A DNA stretch of 64,000 bases. Origin: Bdellovibrionales bacterium (GTDB lineage: Bacteria; Bdellovibrionota; Bdellovibrionia; Bdellovibrionales; JAUICD01). The position numbers and the translations under genes are program-made. Location: assembly GCA_965203275.1 (NCBI GenBank), contig OZ241865.1, positions 1,952,001-2,016,000 of the forward strand, given 5' to 3'. Each line of letters starts with the position of its first letter. Position 1 is the stretch's first letter. Shown one piece after another: positions 1 through 64,000 of the stretch. The notes under the pieces are model-generated. The model did not search any database and was not told the origin of the DNA. It saw only the letters and a list, made by a program, of their open reading frames with translations.

Positions 1-330
1 TCCAATAGAACGAAAAAAAATATCTACAGAAGAAGGTGATGATAAGCGAATGCGATCACCTAAAATAGCTCCACCACTTAAAGGACTGGTGGGGTCTATA
101 GCCAACACCCCTATTTTCATTTTTTTTTGATGTGCTTGTTCTATCAGGCAGTTGATCAGTACAGATTTACCAACACCCATTGCACCTGTAATGCCCACTC
201 GAAAAGCCAAGTGAGGAGGATTCAGTAGCTGTTCATATTGTAAAACAGATACCCCTAACCGATCTATCTCTGTCAGTAAATGAGACAAGTCTTTATAAGA
301 GGTTTGAGCTTGTTGTAAAAGAGTGATCAT
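1..330 (-). CDS. meaB: MeaB/ArgK-family GTPase (methylmalonyl-CoA mutase chaperone), 5' part only; runs off the window start
   Basis: Manual translation from ATG at 330: ...FRVGITGAMGVGKS...KIGVLAIDPTSPLSGGAILGDRIR...FFRSIG, the P-loop plus DP(S/T)SP.SGGA.LGDR.R signature. Not in the ORF track. Confidence 0.85.
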   Translation of the reverse strand, partial: MITLLQQAQTSYKDLSHLLTEIDRLGVSVLQYEQLLNPPHLAFRVGITGAMGVGKSVLINCLIEQAHQKKMKIGVLAIDPTSPLSGGAILGDRIRLSSPSSVDIFFRSIG

Positions 331-382
331 TTTATTGTTTTAGGATATTGTTTGTTTTCTGTGATTTTAAGTAAAAATGATA

Positions 383-1846
383 CTAAAAAAACTTTTTACG
401 TTTAGAGGAAGGCAAGATTCCTAAGCTTTCTCTATATTTTGCCACTGTCCTTCGAGCAATTTTAATACCATCTTCTTGTTCTAATGCATCAATAATTTTT
501 TGATCTGAAAATGGCTTTCTGGGGTCTTCCTTTTTAATCATTTCTTGGATTTTTATTTTGACAGCTTTACTGGCTAAATCTTTGCCATTGGTCTTGATAC
601 TAGAGCTAAAGAAATATTTTAGCTCAAAAATACCTTTAGGTGTATGGACATATTTATTGTTAGTGACTCGACTCACTGTAGATTCATGCATGCCAATATC
701 TTGAGCAATATCTTTGAGATTCATTGGGGTAATATGAGTGACGCCTTTTTCTAAAAACTCTTTTTGATGTTTCACAATACTTTCTGTCACCTTACGAATA
801 GTATCTTGCCTGCGATAAATAGATTGCATTAAGAAATTTGCAGATTTGATTTTTTGCTTAAGATAGTCTTTTGTACCATCATTGTTATTTTTGTTGTTGA
901 GTTCTTTGGCATAGCGGTCAGAAATTTTCAGTTTGGGTATACCATCATCATTTAAGACAATTTCATATTTATGACCCACCTTGTAAACATAAATATCAGG
1001 GATGACATGCTGCGTCTCTGTTGAAGAAAAAATCCGCCCTGGTTTAGGGTCCATTTCCTCTAATATCTTACAAATATCTCTGATATGCTCTACATCTTTT
1101 TTCATGGCCTTAGCAATAGCCATATAATTTTTCTGTTCAAGGTGTTTCAAGTGGTTGCTGATCAGTTCAATGACATCACAAGTGTTTTCTTGCAAATGCC
1201 TTGCTTGAATTAAAAGACATTCTTTAAGATTTCTTGCTCCCACACCTGGAGGATCGAATTCTTGCAAAAATGGCAGGAGCCTTTCAAGATCATGCAGTGC
1301 TATATTTGTTTCTTGTGCGATTGTTTCTAAAGGCTTTTCAATATAGCCATTATCGTTGACATAATCGATAAGGACAGTAATGATATCTACATCATTTTTT
1401 TCATTATTCAGTCCTGATGTTTTAACCTGCCAGAGAAGATGGTCAAAAAGAGTGGTTTTGACAGGGATTAAGTTCTCATAATTCATAATTTCATCTTTAC
1501 GGCCTGCCTTTCTATACTCTCTTTGATGATGGTAGGTATTATCGTAATAATGCTCTAAGTTAAAGTCATCATGCTCTTGTTTACGAGGATCATCGTCTTT
1601 GGGAGCTATATCGCTTTCTTTAATTTCTTGCCGATCTCCTTCTGTTTTAACGGCAGTATCTTCTGTATTTTCTTGGATTTCTTCAAGTATGGGATTTTCT
1701 ATGATTTCCTTTTGGATGGTGTTTTCAAGCTCTAGTCTGGACATTTGTAATAATTTAATAGCTTGTTGAAGTTGTGGGGTAATCTTCAGAGTCTGTGATT
1801 GAGAAAGATGTAATCCTTGCTTAAAACCTTGTGCCATAATAAACAC
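383..1846 (-). CDS. rpoN: RNA polymerase sigma-54 factor
   Basis: N-terminal TPQLQQAIKLLQ, DPPGVGARNL.ECL, HESTVSR HTH and RpoN box ARRTVAKYRE. True start probably MAQG at 1837. Confidence 0.97.
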   Translation of the reverse strand: MFIMAQGFKQGLHLSQSQTLKITPQLQQAIKLLQMSRLELENTIQKEIIENPILEEIQENTEDTAVKTEGDRQEIKESDIAPKDDDPRKQEHDDFNLEHYYDNTYHHQREYRKAGRKDEIMNYENLIPVKTTLFDHLLWQVKTSGLNNEKNDVDIITVLIDYVNDNGYIEKPLETIAQETNIALHDLERLLPFLQEFDPPGVGARNLKECLLIQARHLQENTCDVIELISNHLKHLEQKNYMAIAKAMKKDVEHIRDICKILEEMDPKPGRIFSSTETQHVIPDIYVYKVGHKYEIVLNDDGIPKLKISDRYAKELNNKNNNDGTKDYLKQKIKSANFLMQSIYRRQDTIRKVTESIVKHQKEFLEKGVTHITPMNLKDIAQDIGMHESTVSRVTNNKYVHTPKGIFELKYFFSSSIKTNGKDLASKAVKIKIQEMIKKEDPRKPFSDQKIIDALEQEDGIKIARRTVAKYRESLGILPSSKRKKFF

Positions 1847-2086
1847 CCTACCCTTTTTTATGACCTTACTTATATATTTTACACTTTTTGTTTTTTTTGT
1901 ATATTTTTACTTCCATTTTATAGACTTTAAGGTTATGACCTTAAAATATCCATTTATATATTTATCGGTCATATTTTGAGATTTATAAAATATCATCGGT
2001 TTTTATGTATTTTTTTAAAAAATGTATTATAATAAGACATATATAATTAAGAAACACATATAATTAAGACATATAATTATAATTAA

Positions 2087-2204
2087 GACACATAATATAA
2101 AAGATATATAATATAAAAGACATATAATATAAAAGACATATAATATAAAAGACATATAATATAAAAGACATATAATATAAAAGACATATAATATAAAAGA
2201 CATA
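2087..2204. repeat. Tandem repeat, 16-bp unit GACATATAATATAAAA, about 7 copies, with degenerate copies back to ~2035
   Basis: Unit starts at 2087, 2103, 2119, 2135, 2151, 2167, 2183, 2199; lies between divergent rpoN and the Lys-rich gene. Confidence 0.9.
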
Positions 2205-2362
2205 AGACAAATGAAATAAATGTTGTCTAAAGTCTAAATTTAGTGTTTAAATTAGTGTTTAAAAGAAAGGTTAAGTGTTTTTTTATCGTTTTATCGTAGG
2301 ATAGAATTAAATAGTAAAATGTAATTGCAATATTTTTAAACCAAGTTAAGGAGGATTTCATT

Positions 2363-3184
2363 ATGGCTAAAGCTAAAAAGAAGCAATCTAAAAAGAAGCA
2401 AACCGCAACTCGTAAAGTATCTCGTTCTTCTAAAAAGGCAACCAAGAGATCAACAGCAAAAAAGAAGCCTGTAAAAGCAAATAAAAAGAAAAAGGCTAAA
2501 AAGGCTGTTAAAAAGAAGTCTAAAGCAAAAAAAGTGTCTCCAAAAAAGAAAAAGACACTAAAGAAAACATCTGTAAAAGCAAAACGTTTGAAGAAAAAGG
2601 TACAAAAGAAGAAAGTTGCAAAAAAATCTAAACCCAAAGCCACTTCTAAAAAAAAATCTCAAAAGGTAAAAAAGAAGACTCAAAAAAAGAAAATTCAAAA
2701 GAAGAAGACTCAACAGAAGAAGAAGCAGGTAGTTTCTAAGAAGACTAAAAAAACAGCTAAAAAAACTAAAGTGTCTTCTATTAAAAAAGCAAAGGCCAAA
2801 AAGACCAAAAAAACTCAAAGGCCTAAAAAACCTCAAAAGCCTGTAGTGCCTTCTTTGCAAGAGATTCAAGAAGACTCTCAAGTTCCTTTAATATCTAAAA
2901 ATCCTTTAGCTGTGGATGATCATCTCACACATCATCATGATGATGATGATCTCTTATCTGATGATGTAGATAATATAAATGATGATCAAATGGATGAGGA
3001 CGATGATGATGATTTAGGAATGGGTGGTTTAAGGCATGATGATTTTGATGATGATGAGGACGATGATGATGATTTTGATGGATCGGATGACCATTTAAGG
3101 GAAATTGACATGGACAATGAGGGTGACGATGATATGCATGATGATTTCCATGATGATGATGAGGAGGACGACAGTTTAATATAG
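2363..3184 (+). CDS. Histone H1-like Lys-rich protein with Asp/His-rich C-terminal tail
   Basis: About 160 aa of K/A/S/T-rich low complexity followed by a D-rich tail; strong RBS AAGGAGG upstream. Confidence 0.8.
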   Translation: MAKAKKKQSKKKQTATRKVSRSSKKATKRSTAKKKPVKANKKKKAKKAVKKKSKAKKVSPKKKKTLKKTSVKAKRLKKKVQKKKVAKKSKPKATSKKKSQKVKKKTQKKKIQKKKTQQKKKQVVSKKTKKTAKKTKVSSIKKAKAKKTKKTQRPKKPQKPVVPSLQEIQEDSQVPLISKNPLAVDDHLTHHHDDDDLLSDDVDNINDDQMDEDDDDDLGMGGLRHDDFDDDEDDDDDFDGSDDHLREIDMDNEGDDDMHDDFHDDDEEDDSLI

Positions 3185-3196
3185 TGAGAGTGTCAT

Positions 3197-3305
3197 ATCT
3201 AAATCTTCTCAAAACTGACATTCTATTTCTCTGAAACATTCTTGATTTAGTAGATATACGAAATTAGAGGTAATAAATTCCAGGAAGGTCATTTTATAGT
3301 ATGAA
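3197..3305. repeat. Structured repeat family E (CTCTGAAA...CGAAATTAGA), degenerate copy
   Basis: Aligns by eye with 53750-53852 (tctctgaaa..ttcttgattt.gt.gat.tacgaaattagag..at..attc.aggaagg). Confidence 0.7.
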
Positions 3306-3310
3306 GGGAT

Positions 3311-3793
3311 TGTTCCCTCAACATGCTGTTATCTGGGGATCTGGGGGTCCGGGATCTGGGATCGGGCAACCCGGCAGGGATGAAGTGAAAGTCTTGTTTC
3401 CTTAACATGGTATAAAGGTATGAGAGGATTCTCTTTCCGGGATCTGGGATCGGGCAACCCGGCATCAGGCAGGAAAGGCATTTTGTTTCCTTAACATTGT
3501 GTTAAAAAACGAAGGGATCCTCCCTACTAAAAGTGGTCAGACAGCAAGCTTCTCTGAAGCTTGCCATGTAACAACACTAGGTTGCCAGCATTGATGAAGG
3601 AACTTTTTCCTTAACATGTAGTAAAGAAATGAAGGGATCCTCCATACTCAAAGTGAACAGGCTTTCTAGGTTGCCAGCAATTGAGAAGGCGAAAGCCTTC
3701 GGCTGGCAACCAGAAAGTGACCAGAGGTCAGTTTACTTTTAGTGAAAATCAAATGAAGCAATGACCATTTTGTCAACGGCGTAAAAAGTGAAA
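3311..3793 (+). repeat. Cluster of structured repeat family A with GGGATC(C/T) heptamer modules
   Basis: Several TTCCTTAACAT starts, a junction unit at ~3607-3747 with a GAAA-capped stem and TGAC-CAGAG-GTCA hairpin. Confidence 0.9.
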
Positions 3794-3887
3794 TAAATAG
3801 TTTGCCTTGATGTTGATACTCTATAATAAGCTACATGTTTTTTGATATTTTCCATCAAATATATTTTTGATTTTTAACAATTGAATA

Positions 3888-4958
3888 TCAAGGTTTAGAT
3901 TTCATAAAATCCTCAAAATTTTGTATTGGTAGTTTTACTATTGTCTTTAATTTATCCCCTCTTTCTTTGAGGGGTCCATCCTCCGTAATGAAAGCTTTTG
4001 AATAAACAAAAAATGGTAAAAATAAGTCGTCATTCCATTGATTCTTTCTACAGCGAACAAATTTTTCACCACGTATTTTTTTTATATCTTCATGCATGAG
4101 ATAGCTATAATAACCTATAGATGCGTATGTTTTTAAAAATGGATATTTTTTTTCTGTGAAAAAGTCTTTGCCATAGTTTTTTATTAGATCGTCAACATCT
4201 TTTTTGAGAAGTATCTGATTGGAAATTTCCCGATGTACAAAATCTTGCGATATGATTGTATTTTTTATGTAGATTGCCTTTTGGTTTATCTCTTTTAATT
4301 TTTGGTGCGTAAGTGTTGTCTCTAGCTTTCCCGTAAGAGTTGAATATATTAAAGATTTATATATGATCTTTTCTAAAAAAATAGAATGGCAGGAAAAGTA
4401 ATTCGCTTTATAAGGATTATATCCATTTTCTTTAAAATCCTTGCATATTTCCTCGTCAAATTTTCTGTGTTCTTTTGTTCCAAAAAGTTGATCGTTTATA
4501 CGTTCTTCCTTTTCCTTATCAGAATCACCAGGGGGGTCTGTTTTTTCATTGAGTTTTTTATTATCCACTTTTAGTTTTTCTATAAAGCCATTTACATCTT
4601 TTAAACCTTCTTTCAAATATTTATCTGAAAAGACTGGAATTTCTTTTAAAACCACATCTTCTATCTCTTTTTTTATAATAAAAGGTAGATCTGATAAAAC
4701 CTTTGCCTGTTTTTCTATCACCAAATATTTGATAACTTCTACCCTTTTTATGTTTTCGTCCTTATTATTTTTCTGCATTCCTACTTCTCTTAACACTTGA
4801 GGAGCTATAAAGATTATGCCACCTCTTTCTTTTACTTTCTTACAAAAGGCATCTATTATTTGGTTATCTTTAAATTTCTCAGAGATTATATTAGTGTCTA
4901 TCAAAACCATTTTTGATTTACCTTCTTTATCTCTAAAATCTATATTCATATTCCACAT
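3888..4958 (-). CDS. PIN-like domain protein (putative nuclease)
   Basis: N-terminal VLIDTNII and PQVLRE; C-terminal WNDDLF..F...FITED acidic motifs typical of the PIN fold. Confidence 0.55.
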   Translation of the reverse strand: MWNMNIDFRDKEGKSKMVLIDTNIISEKFKDNQIIDAFCKKVKERGGIIFIAPQVLREVGMQKNNKDENIKRVEVIKYLVIEKQAKVLSDLPFIIKKEIEDVVLKEIPVFSDKYLKEGLKDVNGFIEKLKVDNKKLNEKTDPPGDSDKEKEERINDQLFGTKEHRKFDEEICKDFKENGYNPYKANYFSCHSIFLEKIIYKSLIYSTLTGKLETTLTHQKLKEINQKAIYIKNTIISQDFVHREISNQILLKKDVDDLIKNYGKDFFTEKKYPFLKTYASIGYYSYLMHEDIKKIRGEKFVRCRKNQWNDDLFLPFFVYSKAFITEDGPLKERGDKLKTIVKLPIQNFEDFMKSKP

Positions 4959-5005
4959 CCTTTCTTTTCTTTGTTAAATTAATTTTAAATAAATACCTAA
5001 AGAAA

Positions 5006-5032
5006 GTATCGGTATGACTTTGGTCTGATTTG
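5006..5032 (-). promoter_or_regulatory. Putative sigma-28 (FliA)-type promoter upstream of the PIN-like gene
   Basis: Minus strand CAAA-N15-ACCGATAC versus consensus TAAA-N15-GCCGATAA. Confidence 0.4.
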
Positions 5033-5093
5033 ATGATTTATTTGATAAAAGATAAAAAAAGATTCTTTTTTTGAGACAAATATAGAATTGGTC

Positions 5094-5690
5094 TTATTCT
5101 GTAGCTCCGGCCTCTTTTAATAGTCTTACAATCTCAATATGATTATTCTCACTAGCCAACTTTAAAGCCGTCCAACCGCTTTTGTTTTGATGACTGAGGT
5201 CAGCTCCGGCCTCTTTTAATAGCCTTACAATATCAATATGATTATTCTCACTAGCAGACATTAAAGCCGTCCAACCTAATCTGTTTTTATGATTGACGTT
5301 AGCTCCGGCCGCTAGCAATAGCTTTACAATCTCTATATGGCCTGCAAAACTAGCCAACATTAAAGCCGACAGTTTAAATATGTCTTGATGATTGACGTTA
5401 GCTCCGGCCGCTAGCAATAACTTTACAATCTCTGTATGGCCTGCAGAACTAGCCAACATTAAAACCGACATTTTAAATATGTCTTGATAATTGACGTCCG
5501 CACCTTTTTCTAGCAATTCCCTTACCGATCTACGGCTACCGGAAACAACGCGATTTAATAAGTCATTATTGAGTAATTCCCTCTCACTTTGATTTGGCAT
5601 AAGGCTTTCAGAATAAGCCCATAGAGAATCACTAGAAACAAGCAAAGCAATAAATAGGATAAAAATATATTTTTTCATTTGTACCTTCAT
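5094..5690 (-). CDS. Secreted ankyrin-repeat protein
   Basis: Signal peptide KKYIFILFIALLVSSDS; 4 repeats of GA(D/N)VN...(T/S)ALM.AS..GH.EIV.LLL; ends LLKEAGATE. Confidence 0.92.
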   Translation of the reverse strand: MKVQMKKYIFILFIALLVSSDSLWAYSESLMPNQSERELLNNDLLNRVVSGSRRSVRELLEKGADVNYQDIFKMSVLMLASSAGHTEIVKLLLAAGANVNHQDIFKLSALMLASFAGHIEIVKLLLAAGANVNHKNRLGWTALMSASENNHIDIVRLLKEAGADLSHQNKSGWTALKLASENNHIEIVRLLKEAGATE

Positions 5691-5741
5691 TTGAATTTTT
5701 GATTTTATAACAACATATCTCTAATAAGAAGTCAAGCCGTT

Positions 5742-6120
5742 ATTTTCACTCAAAATGCATCATGCCTCTGGCATGTTTTTGGGCGTTTGTCTCACTAAAA
5801 ATAAACCAGCCTCTGGCTGTTTTTGGCGATGACCACGACGGCTCTCGCCGTCGATAAAATGGTCATCACCTAGTGTTTGTTACATGGCAAGCTTCAGAGA
5901 AGCTTGCTGTCTGACCACTTTTAGTAGGAAAAGGATCCTCTCGTCTCTTGACAGGATGTTAAGGAAAAAGCTCCTTCTTACGCCTTGAGTGTTGCCTGCA
6001 ATGGCGAAAGCCTTTGCGGTCATTGTCCAAAAGTAGCCAGAGGCCAGTTCACTTTGAGTGAAACAGAGGTCAGACCACTTTGAGTGAAAATGACGGCATG
6101 ATGCATTTTGAGTGAAATAG
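5742..6120. repeat. Cluster of structured repeat family A (minus-oriented unit, then stacked plus-oriented right ends)
   Basis: CCTCTGG hairpins at ~5763 and ~5807, CCAGAGG at ~6036, three successive ...TGAGTGAAA ends. Confidence 0.9.
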
Positions 6121-6121
6121 A

Positions 6122-6430
6122 CTAGCTTTTCTTTATATTATTTATAGAATCCGAAGCCATCACAATAAAACCAAGATCATCTAAAGACATCAAATAAGCA
6201 ATGTCTGTTATAACTTGCCAATACAATGTTTCCTTTTCATTCAATGTGTTTAAATAATTCTGAATTTCTTTCTCTTCTTCCTCTTGATCATTGGTTTCTT
6301 TCAGCGATTCATTACAAAACCTTTTAATAAAAAGTTCGGGATTGATGCCATCCTTATGCATCATACAACACAAGGATTCAAGCATATCTTTATAAGTATC
6401 AAGCTTATCCAATTTTTTCTTATCATTCAT
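6122..6430 (-). CDS. Hypothetical protein
   Basis: 102-aa ORF with protein-like composition; no motif recognised. Confidence 0.45.
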   Translation of the reverse strand: MNDKKKLDKLDTYKDMLESLCCMMHKDGINPELFIKRFCNESLKETNDQEEEEKEIQNYLNTLNEKETLYWQVITDIAYLMSLDDLGFIVMASDSINNIKKS

Positions 6431-6578
6431 AATAAAAACTTTATAGGATTATTTTCTAAGAAAGTCAAAAAAAATAAAATATAGTGATTGATTATAGATA
6501 AGGATAATTTAACAAACTTATTAAGCTTTGTACGATCATTTAAAATATCTATAATACATTGGTTCATGAAACTTTCCC

Positions 6579-7502
6579 TTACTTTTGTTTTAGCCTTTGA
6601 TATGTTAGATCAACATATTTTTGTGATATTTCATAGCCAATCCAATACCTTTTGCTTTGCTGTGCAGCAAGAGCCGTGGTCCCGCTTCCCATAAAAGGAT
6701 CGAGAATCACATCTCCTGAAAAAGTATATAAATTAATAAAGCGGGTGGGTAACTCTATGGGGTAAGGGGCAGGATGTCCAATTTTTTTGGCAGATTCAGA
6801 TGGAAAATTCCACACACTTTTTGTCCATTCAAGGAAATCTTCTTTATTAATTGTGGGACTCTTATTACTGTTGTAGTCTGGCTTTTTTCTCATAAAATTC
6901 CCTTTACAATAGATCATAATATATTCATGGACGTCACGTAGAACAGGATTAGATGGCGACATCCAACTGCCCCATGCACAAGATGTTCCAGCACTTGCTG
7001 ATTTATTCCAAATAATTTCACCCCTCATCAAAAAACCTATGCTCAGCATGTCTGAAGTAATGACTGTGTTAAGAGGAATATAGGGTTTACGACCAATATT
7101 AGCAATATTGATACATATTCTACCACCATCAACTAAAACGCGATAAGCTTCTTTCCATACACGATAGAGCATAGCTTGATATTCATTGATTGTAAGGTCT
7201 TCATCATAATCCTTTCCTACGTTATAGGGAGGTGAGGTGACTATGAGATGAATACTATTGTCAGGGATTTCTGACATACTTTCGCTAGAGTGAACATAGA
7301 TTTTATTTAAGTAAGATTTTGGTAATATATTTTCTGTTGAATAATGGTTTAGAGATTTGTTCATTCTGTTGTAGATTTTACGATTATAAAATTTATTTGA
7401 ATGGTGTCCAACACGTTCTCCCACTCCAAAACTTCTCATTTGACTTCTTGCCATAACAAATCCTTGATACTTGTTGGGGTTACATGTCAACCGGTATGTC
7501 AA
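6579..7502 (-). CDS. Beta-class N4/N6 DNA methyltransferase (orphan)
   Basis: Catalytic motif LIVTSPPY precedes HPAPYP and the SAM-binding ILDPFMGSGTT. Start probably later (MARSQ). Confidence 0.92.
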   Translation of the reverse strand: MTYRLTCNPNKYQGFVMARSQMRSFGVGERVGHHSNKFYNRKIYNRMNKSLNHYSTENILPKSYLNKIYVHSSESMSEIPDNSIHLIVTSPPYNVGKDYDEDLTINEYQAMLYRVWKEAYRVLVDGGRICINIANIGRKPYIPLNTVITSDMLSIGFLMRGEIIWNKSASAGTSCAWGSWMSPSNPVLRDVHEYIMIYCKGNFMRKKPDYNSNKSPTINKEDFLEWTKSVWNFPSESAKKIGHPAPYPIELPTRFINLYTFSGDVILDPFMGSGTTALAAQQSKRYWIGYEISQKYVDLTYQRLKQK

Positions 7503-7866
7503 CCGGTTGTCAATTTTAGGTTAAATTCAAAATAGTGTTATTATAATCATCTTTTTTAATATATGGCAACATAGCTTTTTATTTGCTTTGTTTTCTTAAA
7601 GCTTCAACAGCCTCTTTGATTCCTTTTTGTTTGTCTTTGTTTTAAAATTATATCTTTCTGATTGTTTTGATGCTCTTGCAATGTCCACCCTCTTAATTAT
7701 GGTTAATTATTCAAGAATACTGATTTTACAGTTTAATGTACCATAAACACAATGTCATATTTGGTCAATATTTCTAATTGTTATCTTTTCTCATAACGCA
7801 TACAACACAATATAAACATTATGAAAAGCTAACCATGCTATTATTTCAAAATAATTGATTTTATAA

Positions 7867-8058
7867 GGTATAGCATCGCATGATTATATTTTAACCCCGG
7901 GAAGATATGTAGGGACAGCAGAGGTCAAAGGTGATGGTATTCCCTTTCATCAAAAGATGAGAGATTTGACCAAGGAGTTAAGTGGTTATTTTAAGGAGTC
8001 TGATAAATTAGAAAAAGAAATTAAGAGCAGTTTATCAGCCATTGGCTTTAAAATATAG
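7867..8058 (+). pseudogene. hsdM: 3' remnant of type I RM methyltransferase HsdM
   Basis: Translation IASHDYILTPGRYVGTAEVKGDGIPFHQKMRDLTKELSGYFKESDKLEKEIKSSLSAIGFKI*, the typical HsdM C-terminus; in-frame stop directly upstream and no start. Confidence 0.85.
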
Positions 8059-8092
8059 CTAAAAGCTTTGATTAAGAAGTATTTGATTATCT

Positions 8093-8170
8093 CTTTTCTT
8101 GACTTTTTTATAAAATTTCTTGACTTTTTTATAAAATTTCTTGACTTTTCTTATAAAGATGCTATTCTAT
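8093..8170 (+). promoter_or_regulatory. Triplicated 21-bp unit containing TTGACT (-35), last copy followed by an extended -10
   Basis: TTTCTTGACTTTTTTATAAAA x3, then TGCTATTCT. Confidence 0.55.
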
Positions 8171-8259
8171 CAAATAGACGACCCCTACTTACTCGGGTAG
8201 GGTGCGAGGTTATGGCTAACTTAGCTATAACCTCTGCTTTTTATAAAAGGTTTTGAGGT

Positions 8260-8451
8260 TTGAAAACAATTGTTTATGTGGATGGTTTTAATCTTTATTA
8301 TGGTTGTTTGAAGGGAACTACCTATAAATGGCTTGATTTGTTAAAGCTATCAAAATTTTTATTACCACAACACAAGATTTTAAAGATTAAATATTTCACT
8401 GCTAAAGTTTCATCTCGATTTTATAATTCCCATAATCATCTGAAAGGTTAA
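8260..8451 (+). pseudogene. NYN-domain (LabA/DUF88-like) nuclease, truncated 5' fragment
   Basis: VYVDGFNLYYG...KWLDL..L...LL......IKYFTA is the family N-terminus; ORF stops at 63 aa. Confidence 0.8.
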
Positions 8452-8452
8452 A

Positions 8453-8896
8453 ATGAACATACTATCTTTAGAAAGATCAGTTCAAGATTTAGAAGACGCT
8501 TTAGAAATGTGCCATAAGAATATAAAAGATAGTCAAGTAAATATAGAAGATACTCAATTGAGAAATATTTTTAAAGAAGCTTGTCTTTATAATTTTAAAA
8601 ACACTTATGAGATCACTTTGAAAATGATCAAAAGATATTTGAAAGAAACTTCAAGTAATCCTTTGGAAATTGAAAAAATGACTTTTAATCAAATGATTGA
8701 AAAAGCATTTGAAGAATCTATCCTTAAATCAGAGTTAAAAGAATGGAAAAGGTTTAGAGATTGCCGTATAAAATATGCTGAGAGTTATCAAAAGAAAATA
8801 GTAAATGAAATTTTAAAAGAAATTCCATTTTTTTTAAAAGAAGTAAAATATTTTATGGGTTATCTTAATAAAAAGCTAGCAAAGGAGCAACAATGA
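8453..8896 (+). CDS. HI0074-family nucleotidyltransferase substrate-binding (HEPN) protein, catalytic His apparently lost
   Basis: F..TYE...KM.KRYL and W..FR..R pattern; RIKYAES where RN.TSH is expected. Confidence 0.75.
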   Translation: MNILSLERSVQDLEDALEMCHKNIKDSQVNIEDTQLRNIFKEACLYNFKNTYEITLKMIKRYLKETSSNPLEIEKMTFNQMIEKAFEESILKSELKEWKRFRDCRIKYAESYQKKIVNEILKEIPFFLKEVKYFMGYLNKKLAKEQQ

Positions 8897-8996
8897 ATCA
8901 ATATGATAAACTGCAAAAAGCTTGACAGGCAATAAAAATCATAGATGATTTTATTGATGATGCTATTGCACTTTATCAAACTATGACAGGTCAAAC

Positions 8997-9410
8997 TTGG
9001 GAGTAAGTGTGCTTAATTTATCAAAGTTAAAAAAAGAAATAAACATTTTAGAATCAAGGCTAAAGCTCTCTGGTCAAAACTTAGACAGATTATTAAACGA
9101 TCAATGTGTACAACAGTTTGTCTTAACTTATGAAATTTGTATGCAATTCATTATAAAATATTTAGAGGAGAGTTCAGGTAGCCCTTCTGAAATAGAGCAT
9201 TTAGACTCTGAACAAATTATCAGAAAAGCTTATCGTGTTTCTATTATTAGTGAAGAACTTGAGGTTTGGAAACAATTTATAAATTTAAGAGATAAAATCA
9301 ATTCTAATTCTTTACAAGCAACTGATACAACAAAGATGATCTCTCATTTTTTAGGTGAGGCAAGGTATTTATTTAAGCAACTCCAAGAGAGGGTAAAGTA
9401 TCTTGAATAA
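8997..9410 (+). CDS. Second HI0074-family HEPN-like protein, degenerate
   Basis: DQCVQQFVLTYEIC...KYL, IIRKAY, WKQFINLR; no Rx4-6H histidine. Confidence 0.7.
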   Translation: MGVSVLNLSKLKKEINILESRLKLSGQNLDRLLNDQCVQQFVLTYEICMQFIIKYLEESSGSPSEIEHLDSEQIIRKAYRVSIISEELEVWKQFINLRDKINSNSLQATDTTKMISHFLGEARYLFKQLQERVKYLE

Positions 9411-11433
9411 GCCTGATATTCGTCCTGATCATTTTAAGATTGTTCAAGATATTTTGAATCAGCACCTTGCAAGTGATGTGAAGGTGTGGGTTTATGGTAG
9501 TCGGGCTAAGTGGACGACCCTTGATTCTTCTGACTTGGATTTGGCCTTAGAAGGCAAAGGGCCAGTGGCTTATAATGTGATGAGCCGTTTAAATATTGAT
9601 TTTAAAAATTCTGATTTGCCTTATGAGGTTGATCTAAGAGACATGGCTACAGTGCAACCTTTTTTTAAAAATATTATCAATAAAGACAAAATTCTGCTCG
9701 ATCGTTTTTCTCCCTTAAAAGATGCCTTTATTGATATCACTTCTTTGCAAAAAATATTGATTTTAAAGTTATTAAAAAAATATGTACCTGAATGGGAGGT
9801 GTGGGTTTATGGCTCTCGTGTGAAGTGAAGTGCAAAACCATCGTCTGATTTAGATATGGTGGTCTTTGCTAAGGATGAGGATCAGGATGATGAGGATCAG
9901 GATCAGAGTAAGGTTGATGAATTAAGACAAGCCTTTAAAGATAGTGATTTGCCTTTTTGTGTAGATTTGTTTGTTTGGAGTCAGATACCTGAAAGATTCC
10001 ATCAGGAGATTAAGAAGGATCACGTGGTTTTACAGAGGAAGGCAGGGAACAGCAGGGCTTTGCCTAAAGGTTGGAAAGAAGTCAGGCTTGGTGATTATTG
10101 TCCTTTTATATATGGCAAAGGATTATCTAAAAAAGATCGAGTCATTGGCAAAGTACCTATATATGGATCAGGTGGAATTATTGGATGGCATTCTACTGCT
10201 TATGTTCAAAGTCATGGGATAATTATTGGTCGGAAAGGTACTGTTGGATCTATTTACTTATCTAAGAAGCCTTTTTGGCCAATTGATACAGTGTATTACA
10301 TATCTAAAAAAAATAAATTAGAACTATATTTTACCTATTATTTATTAAAATCATTACCATTGCCAGATATGAATAGTGATTCTGCTGTCCCTGGTTTAAA
10401 TAGAGAAAATGCTCATGCTTTGAAGATTGCTATGCCTATTTCAGTAACAGATAGAAACAAAATTGCTCGAATTTTATCTTCGTTGGATGATAAAATAGAG
10501 TTGAACAGGCAAATCAATAAAACGTTGGAGAGGATGGCACAGGCGATTTTTAAGTCTTGGTTTGTGGATTTTGACCCTGTGTATGCTAAGAAGTTTGCTT
10601 TAGAGGCCGGGCGATCACAGCAACAAGCAGAGCAAGCCGCAATGGCTGTGATTGCAGGAGTCTGCACACCCAAAGAATCTGCTACTCAATTCAAAGAGAT
10701 GAATGCCAAGCTAGATGAAAAGTTAGCAAAGATGAGCAAAGAGCAAGTGAAACATTTAACTCACACAGCCTCACTCTTCCCAAGTGAGTTAAAAGACAGC
10801 CCCCTCGGCCCTCTCCCCACCAGTTGGTCTTGTAAGAGTATAAAAGAAATAGCAAACGTTGTTTGTGGAAAAACTCCTTCTAAAAAAATAAAAACATATT
10901 TTTCTGGAAAAATTCCATTTATCAAAATACCAGATATGTATAATAAAACGTTTGTATTTAATACGGAAGATTCTTTAACAGAAGAAGGAAAAATTTCTCA
11001 AGATGCTAAAACAATTCCACCAAAGTCCATCTGTGTAAGTTGTATTGCAACAGTAGGGCTGGTTTCTATGAATGCTACTGAAAGTCAGACAAATCAACAA
11101 ATAAATTCTATAATTCCTAAAAAAGTGCAGTATATATATTTCATTTACCTTTTTATGAAATCACCTTATACTTTTACTTTATTAAGAACAATGGCAAGTG
11201 GTGGAACGGCTACAATGAATCTTAATACTAAAGATTTTTCCAATATTACGGTTAAAATGGTGAGTGAAGATTTAATATCTGAATTTCATGATTTCATCAC
11301 ACCATTTTTTGAAAAAATATTTATCAATCAATTACAAATTCAAAATCTTGAAAAAATAAGAGATACACTATTGCCAAAGCTTTTATCCGGTGATATAAAT
11401 ACCTCAAACATTTCAATAAAGGAGTTTCTATGA
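9403..11433 (+). CDS. hsdS: MNT-MNT-HsdS fusion (two minimal nucleotidyltransferase domains plus type I RM specificity subunit), interrupted by in-frame TGA at 9826-9828
   Basis: GSRAKW...SDLDL and GSRVK*SAKPSSDLDM; ORFs 9403-9828 and 9856-11433 are in the same frame. HsdS motifs LPKGWKEVRLGD, LDDKIELN...LE..AQAIFKSWFVDF, RDTLLPKLLSG. Confidence 0.88.
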
Positions 11434-13847
11434 GCATTAATGCTATTCCACAAATAATATATGAATGTCCAATATGGGGAGCATCATCTCCAGATTTTGA
11501 TTCTCAACCTAAATGTGAGTACAACAAAGATGAGGGATGTTACAAAGTATTTTCACCAAGAGCAGGAGGTACATATCGCATAAAACATGAAACTGCTAAG
11601 AAGTTAATAAATACAAGTGAGAAAAAATCCTCGTTTAATAATGTTTTTAGGGCCAAGCTTACAACTTGGCTTATTAAGCAAAGAAAACAAGGTGAAGAAA
11701 TCCCTTTAATCACTGACGAAGTTTTAGAACACGTTAATAAGAGAGGAAGACTTCCTATAAAAGAAAGAATCGATAATATCTTAAAATATATCCAAGAAAA
11801 AAATGAAGCAGGAGAAGTTTCTTTTTCTAAAAGCATAGTAAAAACATACTCTGAATGTGCCAATGATAGCGAATTTTTCTTAATATATAAAGAGTTGGAA
11901 AAATATGCTGAAATAACTGGATATGTAGGAGGAAAGTTAGATATCACTTTAAATGCTAAAGGCTTAGAACATCTAGAAGCTCTTAAAGCTAATCAAGTCG
12001 AATCAAGAAAAATAGCTTCTTCAGGTTTAGAACAGCTAGAAGCTCTTGAAAAAGTCAAATCAAAAAACAAAGCAAATCATGCAGAGAGCATATTGATTAA
12101 AACTATTAGGGTTGCTAATTTTAGAGGCCTTGAAAATATTGAGGTCGATTTGGAGTCAACCACAGTTTTAACTGGACTTAATAATACAGGTAAGACCTCT
12201 TTATTGCTTGCCTTTAAACTGGTCTTTAGAGATTATCGGTTTCTTTCTCAAGATGATTTTTTTATGAGAAAGAATAGCCAAGCAAAAAAGATCACCGTGG
12301 ATACTTTAATAATCCCTGTTGATCAACAAGGTCGACGTTGTGATACCTTTTCCGATGATTGGAAGAACGTATTTACAGAAGATAGAATCAAAATTGATAA
12401 ATCAGGTAAAAGCATTGTTCCTCTTAGGATAACTATTACTTTTGATCCCAGTATTAATAATTTTAAAAGAGAGCAATTTTCTATGAAGGGTTGGCCAGAC
12501 TTTCAATCAAATGGCTTGCATTGGTTTGATGAAGGGAATAATGGCCTAAAACGTAATTTTTACTTTAATGAGATACCATTTTTCGATATAGGTGTACAAA
12601 GAGATATTTTAAACGATATCAAGGAAAAAAAATCTTATTTAGGGAGAATGCTATCTAAAATAGATTATTCTCCAAAAGATATTCAAACTATTGAGGAGCA
12701 AATCAAATCACTTAATAAGAAAGCTGTTAATAGTAGTCATATTTTAAAGGAAATCACCACTACACTCAAAGAGCTTGGATCTGCTATAGGTAGCTCAAAA
12801 AGCAAGGTTGAAATAACACCTTTTACTAAAAAAATACATGATTTAAATAAAGGGCTTTCAATTTACTATTCTGATCAAGAAGAGAGTTTTTCTATGGAAT
12901 ATCATGGAATGGGTACTAGAAGCTGGTCCTCACTTTTAACACTAAAAGCATTTATTGCACTTCTCGCACAACGTGCAAAAGAGGAAAAAACAGTCTTTTT
13001 CCCTATCCTCACAATAGAAGAACCTGAAGCTCATTTACATCCTAATGCTCAAAAACAACTCTACCAACAAATAAATACTATTAAAGGGCAGAAAATTATT
13101 TCTACTCATTCTACCTATATACCTACTATTGCTCCTATAGAACAAATTAGAGGTTTATATAAAACAAATCAAATTATTCGTTGTGGCAAACTTGCAATAG
13201 ACGAATTATCAAATGATGATATAATGAACATAAAACGTAAAATAACCAACACAAGGGGGGAGATATTCTTTTCTCAATTTATTGTTTTTTGTGAAGGTGA
13301 GACTGAAAGGCAAGCCCTTCCTATACTTGCAGAAAAGTATTTTAACAAAAAACCTTTTGAAATAGGCTTAGATTTTATAGATGTAGGTGGAAAGGGTAAT
13401 TACCTCCCTTTTTTACAATTTGCTGAGGCATTTCATATCCCTTGGATAATTTTAAGTGATGGTGACGTTAGAGAAAATGTTGAAAAGCAAATATCTCAAA
13501 TTGACACAAAAAATAAAGAGGATAAGGTGATCTTTTTAGATGAAGGGAATGACTTTGAAAAGCAACTGATTAATGATGGGTTTACTGATGAAATAAAAAA
13601 GGCTCTTATTTCTTTAATAGATTATAAAAATGAGCAACATAAAATGAGTAAAGAGCAAGAAATTAAAAATTACAATTCAAAACAATTATATGATAATATG
13701 GTTAAAGATAAGGTAAAAATAGGACATGCTGTAGCAAAGGAAATATTTAAAAGCAAAAAAGATCTCCCACCTAAAATAAAAGAGCTATTTCAGAAAATAA
13801 ACGATGATTTAAAAATCAAGGATATTAACAATGGAAACTTCAGTTGA
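11430..13847 (+). CDS. OLD-family ABC-ATPase/TOPRIM nuclease (GajA-like) with an extra ~200-aa N-terminal domain
   Basis: NFRGL, Walker A GLNNTGKT, GMGTRS signature, IEEPEAHLHP, STHS, TOPRIM CEGETE and SDGD. Confidence 0.88.
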   Translation: MSINAIPQIIYECPIWGASSPDFDSQPKCEYNKDEGCYKVFSPRAGGTYRIKHETAKKLINTSEKKSSFNNVFRAKLTTWLIKQRKQGEEIPLITDEVLEHVNKRGRLPIKERIDNILKYIQEKNEAGEVSFSKSIVKTYSECANDSEFFLIYKELEKYAEITGYVGGKLDITLNAKGLEHLEALKANQVESRKIASSGLEQLEALEKVKSKNKANHAESILIKTIRVANFRGLENIEVDLESTTVLTGLNNTGKTSLLLAFKLVFRDYRFLSQDDFFMRKNSQAKKITVDTLIIPVDQQGRRCDTFSDDWKNVFTEDRIKIDKSGKSIVPLRITITFDPSINNFKREQFSMKGWPDFQSNGLHWFDEGNNGLKRNFYFNEIPFFDIGVQRDILNDIKEKKSYLGRMLSKIDYSPKDIQTIEEQIKSLNKKAVNSSHILKEITTTLKELGSAIGSSKSKVEITPFTKKIHDLNKGLSIYYSDQEESFSMEYHGMGTRSWSSLLTLKAFIALLAQRAKEEKTVFFPILTIEEPEAHLHPNAQKQLYQQINTIKGQKIISTHSTYIPTIAPIEQIRGLYKTNQIIRCGKLAIDELSNDDIMNIKRKITNTRGEIFFSQFIVFCEGETERQALPILAEKYFNKKPFEIGLDFIDVGGKGNYLPFLQFAEAFHIPWIILSDGDVRENVEKQISQIDTKNKEDKVIFLDEGNDFEKQLINDGFTDEIKKALISLIDYKNEQHKMSKEQEIKNYNSKQLYDNMVKDKVKIGHAVAKEIFKSKKDLPPKIKELFQKINDDLKIKDINNGNFS

Positions 13848-15774
13848 ACTATCTAAAGAACAAAAAGAAATTGCCTTTGCTGAAAATGGCCCTATATATG
13901 TGAAAGCAAGTGCAGGTAGCGGAAAGACAATGGCTTTAACAGAAAGGGTTCGATATCTTTTAAAGGACACAAAAGGGAAAATACTTGCTCTTACATTTAC
14001 AAACAAGGCAAGTAAGGAGTTGAAGGAGAGACTATCTGATATTCCGGTGTTAGAGCAGAGAACTTTTATTGGTACATTTCATGCCTTTTGTCAAAAGATG
14101 TTAGAAAATCACGGATATTTGATTGGTCTGAACAAAATGCCACATATTTTTGAACATGAAAATGACAGGTTAGAGATCATTAAACAAGCCCTTGAAGTCC
14201 CTTCATTTTTTGAGCATGAAAATGACAAGTTGGAGATCATTGAAAAAGCACTTGGAGTTACTCCATTTCTCAATAATGGCAAAATTCAAAATGAAAAATT
14301 ACAAGAATATTTTGAAAAAGCTTTGATGTGTATAATATCTAAAGTTAAAAGAGAGTTACTTCCGGAAAGTAAACTTAAAGAACATTTTAACGAAAATATA
14401 GTCTCTCTGTATAAAAATTATCAAGGTATACTAAGGTCTCAAAATGCTATCGACTTTGATGATCTTCTTTTATTAGCTTATGAACTCTTAGTGACTCATA
14501 CTGCTGTAACAGATCTTTATAGCAAAATCTTTTTTGCAATATGTGTCGATGAAGCTCAAGACCTTAACAATGCTCAATATAAATTTTTATCGGTATTAGC
14601 AAATGACAGTAAAAATATACTGATGGTAGGTGATCCCAACCAGTCTGTTTTTCATTTTGCTGGCTCAGATCATAAATATATGAAATTATTCGTCAAAGAT
14701 TTTAAACCAAAGACTTTTGAACTAAAAGAAAATTATAGATCTTCAAAAGAGATTTTAAAGGCAACTCAAAAGATTATGCCTGATGCTCAGGATATTCCTA
14801 ATACAGTGAAAGAAGGGATATTTGAAATGCATTGTCGGGAAAATGAAAAATCTGAAGCTCAATGGGTGGTTGATAAAATACAAAAACTTTGCTTAGAGAA
14901 AAGTTCTGAAGATATCGAAGGTGAAATAACTTATGAAAAGATGGCCATCCTTGCTCGTAACAAATATTTATTTCATCAAATAGAATGTAAATTAAAAGAG
15001 GCTGGTTTGCCTTATTATTATAGAGTAACTCCTGGCCCTATTCAATTTGAATCTCATTTGATGAAGTTATTTTATCTTGCTTTAAGAATAAAGCTTAATC
15101 CAGAGGATATTTTACATAAGCAAAAACTACTTGGCTTAATGGGAATACAAGATGCAGATACAAAAGATAAAACATTAAAAACATTGAACGATATTATTTC
15201 TTCTGTAGAAGATAAATTATATTATAAGCTTTTAAATTTAGTTAAAGATTTAGAAGATAATGGAAGTAACTTAAAAAAAAATCTAATAGAACTTCAAGAA
15301 AATATAAACAAAGAATTTCAACAAAATATAAGCAGTGATAAGGAAGATGAAAAAAACATGATTTTCAATGATGTTGATGAGCTATTAAAACATTGGAATA
15401 ATTATGCCCAAAGAACTGATCACAAATCATTATATCACTTCAGAAATGAAATGGCTATGGGGAAAACCCATCCTTTAATGAGGCAACAAGGTGTTACACT
15501 CAGCACAGTTCATACAATGAAGGGACAAGAATTTGATATAGTGTTTTTAATTGGTATGGATGATGGAACATTTCCAGATTATCGGGCTATTCAAAATGAA
15601 GGAAATGAAATGACACAAGAGAAGAATAACTTATATGTTGCTTTTACTCGTGCAAAGCGGTTTTTATATGTGACTTGGCCAAAAAAGAGGACAATGAAAT
15701 GGGGAGATATTAAAGAAAGAAAAATCTCAAGATTTTTAGAAAAACTTAATGATCTGTCAAAGAATGTTATATAA
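13831..15774 (+). CDS. UvrD/PcrA-like SF1 helicase (GajB-like)
   Basis: ASAGSGKT, LTFTNKA, DEAQD, VGDPNQS, NYRS, TVHTMKGQEF, YVAFTRAK; overlaps the OLD gene. Confidence 0.92.
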   Translation: METSVELSKEQKEIAFAENGPIYVKASAGSGKTMALTERVRYLLKDTKGKILALTFTNKASKELKERLSDIPVLEQRTFIGTFHAFCQKMLENHGYLIGLNKMPHIFEHENDRLEIIKQALEVPSFFEHENDKLEIIEKALGVTPFLNNGKIQNEKLQEYFEKALMCIISKVKRELLPESKLKEHFNENIVSLYKNYQGILRSQNAIDFDDLLLLAYELLVTHTAVTDLYSKIFFAICVDEAQDLNNAQYKFLSVLANDSKNILMVGDPNQSVFHFAGSDHKYMKLFVKDFKPKTFELKENYRSSKEILKATQKIMPDAQDIPNTVKEGIFEMHCRENEKSEAQWVVDKIQKLCLEKSSEDIEGEITYEKMAILARNKYLFHQIECKLKEAGLPYYYRVTPGPIQFESHLMKLFYLALRIKLNPEDILHKQKLLGLMGIQDADTKDKTLKTLNDIISSVEDKLYYKLLNLVKDLEDNGSNLKKNLIELQENINKEFQQNISSDKEDEKNMIFNDVDELLKHWNNYAQRTDHKSLYHFRNEMAMGKTHPLMRQQGVTLSTVHTMKGQEFDIVFLIGMDDGTFPDYRAIQNEGNEMTQEKNNLYVAFTRAKRFLYVTWPKKRTMKWGDIKERKISRFLEKLNDLSKNVI

Positions 15775-15797
15775 ATGTACAAAGGAGAAAAAGAATT

Positions 15798-16601
15798 ATG
15801 GAAGAAGACGGATGGAAATGCCCTTACTGTGGATCCTTGCAGGTTCTTCAAAAAAGTCAAAATGAAGTTATAAAAAAATTTATAAAAGACAAAGAAGAAT
15901 ATTATGATTTGGTCTCTATAAGCAAGTATGGTGAAATTGGACTTCGATTGCACAGCATTGCCTGTTTAAAATGTAAAGAATTAACTCTTAAAATAGATCT
16001 GGCCAAGGCTGGTTGTGATAAGCATAAACATCCAGAACATTCAGGATATTTAAAATCAGAATATTACTTAAAAGACCCTATCAAATCATGGTCTTTGATG
16101 CCTGATTCTAGAGCTAAACCTCAACCTGAGTATATTCCCAAAAATATTAGAGAAGGATATGAAGAAGCTTGTAAAGTAGCTGATTTGAGTCCTAAAGCTT
16201 CTGCTATACTTGCTAGAAAGTGTTTAGAAGCTATGATTAAAGACTTCTGCAAAATTAAAGGTTCAAAAAATCTTGCTACAATGATTGAAGAAATAAAAAA
16301 AACTAATACAAATTCAAGAGTTACAGAAGGATCAATAGAAGCAATTGATCATATTAGAAAGCAAGGTAATATAGCAGCCCATATAAAACAACCAACAAAC
16401 GAATTAATAAACGATATAAGCAAAGAAGATTCTGATTTGTTGATTGAACTTTTAGAAATGTTATTTCAAGAATGGTATATTGACAGTCATAAGAGAAAAG
16501 TAAGGCTATCAGAGATAAAAAAAAGAAAAAGCAAATCTTCCAGCAAAACTCAAAAAACAAAACAAGACAGTCAAAAACCCTCATCCTTATCTTCTACTTA
16601 A
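15798..16601 (+). CDS. DUF4145 (HEPN-like) protein with N-terminal Zn-ribbon
   Basis: CPYC...CLKC; SPKASA.LARKCLEAMIKD; IRKQGNIAAH. Confidence 0.8.
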   Translation: MEEDGWKCPYCGSLQVLQKSQNEVIKKFIKDKEEYYDLVSISKYGEIGLRLHSIACLKCKELTLKIDLAKAGCDKHKHPEHSGYLKSEYYLKDPIKSWSLMPDSRAKPQPEYIPKNIREGYEEACKVADLSPKASAILARKCLEAMIKDFCKIKGSKNLATMIEEIKKTNTNSRVTEGSIEAIDHIRKQGNIAAHIKQPTNELINDISKEDSDLLIELLEMLFQEWYIDSHKRKVRLSEIKKRKSKSSSKTQKTKQDSQKPSSLSST

Positions 16602-16661
16602 ACAAAGGAAGATAAAAGCTTTTGTGACTGGAGCAGTTCAACTAAAACTAAAGGAGATAAA

Positions 16662-17648
16662 ATGGTTTTTATACCTGATAATGAAATATATTATAGTTGT
16701 CCAATATGGGGAGCATCTTCAGATTTTGATTCTCAATTTAAATGTGAATACAACAAGGATGAAGGATGTTACAAAGTATTTTCACCAAGAGCAGGAGGCA
16801 CATATCGCATAAAATATGAAACTGCTAAGAAGTTAATAAATACAATTGAGAAAAAATCCTCGTTTAATGATATCTTTAGGGCTAAGCTTACAACTTGGCT
16901 TATTAAGCAAAGAAAACAAGGTGAAAAAATCCCTTTAATCACTGATGAGGTTTTAGAAAAAGTGAAAGAAAGAGGAAGACTTCCTATAAAAGACAGAGTT
17001 GATAATGTCTTGAAATATATCCAAGAAGAGGATAACACAAAAGAATTTCCTAGACATATTTTAAAAGCTTATTCTGAATGTGCCGATGACGATGAGTGGC
17101 ATGGTACAATATATGATAAACTTAAACAGTATGTCAATATAGAAGGAGAATATATAGGAAGCCAAACATTAAAAATCACTTTAAATGCTGAAGGTTTAGA
17201 AAGACTAGAAGCTCTTGAAACCAATAAAGATAGCAGACAAGTTTTTGTAGCAATGTGGTTTGATGACAGTATGAATGATATTTATGAGCAAGCCATTAAG
17301 CCCGCTATTGAAGAAACAGGCTATAAATCTATGAGAATTGACAAAAAACCACATAACAACAAAATTGATGATGAGATCATTGCAGAAATTAGAAGATCAA
17401 AATTCCTCATTGCAGATTTTTCTTATGGTGAAGATGGCATCAGAGGCAGTGTGTATTATGAAGCAGGTTTTGCTCATGGCTTAGGTATTCCAGTGATCTT
17501 CACTTGCCGTGCAAGCAATCAAGACAAACTGCACTTTGACACTCGTCAGTTCAATCACATCATTTGGAAAAAAGAAAAACCAGAGGAGTTAAAGAAAGCC
17601 TTGAAAAACCGCATCAGAGCCACCATCCACCACAATCCACCTGGATAA
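16662..17648 (+). CDS. Nucleoside 2-deoxyribosyltransferase/TIR-like effector with N-terminal domain shared with the OLD protein
   Basis: VFVAMWF...IKPAI...RID...IDDEIIAEIRRSKFLIADFS...VYYEAGFAHGLG.PVI..C...HFD. Confidence 0.75.
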   Translation: MVFIPDNEIYYSCPIWGASSDFDSQFKCEYNKDEGCYKVFSPRAGGTYRIKYETAKKLINTIEKKSSFNDIFRAKLTTWLIKQRKQGEKIPLITDEVLEKVKERGRLPIKDRVDNVLKYIQEEDNTKEFPRHILKAYSECADDDEWHGTIYDKLKQYVNIEGEYIGSQTLKITLNAEGLERLEALETNKDSRQVFVAMWFDDSMNDIYEQAIKPAIEETGYKSMRIDKKPHNNKIDDEIIAEIRRSKFLIADFSYGEDGIRGSVYYEAGFAHGLGIPVIFTCRASNQDKLHFDTRQFNHIIWKKEKPEELKKALKNRIRATIHHNPPG

Positions 17649-17784
17649 ACTACATACATTGCTCTTAGTTACTTTTTTAAATTTCTTCTTGATATAAAAA
17701 ATACACTATTATATTTTAAAAGCGTTTTTCATTAAGTCCCAACATTTAAGCCTAACATATCCCTTAACACAGCACTTTATAGAG

Positions 17785-19053
17785 ATGACCATGATAAAAC
17801 AAAGAGAAAGAGTAAATCAAATAAACCCTCAATATTTTCAACAGGAAGATTGGGATTTTAAAGATTCTGATACAAAAGAATTTACACATTGCTTCCACAA
17901 CTATCCAGCGATGATGATTCCTCAAATCCCTAGAAGACTGCTATATAAATATGGAGCTTTAGCAAAAACCCTTTTAGATCCTTATTGTGGCACAGGCACA
18001 TCATTTGTAGAAGCCAACCTACAAAATATCAATGCTATAGGGACAGACCTTAACCCCTTAGCAAGGTTGATTGCTAAGGCTAAGACAACCTCTATTGATT
18101 TTCAAGTATTGAATTTTTATCTTAACGAATTTAATGATTACATTCATAGTCAACCTAGCCTTTCTATCAAAATACCGCAATTTCATAATATTGACTTTTG
18201 GTTTAACCCCAAAACCAAAACAAAACTTACCTTGATAAAACAATATATTGAAAGCATTGACAGAATAAATGTTAAAAAATTCTTTTTAATTGCCTTGAGT
18301 GAAACAATCAGAGAATCATCTTTAACCAAAAAGAGTGAATTTAAACTTATTCGTATTCCGCAACATGAAAGCTTTCAGCCAGATAGTTTTAAAATCATCA
18401 AAACTAAATTATTAAGAAACAAAATAGGTCTTTTAAATTATATGAGGCAAAAACAAAATAGTGCTTCTGCTCAAATATATGATTTTAATACTGTAGATCA
18501 TATACCACAAAATATCATACCTAGGGGGTCTATTGACGTAGTGATCACATCGCCACCTTATGGTGATTCCAGAACCACTGTAGCTTATGGACAGTATAGC
18601 CGTCTTGCTTGTCAATGGATGGGCATTCAAAGTGCTTCAAGTATTGATAAAAATTTAATGGGCGGAATGAAATATAATACTCATGGAGTTTTTGACTCTG
18701 ATCACTTAAAAGTAACATTAGAAAAAATTGATCAGAAAGATTCTAAAAGAAGATTAGAAGTAGAGTCATTTTTTATTGATTATAGAAATTCTATCAATAA
18801 TATTTCACAGGTTTTAAAGAAAAAAGGCATTGTATGTTATGTGGTTGGTAACAGGACAGTTAAAGGGATCACTATCCCTACTGATTTGATCACAAAGGAT
18901 TTTTTTGAAAACAATGGATTGAGGCACATAGAAACCATCACAAGAAACATACCTCATAAAAGGATGCCATCTAAAAACTCACCTTCAAATATCTCAGGTC
19001 AAACAGAAACAACAATGAAAAATGAATTTATTATCATTTGTGAGAAACCATGA
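17785..19053 (+). CDS. Alpha-class N4-cytosine DNA methyltransferase (M.MvaI-like)
   Basis: HNYPAMMIP, LDPYCGTGT near the N-terminus, TSPPYGDSRTTVAYGQ later. Confidence 0.85.
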   Translation: MTMIKQRERVNQINPQYFQQEDWDFKDSDTKEFTHCFHNYPAMMIPQIPRRLLYKYGALAKTLLDPYCGTGTSFVEANLQNINAIGTDLNPLARLIAKAKTTSIDFQVLNFYLNEFNDYIHSQPSLSIKIPQFHNIDFWFNPKTKTKLTLIKQYIESIDRINVKKFFLIALSETIRESSLTKKSEFKLIRIPQHESFQPDSFKIIKTKLLRNKIGLLNYMRQKQNSASAQIYDFNTVDHIPQNIIPRGSIDVVITSPPYGDSRTTVAYGQYSRLACQWMGIQSASSIDKNLMGGMKYNTHGVFDSDHLKVTLEKIDQKDSKRRLEVESFFIDYRNSINNISQVLKKKGIVCYVVGNRTVKGITIPTDLITKDFFENNGLRHIETITRNIPHKRMPSKNSPSNISGQTETTMKNEFIIICEKP

Positions 19054-19189
19054 CATTAAAAGAAATCCAAAACCACCTTAATTTATTAAAAGATAAAGAC
19101 TTAATAAACTTATAAAACTTATGAAAAAGTTAAAACCATATAAGTTTTAGCTTCCTCGTCAGTCAAATTCAGAAACTACCTATTAACCT

Positions 19190-19412
19190 CACTCATAATA
19201 TTCTTTATTTTTTGAGAGTTACGCAGAATCTAAAAGAGAATAAAAAAACAAAATCTTTTTCCTTAACATTGTATTAAGAAATGAGGACATCCTCCTTCCT
19301 AAAATTGAACAAGCTTTTGAGGCAGTTAGCCTTTGATCGACGGCGTGAGCTGTCGGGCTAACTGCCCAAAAGTAGCCAGAGGCTAGTTCAATTTTAGGGA
19401 ATTAGTGAAACA
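19190..19412 (+). repeat. Partial family B module followed by one complete family A unit
   Basis: GAGAGTTACGCAGAATCTAAAAG, then CCTAAAATTGAAC...GTTCAATTTTAGG outer stem enclosing a GTGA-capped stem and TAGC-CAGAG-GCTA. Confidence 0.9.
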
Positions 19413-19415
19413 AAC

Positions 19416-22331
19416 TCAACGGGAGAGAGCTTCTGGACAAGAGGCATGAAACTTCTCTAAATAAGGGTTTAAGTTAAAGTTAAAATGACTATTGATTTTT
19501 TGTTGTGTTGGCATAGTTGGCTTATTAGAATTAAGGATTTCTTGCCGTAGCGTACTGTCCGCCAGATCGTCAATATAGCTACTAAGAGCTAATAAATTTT
19601 TCTTTTCTATTTCTCCTCTTTCATTATGAAACTCTTTATTGAAAAAAGTGTTTATTTCATTCATCAGTTCTTGTAAAAGCACCTCAGAATTTATTGTGAT
19701 ATTTTGAGAAGTTTGTTGCTGTAAATTCTCTGTCTTCCCTGTTATAATGTCCAATGCTGTTTTCAAATGTGGAAATTCTGAGGTCACATTTTCTTCTAAA
19801 ACTATGAGCAAATTTTTACTTTCAATATTATTATTTCTTTTCCAAATTTCTGAATAAAGAGTTGTATGGTTTTGTTCTTTTCTATATGCTTTAGGAGCTT
19901 TGGAAGCATAATATATTTTAAGTGTTTCAAAAAGTGCTTGCACTACCTTTGTGAGGTTATTAAAAGATGTTCTAGCTTGGTTTCTGAAAGCTTTTGTTAT
20001 TAATTCAGTTTTTCTGGAATAATATTGCCTGTTTAATAGCTTTTCTGATTGTCTTAATAGCCTTTTTTCTGTATGAAATTTTTCATTTGTATCATAAGCA
20101 CTATATGTAAGTTCCGTTTCAGCCCAAATTTGTGTATCTGGTAGGCGAACGAGCTGATGACTTATTTGATCAAATAATGATTCTAATTGGACGATCCATG
20201 CTTGAAAAAAGCTGGCTTGTGATTCATGGCTTGTGTCAACTTCTGATGGATGATCTACAGAGGCAATAATTTTTTCTTCTAATTGTAGCATAAGTTTATT
20301 TATTTCTTTTCTGATATCGTAGAGACTGGCTTCTTGTTTGACTCGAAAGTTTCTTTGTGCATGTTGAAGCCATTTTTGAAAATGCCTAGCTTCTTTTGTT
20401 GATGCATTGTTTATGACATTATTAGAGTGATGAGAATTAAACAAAGCCATACTTTCAAGTTGCTGTTTATTTTCTGGTTGAAGATGATTTTTATGCCACC
20501 ATAAAAAGCCTCTACTATAAAACTGTTCAACAGATAATAACTTCCTTCCTGTCCAATTATGAAGAATAGTATCAAAGTAATACCAAACTTGTTTATCAGT
20601 GAGAAGATTTTCTTGTTGGAATTTAAATACTTTTTTTAAAAGCATAAACTTACCAAGTAAAAGTGAAAAGTACATGGAAAGCAAACCATAATTAATACCA
20701 AGGGTATTCAGGTCAACACCAACATCAAGGAAAGCATCAGCTACAGTAACAGGTAGCATTCCTAAACCGGCTAAATGAAAGAGACGAGTTAAATCATAAA
20801 AAAAATAATACTTGAAAAGATGGTCAAAATTTTGACCACTCCATTTAAAAGGTCCCACAGATAGTTCTTTTTGATTAGTACCTGCATGTGCGTTAGCAAT
20901 AGCCTGTTCTGTCCATGCTATCCTTGAAGCGTTATTTAAGAGAATATTAGGAATAGCTATAATCTGCATCCAAAGAAAATACCAAAGTGTGGGTTCAGGT
21001 GCTAATACCCAAAGCATAGCCCATGCTGTCAAAACATTGGATACAGAGACGCGAGCTTCTTTTGAACGCAAGCTCTCTTTCCAATCAATATCGTTAATTA
21101 TTCCTTCTAAATCTATATATCCTTTGGCAGTTGCTTTTTTTTGAATGAAACCAATAGGTCCATTATTAAGCCAATAGCGATAACTAGAAGGGAAAAAGCA
21201 AGTTGCAGTGACACAAGCTGTGACCCCCATAGCAGCTAGTACATTCACATCTTGCCCTGTAAAAATTTCTCTTAAGAGGGCAACTGCACCTCCTATTCCA
21301 GCTTGCCATAGCATTTTAGATGCACCAAAGCTAATATCATCCATAGTGATAGGATTTCTAAGAGCATTCCAATAATTTCTGCGATGTAATCTCCCATGTT
21401 CTTTTTGAGTTTCTTTTAATAATGCAGGATTCTGTTGATACATAGGAAGAATTTGTTGATTTGTGATGAGGGGCTTTTTTTCAATGCGAGGAATGACGAC
21501 TTTTTTGGTAATATTTTGTGAATCATCAAGCCATAAAAAAACAATATCCCGACCTCTTTCTTTCCTTTGATCAAATGTACTTGTATGGTCTAGACGGTGT
21601 CTACCTGCTGAATAGTGTTGTCGTCCTATAAGTCTTAAAAAGTGATCAGAATTTGATTCTATGGATTCATGCAAAATATAAAATGCTGTTCCTGTGAATT
21701 GATGAGCAACTCTTACTAAAAAACGTCCATCTACTTGTGAAATTTCTGCAACTCCTATACCTTCTATTTCAATAGATGGAATATTGCGTTTTTTAAGCTC
21801 TTCTATGAGAAAATTTGAAGTATTTGATCCTTCTCGATTCTTGATTGTTTCAATTTCTTGGATTAGCTCATTATGAAGAAAATAAATTTCTCCATGCATC
21901 CGCTGAGGATCTAATAAATATTCAATAGTGTTACCTAACTTTGTTTTAGGAATATAATCTTGACCTGCAATAGGCAAATGATTGGGATATGAATAAATTC
22001 CAGGAGCTAAAAAAAAAGACCCTGGAGCAATAAGCAATGGGGCATTTTCATTGTATTTTTCTAAAATTTGTAATCGTTCTAAGGAGGTTTGAGCATTTGT
22101 AGCTATTTCTTCTGATATGTTTTTGCGATGAGTAAAAGAATGCTGAGATGTTTCTTTTTTAGTTGATAAATAAGGATGATTAAATATAGTGTTTTGCTGA
22201 GAAAATACAGTTGCACTTTGAAGAGAAAGCAAGAAAGCCAAACAATAAGCTAAAACCCGTCTTCTATAAGAAGTAGTCACCCATTGACTGTATAATTTGC
22301 CCTTTACTGCCTTCTTCATAAATAAATCCAA
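19416..22331 (-). CDS. Large hypothetical exported/membrane protein
   Basis: 971-aa ORF, signal-like N-terminus, several central hydrophobic segments, helical C-terminus; no family recognised. Confidence 0.7.
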   Translation of the reverse strand: MDLFMKKAVKGKLYSQWVTTSYRRRVLAYCLAFLLSLQSATVFSQQNTIFNHPYLSTKKETSQHSFTHRKNISEEIATNAQTSLERLQILEKYNENAPLLIAPGSFFLAPGIYSYPNHLPIAGQDYIPKTKLGNTIEYLLDPQRMHGEIYFLHNELIQEIETIKNREGSNTSNFLIEELKKRNIPSIEIEGIGVAEISQVDGRFLVRVAHQFTGTAFYILHESIESNSDHFLRLIGRQHYSAGRHRLDHTSTFDQRKERGRDIVFLWLDDSQNITKKVVIPRIEKKPLITNQQILPMYQQNPALLKETQKEHGRLHRRNYWNALRNPITMDDISFGASKMLWQAGIGGAVALLREIFTGQDVNVLAAMGVTACVTATCFFPSSYRYWLNNGPIGFIQKKATAKGYIDLEGIINDIDWKESLRSKEARVSVSNVLTAWAMLWVLAPEPTLWYFLWMQIIAIPNILLNNASRIAWTEQAIANAHAGTNQKELSVGPFKWSGQNFDHLFKYYFFYDLTRLFHLAGLGMLPVTVADAFLDVGVDLNTLGINYGLLSMYFSLLLGKFMLLKKVFKFQQENLLTDKQVWYYFDTILHNWTGRKLLSVEQFYSRGFLWWHKNHLQPENKQQLESMALFNSHHSNNVINNASTKEARHFQKWLQHAQRNFRVKQEASLYDIRKEINKLMLQLEEKIIASVDHPSEVDTSHESQASFFQAWIVQLESLFDQISHQLVRLPDTQIWAETELTYSAYDTNEKFHTEKRLLRQSEKLLNRQYYSRKTELITKAFRNQARTSFNNLTKVVQALFETLKIYYASKAPKAYRKEQNHTTLYSEIWKRNNNIESKNLLIVLEENVTSEFPHLKTALDIITGKTENLQQQTSQNITINSEVLLQELMNEINTFFNKEFHNERGEIEKKNLLALSSYIDDLADSTLRQEILNSNKPTMPTQQKINSHFNFNLNPYLEKFHASCPEALSR

Positions 22332-22819
22332 ATCAAATGAAAAAAAATATTTCTACATTGGTCTTCAACCCCTCGATAGATGTTCTTTTTAGTTGTTCTT
22401 ATTTCTTGGTTTTTAGTTAGATGACTTCTTAAGCTTTTTTTAAGCTTTTGTTCTAACTTAATTTTTTATTTAGTTACCTTGCTATAACATGAATAGATGG
22501 AATAAAAAAGAAATTTTTATTTAAAAAAGATTTATTTTTTGAGATATTTCTAAAAGCACTTTAAATAAAGTTATTGAGGATAGTCACTATTTAATTTTTT
22601 ATTTTAAGTAAAATAAATAGTGCGGTGCATTATATCTTGACTTTTTAGTTTTTCTTCCCAATGGAAATTTATTTCACTCAAGATGTTCTTTTGTTTTATT
22701 TAGTAGCATTTTTGTGATCATTAACATATTTAGACTGCCAGTGCAAAAACACAGATCAGTGAAAAATGGTATGGGAATTCAATTAAATGAAATTATCGTA
22801 TAAGGTTGTATAAGTAAGA

Positions 22820-23179
22820 TTAACTGGAACGGTTACTTTGTAATTCAAATAGCTTGTCGAGCCGTTGATTAATTTGATCAAACTTCATATCAAGCCTATC
22901 AATATCTTTGTCAAGTTTATCAATATCTTTTTTAAGATCTGTCCTAAGTTCTTTAATATCTGTCTTAAGTTCCCTGATCTGTGTAGGTATATGATTATAT
23001 ACTTGTTCTTTAATATCGTCTACTTGTCTTTGAATTGGAGCAATTAAAAACTGCAAAATAATAATAAGGCTGGCTATAGTACCTAAGAAAACACCTAAGA
23101 TAGTTAAGGTAGCTGAGCTGTACTTTCTTAAAAGGTTGTTATTTTGGGAAATTTCATCACTTTGTGGAGATTCATCCAT
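22820..23179 (-). CDS. Small single-TM coiled-coil protein
   Basis: TM segment LTILGVFLGTIASLIIIL, then heptads (ELKTDIKELRTDLKKDIDKLDKDIDRLD); RBS GAGGT. Confidence 0.7.
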   Translation of the reverse strand: MDESPQSDEISQNNNLLRKYSSATLTILGVFLGTIASLIIILQFLIAPIQRQVDDIKEQVYNHIPTQIRELKTDIKELRTDLKKDIDKLDKDIDRLDMKFDQINQRLDKLFELQSNRSS

Positions 23180-23381
23180 ATTTTAATACCTCTATTTTAT
23201 ATCATTATACCATTAATCAGCTTTTTGTCAAAAAGTAAGGGGTTGGTCACTCAGAGTGGCTTGAAACTGGATTTTTCTCCACTCTGAGACTAATTCACCC
23301 TTGAGTTATTAAAAAGTTAATGTCTCTTTATTGCCAAAGATCCTCTACCAAAACCTTCACCATCTACTATTGCTATCAAAT

Positions 23382-24425
23382 TTAGTATCGCCGTAGGTAG
23401 ATCCAATCATTATTAGAGATCTTAACAGTGTTACGACGCCCTTCCCTGCCATGGATCTGAGCACCACCAGAAAGCCTAGCATCACCATAGACCGAAACAT
23501 TGTTAGAAATCCTAACATTGTCAGAGATCCAAGCATTTTCATAGACCTTAACAACGTTATCGACCCCATCATCGCCATGGATATGAGCATCACCAGAGAC
23601 TCTAGCATCACCAGAGACCCAAACATTGCCAGAAAGCTCAGCATTGCCAAAGACCCAACCATTTTCAAAGACTCTAGCACCGTCATGGACTTTAGCATAG
23701 CCAGAGACTCTAGCATTGCCAGAGATCCAATTAATGTCATATTGGCCATAGATATGAGCATTTTCATAGACCTGAGCATAGCCAGAGATTCTAGTAGTAC
23801 TATTACCAGAGATTCTAGCATTGTCATAGACCTTAGCAGAGCCAATGATCCAAATATGGCCAATGACCTCAGCCTCGCCAAAGACCTCAGCATCACCCAT
23901 GACTCTAACAGCATCAGAGAGGAAAGCACGGTTATAGACCCTGGCATGAGCGGCGATCACAGCATAGCCAGAGACCTGAGCATAGTTATAAATTGTAGCA
24001 TAGACAGAGATTCTAGCATTGCCAGAGACCTTAGCATGGTCATAAACCTGGGCATGGTCATAGACCTGAGCATGGTCATAGACCTGAGCATGGTCATAGA
24101 CCTGAGCATTGCCAGAGACCTTAGCATGGCCAGAGACCTTAGCATTGTTATAGACTTGAGCATGGTCAGAGACCTTAGCATGGTCAGAGACTTGAGCATT
24201 GTCATAGACCTGAGCATAATCGCAAACTGTAGCATTCGGCCCTACATAAGCTGTATCGGCTACATAAGCTGTATTTGCTACAAAGCCACCACCATTAACA
24301 TGATGGTAACGGCCTTCAACGCCTTCACCACAAGGTGCGTCTGCTAAAGCAAATACACTTAACGACATACTTAATGCCATGATCATCACATTTACATTTA
24401 TTACATTTACATTTATAAAATTCAT
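23382..24425 (-). CDS. Secreted hexapeptide-repeat (left-handed beta-helix-like) protein, paralog 1
   Basis: Signal peptide ...SLSVFALA, then many A(Q/K/R)V(Y/S)(D/G)(N/H) hexads; RBS AGGAGG. Confidence 0.85.
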   Translation of the reverse strand: MNFINVNVINVNVMIMALSMSLSVFALADAPCGEGVEGRYHHVNGGGFVANTAYVADTAYVGPNATVCDYAQVYDNAQVSDHAKVSDHAQVYNNAKVSGHAKVSGNAQVYDHAQVYDHAQVYDHAQVYDHAKVSGNARISVYATIYNYAQVSGYAVIAAHARVYNRAFLSDAVRVMGDAEVFGEAEVIGHIWIIGSAKVYDNARISGNSTTRISGYAQVYENAHIYGQYDINWISGNARVSGYAKVHDGARVFENGWVFGNAELSGNVWVSGDARVSGDAHIHGDDGVDNVVKVYENAWISDNVRISNNVSVYGDARLSGGAQIHGREGRRNTVKISNNDWIYLRRY

Positions 24426-24961
24426 AAGTTTTCCTCCTTATAATTTATTCATAATTGTTTTCGTACATAATTAGTGTATTGCTTTTACACCTATTAATAT
24501 TTCTTGTCAATATATTTTTAAATATTTTTTAAAGAAAAATCTATTTATACCATAAGACTACTATAAAATTAGGGTTTTCTGCCTGTTATTTTGATAATAT
24601 AATTACTGTGAAGATGTCGTCGGTATGTCGTCGCCCTTTTTAAGGGGTAAAAGCTTAAGGCTCAAGATTGTAACTGTTTAGAATTACTTAATTATTTAAC
24701 TGGATGTCGTCGGTATGTCGTCGGATTATAAAATCACTAAAACTCCAATTAAAAAAAGCTATTGTCTCGTATAAAAGCAAGTCGTTTACATGAGATCGAC
24801 TGTTTCTATTTTGAGTTAAAATTCTAATTAATAATTTTATTGTTTGTTTAAAATGGCTTGTATTTGAAAATCACATCTGCTATGAGATTTGAGGTAAATA
24901 ATGATCATTTTAAAGTTCATAACAATTAGGGTTTATAACAAATGGTTATAGAGGCAATTTT

Positions 24962-25528
24962 ATGAAAATAGTTATCGCTGGAGGAAGTGGTCACCTTGGT
25001 AATATACTCTTTGAGTATTTTCAAACTAAGAAACATGACGTATTAGTATTGACTAGATCCAAAGACGTATCCCTGCCATATATAACTTGGGATGGCAAAA
25101 CTTTGGGAAAATGGCAAGATGCAATTGATGGAAGCGATGTTATTATAAACCAAAAACTAAAACAGCGATCCATTGTGATCTATGATGACAGTTGTGCCTT
25201 TTGCAAAAAATCCCAACAACTTTTGCAAAAACTTGACTGGTTAAATAATTTTAATTGCAGACCGCTTCAAGACAATACACTTTATAAAGAGTTTTTATTT
25301 CTTTGTCCTGAAAAATGCCGTGAGGAGATGAAACTTATTTCTAAAAATCAACAAGTCTATAGTGGAGGTGATGCAGTAATAAAGATTTGTTCTGGATTAC
25401 CACTGACAGCTACAATAGGGTGGATATGTCATTTGCCTCCATTAAGATGGCTTGTACATTGGATTTATCTCAAAATCGCAAAAAACAGACACAAAATAAG
25501 TCGTTTTTTACAAAAAAGTAAAATCTAA
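24962..25528 (+). CDS. Chimeric ORF: N-terminal fragment of a TIGR01777-like epimerase fused to a DUF393/DCC1-like thiol-disulfide oxidoreductase
   Basis: KIVIAGGSGHLG...WDGKTLG.W...IDG.DVIIN, then IYDDSCAFC...DW......PLQ...W.Y..IAKNRH. Confidence 0.7.
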   Translation: MKIVIAGGSGHLGNILFEYFQTKKHDVLVLTRSKDVSLPYITWDGKTLGKWQDAIDGSDVIINQKLKQRSIVIYDDSCAFCKKSQQLLQKLDWLNNFNCRPLQDNTLYKEFLFLCPEKCREEMKLISKNQQVYSGGDAVIKICSGLPLTATIGWICHLPPLRWLVHWIYLKIAKNRHKISRFLQKSKI

Positions 25529-25766
25529 TTGTTGATAAACTAAATATAAAACTTGTAAAAATTTGCTTAAATTTTAAATCATAAAAATAAATATTCCCTT
25601 TCAATATATTTTTTAAGTTTAAAATCCAGTCCTAGCATCACCAAAGAAGACTTTAGCAATGCCAGAGATTAGCATGTATCGGATCAGTTTTCGCCATAGC
25701 GATAGACAGTGACCTATAAGTTTCTGCCACGGACAACTTCATGACGAAAGACTATGCCATTAAAAA

Positions 25767-26600
25767 TCAAAAAGCAACACCTGTCGGGACAAAATCCTTG
25801 TGAGAGACTATGTCATTATGGACCCGAGTATTGCCAGAGACCATAGCATGGTCAGAGACCATAGCGTGGCCAGAGACCTGAGCATGGTCAAAAACCCAAG
25901 CATTGCTAAAAACTCTAGCCTCGTCATAGACTTGAGCATGGTCATTAATTAGAGCCTCGCCATAGACTCTAGCATAATCCAAGACATGAGCACTGTCAGA
26001 AACTCTAGCATTGTCAGTAACCCGAGCATCACCAGAGACTTGAGCATTGCCAGAGACTATAGCATCACCAGAGACACGAGCAAAGCCATAGACTATAGCA
26101 TCGTCAGTAACCCGAGCATTGTTAGAAACCCTAGCATTGAAAACGACTCTAGCATTGCCAGAGATCCAAGCATTGCCATAGACCATAGCATCACCAGAAA
26201 CTTGAGCATTGCCAGAGACCCGAGCATGACCAAAGACACCACCAGAGACTTGAGCATTGCCAGAGATTTTAGCATTTTCATGGACTTTAGCAAAGCCAGA
26301 GACTACAGCATTGTAAGAGACTCTAGCATTGCCTGCGACTACAGCAAGGCCAGAGACTCTAGCATTGACAGAAACCCTAGCATTGTTTAAGACCTCAGCA
26401 CGACCACAAACAGCAGCATACGGCCCTACATAAGCTGAATCGGCTACATGAGCTGTATTTGCTACAAATCCACCACCATTAGCGTGGTAACGGCCTTCAA
26501 CGCCTTCACCACAAGGTGTGTCTGCTAAAGCAAATACACTTAACGACATACTTAATGCCATAATCATCACATTTACATTTATTACATTTATAAAATTCAT
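25767..26600 (-). CDS. Secreted hexapeptide-repeat protein, paralog 2
   Basis: N-terminus nearly identical to paralog 1; ARVSGN-type hexads. Confidence 0.85.
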   Translation of the reverse strand: MNFINVINVNVMIMALSMSLSVFALADTPCGEGVEGRYHANGGGFVANTAHVADSAYVGPYAAVCGRAEVLNNARVSVNARVSGLAVVAGNARVSYNAVVSGFAKVHENAKISGNAQVSGGVFGHARVSGNAQVSGDAMVYGNAWISGNARVVFNARVSNNARVTDDAIVYGFARVSGDAIVSGNAQVSGDARVTDNARVSDSAHVLDYARVYGEALINDHAQVYDEARVFSNAWVFDHAQVSGHAMVSDHAMVSGNTRVHNDIVSHKDFVPTGVAF

Positions 26601-27033
26601 AAACTTTTCTCCTTGATACTTTATTTATAATTGTTTGTTTCGTACATAATTAATGTATTGGTTTTACACCCTTTAATACTTTCTGTCAATATATATATTT
26701 ATATTTTTGATATTTTTTAAAGAAAAATCTACTGATACCTAATAAATCACTTCTTAGGATACTGAGTAAAAAGCCCAGAAAGGCAGTAAGAAATTTTTAC
26801 AATGTAAATTTTTCAAGAATAAACTTTTATTGAAATAATTTAAAAGGTGTATTTACTCTGCCAGGGTTTTATGTTATACCTAAGTTTACGTTGTAAAAAG
26901 GCGTGTTTTAAATTTGAAATAAATAAACACATCTTAACAAAAAGAGCAACAAGGGCAACCACCTGAGGCAAGGAAGTATAGAAGAAAATATAAAATAAAA
27001 TCTTAACACGCCATAAGGAGTAAAATATTAATA

Positions 27034-27522
27034 ATGAATAAAGATAAAGCTGATATTCCTACTGATAACTTAGATATGGGGACTCATTTAAAAGAACGTC
27101 TAAAGAAAAACGCTCAAACTCAAGAGTTAAACCAGAAGGCTTCTGCTCAAGCTCCCAAAGAGGCTTCTCAAGCACAGGTTCAAAAACCAGCAAAACCAGC
27201 AGAACCAGCAGAAGATGTTGCAAAAGTCCCTCTTGATGAAAGCCAAACCAAACAGCAAACACAAGAAGATCATTTAAAGCACTTAGAAGCTTCATTTTCT
27301 ACATTGATTTTATCTTTAAGTTCTGCTGCTTTGATGGCATTAGGCTTAGCTATGGACCCTTCAACCAAAGCACAACCTAAAAAAGACAAAATGATGGCTA
27401 AATTTAATATTGATATGTTGATCATGCTCAAAGAAAAAACAAAAGGGAATTTAACCCAAGATGAACAAAAAATCTTAGACGCTTTCATCTCTGATCTACA
27501 GCTTAAATATATAGAAAATTAA
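27034..27522 (+). CDS. DUF1844-domain protein
   Basis: FSTLILSLSSAALMALG...MAKFNIDML.ML.EKTKGNLT.DE...L...ISDLQLKYI. Confidence 0.85.
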   Translation: MNKDKADIPTDNLDMGTHLKERLKKNAQTQELNQKASAQAPKEASQAQVQKPAKPAEPAEDVAKVPLDESQTKQQTQEDHLKHLEASFSTLILSLSSAALMALGLAMDPSTKAQPKKDKMMAKFNIDMLIMLKEKTKGNLTQDEQKILDAFISDLQLKYIEN

Positions 27523-27574
27523 CTTGACAATTAACTTGACTTTTATCAGACGATAGAGTATATAAGGTTAATAA

Positions 27575-29041
27575 ATGAATATATATAGGAGGTTTTTTAT
27601 GAAATACACAGTAACAAAATTTCTTTTGATAGGGGTAGTGTCTTTAATATCCACTCAGGCCCTTACACAAACAAAAAGCAGAAATTATCAAATGCAATTA
27701 GGCCCTCCTTTGCCTGCTAATCAGTTCATAGAGCTTGCTAAAAAAATTAATCCTACAGTGGTAAGTATTTCAACAACTATTCGACCAAAAGAAATTGATC
27801 CTTTTTTTCTTGAGTTTTTTGAAAGATTTTATGGTTTCCGTTACAAGAAGCAACCTAAAAAACAGCGATCTTCTCAACGTCATATTATAGGTACAGGTTT
27901 TATTATTGACAGCTCGGGTTTAATTGTGACGAATAGCCACGTGATCAAACAAGCTCAAACGGCAGAAATACAATTAATGGGTGATGATAAAAAATATTAC
28001 CCTACAGAAATTATAGGAAACGACCCTCGATTTGATATTGCCCTTATTAAAATCAAGGGCAAAGTGCCTAATAATCTACCTTATGTACAATTTGGAGACA
28101 GTGATCGGGTGCAAGTGGGTGAATGGGTTGCTGCGTTTGGTAATCCTTTTGGTCATAGTTTTAGTGTGAGTAAAGGGATTATTTCTGCTAAGCAAAGGCA
28201 TCTTAATGAACTCAGCCCTGTACCTTTCCTCCAAACAGATGCAAGTATTAATCCAGGTAATTCCGGAGGGCCTTTAGTGAATATGAAAGGAGAGGTGATT
28301 GGTGTGAATGCAGCTATTGATGCTAGAGCCCAAGGCATTGGATTTGCTATCCCTATCAATATTGTTAAACAGATTAAGCCTCAACTTCAAAAATTAGGTT
28401 ACGTCGTGCGAGGTTATTTAGGTGTAGGTATTGATAATATTAATTTCAAGGTGAGAGAGGTTCTAGGGCTTTCAGATCAAGAAGGGGCTTTGGTTTTACA
28501 AGTGGAAAAGGGCAGTCCTGCGGATAAGGCAGGCATTCAAAACTATGATATCATTAAATCTTTTAACAATAAAAAAATTGAAAATGCTACAGACTTAATC
28601 AATACAGTTAAAAGCTATGAAGTGGGTAAAATGGCTACTATCCAAATTATTCGACAGGGTAAGCTTCAAGCCTTGAAAGTAAAAATAGGCACAACAGAGC
28701 AATCACAGCAAAGGATACTTTCTAAAAAAACAGAACAAAAGAGAAAGCAAGGTTTTCAAGCACCACATCGGTTAGGATTTCAGCTTTCAAATTTTAATTC
28801 TGAATTAGCTCAAAAATATGGCTTAAATAATCCACCCTTTCAAAGGCCTATTGTGAATCATGTTGTGTCAAACAGTGCAGCTTGGCAAAGTGGCTTGCGA
28901 GAAGGAGATATGATTTTGGATGTCAACAGACAGCCTGTCACATCCACAGCAAGTTCTGTTTTTCAAAAGTTAAAAAGAGGTCAAAATGTTTTAAGAGTAT
29001 TAAATAAAAACAACATTAGTTTAGTTTTCTTAGACATCTAA
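27575..29041 (+). CDS. degP: Do/DegP-family (HtrA) serine protease with two PDZ domains
   Basis: GTGFII, TNSHV, DIALIK, QTDASINPGNSGGPL, two PDZ regions. Start probably 27599. Confidence 0.93.
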   Translation: MNIYRRFFMKYTVTKFLLIGVVSLISTQALTQTKSRNYQMQLGPPLPANQFIELAKKINPTVVSISTTIRPKEIDPFFLEFFERFYGFRYKKQPKKQRSSQRHIIGTGFIIDSSGLIVTNSHVIKQAQTAEIQLMGDDKKYYPTEIIGNDPRFDIALIKIKGKVPNNLPYVQFGDSDRVQVGEWVAAFGNPFGHSFSVSKGIISAKQRHLNELSPVPFLQTDASINPGNSGGPLVNMKGEVIGVNAAIDARAQGIGFAIPINIVKQIKPQLQKLGYVVRGYLGVGIDNINFKVREVLGLSDQEGALVLQVEKGSPADKAGIQNYDIIKSFNNKKIENATDLINTVKSYEVGKMATIQIIRQGKLQALKVKIGTTEQSQQRILSKKTEQKRKQGFQAPHRLGFQLSNFNSELAQKYGLNNPPFQRPIVNHVVSNSAAWQSGLREGDMILDVNRQPVTSTASSVFQKLKRGQNVLRVLNKNNISLVFLDI

Positions 29042-29238
29042 ATTTAGTTTACTTTTCTTAGACATTTAAACGCATTAAGACATTATATCTGGGATCTGGC
29101 AGTCGGGCATCCGGGATCTGTGATCCGGCAACCCGGCATCAGAAGGAAATCTTTTTCCTTATAAAAACCTATGGAAATATAGGGCTTTAGAAAAATCAAG
29201 TCGGGCTTTGGATTTACTTAAGGATAAATAGAATGGTT

Positions 29239-30003
29239 TTATTCTGTAGCTCCGGCCTCTTTTAATAGTCTTTCAATACCAGTATGGCCTCTATCTCTAG
29301 CAAACCATAGAGCTGTCTTGCCAAATTTGTTTTGATGATTGACATTAGCACCATTTTCTAGCAATAGCCTTACAATTTCAATATAATTACCCCCACTAGC
29401 AAAATAATGAAGATCACTAGCAAAAATTAAAGCCGTATTGCCTGTTAAGTTGCTTTGAAGATCGACGTTAGCTCTAAACTTTAGCAATAACCTTACAATT
29501 TCAACATCGCCTCTCATACTAGCTGTTATTAAAGCCGTCCAGCCATCATTGTTTTGAAGATTGACGTTAGCTCTAAACTTTAGCAATAACCTTACAATCT
29601 CTATATTATTATATCTGCTTGCATACCTTAAAGCCGTATTGCCATATTCGTCTTGATGATTGACGTTAGCACCAGCCTTTAGCAATTTCTTTATCAATCT
29701 AGTACGGCCGCCGTCACGAACAAGATTAAATAACCTATTATTTAGCTTCAATAATTCACTCTCACTTAAACCTTTTTGTTTTGAATTTGGCATAAGCAAT
29801 TCAGAACAAGTCCTCAATAGGTCCTTAGATAGAGAATCACTAGAAACAAGCAAAGCAATAAATAAGATAAAAATATATTTTTTCATTTGTACCTTCATTT
29901 GATTTTTTGATTTTATAACATCATATTTCTGAAAAGTCAAGTATGGATTATAAAAAACTAAAAGATGAGAAATTGCTAAAGTCAAACTAAAAAAGTCTAA
30001 CAA
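29239..30003 (-). CDS. Secreted ankyrin-repeat protein (true start probably ~29898, MKVQMKK)
   Basis: Same signal peptide and LLKEAGATE end as 5094-5690; 4-5 ankyrin repeats. Confidence 0.9.
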   Translation of the reverse strand: MLDFFSLTLAISHLLVFYNPYLTFQKYDVIKSKNQMKVQMKKYIFILFIALLVSSDSLSKDLLRTCSELLMPNSKQKGLSESELLKLNNRLFNLVRDGGRTRLIKKLLKAGANVNHQDEYGNTALRYASRYNNIEIVRLLLKFRANVNLQNNDGWTALITASMRGDVEIVRLLLKFRANVDLQSNLTGNTALIFASDLHYFASGGNYIEIVRLLLENGANVNHQNKFGKTALWFARDRGHTGIERLLKEAGATE

Positions 30004-30129
30004 TTACAAACACTTAATACTGTAACTTTTATACAAAAGTCACAGTATTAAGTTACTAGAATCACTGGATTTCCAATTTTCAAATACCTTTTTCCTACCT
30101 TTTAGAAAAATTCCCAAAAACAAACATCT

Positions 30130-31203
30130 TATTTCCCTAACATGCAGTTTATCCGGGATCTGGCATCCGGGATCTGGGAACCCGGGACCTGGCACCCCGG
30201 CAAACTGGCATGAGAAAGAACTTTTTCCTTAACATGTAGTCAAAAAACGAAGATATCCTCTTTACTAAAAGTAAACGGACTTTTGAGGTGATGACCATTT
30301 TATCGACGACGACAGTCGTCGTGGTCATCGCCCAAAAGCAACCAGAGGTTGGTTTACTTTTAGTGAAACAAACTCCTTAACATGTGGTAAAGAGAAAAAA
30401 GGATCCTCCCTACTCAAAATAAATGGATTTTCTAGGCAGTTAGCCTTTGATCAACGGCGATAAGCCGTTGGGCTAACTGTCAGAAAACATGCCAGAGGCA
30501 TGATTTATTTTGAGTGAAACAAACCCTTAACATGTAGTAAAAAGACGAAGAGATCCTCCTCTACTCAAAATGAGTGGATTTTTTAGATGTTGCCTATTTT
30601 GTCAAAGGCGAAAGCCTTTGCAGGCAACACTCAAGGTGTAAGAAGGAACTTTTTCCTTAACATCGTGTCAAGAGGTAAAAGGATTATCCCTAACCCCACC
30701 CCCCGCCCTTCGATTCTGCTTTTCCATTTTGTTTTTACTTGAGGATGAGGGCAGTGTGAGCCTTCCGAAGTCCTCAATTGAGCTTGCTTTTAAGAAGCAA
30801 GCTCAATTTGCGGAAGATCTCCAGTATCCCACTGCCCCATCCTCCTTCTAATTACTTTTTATTTGAGAGTTACGCAGAATCTAAAAGAGAATAAAAAAAC
30901 AAAAAATGAATAGCTTGTTTCCTTAACTTAGTGTTAAAAAACGAGAGGATCCTTCCTACTAAAAGTGGTCAGGCTTTCTAGGCGATGACCATTTTATCGA
31001 TGGCGTGAGCCGTCGTGGTCATCGCCAGAAAGTGGCCAGAGGTCAGACCACTTTTAGTGAAACAGCTCAGCCTTTAATCGACGGCGATAAGCCGTTGGGC
31101 TAACTGTCAGAAAACATGCCAGAGGCATGATTTATTTTGAGTGAACCAAACGGCTAGTTCAATTTTAGGGAAACAGAGGTCAGACCACTTTTAGTGAGCC
31201 AAC
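30130..31203 (+). repeat. Large cluster: heptamer module, three complete family A units, one family B module (30688-30905) and stacked fragments
   Basis: A cores at ~30264-30368, 30411-30518 and 30957-31062, each with a different but self-complementary outer stem. Confidence 0.92.
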
Positions 31204-31205
31204 TC

Positions 31206-32667
31206 CCTGAGTTTGACAACCTGCAAAAATAAAGTTAAGTCAATTTACCTTATCCTCCGCAACGTTTTATATAATCTTCAAAAACATGAACTTTTATCTC
31301 CCTTATATTTTTGTTGTCTTCTAAATAATAAATATCAGGTAAGTTAATACCATTGAAAAAATGAGATTTAACCAAAGAATAACTACCCACTTCCTTAAAT
31401 ATGATCTTTGATCCTATTTCAAGTGGGTTTTTAAAGGAATGACTACCGAAAAGATCTCCTGCAAAGCAACTACGACCAGAAAGTAAATATTTATAAACAC
31501 CTGATGTATCTGTATTTGAAACAAGAGGGAATTGGTGTTCAAGAATTTCTGGTAAGTGATTTATAGTGGTATCTAAAATAGCAACACTTTGTCCATCTCT
31601 TTGAAAAATATCAATAACAGAAGACACTAAAGAAACACACTCTTTAACAAAAGAAGCTCCAGGTTCTATAATAATTTGTTTAAAATTGTATTTTTGCTTG
31701 ATGTGTTCTATTAATTTATAAAAATCAGATATATTTTCTTGATTGTAAGTATAACCACCTCCTAAGTTAATCCAATGGAAATGATTAAGATACTCTCCCA
31801 AAGAAGATTCTATTTGATGAAATGTTTTTTTCATTTCAGATATATCAAAACTATAATGGTTATTATGAAAATGTAGCCCTGTCAGTTTATTTTTAAGTTT
31901 GGAGCTTTTTAAAAATTCCAACATATCTGAGAGGGGAACACCTAATTGCTTAGAAGATAGCCCACAAGGATTATAGCGATTATTTTTAGTAAAGGATATT
32001 TCTGGGTTAATACGAATGCCATAGCTTACTTGAGAGTGCAGATCATTTTGAAGTCTTGTCAATTGCTCTAAAGAGTTAAAGGTCATAAAGTGAATTAATT
32101 CAGATATATCATTCCATTGACTATATTGGATGCCTGGACTAACAAAATGAATAGTGTATTTGTTATTACTCAATTGCTTTGCTAATTTAGCTTCAAAGAG
32201 TGAACTAGTAGAAAACCCTGTGATACATTTTGCAATTTCCTTAAGGGGTTCTATATGAGAAAATGTTTTAAGAGAGTAGATGACCTTTACTTTAGATTCC
32301 TCTGCTATTTTTTTATGAAAAGATGCTTTGTTTTTAAGTTTTTCTTTATCAATAAGAAAATAGGGAGTACGAGAAGGTAAAAGGTTTTTAGATATGAGTT
32401 GATGAATCATTTGAGACCTCCTGATGTTTAAAATAAAATCCTGCAAGAATACTCGAAGATTTTTGATGTTTGTTCAATTTTCATCATCGTTTTTATAATG
32501 TATAGCCTTCCATGTCAAGGCTTTATTGATAAAAATTTACAAAAATATGCTTCACGAGGAATTCTACCAAAATTTAAAAACTAAAACTTACAACCCTCTC
32601 TAACGCCTATAAATAAAGTATTCTGAAAAAAGATGTCCACATTTGCAAATCAACTATCAAACTCAGG
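31206..32667. mobile_element. Putative non-autonomous element bounded by inverted CCTGAGTTTGA(C/T)A ends, carrying nspC
   Basis: CCTGAGTTTGACA at 31206 and TATCAAACTCAGG ending at 32667; 32519-32667 is homologous to 45121-45286. No transposase and no clear target duplication. Confidence 0.45.
31250..32446 (-). CDS. nspC: Carboxynorspermidine/carboxyspermidine decarboxylase-like PLP enzyme
   Basis: TPYFLID, YSLKTFS, SSLFEAKL, RINPE, YNPC...S.LGV, GLHFH, WINLGGG, IEPG, SC.AGD.FG, Y..VK...FNGI.LP. Confidence 0.82.
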   Translation of the reverse strand: MQDFILNIRRSQMIHQLISKNLLPSRTPYFLIDKEKLKNKASFHKKIAEESKVKVIYSLKTFSHIEPLKEIAKCITGFSTSSLFEAKLAKQLSNNKYTIHFVSPGIQYSQWNDISELIHFMTFNSLEQLTRLQNDLHSQVSYGIRINPEISFTKNNRYNPCGLSSKQLGVPLSDMLEFLKSSKLKNKLTGLHFHNNHYSFDISEMKKTFHQIESSLGEYLNHFHWINLGGGYTYNQENISDFYKLIEHIKQKYNFKQIIIEPGASFVKECVSLVSSVIDIFQRDGQSVAILDTTINHLPEILEHQFPLVSNTDTSGVYKYLLSGRSCFAGDLFGSHSFKNPLEIGSKIIFKEVGSYSLVKSHFFNGINLPDIYYLEDNKNIREIKVHVFEDYIKRCGG

Positions 32668-32694
32668 CCAATGGTTTGTTTGATTGTCGATACC

Positions 32695-32880
32695 CTATAA
32701 TAAGCCATTATTGAGCTTCAATAATTCACTCTCACTTAAGGGTTCTTTAATAACTTTTGGATTTTGATTTGGCATAAGGAATTTAGCACAAGTCCTCCAT
32801 AAGCCCATAGATAGAGAATCACTTGCAATAAGTAAAATAATAAAAAATAAAATAAAAATATATTTTTTTGTCATTTGCAC
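32695..32880 (-). pseudogene. 5' fragment of an ankyrin-family secreted gene
   Basis: MTKKYIFIL...SDSLS..L.RTC...LMPN...LSESELLKLNN matches the N-terminus of the 29239 gene; stops before any ankyrin repeat. Confidence 0.75.
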
Positions 32881-32937
32881 CTTCTGTTGCCTGACTGCCG
32901 GCTTGCCGGATCCCAAGAAATAAAGTAATATGGAAAT

Positions 32938-33579
32938 ATGAAAAATCGTTGGGCAATGTACTGCATTTTTATCTCCTGTATATGTAACCACTGGACAGAG
33001 GTCTACCCTAACCCTGCTAGCGATGAGGCCACTTACTTACCATCATTGCAATCAAAACATAAACCTCCTATCGGCAAAAAAGTTGCTGACACTTATATCA
33101 ATGCCACACAGCAATATGAAAAAAATATCTTTATAGGTATGTATTTGAGTTCCTTTATTTCCTCTGCCTCTACAAAAAATAACTCTTTGTTCTCTTCTCA
33201 AGAGGATGGCTTCTCATTTGGCTTGACTTACTTACATAAGCTTTTATCTTCACCCCATTTATTTATGCGAGGACATTTATTCTTAGATAAATTTCAAAAT
33301 AAAGATTTTACTGTATCTTTTTTGCCGTCTTTTTTGTGGAGTGGGTATCCTATCCCCATTTATATAGGGATTGGTCTTCCAGGATTAGAATTTCTCTCTC
33401 ATAAAAGCCAAAATCAAAACTTTGCTATCAATTGGCAAATTTTAGCAGGAATACATTTTTTAAAGATGACGAGTTTTTTGAATGTGTTTTTAGAAATGAG
33501 ATGGAAAAATCCCTTTGATATTTTAAGTCCCCCTACAAGCTCTTTATATCTCTTTGTAGGTATTTCATTTCTTTTTTAA
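32938..33579 (+). CDS. Hypothetical protein, possible small outer-membrane beta-barrel
   Basis: Alternating aromatic/hydrophobic strands, terminal Phe (VGISFLF). Confidence 0.5.
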   Translation: MKNRWAMYCIFISCICNHWTEVYPNPASDEATYLPSLQSKHKPPIGKKVADTYINATQQYEKNIFIGMYLSSFISSASTKNNSLFSSQEDGFSFGLTYLHKLLSSPHLFMRGHLFLDKFQNKDFTVSFLPSFLWSGYPIPIYIGIGLPGLEFLSHKSQNQNFAINWQILAGIHFLKMTSFLNVFLEMRWKNPFDILSPPTSSLYLFVGISFLF

Positions 33580-33676
33580 CTTCACTAATCTGCACTAATC
33601 TGCACTTAACCGCACTGAACTTCACCGATTGATGACAACTTGCTTTTACAAAATAATTTAGAATAACTATCACTAC

Positions 33677-34747
33677 TTAAGCTTTAAGTCCTTTTTTCTT
33701 CATTTTCTCAACAAGGGTTGTGCGATTGATATTAAGCAATAAAGCAGCTTGATTGCGATTCCAGCCTGTTTTTTCCAATGCTTTTAAAATCAAACTATTT
33801 TCATATTCGTTCATCACAGAATTAAGATCAATTCCTTGAGATAAATCATAAACATGAGGAGGTATATTTTTTTTAGTAGGATATGTTCCTTGATACTGTG
33901 CTGGTAAGTCGTTTACTTCAATGATCCCACCGCCATCTTTTAATAAAACTAATCTTTCTATGAGATTTTCTAACTCTCTGACATTACCTGGCCAAGAATG
34001 CCAATAAAGTAACTGCATAGCTTCTTTACTGACATCTTCTATTTTGTTCTGTTTGGATTGATTAAATTTTTCTATAAAATGATAAATCAAACAGGGAATA
34101 TCATATCGTCTTTCTTTTAGGGCAGGTATATGTACAGGGATTACGTGCAATCGATAAAAAAGATCTTCTCTAAAGCGACCTTCAGCTACAGCCTTTTCTA
34201 AATTTCTATTAGTGGCAGTGATAATCCTCACATCCACCTGCATTGTTTTATCAGATCCAACAGGTTCAAATGCTTTCTCTTGAAGAACGCGCAGTAATTT
34301 AACTTGAAGATGGCAACTCATATCTCCTATTTCGTCTAAGAAAATACTACCTCCATGAGCCATTTCAAATCGCCCTTTGCGATTTGTAATAGCACCTGTA
34401 AAAGCTCCTTTGACATGACCAAAGAGTTCGCTTTCTAGCACATCACTAGGGATAGCCCCGCAATTGACACATACCAAGGGCTTGTTTGACCGAGCTGAAA
34501 GATAATGAATTCTACGAGCTACAAGCTCTTTGCCTGTTCCAGTTTGACCTGTAATCAAAATGGTAGAATTGACAGAAGCAACACGCTCAATAAGTTTTAA
34601 AACTTGTTTGATTTCTTTGCTCTGTCCAATAATATGATTTTGAAGAATAGAGGATGTATTCTGATGAGATGGCAGTAACGAAGATAGAGAAGGGGTCGTA
34701 GCTAATGTTTTTTCACAATAAGATGTTTCTTTTTTTATTGATTGCAT
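33677..34747 (-). CDS. Sigma-54-dependent enhancer-binding protein (AAA+ and Fis HTH, no receiver domain)
   Basis: GQTGTGKE, ESELFGH.KGAFTGA, FLDEIG, FREDLFYRL, WPGNVRELEN, C-terminal WNRNQAA.LL.INRTTL. Confidence 0.93.
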   Translation of the reverse strand: MQSIKKETSYCEKTLATTPSLSSLLPSHQNTSSILQNHIIGQSKEIKQVLKLIERVASVNSTILITGQTGTGKELVARRIHYLSARSNKPLVCVNCGAIPSDVLESELFGHVKGAFTGAITNRKGRFEMAHGGSIFLDEIGDMSCHLQVKLLRVLQEKAFEPVGSDKTMQVDVRIITATNRNLEKAVAEGRFREDLFYRLHVIPVHIPALKERRYDIPCLIYHFIEKFNQSKQNKIEDVSKEAMQLLYWHSWPGNVRELENLIERLVLLKDGGGIIEVNDLPAQYQGTYPTKKNIPPHVYDLSQGIDLNSVMNEYENSLILKALEKTGWNRNQAALLLNINRTTLVEKMKKKGLKA

Positions 34748-34862
34748 TTTTAATGATCACACCTTCTTATTCTGTTTTTTGATCCTGTACTTATAAACAG
34801 AGTAAAGGGTTATAGCCTTTTTTGTCAATTTGGATGCAGGTTTTATTTTAAGATTTAGACTT

Positions 34863-36743
34863 CTATTTAGGGCTTTTAGGTTCTTTAGTAAAGGGGATGA
34901 CTAGCTTCGCCTGGGCTTTTTCCCCATTGTATGGAATTAAAATAAGCTCTCCGTTAAGTGAGGCTATAAGACGAGAAATAGCGTGCTGATCAGTGTTTGA
35001 AAGGATAGAAGCTTTTTTATTCAAAAAAACACTGGCTATAATTTGATAAACTGTTGCTTCTTGAACAAGTAAAATAAGGATTTGATGGTCTTTATGTCGA
35101 GTGACTTTTGTCTTTAAACTGACATGCATCTTCATCTCAGCGTCTTTTATAGCTGTTTCTGCTATTGCATTGAGAAACTTTGTTAAAACTTGCTTGATCA
35201 CTTCTGGTTGTAAGTAAAGCTGATGATTTTCACCTTGACTGATCATTGAAATATGAACACCACGTGATTTTGTTTTTAATTCTGTTAAATGTATTAGCTC
35301 TTGAGTTAGGTCTTTGATATTGATAGATATGTTTTGAACTACAGGAGCCATGCGAGAAAAGTTTAATAAATTCTGAATAATTTTTCGGCAATTTTCTGCT
35401 GCCTCTTGCATTTGTAAAATATCATTTTTGTATTGGCTCTTTGAAGGGAGCTGTTCTAAAACGATTTGCAAAAGCGTGATGACTCCAGATAAAGGATTGT
35501 TAAGTTCATGGGCAATGCTACTGCCAATAAGGCCCAGCTCTGAAGCTTGTGCCTTTACTAAGATTTGCTTTTCTAAAAAGATTTCTTCTGTGATATCTTT
35601 ATAAATATTAACATAAGATAAAGGTGTATTTGAAAATTTACGACTTAAAACTTCGATATGTTTTTGAGATTGTGAAATTTGAAAATGTCCTCCTTGCTTA
35701 TTTTGTTTCATTTGACAGTTACGACAAGGCTTTTTGCGATTGAATAAAATTTGAAAGCATTTTTTCTTCTCTTTATCTACATCAAGAACTTTTTTATTAA
35801 ACTGCAAAACATTAAAATCATCATCTATAATAGCAATGGGATAAACGATAGAATGAAAAGTACTTTCCCATTGTTTTTTAAGGTTTTCTGTTTTTTGTCT
35901 TATAAGTATTTTATTGATGGTTAAAGTGACAGCTTCACTGATTTGTCTTAAAAGCTTTTTTTCTGGTAAAGTAAACTTCCCTTCCTGTCTGTCATATAAA
36001 ATATGACCTGATAAATTAGGTTCTAATTCTAGTTCTAGTTTAAAAATATATTGATCTTTATAAAGCTTAGTTTGAGTAAGAGCTTTTGAATTGAATATAA
36101 TACGTGTTTGACGTATAAAATAAGATAATACTTGTGTGATATTTCTTTCTATATCTTCAAGAGATTCAGCTACCTGTACTTGTATAATAGTTTTAAGTAA
36201 AATATTAAGTTGTTTGCTACTTTCTAAGGCTCTTTGTTTAGCTTGCTCTAGGGATATTTGTCTTGTTGTGATGCGTTCTTGAAGTGTTTTTTTTAAGGAT
36301 TGGAGTTTGCTATTTTGTTCTCTGTGTAGATCGACTAGTTCTTCATTTTGTTGAAGTCTATAAAATTCTTCTCTAGACTCTATAATTAATATTTCTAATT
36401 CAGAAACTTTCCATGATTGCAAAATTTTAAAAATTTTAAATTGATTGATTAAATGTAAGAGTTGCTTGGAGTTAAGGGAAGATGCAGAAATGATTTTTTG
36501 TGTATGAGGAGATTGTGTTTCTATATTATTAAGTAATGTTTGTAGCTCTGAAAAATCAAAAAGATCTGTATCAATAATAATTGTTTCAAATGAATTAAAA
36601 GTAAATGGGAAAATTTGCTTTAAGTTAGATGTGACCCTTGCACCTATGGAGAGATCAGATGCTTTCGTATCAGTTATAATAAGAACACTGGATTGCAAAT
36701 CAATCATAGTTTTTTCATTGTTTGGTTTGTTTGGTTTGTTCAA
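34863..36743 (-). CDS. Sensor histidine kinase-like protein (PAS-like and HisKA; degenerate ATPase domain)
   Basis: H-box IAHELNNPL and LLNFSR; G1/G2 boxes not recognisable. Confidence 0.75.
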   Translation of the reverse strand: MNKPNKPNNEKTMIDLQSSVLIITDTKASDLSIGARVTSNLKQIFPFTFNSFETIIIDTDLFDFSELQTLLNNIETQSPHTQKIISASSLNSKQLLHLINQFKIFKILQSWKVSELEILIIESREEFYRLQQNEELVDLHREQNSKLQSLKKTLQERITTRQISLEQAKQRALESSKQLNILLKTIIQVQVAESLEDIERNITQVLSYFIRQTRIIFNSKALTQTKLYKDQYIFKLELELEPNLSGHILYDRQEGKFTLPEKKLLRQISEAVTLTINKILIRQKTENLKKQWESTFHSIVYPIAIIDDDFNVLQFNKKVLDVDKEKKKCFQILFNRKKPCRNCQMKQNKQGGHFQISQSQKHIEVLSRKFSNTPLSYVNIYKDITEEIFLEKQILVKAQASELGLIGSSIAHELNNPLSGVITLLQIVLEQLPSKSQYKNDILQMQEAAENCRKIIQNLLNFSRMAPVVQNISINIKDLTQELIHLTELKTKSRGVHISMISQGENHQLYLQPEVIKQVLTKFLNAIAETAIKDAEMKMHVSLKTKVTRHKDHQILILLVQEATVYQIIASVFLNKKASILSNTDQHAISRLIASLNGELILIPYNGEKAQAKLVIPFTKEPKSPK

Positions 36744-37264
36744 GTCTTCATCTCCATTTTTATTTTCATTTCCATCTTCATCTTCATCTTCATAAAATAA
36801 AATATTATAAGGACTTTCTAAATTTTGACTTATGTCTATGAAGGTCTATGAATTCAAAACTTTTAATGAGTTATTTTATTATGTAAAGAGATATTGTATT
36901 GTCAGTTTTTCTGATTTTAGTGTCATTTTGTGTTAGATGTTGAGTTTTGCTAAAAATCAAGAAGATACCTTTATTAAGAGCATTAAAATCAAAAATATTG
37001 TTATTAGAGAAATGGCTTTTACTTTCCTTAGATTGTTTTTTAGTTTAAGTCTTTCAAAAAGTATTATGCAGTGTTGTGCTATAATAAGTCTTAAATAATT
37101 TTTAGTCAATAGGGGCCTTGACAAATAAAACTTGATGTTGACTTTGGTGGTTGATCATATTAACATAAGAGATAAACTATATTTAAGTTTTAATGAGCTT
37201 TGATGAGTTTTGAGTAGATAGGACTTCTATATTTTTAATTAAGATATTAAAAATGAGTATCTAA

Positions 37265-37340
<76 letters not shown>

Positions 37341-37489
37341 TACATTAGTCAGTAAAATCCTCATATATTTAGAGGGTTTTCTTTTTATTCATGCTATTAT
37401 TATATATAAGTAGGATGTGTTTTGAGGTTTTAATTTGAAGTTTTAATTAATTTGAGGTTTTAAACAGTAGATTAAAAAAGGAGAGATAT

Positions 37490-38134
37490 ATGAAACATTA
37501 TTTAAAGCTATTTTCTTTATTTGCATTGGTCATAGCTTTTTCTAGTGGATGTACCTCTATGCATGGAAAGGATGAAAAGAAAGTGATCACCAGTGAGGAT
37601 GATAGAGCAAATAATCAAAAGCAAAGGCATACAGCATCGAAGGATGATGACTTTTTTGATATTAGACCAAAAGACACGTTTCGAGGGTATGAATATGACC
37701 ATTCTGGTATTAGCCGTAAGTGTGACTCTCGTGATGAGGAACGTTTCACACGTCGTATGCAACAGAACAATAGAGGGGGATATTATTTGTATCGATGCTT
37801 AAGTCGTGTTTATGGTACACTTGAGTTATATGGAAGCGATCCGTATAATGTGTATAAACCTGGTAGCATTAGAAGTGGATTTGCTGGACTGAGGATAGAT
37901 GCAGCACTCTCACATATATATCAAGAGTATTATCAAGAGATACGTGAAGGTTGCTTAACTCCCCTTGAACATGCTATCTCCATTCTTGAAGATAGTAAAA
38001 AGCACCCTGACAATTCCGATCATCAAGACTTGATCACTTGGAAGATTAGACTGATCCAAAATGTAATAGATAGAGTCAAAGTCTGGCGAGAAGAACATCC
38101 ACAGATACACAATAGTGTTCGTCTCAATGATTAG
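37490..38134 (+). CDS. Hypothetical lipoprotein
   Basis: Lipobox-like FSSGC after a hydrophobic stretch; RBS AAGGAG. Confidence 0.7.
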   Translation: MKHYLKLFSLFALVIAFSSGCTSMHGKDEKKVITSEDDRANNQKQRHTASKDDDFFDIRPKDTFRGYEYDHSGISRKCDSRDEERFTRRMQQNNRGGYYLYRCLSRVYGTLELYGSDPYNVYKPGSIRSGFAGLRIDAALSHIYQEYYQEIREGCLTPLEHAISILEDSKKHPDNSDHQDLITWKIRLIQNVIDRVKVWREEHPQIHNSVRLND

Positions 38135-38171
38135 ATACTTGTGGGCAGTAATTTGTGGCGATATGCTTTAC

Positions 38172-38259
38172 AGAAAATTTTGGTGATGCTTTTCCAGTGA
38201 ATGTAAGTTTTATAGAGATCTTTTCATTCCATAGTTTTTGAGGTTAAAAAGCCCACATC
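38172..38259. repeat. ~88-bp direct repeat, left of the CRISPR-Cas9 locus
   Basis: AGAAAATTTTGGTGATGCTTTTCCAGTGAATGTAAGTTTTATAGA...GAGGTTAAAAAGC.CACATC recurs at 43568-43656. Confidence 0.9.
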
Positions 38260-38355
38260 CTAGTGGCACAAAATCTCTTTCGACTCATAACCCACTGATT
38301 TTACTCAACTTTATTTTTTCAACTGTCAAACTCAGGATCTATCAAATCCATGAAT

Positions 38356-38442
38356 AAAAAACATCCAAGCCGTAGCTTGGATGTTCATTTGATGGCCCAA
38401 AGGGCCTTGTTACCGATTGACCCTCAAATCCTGATAAGAAAA
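38356..38442 (-). ncRNA. tracrRNA
   Basis: Anti-repeat 38409-38436 (minus strand TATCAGGATTTGAGGGTCAATCGGTAAC pairs with the crRNA repeat), GGCCC-TTT-GGGCC hairpin, terminator CATCCAAGC-TACG-GCTTGGATG-T6. 5' end approximate. Confidence 0.88.
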
Positions 38443-38533
38443 AAGAGACAATTTTTAATTGACTTTAAGTGATCATAGAGTGTACTTATCTTAACTTTGA
38501 GTTTCAACAAAATTCTAATTTTATGACGCACTG

Positions 38534-48374: not shown

Positions 48375-49172
48375 TTATTCTGTAGCTCCGGCCTCTCTTA
48401 ATAGTCTTTCAATATCAGTATATCCTTTATTTCTAGCAAGCCATAGAGCTGTCTTGCCTTCATTGTCTTGAAGATTGACGTTGGCTCTGGCCACTAGCAA
48501 TAACCTTACAGTATCTATATTCTCATACCTGCGGATTGCATACATTAAAGCCGTCCGTCCATTATTGTCTTGAAGGTCGGGATCAGCTCCATTCGTTAGA
48601 AAAAAGTCCACTGATAATAATAATCCTAGTTCCGCTGCATACATTAGAGCTGTCTTGCCTTCATTGTCTTGAAGATTGACGTCCGCTCCGGCCGCTAGCA
48701 ATAGCTTTATAATCTCAAGATTGCTATAGTTTACAAACCCAAAGCCCATAAGTATATAACTGGTAAACTTTTCTTGAATTTTATCCCTATCAATGACTTC
48801 TTTTTCAATCAATTCATTTAGAGTCTTACTGGTCGTTTCTTTCATTTTTTCTAAAGCTATCATAAACGAAGCGACTGCATAAGAAAAAACAGAACCACGG
48901 TTATCAATATGATTTACGTCCGCTCCGTTATTTAAGGCTTCGAATACCTTAATGATGTTGCCTTCCTTTACGGCATCGAATAGAGATTGATTTATATCAG
49001 GATTTGGTGATGGGTTTATCGTCGGTGTTGATCTTTGAGTCGGTGTTGATGTTGTATTTGGTGATGGTCTTGCTTGTGTCATTGTGGAACTTGATGTCTG
49101 GCTTTCGACCTTGTCCAACTTATCTTTATAACAATTGTTAAAGCCAAATGCTAAACAAGACAAAACAAACAA
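48375..49172 (-). CDS. Ankyrin-repeat lipoprotein-like protein
   Basis: LAFGFNNC signal, P/T/S linker, ankyrin repeats GADVNLQD..GKTALM.A; ends LLREAGATE. Start uncertain. Confidence 0.88.
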   Translation of the reverse strand: MFVLSCLAFGFNNCYKDKLDKVESQTSSSTMTQARPSPNTTSTPTQRSTPTINPSPNPDINQSLFDAVKEGNIIKVFEALNNGADVNHIDNRGSVFSYAVASFMIALEKMKETTSKTLNELIEKEVIDRDKIQEKFTSYILMGFGFVNYSNLEIIKLLLAAGADVNLQDNEGKTALMYAAELGLLLSVDFFLTNGADPDLQDNNGRTALMYAIRRYENIDTVRLLLVARANVNLQDNEGKTALWLARNKGYTDIERLLREAGATE

Positions 49173-49249
49173 TAATAACGATAAATAAGCCTTCTGTTTT
49201 CTAGGAATTTTGTACCTACCTTTAGATATTAAATTGCTATCTAAATACT

Positions 49250-49276
49250 CTATCGGCAGGTCTTTGGACTTACTTA
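49250..49276 (-). promoter_or_regulatory. Sigma-28 (FliA)-type promoter upstream of the ankyrin gene
   Basis: Minus strand TAAG-N15-GCCGATAG. Confidence 0.65.
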
Positions 49277-49295
49277 AGGATAAATAGAATTGGTC

Positions 49296-49388
49296 TTATT
49301 CTGTAGCTCCGGCCTCTCTTAATAGTCTTTCAATTTCAGTATGGCCATGCTTACTAGCAAATATTAAAGCCGTCCAGCCACCGTTATC
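49296..49388 (-). pseudogene. 3' fragment of another ankyrin gene
   Basis: Translates DNGGWTALIFASKHGHTEIERLLREAGATE*, with the same 3' flank as the other copies. Confidence 0.8.
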
Positions 49389-49647
49389 GGTTAGAAAAAC
49401 AATAAAACTTAATAATATAAGCAGTTTTTATCAAAATTGGCAAGTTGGGGATGCGATCAGACCCCCTGGAAGGCACTCACTATAAGCCGTGCTTATAAAA
49501 AAAAGAGACCATAAGGCCTCTTTTAATATGGAATCATGGAAACTTTAGTTTTCATATCCACTTATGAATCAATTCATATCTTTAAATACATTAGAGAGTG
49601 AAGCTTTAACCATATCTACAATAGTTAAATTTTTAACTTTTTTTACT

Positions 49648-49915
49648 TCATGTTAAGGGTTTGTTTCACTAAAAGTGGTCAAGCTTTTGAGGCGGTTAGC
49701 CTTTGATCGACGACGACAGCCAAAAGGTGTAAGAAAGAACTTTTTCCTTAACATGGTGTAAAGAGACGAGAGGATCCTCCCCTACTAAAAGTAAACGGAC
49801 TTTTGAGGTTGCCAGCCTTTGATCGACGGCGGTAGCCGTCGGGCTGGCTACCCAAAAGTGACCAGAGGTCAGTTTACTTTTAGTGAGCCAAAGGTGTGGC
49901 TCATTTTGAGTGAAT
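49648..49915 (+). repeat. Cluster of structured repeat family A, overlapping the stop of the deacetylase gene
   Basis: Complete unit ~49745-49888; final CATTTTGAGTGAA end encodes HSK* of ORF 49901-50959. Confidence 0.88.
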
Positions 49916-50959
49916 AAAAACAACTAAACAAAATCCATGACGTGCTAAATCTGTTAGTAAATAGGGCATCATAATAATTGTTTGTTCATGTACGTCATGA
50001 AAAAGTAAAATACCTCTATAGTTTTGTTTTTTGATTTGTTGTAATGTATAGTTTCTAAGTCGACTTGGGTTTTTTGTAGCCCAGTCTCTTGTATCTATAT
50101 TCCAAGAAAGTACAGAAAGCCTGCGTCTGATAGATCTTTTAAGATCATCACTAGAAGCTCCAAAAGGGAAACGAAAAAACGGCTTAGCGTATGAAGAAAG
50201 AATACTTTGTAAAATATTATGACCTCTAGATATATTAGATAAAGCTTCATTACGAGAAAGTCGATTAAGTCTCTTATGATCATAAGAATGAGACCCCACA
50301 CTATGCCCTCTTAGTGCTACTTGCTGTGCTGCTCTAGGGTATCTTTCAACATCTTGACCTGTCATAAAAAAAGTCGCCTTTGCAGATCTTTGATCTAAAA
50401 TATTTAAAAGCCGAGGTGTCCAATCTGGATGAGGCCCATCATCAAACGTTAAAGCAAGATGCCCATAAGGTAGATTGAAACCATCTACATAACTCCCTGG
50501 AGTCACATATTGATTCCTTACTCTAAAACGTTGATTCACAACACAACGATTTGAACTCTGGTAAGGTGGCAAATAGACTGTTTGTGTTTGTATATCTTGG
50601 TTTTGTTGCCAAAAAGCACGAATGCGAGTTATTAATTGGGCCTGACAAATAAGTCCAGATAATTGCAAGAACCTATGAAAATCTAAAAGCACTTCATCGG
50701 GAAAAGACATAAGCTGGTGACAAATAGTAACTTGAGAATTGTCTGGCAACCTAGTAGTTTCTTGTGCTAGCTCATAGAGACTGATCTGAGCATTCTTATA
50801 ATCTTGATAAGAAGTACTTGTAGAAAAAACATCTCTTGCATACAATAAAGTTTCTATGACTGCCTCTGGCCCTCTTATTTCATTTGGATCCTTGTATTGA
50901 CAAGCAAGACAATGAAGACAACAAATAACTATAAATGAAATCATCTTAAAATTTTGCAA
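49901..50959 (-). CDS. Polysaccharide/peptidoglycan deacetylase (NodB/CE4), probable lipoprotein
   Basis: LTFDDGP, HSYDH, FRFPFG, DTRDW, LFHD. Confidence 0.9.
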   Translation of the reverse strand: MQNFKMISFIVICCLHCLACQYKDPNEIRGPEAVIETLLYARDVFSTSTSYQDYKNAQISLYELAQETTRLPDNSQVTICHQLMSFPDEVLLDFHRFLQLSGLICQAQLITRIRAFWQQNQDIQTQTVYLPPYQSSNRCVVNQRFRVRNQYVTPGSYVDGFNLPYGHLALTFDDGPHPDWTPRLLNILDQRSAKATFFMTGQDVERYPRAAQQVALRGHSVGSHSYDHKRLNRLSRNEALSNISRGHNILQSILSSYAKPFFRFPFGASSDDLKRSIRRRLSVLSWNIDTRDWATKNPSRLRNYTLQQIKKQNYRGILLFHDVHEQTIIMMPYLLTDLARHGFCLVVFIHSK

Positions 50960-51171
50960 TTTTTATCCTTATACTTTACAAATAAGCTCTTATTGGATCA
51001 TCAAAAATTTGTAGCCATTTTATACAATTATAAGTAGTTTCTAAATAAAATAGAATAAAATCCCAATAATTTAGATAAAAGGGCTGTAAATAGAACCTAA
51101 AAATGGCATATAATAATAATCAAAAACATAAAGTCTTACTAAAACTCAAGAAAGGGTGTCTTTAAATTCAA

Positions 51172-53127
51172 ATGAAAGCAAATATAGATATTGACAAAGA
51201 AATGCTCAATAAATGGAAAGGTCAATTGAAAAGCTTTCCAAAAACTCCCGGTGTTTATCTTATGAAAAACAACCTTAACCAAATCATCTACATAGGCAAA
51301 GCTAAAAATCTCAAAGACCGTATTTCTAGTTATTTCATCAAAAATCCTTCAGATAGAATCTTTTACAAAACATATTTTTTAATCCGTCAAATACACAAGA
51401 TTGACTATATTCAAACCAAAACAGAAGTAGAAGCCTTTCTCTTAGAAGCCTCTCTTGTGAAGAAACATCATCCTAAATACAATGTACGCTTAAAAGATGA
51501 CAAAGCTTACCCGTATATTCGATTAACTCTTCAGGATCCTTTTCCTCGATTTTATGTCAGTCGTAGGGTCAAACAAGATGGCAGTGTTTACTTTGGTCCT
51601 TATACACAAAGCTCTTTTGTTAAAGACATTATGCATATCCTCAACCAAACTTTTCAAATCCGAGATTGTAGTGATAGTTTTTTTAAAAATCGTACTCGTC
51701 CATGCCTCACCCATCAAATAGGTCACTGTTCTGCCCCTTGTGTGGGATTGATCTCACAAAAAAAATACACTTCTCGCATCAATCAAGCTTTAGAATTTTT
51801 AAGAGGTCAAAATCAAAAACTCTTCAATAGTTTAAACCAACAAATGCAAAAAGCAGCCAGTCTAGAACAATTTGAAGTGGCCGCTCGCATTAGAGATATT
51901 CTTGTGTCTATGCAAAAAGCTTTAGACAAACTGCCTTTGATGAATAAAAACTCCAAAGTAGATCAAGATGTGATTGGTTATTTTGGTAATGAACGAGGAA
52001 CTTTACTCGTTATACTACATATTCGCAATGGCCGTCACATTGGGCAACATACACAGCTTTTTTCTATCAATGCTCGCAGTCATATAACTGATCTTAAAAA
52101 TACCCTTATATCCTTTATCAATCAGTACTATGTAGATAATATTGTCCCTGATCAGCTCATTATACCTATTCAAATATCTAAAAAACTTGAATGTTTAATT
52201 CAAGAAGCTCTTGCTAAAAGGGGTCACAAACAAATCAATGTGAGATTTCCTATTGATGATCAAGGTAGCCAGTTACTTCAAAAAGCAGATCTTTTAGCTC
52301 ATGATCTTTTTAAAGAACAAATACAAAAATCAGATCAAAAAAGTCAAGGGCTATTAGAGATACAAAAGCGATTTGCTCTAAAGGAATTCCCTAAACGTAT
52401 AGAATGTTTTGACATATCAACTCTTCAAGGTAAACAAACAGTGGCTTCTCAAGTAGTTTTTGAAAATGGTCTTCCAGCAAAGGAATATTACAGACGTTAT
52501 AAAATCAAAAAGGTCAGTAAGACAGATGACTTTGCTTCTATGAAAGAAGTCTTATCTAGAAGACTTCATCATACAGAACATGAAGACCCTCAACTCATTT
52601 TAATAGATGGAGGCAAGGGACAGCTAGGTGTTGTTGTGGAAGTTCTTAAAGAGTTAGGACGTGATGATATTCCTGTGGTGGCATTAGCTAAGGCAAGAAG
52701 TTTGTTCTCTCAAAAACAAAAAAAAATCAAACTTAAAAAAAAGGCTCAAAGTAAAGAAGTCTCTGGTAGTAAGGCTATCACTGCTACACAAAATGATCAT
52801 AGTGAGGAAAGATTTTTTTTACCAGGCCGTAAAAATCCTATAGTATTTAAATCTCAATCACAGCCTTTTCAAATTCTGGTCAGTTTAAGGAACGAAGCCC
52901 ATCGCTTTGCTATCACCCATCACAGAAAACTTCGCTCTAAAAGTACTATTGAAAGCCAACTGGATCACATTAAGGGGCTTGGTCAGCAAAAAAAGATTTT
53001 ACTTTTAGAACATTTTCAAAGTGTAGAAAATATCAAAAAAGCCACTACTCAAGAAATTAGTCAATTAAAGGGTTTTAATCAAATACTAGCAGAGCGTATT
53101 CATTTATCTTTAAAGAATTCATCTTAG
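51172..53127 (+). CDS. uvrC: Excinuclease ABC subunit C
   Basis: GIY-YIG PGVYLM...YIGKAKNL, PKYNVRLKDDK.YP, RIECFDIS, IDGGKGQL, EAHRFAI, HhH. Confidence 0.97.
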   Translation: MKANIDIDKEMLNKWKGQLKSFPKTPGVYLMKNNLNQIIYIGKAKNLKDRISSYFIKNPSDRIFYKTYFLIRQIHKIDYIQTKTEVEAFLLEASLVKKHHPKYNVRLKDDKAYPYIRLTLQDPFPRFYVSRRVKQDGSVYFGPYTQSSFVKDIMHILNQTFQIRDCSDSFFKNRTRPCLTHQIGHCSAPCVGLISQKKYTSRINQALEFLRGQNQKLFNSLNQQMQKAASLEQFEVAARIRDILVSMQKALDKLPLMNKNSKVDQDVIGYFGNERGTLLVILHIRNGRHIGQHTQLFSINARSHITDLKNTLISFINQYYVDNIVPDQLIIPIQISKKLECLIQEALAKRGHKQINVRFPIDDQGSQLLQKADLLAHDLFKEQIQKSDQKSQGLLEIQKRFALKEFPKRIECFDISTLQGKQTVASQVVFENGLPAKEYYRRYKIKKVSKTDDFASMKEVLSRRLHHTEHEDPQLILIDGGKGQLGVVVEVLKELGRDDIPVVALAKARSLFSQKQKKIKLKKKAQSKEVSGSKAITATQNDHSEERFFLPGRKNPIVFKSQSQPFQILVSLRNEAHRFAITHHRKLRSKSTIESQLDHIKGLGQQKKILLLEHFQSVENIKKATTQEISQLKGFNQILAERIHLSLKNSS

Positions 53128-53159
53128 TTAGGCTGACCTTTGAACTCACGGATCACACA

Positions 53160-53608
53160 GATTTTTGAGGTCATCAGCCTTTGATCGACGGCAACAGCCA
53201 AAAGGCGTAAAATAGGACTTTTTCTTTAACATCGAGTTTATCCGGGATCCCGGGATCTGGGATCCGGCAAGCCGGCATCAGTTCCCGGGATGCCTGATTG
53301 CCTGATCCCGGGAGTGAACTTCTTGTTTCCTTAACATGGAGTAAAGAGACGAGGGGATCCTCCTTATTCAAAGTGGTCAGGCTTTTGAGGCAATGACCAT
53401 TTTGCCAATGGCGAAAGCCTTTGCGGTCATTGTCCAAAAACATGGGTGTAAGAAAGGACTTTTTCCTTAACATGTAGTTAAAAAACGAAAGGATCCTTCT
53501 TACTCAAAGTGAACAGGCTTTTGAGGCGATGACCATTTTGTCAAAGGCGGAAGCCTTTGCGGTCATCGTCCAAAAGTGGCCAGAGGCCAGTTCACTTTGA
53601 GTGAGCCA
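53160..53608 (+). repeat. Cluster of structured repeat family A with heptamer module
   Basis: Complete unit ~53463-53606 (ACTCAAAGTGAAC/GTTCACTTTGAGT, GGAA loop, TGGC-CAGAG-GCCA). Confidence 0.9.
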
Positions 53609-53611
53609 ACA

Positions 53612-53926
53612 CACGTATTTCTAAAAGAGGTACGTACGGGTAGATGAGGATCACCGAAATTAGATAATAAAAGGCCCAAAGAAAGGATTGAGAATGATAT
53701 ATACAACAAAGAGTATATATTTATGGTGTTATGCAATGAATTTCTAGCCGATCACCTCAAAATTGACCTTCCTATTCTCTGAAAAGTTCTTGATTTGGTG
53801 GATTTACGAAATTAGAGAGATACATTCAAGGAAGGGAAATTTTGAGGGTGGACAACTCACGTATCTCTGAAAAAGGTACGTACGGGTAGACGAAAACACA
53901 CGAAATTAGATAATAAAAGGCCCAAA
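53612..53926. repeat. Family E repeats: ~69-bp direct repeats (53612-53680, 53858-53926) around a long hairpin (53750-53852)
   Basis: CACGTAT.TCT.AAA.AGGTACGTACGGGTAGA...CGAAATTAGATAATAAAAGGCCCAAA twice. Confidence 0.8.
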
Positions 53927-54051
53927 CTATGTAAAATTTACAAAATGCCCTATAACCTTTACAATGTGGGTTGTTTTCGTTTGCAATCTGTTGTAATCCA
54001 TGCATAATAAGGCAAAAGGTATTACATTAGTATTACATTGAAGATTTTTTA

Positions 54052-55002
54052 ATGATTAAAAGACTTAAAGAAAGGAGAAAAATTATGAAACCATTAAGCA
54101 TTATAATAATAACTATAACAACTTTATTTTTCAGTTCAACGGCTGTTTTAGCTCAAACAACTAACCTTTGTGATTCTGATTGGTATAGTTCTGCCAGTAG
54201 CAACGATATATCAAATGCTATTAGAAATGGTGCTAATGTTAATCAATCTTGTTCAAGTGGGTCATCGCCACTATTGCTTGCCTTGGAATATGGCAGAGCC
54301 GATGCGGTCCTGGCATTGATACGGGCAGGTGCTAATTTGGATTATCAAGACATTTACACTCGTCAAACACCCAATCAGGTGATCACTGACCAATGTGATA
54401 GGGGGCGGATCGATCGCAGTGTGTGCAATGAAGTCAGACGTGGCTTTGAAGCAAGAGCCGAAGCTCAAAATAACCTGTGTGACCCCCGTTGGTGGCAGTC
54501 GTTCTATCGGCAGAGTCAAGCTCAAGCTAAAAGCCGTATGCAGGCTGTGATGCGTACGCCAGGATTAGATGTTAATTATGATTGTGGTAGGGGTGATCGC
54601 CCTTTACATATTGCCCTACAAGATTCCTTAACTCCACTAACAGAAGGTGCTGGACAGGCTATATGGACTTTGATGTATGAAGGTAAAAATGTAGATCGTT
54701 TTGTAAGGAATGGATCTGGTAGATCCATTATGGACCTGGCAGAAGTTAGATATGACCATCAAATAAGAGGTAATTATCTTCGTCTTTTATCAAGACGTTG
54801 TAATAATCAGATATCCTTACAAGAATATAATCAACAATACTATCAAATTTATATCAATGAAGTAGCCATATATATATATATGAAAGGATATGAGAGTGAG
54901 CAAGCGTATCAAGTAGCTGAGGTTAATTTTAATCAAGAACTTTTTGGTACCAATCAAACTACTCAAAGAACCCAAGAGCAGCTTTGTTTAAAATATAGAT
55001 AA
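54052..55002 (+). CDS. Secreted protein with degenerate ankyrin-like repeats
   Basis: Signal ...STAVLA; two LCD..W...G.(N/D)VN..C..G..PL..AL units. Start probably 54085. Confidence 0.7.
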   Translation: MIKRLKERRKIMKPLSIIIITITTLFFSSTAVLAQTTNLCDSDWYSSASSNDISNAIRNGANVNQSCSSGSSPLLLALEYGRADAVLALIRAGANLDYQDIYTRQTPNQVITDQCDRGRIDRSVCNEVRRGFEARAEAQNNLCDPRWWQSFYRQSQAQAKSRMQAVMRTPGLDVNYDCGRGDRPLHIALQDSLTPLTEGAGQAIWTLMYEGKNVDRFVRNGSGRSIMDLAEVRYDHQIRGNYLRLLSRRCNNQISLQEYNQQYYQIYINEVAIYIYMKGYESEQAYQVAEVNFNQELFGTNQTTQRTQEQLCLKYR

Positions 55003-55094
55003 AATAATTTTATAGTTGAGCATATTAATTTATCTAAAGTATTGACAGTTTGATAAAAAGTAGACACTGAGAAGCAAATAAATGCCATTAAACT

Positions 55095-55110
55095 TGGCAT
55101 CCCCCTTGCA
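55095..55110 (+). promoter_or_regulatory. Sigma-54 -24/-12 promoter
   Basis: TGGCAT-CCCCC-TTGCA matches TGGCAC-N5-TTGCW, about 60 bp upstream of 55170. Confidence 0.7.
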
Positions 55111-55169
55111 TGTTTTAAAGTAGGTGAGGTTTTATTTCATGTACTTTCAGATCAAAGGGGGATTGATTT

Positions 55170-56768
55170 GTGATCAACAAAAAGTATTTCTTAAAAAATC
55201 CATTTTGTTATTCTAGTTTAATTATTTATATTGGCCTAATATTTGTCTTTATTCCTATATCAAGTTTAGCACAAGAGCAAGATGGTGATATCAGAAGAAT
55301 ACCAGGACCAGGAGAGGTCGTAGTCGTAGGTGGAACAGCAGATGAAACACAAGTAGCTAGTGGTGCGGAAGATGCAACAAAAAAGGGTAGTAGATTTGGT
55401 ATATATTCAATGGCTTGCACTACTATTCAAAGCACAGTCCTAGATTTAGCATGCAATCAGAAGGCTTATGCATCGGCGACCAAACCTGTCACAGATCGCT
55501 TCGAACAGATGATGGCCAATAATAGCAATGGAAGTCAGAAGGACCAGTGCCAGTTGGTACAACAGATGAATGAAGCAACTAAAAAAATCAATCAATCCAT
55601 CACAGGCAAATGCCATACGGCCATCCTCTCATGCAAAGGCACTTGTGGTATGGCCCTTAAAAATGCTAAGGTAGCCCACGCTGCTGCTATTGAACCTACG
55701 GCCAAAGCTATGTTCTGGGCAGAGATGACCGCTATTAGCAAGAGTATGGCAAGCTGTGCTAGCAAATGGGCCAGTGTTAAGAAAACCAGCGATCTTCAGA
55801 TAGCTCGTAATACAGATGCCATTAAGCAGGCTAAAGACTGCGTAGATGGTTTGGGTGGATCCGGTGAGTTGAGCGATTCTTCTAATTGCGATCAACTTCC
55901 GCTAACTAAAAAAAACCTCTGTCAACAACTAGGTGAGGTGGCCTTTTGCAAACAACATCCAAAGATAGATTTTTGCCATAGTGTAGATAGCCTCTTTGCC
56001 GGCAAAAAAGATGCCCCCGGTCCTGGTCATACGAATGCCAATGCCATCGACTCAAATCCCCTAAAACAAAGGCTTCCCAGGGGGGGGGGGGACAAACGTC
56101 CAGGAGATCAATCGCAACAAGACTTAGCCACGTCTGAAATATGTCAACAACGTCCAGATAGTCCGGAGTGTAAGAGAGATGAGTGTAATTCTTTACCAAC
56201 TTCAGACACTCGTAGTTTATGCCATGCAGAGGGTATAGAAAAAACTTGCAAATATGTCCCTCAATTACCTCGATGTAAAAAAAGAGCAGCCGATTTAGCT
56301 AAGAATAAGGTCGACCCTTTAAGTGGTCATACAAGTTTAGGATTAAAAGGTGGTTTTGCTGGTGGCGGAAGTGCTGGTGGTTCTGCTGGTGGAGGTTCTG
56401 GCAGTGGAGGAGGCTCTGGCAGTGGTGGCTTAGGTGGCAGTGATTTTGCAAGCGGAGATGGTGCAGAAGGATTAAAGCCACTGGCAGGATCATCTGTGAT
56501 AAAGGTGGATAAGGATGGGAATGTCCATGCTCTTGTGAATGGTCGATATACAAATTTAGGTAGTGGCAGGCGAGCAAGGAATCTCCACAAAAAAATATCA
56601 GGTTTAAGTTATAGTGATTATCTATTGCGGAAGCCTCAAAAGCGAGGACCTGCAAGTATCCAGCAAGGTAAAAGCGAAGAGGTCACATCTGCAAATGGTT
56701 TAACCAACTTCCAAAAAGTCTCCCGAACAATAAAGCTATTGTTCCCTACATTACTTTACTCAAAATAA
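55170..56768 (+). CDS. Cys-rich, Gly-rich exported protein with an internal G12 tract
   Basis: Signal ...ISSLA; many Cys; GGGS linker; C-terminal RGPAS...NFQKVSR reminiscent of Bdellovibrionota secreted proteins. Confidence 0.75.
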   Translation: MINKKYFLKNPFCYSSLIIYIGLIFVFIPISSLAQEQDGDIRRIPGPGEVVVVGGTADETQVASGAEDATKKGSRFGIYSMACTTIQSTVLDLACNQKAYASATKPVTDRFEQMMANNSNGSQKDQCQLVQQMNEATKKINQSITGKCHTAILSCKGTCGMALKNAKVAHAAAIEPTAKAMFWAEMTAISKSMASCASKWASVKKTSDLQIARNTDAIKQAKDCVDGLGGSGELSDSSNCDQLPLTKKNLCQQLGEVAFCKQHPKIDFCHSVDSLFAGKKDAPGPGHTNANAIDSNPLKQRLPRGGGDKRPGDQSQQDLATSEICQQRPDSPECKRDECNSLPTSDTRSLCHAEGIEKTCKYVPQLPRCKKRAADLAKNKVDPLSGHTSLGLKGGFAGGGSAGGSAGGGSGSGGGSGSGGLGGSDFASGDGAEGLKPLAGSSVIKVDKDGNVHALVNGRYTNLGSGRRARNLHKKISGLSYSDYLLRKPQKRGPASIQQGKSEEVTSANGLTNFQKVSRTIKLLFPTLLYSK

Positions 56769-56789
56769 ATTGCTATCTTGATCCTTGGG

Positions 56790-57836
56790 CTACTTTTAGT
56801 GAACTAACTCCCTAACCCCACCCCCCGCCCTTCGATCTGCTTTTTCATTTGTATGTTTTTTATGAGTGGAATGCGGAGTCAGGCTTCCGAAGTCCTCAAC
56901 CTTCGCTTGCTTTGGGGAGCAAGCGGGTCTGCGGAAGATCTCCAGCCTGCCTCCGCATCCCACTCATAATATTCATGTTTATTTGAGATTTACGCAGAAT
57001 CTAAAAGAAAATAAAAAAAACAAAAAAACTCTTTTTCCTTAACATGTTGTCAAGAGACGAAGGGATCCTCCTTACTAAAAGTGGTCAAGCTTTCTAGGCG
57101 ATGAGCATTTTATCGACGGCGTGAGCCGTCGTGGTCATCGCCAGAAAGTGACCAGAGGTCAGACCACTTTTAGTGAAACAAAACAAGCTGATAAATTAGG
57201 AGCTTTTTTATACAAGTTATGTAAAAATACTTAAATTCAAATTTAATTTTCCCGGGATCCGGGATCCGGGATCTGGGATCCGGGATCAGACATCAGTTCC
57301 CGGGATGCCTGCTTGCCTGATCCCGGGAATAAATATCTTGTTCCCTTAACATGGTGTAAAGAGACGAGGGGATCCTCCCCTACTAAAAGTAAACGGACTT
57401 TTGAGACATTGCTCTTTTTAGACAGCGAGAGCTGTCAGAGCAATGTCCAAAAGCAACCAGAGGTTGGTTTACTTTTAGTGAACCAACTCCTTAACATCAT
57501 GTTTATCCGGGATCCGGGAACCGGGATCCGGCAGTCAGGCAATCAGGTGTAAGAAGGAACTTTTTCCTTAACATTGTGTAAAGAGACGAAAGGATCCTCC
57601 CTACTAAAAGTAAACGGACTTTTGAGGCATTGCTCTTTTTAGACAGCGTATAGCTGTCAGAGCAATGTCCAAAAGTGACCAGAGGTCAGTTTACTTTTAG
57701 TGAAACAGCTTAGCCTTTGATCGACGGCGGTAGCCGTCGGGCTGATTGCCCAAAAACAGCCAGAGGCTAGTTCAATTTTAGGGAAACAGCCCACTTTTAG
57801 TGAAACAGACGGCATGGTGCATTTTGAGTGAAAAAC
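56790..57836 (+). repeat. Large cluster: family B module (56809-57029), three complete A units, heptamer modules, stacked right ends
   Basis: A cores at ~57074-57179, 57381-57484, 57603-57707; ends within 10 bp of the tRNA 3' end. Confidence 0.92.
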
Positions 57837-57842
57837 AAGTAA

Positions 57843-57919
57843 TGGTAGGCCCACGAGGATTCGAACCTCGGATCCTCCGGTTATGAGCCGGATGCTTTAA
57901 CCAACTAAGCTATGGGCCT
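57843..57919 (-). tRNA. tRNA with CAT anticodon, probably tRNA-Ile2 (lysidine)
   Basis: AGGCCCA/TGGGCCT acceptor, CCGG-CTCATAA-CCGG anticodon arm, GGTTCGAATCC, CCA; lacks the initiator GGG/CCC stem. Confidence 0.9.
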
Positions 57920-58037
57920 TCCTGCATTTTTTATCTTTTATCTATTTTAGTTTATAAACCTTGAATTTGACAGCCTAAAAAAATAAGACTGAATCATTTC
58001 AATATTTGAAAATTGTGAGTCTATTTTGTGCCACGAC

Positions 58038-58082
58038 ACTTATTGCCACAGAACTTATTGCCACAGAACTTATTGCCACAGA
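58038..58082. repeat. 15-bp tandem repeat ACTTATTGCCACAGA x3
   Basis: Read directly. Confidence 0.85.
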
Positions 58083-58113
58083 ATTGTTGACGACCCTGTA
58101 AAAATCCTCATCT

Positions 58114-64000: not shown

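Follow-up and report, generated by a model that had tools for sequence, protein, structure and literature searches.

A branched intergenic repeat with covarying stems in a sponge-associated Bdellovibrio-like symbiont: probable selfish DNA

A run of repeat units at positions 30130-31203 of a 64,000-nt stretch of DNA (the window) raises the question of whether we are looking at structured RNA genes, at a signal that serves the host, or at DNA that multiplies on its own account. The host is a small sponge-associated Bdellovibrio-like symbiont with a genome of 2.57 Mb in one contig. The repeating unit, family A, is non-coding, ~145-150 nt long, and consists of five helices with one branch point. 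A conserved 11-nt head (TTCCTTAACAT) leads into a stretch rich in purines, after which come a three-way junction and, at a sharp 3′ end, the tail (..AGTGAAAC). The arms of the junction are an outer stem, P1; a long arm made up of P2, P3 and P4, with a GNNA loop; and a hairpin, P5, with an AGA loop. The layout proposed in a preliminary description of this DNA (head, P1, P2, P3, T-rich bulge, P4 with its GNNA loop, CCAGAGG hairpin, P1′ and GAAAC) is present in all its parts, and the stem variants listed there were found in the copies.

Searching the window by nhmmer, with a profile built from 11 window copies, gave 25 matches, at 3.4-3.7, 5.8-6.1, 19.3, 30.2-31.2, 45.5, 47.8-48.3, 49.7, 53.2-53.6 and 57.0-57.8 kb. 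About 18 near-complete units had been claimed earlier; the places were right and the matches far exceed chance, and the number gives way to 13 near-full and 12 partial copies. The interval 30130-31203 holds three near-full copies, one 3′-truncated copy, one 5′-truncated copy and two short 3′ fragments, along with two units of other families that have only the head in common with family A. Its features, with the stem columns of copy 1 mapped from a two-species alignment, and those of the other clusters are:

30130..30223, + strand: family B unit (sequence read), with head-like TTTCCCTAACAT and then CCGGGATCTGG-type runs
within 30130..30223, + strand: 3′ end of the family B unit, a purine-rich stretch (GAGAAAGAACTTTT) before the next head
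30224..30372, + strand: near-full family A copy 1 (nhmmer E = 8.5e-43)
30224-30235, + strand: copy 1 head, TTTCCTTAACAT
30264-30276 with 30352-30364, + strand: copy 1 P1
30280-30285 with 30333-30338, + strand: copy 1 P2
30287-30297 with 30322-30332, + strand: copy 1 P3
30298-30303, + strand: copy 1 bulge
30304-30310 with 30315-30321, + strand: copy 1 P4, with loop GACA at 30311-30314
30339-30343 with 30347-30351, + strand: copy 1 P5, with loop AGA
30365-30369, + strand: copy 1 tail, GAAAC
30374..30523, + strand: near-full family A copy 2, directly behind copy 1
30525..30626, + strand: 3′-truncated family A copy (model positions 5-105)
30657..30900, + strand: family C unit, in which CCCTAACCCCACCCCCCGCCC and a long hairpin (~30741-30850) follow the shared head and purine/GGAT stretch
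30918..31069, + strand: near-full family A copy 4 (nhmmer E = 1.5e-44)
31067..31151, + strand: 5′-truncated family A copy (model positions 70-151), joined directly to the copy 4 tail
31153..31203, + strand: two stacked 3′ fragments (sequence read)
3606..3747, + strand: near-full copy with a chimeric P1 (5′ arm of the GTGAAC allele, 3′ arm of the GTAAAC allele)
5785..5967, − strand: near-full copy (nhmmer)
19258..19408, + strand: near-full copy, P1 CCTAAAATTGAAC
45456..45606, + strand: near-full copy (nhmmer)
47815..48279, − strand: cluster of a near-full copy (47883-48028) and three pieces (nhmmer)
49743..49893, + strand: near-full copy (nhmmer)
53326..53613, + strand: 3′-truncated copy (53326-53441), then a near-full copy (53462-53613) (nhmmer)
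57034..57793, + strand: three near-full copies (57034, 57341, 57563), then stacked 5′-truncated copies, each ending in GAAAC

The structure of copy 1 is the MFE fold both as RNA and as DNA. Copy 2 differs from it in its P1, P3 and P5 alleles (ACTCAAAATAAAT / GGCAGTTAGCC / CATGCC), and copy 4, which folds as DNA at -40.3 kcal/mol (z = -9.6), has a head variant, TTTCCTTAACTT, and P1 arms ACTAAAAGTGGTC / GACCACTTTTAGT. Several of these arrangements are general. Behind the 3′-truncated copy come a linker, CTCAAGGTGTAAGAAGGAACTTTT, and a new head, a kind of junction that recurs genome-wide, as does the placing of a 5′-truncated copy behind another copy's tail. In the stacked fragments, the first (GCTAGTTCAATTTTAGGGAAAC) consists of P5′, P1′ and tail, and the second (AGAGGTCAGACCACTTTTAGTGAGCC) resumes in the P5 loop. 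Family B-type runs follow 139 of 1271 heads genome-wide, and family C occurs again at window positions 56805-57000 and as an insertion target (case e65, below).

Pairing in this element is kept while sequence changes. The + strand folds as RNA with z = -7.85 and as DNA with z = -9.4 to -10.3. Compensatory changes affect 25 of the 42 pairs in the 11 window copies and 31 of 42 in the two-species alignment of 47 copies, where 96.6% of cells are paired, compared to 33-48% with partners slid; none of 500 shuffles reached the observed values. For the 758 near-full copies of the genome, 30,159 of 31,836 cells (42 pairs × 758 copies) are Watson-Crick. Partner arms match perfectly in 597 of these copies for P1 (shuffled mean 99), 685 for P2 (213), 563 for P3 (61), 722 for P4 (138) and 698 for P5 (147). 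All five stems are perfect in 402 of the 758, and there are 243 distinct allele combinations. Normalised mutual information between partner arms is 0.90 for P4, 0.85 for P5, 0.81 for P2, 0.74 for P3 and 0.65 for P1, and linkage is tighter between partner arms than between neighbouring segments. The copies are mosaics, in other words: each stem comes in discrete alleles, different copies combine them differently, and the arms remain complementary. These data bear out the earlier view that structure rather than sequence is conserved, in a branched fold of five helices that is more elaborate than a REP hairpin.

The head lies outside the covarying fold. It is a sequence motif common to other repeat families and, unlike the stems, does not vary between two species. 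A helix in the head/GGATCC region was ruled out by absent covariation and many A.C cells, and the inverted repeat of the head (CTTAACA..TGTTAAG) is paired only in part (400 of 758 copies at one position). At gathering score, only two tRNAs in the whole window pass the Rfam search, and matches at E up to 10 on 30000-31300 are all far below gathering scores, in line with the earlier remark that family A could not be matched to a familiar family.

How large is the family? There are 1,398 nhmmer matches genome-wide, 758 of them near-full. After overlap removal these resolve into 737 full, 297 3′-truncated, 246 5′-truncated and 67 internal copies, and copies and pieces together cover 157,444 bases, or 6.1% of the genome. 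They are intergenic and occur in both orientations; by gene calls that are crude, 98.6% of covered bases lie outside genes, and called genes contain only 6 of the 758 full copies. Relative to co-directional flanking genes, 214 copies run with and 181 against, which indicates no bias, and promoter-like sites are not enriched (3 versus 3.3 expected). GC skew was too weak and irregular to define replichores for an analysis of replication-strand bias. Contigs from four sequencing runs end at the repeats without spanning any cluster, and the joints reported there derive from other copies.

The range is narrow. The head pattern has 797 matches in this genome and 163 in a sister species. When 101 genomes of the order were searched with the covariance model, matches came from these two, from three contigs of a single mixed bin and from nowhere else; the 98 others, outside the genus, gave no match. 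The mixed bin does not add a second genus, as its element-bearing contigs belong to an organism like the sister species. A blastn search of plasmid and phage collections found no match.

The preliminary description named a mobile element as one candidate, and the family does behave like a mobile or amplifying element, with nested copies, 5′ truncation and sites found both filled and empty. The right (tail) junction is exact, with a boundary that holds to the base in hundreds of cases where the adjoining sequence is unrelated. The left junction varies, often with a loss of bases from the target. One identical body occurs at 7 places, with its left context shared and its right context diverging directly after ..GGGAAACAGAGG. 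Copies are often 5′-truncated and stacked behind the tails of others, with resumption hot spots at model positions 83, 98 and 121. CAGAGG stands directly behind the tail in 92 of 615 copies, and an inverted tail adjoins 100 of 1271 heads. Newer copies sit within older ones and within hairpin loops of other repeats.

We inspected eight alignments of filled and empty paralogous sites, of which six were informative. In case e224 a whole unit (5′ extension, head, body and tail) has gone cleanly into unrelated DNA, with neither duplication nor junction homology. In e65 the insertion lies in the hairpin loop of a family C unit, and the 3′ arm of that hairpin is lost; in e293 it lies at CAGAGG in the P5 loop of an older copy, with 15 target bases lost on the left. 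Two candidate pairs (e47, e176) were rejected as confounded, their flanks being family A themselves. A junction-spanning BLAST gave spanning matches for 116 of 615 copies, most of them because the flanks are family A. No regular target-site duplication was seen in the six informative pairs, which are a small sample. Several nested insertions lie at CAGAGG or AGAAGG-like sites, which do not establish one fixed target word. The targets at left junctions look like the purine-rich stretch that precedes the head: GAGAAGG in P4, CCAGAGG in P5, and a ribosome-binding site, AGAAAGGAGG.

Which strand folds, and as what molecule, was addressed earlier by taking G.T pairs as the mark of the folded strand. 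That argument fails over the 758 copies, with 349 G.T versus 383 A.C cells; without one misaligned column the counts are 342 and 208, and the excess is confined to two P3 positions. The P4 loop opens with G in 723 of 758 copies and closes with A in 732; it is GNRA in 415 and GNYA in 303. Predicted DNA folds are more stable on the + strand by 3.5-4.2 kcal/mol in all three copies compared. The GNNA loop and this predicted stability favour the + strand. Given that both strands fold nearly equally well, we infer, rather than observe, strand and molecule type.

An HUH/RAYT transposase or reverse transcriptase had been suggested as partner. Profile searches of this genome find neither: Y1_Tnp (PF01797) gave 0 matches (6 candidates scored, controls found in 6 of 14 genomes), and RVT_1 (PF00078) gave 0 candidates. 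Bearing on these results, marker genes put the one-contig genome at 90% complete. Y2_Tnp (PF04986) gave 0 matches here and equally 0 in all 14 control genomes, so that this zero carries no weight; the sole match to PF07282 falls within a 1,365-aa frame, and TnpB was not found. The sister species has one Y1_Tnp match, of IS200 type, with unrelated hairpins of its own and the nearest family A match ~1.8 kb away. As a parent element we rejected an IS256-like element, whose TIRs (GAGCATGTCC...) are unrelated to family A ends and which makes an 8-bp duplication. A search for an autonomous master copy with an internal gene found none: of 44 head-to-tail spans of 0.4-6 kb, 6 had matching P1 arms (about chance), with no common gene. 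A link to Xer/dif was considered for the TTAACAT of the head, which matches a dif arm; no dif-like site including the head was found. The genome has two tyrosine recombinases.

Multi-copy ORFs were screened as enzyme candidates, and none could be tied to family A. They encode ankyrin, coiled-coil, secreted Cys-rich, pilin-like and 23S-IVP four-helix proteins, as well as PD-(D/E)XK_2, Transposase_31, an IS256-type transposase and a resolvase. PD-(D/E)XK nucleases (14 matches in this genome) and YhgA/Rpn-like nucleases (16) both recur among them. Co-occurrence of PD-(D/E)XK_2 with the element first looked perfect, with 14, 5, 0, 0 and 1 matches in five genomes of the bacterial family. However, the domain occurs in four members of the order that have no head, one of which has 14 copies; in the mixed bin the gene is on a genuine contig of the bin and the elements are on the sister-species-like contigs; and in neither the sister species nor the mixed bin does an element lie within 3 kb of the genes. 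Transposase_31 (16 matches in an element-free genome) and 23S_rRNA_IVP (19 matches in the mixed-bin genome) do not track the element either.

We therefore consider family A to be, on balance, a non-coding interspersed DNA repeat, likely selfish and likely multiplying through a folded single strand that a putative enzyme recognises. The evidence fits selfish, fold-dependent mobile DNA better than an RNA gene. In such a scheme the + strand would fold, more likely as DNA than as RNA, and copying would be anchored at the tail and run a variable distance towards and past the head. Tail-anchored copying of variable length would yield 5′-truncated copies and composite units, and if the fold is needed for propagation, chimeras with non-pairing arms would fail to spread. 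Recombination at conserved junction motifs and local tandem duplication would add to the mosaics. The enzyme would be something other than a Y1/HUH transposase or reverse transcriptase of this genome.

A first alternative is that the element acts at the RNA level: it would be transcribed, and be either a structured cis-acting or small RNA (cf. bcr1) or a SINE-like retroelement, on which a reverse transcriptase supplied in trans would start copying at the 3′ end. Copying from a fixed 3′ end would be expected to give a sharp 3′ end, frequent 5′ truncation and leftward composites, and the exact 3′ junction and ragged, base-losing 5′ junction fit it too. In the sister species, P4 loops are mostly GNRA-type (GTAA, GTGA, GCAA), and copies in + orientation lie inside the rpsQ-rplN spacer of a ribosomal-protein operon and so must be co-transcribed. 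That species also has three RVT_1 genes, one of which we take from its motifs to be retron-like, with a family A copy ~440 nt downstream on the same strand. This copy, however, lies between tRNA-like repeats and adjoins a tRNA gene, which looks like an island border, and the other two reverse transcriptase loci have none. The genome richest in copies has no RVT_1 candidate, the 303 GNYA loops go against the GNRA rule for RNA, and the lack of orientation bias and promoter enrichment also counts against this reading. A precedent is bcr1: PMC3184786 describes base changes in this 155-bp repeat that compensate each other at the RNA level. We regard an RNA-level element as unlikely.

Might the family need no dedicated enzyme? 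General processes acting on palindromic DNA (tandem duplication, unequal or microhomology-mediated recombination, template switching at stalled forks, hairpin-templated repair) could enlarge and reshuffle it, and because hairpin-templated repair copies one arm from the other, the arms would stay complementary. Plain segmental duplication is seen in the sister species, where every tandem unit brings along 52 nt of rpsQ from its flank. Some of the amplification is plainly of this kind, with element and flanking DNA duplicated in tandem, and recombination alone may explain some of the mosaicism. Strand-switch recombinants at the palindromic P3, left junctions at targets resembling the pre-head stretch, and the many PD-(D/E)XK (14) and YhgA/Rpn-like (16) nuclease genes point the same way, and the near-equality of G.T and A.C mismatches is expected of fresh mutations on near-perfect palindromes. 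As a full account we nevertheless find this doubtful: e224 is a clean whole-unit insertion into unrelated DNA with no junction homology, the tail boundary is exact to the base at hundreds of junctions with unrelated partners, the head is invariant in two species despite changing stems, and ~1,350 copies chromosome-wide are hard to reach by local duplication.

A more specific proposal, which we put forward only tentatively and give a low probability, is that families A, B and C, with their common head, are acted on by a new kind of bacterial transposition or copy-join system, one that works on single strands without HUH transposase or reverse transcriptase. Two cuts by a structure-specific nuclease are envisaged, one exactly after the P1 stem (..AGTGAAAC^) and one after the head hairpin (..TTCCTTAACAT^), and the freed end would then be joined or extended into exposed hairpin loops; the nuclease may be one of the genome's expanded PD-(D/E)XK 'transposase' or Rpn-like families.

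Least probable of all is a signal that serves the host (a bidirectional terminator, an mRNA 3′ stabiliser, a binding site for a nucleoid protein or recombinase, or an uptake signal): terminator-like matches in the region do exceed expectation (8 versus 1.4), a T-rich P1′ or P2′ follows the P5 hairpin on either strand, copies are almost wholly intergenic, and head and fold are kept in two species, but the T-runs are paired inside P1 and P2, a ribosomal-protein operon of the sister species contains copies upstream of rplN (at least 3 in the rpsQ-rplN spacer, whose orthologue here is empty at 23 nt), truncated, nested and chimeric copies are common, three PD-(D/E)XK genes are split by a fragment, 98 other genomes of the order gave no match to the family, and a 6% genome load is typical of selfish DNA.

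As a selfish DNA repeat, family A can be set beside several known systems. With IS200/IS605-derived palindrome-associated elements (PATEs) and the rolling-circle IS91/ISCR/Helitron elements it shares asymmetric ends, subterminal hairpins, lack of TIRs, one exact and one leaky end and, probably, strand specificity; it has hairpins near both ends, and its one clean insertion shows no duplication. PATEs insert 3′ of a set tetra- or pentanucleotide, using TnpA (Y1) in trans with or without TnpB, and the rolling-circle elements use a Y2 or Rep-helicase HUH transposase. On the minus strand it runs from the fixed tail to a small hairpin (AAGGAA..TTCCTT) adjoining AACAT, which resembles an origin-terminator pair. 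It differs from PATEs in that neither TnpA (Y1) nor TnpB was found in its genome, and from retroelements (retrons, group II introns, SINE-like elements) in that no reverse transcriptase was found there. Integron attC sites are bracketed by R''/R' core sites, with cassette ORFs between them, one orientation per array and an IntI gene; in family A, the inverted repeat of the head lies at one end only, and units stand back to back, without cassettes and in both orientations.

The hallmark of a REP is a single imperfect palindrome beside a conserved tetranucleotide, often in inverted doublets, with a RAYT (Y1 HUH) gene typically flanked by repeats. REPs and RAYTs are treated in the review PMC3184786. 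Family A resembles the REPs, BIMEs and REPINs of E. coli, Pseudomonas and Stenotrophomonas in being very abundant, intergenic, palindromic, present in both orientations and non-autonomous, and in conserving hairpins with a short conserved motif beside the stem; REPs, too, are thought to move as folded single-stranded DNA. It differs in that its unit, with a three-way junction, is four to five times longer than a single 20-40 nt hairpin, that it has a 40-nt unpaired head common to other families and no GTAG-type motif, and that its genome has no RAYT or other Y1 gene. PMC3184786 also describes bcr1, of the Bacillus cereus group, as ~155 bp long, flanked by 5-bp direct repeats, reported to be transcribed, and dispersed with a non-conserved genomic distribution, its predicted multi-stem 'cruciform-like' fold being kept by compensatory changes. 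Compared with bcr1 as described there, family A is alike in kind only (size, dispersal, compensatory fold), without sequence similarity, and differs in showing no regular duplication in the few clean sites, in numbering many hundreds of copies (6% of the genome), and in mixing stem alleles between copies. Bacterial MITEs (Correia/NEMIS, ERIC/RU-1, RUP, Nezha and others; reviews PMC3184786 and PMC10969869) are likewise short, non-coding, AT-rich, foldable, intergenic and amplified, and can nest and interrupt genes. Those of the TIR type end in inverted repeats that match a resident IS, and make a target-site duplication of fixed length. Family A, in contrast, has no terminal inverted repeats: the tail (AGTGAAAC) is no inverted repeat of the head (TTCCTTAACAT), P1 is subterminal with the head outside it, and no parent IS has the same ends. 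We place family A among repeats of the REP/MITE kind.

For annotation, family A accounts for most intergenic DNA in the genus, and short-read assemblies break at every cluster. Most bacterial repeats that conserve shape rather than sequence are small hairpins linked to a known HUH transposase. In this case the fold is branched and 150 nt long, its stems are interchangeable and matching, and it makes up 6% of a small symbiont genome from which the usual enzymes are absent. If the copy-join system is real, this genus would offer the first natural substrate for assigning a mobilising activity to orphan 'putative transposase' families. If a dedicated enzyme exists, it would reveal a new way for single-stranded DNA to move and might serve as a tool for recognising structured DNA; if none exists, family A is a natural experiment in which palindromic DNA amplifies and keeps its fold by replication and repair alone.

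The block at 30130-31203 is intergenic and consists of repeat units lying end to end, and of nothing else. Most of the units belong to family A, the ~150-nt repeat made of a head, a three-way junction of five stems (P1 to P5) and a GAAAC tail.

Features of the 30130-31203 block and its flanks (window coordinates; strand given for genes)
29239-30003, minus strand: ankyrin-repeat gene, one flank of the block
30130-30223: family B unit with CCGGGATC runs; only first 11-40 bases common to family A
30224-30372: near-full family A copy
30374-30523: near-full family A copy
30525-30626: family A copy without its 3' third
~30657-30900: family C long-hairpin unit; only first 11-40 bases common to family A
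30918-31069: near-full family A copy
31067-31151: family A copy without its 5' half, directly behind a tail
31153-31203: two short family A 3' fragments
31250-32446, minus strand: PLP-dependent decarboxylase gene, other flank of the block

Family B, with its CCGGGATC-type runs, has the same head as family A, and family C consists of the family A head, CCCTAACCCCACCCC and then a long hairpin. Units of these two families lie at 30130-30223, 30657-30900, 56805-57000 and 57240-57340. Ankyrin-repeat genes with a 99-nt period recur at 5094-5690, 29239-30003 and 48375-49172; they apparently belong to a 31-member gene family and fit a host-associated way of life. Elsewhere in the window, a type II CRISPR-Cas locus (38534-43541) comprises a Cas9-like ORF of 1,047 aa (domains HNH_4 and RuvC_III), followed by two small ORFs of 299 and 109 aa, and an array with a 66-nt period and nine or more repeats (42958-43541). 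The protein encoded at 45666-47798 combines a signal peptide and ~270 aa of N-terminal sequence with ~10 tandem helix-turn-helix-like repeats of 42-43 aa (..KAIAEVSEQTGIPVDTLTRWFYY..). Clustering shows an 11-copy family of which it is probably a member, and it may bind DNA as a secreted repeat protein. A 532-aa secreted protein rich in Cys and Gly (55170-56768) has no family match and belongs to a set of 9 copies in the genome. A 16-nt tandem repeat (ATAATATAAAAGACAT-like, ~10 copies) occupies 2044-2235, and the stretches 23357-24425 and 25767-26600 have an 18-nt period and are open on both strands.

A family A profile made with 11 of the window copies was run on the window and on the whole genome (one contig of 2.57 Mb, 35% G+C). 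The window holds 25 matches (13 near-full, 12 partial), and each of the nine places listed in the preliminary description is among them. Genome-wide there are 1,398 matches, 758 of them near-full, about equally divided between the strands. After removal of overlapping cross-matches, 737 full copies, 297 3'-truncated copies, 246 5'-truncated copies and 67 internal pieces remain. Family A covers 157,444 bases, or 6.1% of the genome, and 98.6% of these lie outside gene calls, which are crude. The 10-nt word TCCTTAACAT alone occurs 1,036 times, compared to ~2 expected.

Single copies fold into the same three-way junction under RNA and DNA energy models, with z-scores of –7.85 (+ strand) and –6.46 (– strand) for RNA and of –9.4 to –10.3 (+) and –8.1 to –9.4 (–) for DNA. 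For the 11 window copies, RNAalifold predicted 42 pairs, with compensatory changes in 25. The 758 near-full copies give 31,836 pair cells, of which 30,159 are Watson-Crick. Any one stem has a small set of discrete alleles, and across the five stems these occur in 243 distinct combinations. Perfectly matched arms were found in 597 (P1), 685 (P2), 563 (P3), 722 (P4) and 698 (P5) of the 758 copies, compared to shuffled-partner means of 99, 213, 61, 138 and 147, respectively. The P1 allele found most often (178 copies) occurs with 10 P3 alleles and 6 P5 alleles, yet in 153 of these copies the partner arm matches it exactly. Mutual information is higher between partner arms than between adjacent segments, even when the arms are 80 nt apart, which argues that pairing does not merely reflect common descent of whole copies.

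A wider alignment combined the 11 window copies with 36 copies of relatives; the sister species (G001) contributed 34 of these, and contig C11 of another relative's bin (G004) the other 2. The relatives' copies were picked as allele-distinct, and 7 of 43 such copies were dropped for length before any counting. In this alignment 96.6% of 1,967 cells are paired, compared to 33–48% when partners are slid by 1–3 columns; 31 of the 42 pairs show change on both sides, and none of 500 shuffles attained any of five measures. Even P5's CC/GG pairs, which never vary in the genome under study (G000), are replaced by TC/GA in the sister species. In many copies there (loci L038, L059, L065, L094 and others), the P5 loop, which is the nesting site in G000, also contains 14-nt inserts (CTCGCCTCGAGAGG), one to three in tandem.

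The head pattern matches 797 times in G000, 163 times in G001 of the same genus and 4 times in G004, with no match in 38 other relatives. Among GTDB genomes, one per species, it occurs solely in two records named 'MAG: Bdellovibrionales bacterium', apart from two single chance matches. A covariance model of the fold, run on 101 genomes of the order, matched only G000, G001 and contigs C1, C4 and C11 of G004 (loci L021, L024 and L115). Contig C11 carries a second rplN, 98% identical to that of G001, while G004's own rplN is on C14; C11 therefore comes from a G001-like organism. The G004 bin is mixed, which qualifies the counts for 'genus g3'; the assignment by rplN covers C11, and the same origin is putative for the element-bearing C1 and C4. 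Given the placement of C11, family A has so far been found in a single genus. DNA of the organism is present in sequencing runs of five studies, those of one being labelled sponge metagenome and the rest having coded organism names.

Which strand and which molecule fold? The preliminary description had taken G.T pairs as a sign of the folded strand. This argument does not hold genome-wide (349 G.T versus 383 A.C cells); minus one misaligned column the counts are 342 and 208, with 117 of the G.T cells from two P3 positions. Family A does have one-stranded features, namely the AGA loop of P5, the T-rich bulge and a head unlike the tail, and + strand DNA folded better by 3.5–4.2 kcal/mol in all three copies tried. 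Of the 758 copies, 723 have G as the first base of the P4 loop and 732 have A as its last, the middle being variable: 415 loops are GNRA and 303 are GNYA (GATA, GGTA, GACA). Stability of RNA tetraloops calls for GNRA, whereas DNA mini-hairpins accept GNNA. The 303 GNYA loops thus tilt the balance, though not decisively, toward folding as DNA rather than RNA.

A gene-like RNA is the weaker reading. Where the flanking genes of an intergenic region are co-directional, 214 copies share their orientation and 181 oppose it. Promoter-like sites in the region are at chance level (3 versus 3.3 expected). Terminator-like matches are enriched (8 versus 1.4 expected), because on either strand T-rich stem arms come after the small P5 hairpin. 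A search of Rfam gave no match.

Copy boundaries bear signs of movement. As a rule, the tail of another copy (..AGTGAAAC plus 0–7 bases) directly precedes a 5'-truncated copy. Behind a 3'-truncated copy come a purine-rich linker (..AGAAGGAACTTT) and then a new head. Whole copies stand between a 3'-truncated and a 5'-truncated one in 71 cases; the interrupted older copy resumes a few bases past its break, with hot spots at model positions 83, 98 and 121. In one filled/empty paralogous pair, GATAGAAGAACTTTT, head, body and ..GAAACA are cleanly inserted in unrelated DNA without duplication. Another insertion lies in the loop of a family C hairpin whose 3' arm is gone, another at CAGAGG of a P5 loop with 15 target bases missing on the left, and in others a few target bases are replaced. 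One identical body is found at 7 places: its left context is constant over 17 to >130 bases, stopping at a tail or P3 strand switch in 3 places, and its right context differs at once after ..GGGAAACAGAGG. Insertions thus have an exact right end and an inexact left end, the pattern expected of copying or joining that would be anchored at the tail. Tandem duplication and recombination contribute too. The rpsQ-rplN spacer, 23 nt in G000, contains at least three copies in the sister species and the G001-like contig, all along the direction of transcription and each duplicated with 52 nt of flanking sequence.

In both species the head hardly varies over its first 11–12 bases. No covarying helix is formed by the purine run and GGATCC (GAGTC in the sister species) that follow. 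A family A body comes after 874 of the 1,271 head words CC[TC]TAACAT in G000 (chance matches included), CCGGGATC runs after 139, an inverted tail (AACAT|TTCACT) directly after 100 and family C after a few. A short arm able to pair with the head lies upstream (AAGGAA; ATGTTAAG in G001). The head would thus seem to be a site of recognition or joining that several repeat families have in common, rather than part of the fold.

A neighboring HUH/RAYT transposase or reverse transcriptase had been suggested, and G000 contains neither: Y1_Tnp gave no match (6 candidates scored) and RVT_1 no candidate. Y2_Tnp gave no match either, but nor did it in the control genomes. The sole Cas12f/TnpB zinc-ribbon match lies inside a 1,365-aa frame, and there are two tyrosine recombinases. 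No master family A copy with an internal gene was found in G000. A 1,400-bp IS256-like element is present as 7 full-length copies at 99.9–100% identity, plus one at 95.6%, with 8-bp duplications; its TIRs start GAGCATGTCC/GAGCTTGTCC, one of the full-length copies is at G000:C1 214264-215663, and one copy is inserted within a family A P4 stem. Its ends are unrelated to those of family A, which argues against it as parent. In the sister species, the single IS200 has hairpins of its own; there are also three reverse transcriptases, one of which we take from its motifs to be retron-like. A family A copy ~440 nt downstream of this gene is flanked by tRNA-like repeats, and its site looks like an island border. 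Genes for PD-(D/E)XK_2, Transposase_31 and 23S-IVP are expanded in G000, yet they neither track the element across relatives nor adjoin it there. A family A fragment interrupts each of three PD-(D/E)XK_2 genes (G000:C1 892522-893097, 907596-908171 and 2024960-2025535) and is followed by a new ribosome-binding site and ATG. In four other copies, those whose 3' ends were read, the gene runs at one and the same base into an inverted family A piece, tail first; this piece, with a different P1 allele, supplies the last codons and stop.

By defining features that were sought with a negative outcome, family A falls outside REP-RAYT elements, TIR-type MITEs, IS200/IS605 derivatives and retroelements. 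It behaves like REPs/REPINs and other foldable non-autonomous repeats; in size and compensatory evolution the closest is bcr1 of Bacillus (PMC3184786). A non-exhaustive full-text literature search found no paper on the repeats of this lineage. Collectively, the data strongly support family A as a real set of interspersed repeats that conserve structure. Most likely they are selfish DNA and depend on their fold for spread, by a mechanism that we in part infer.
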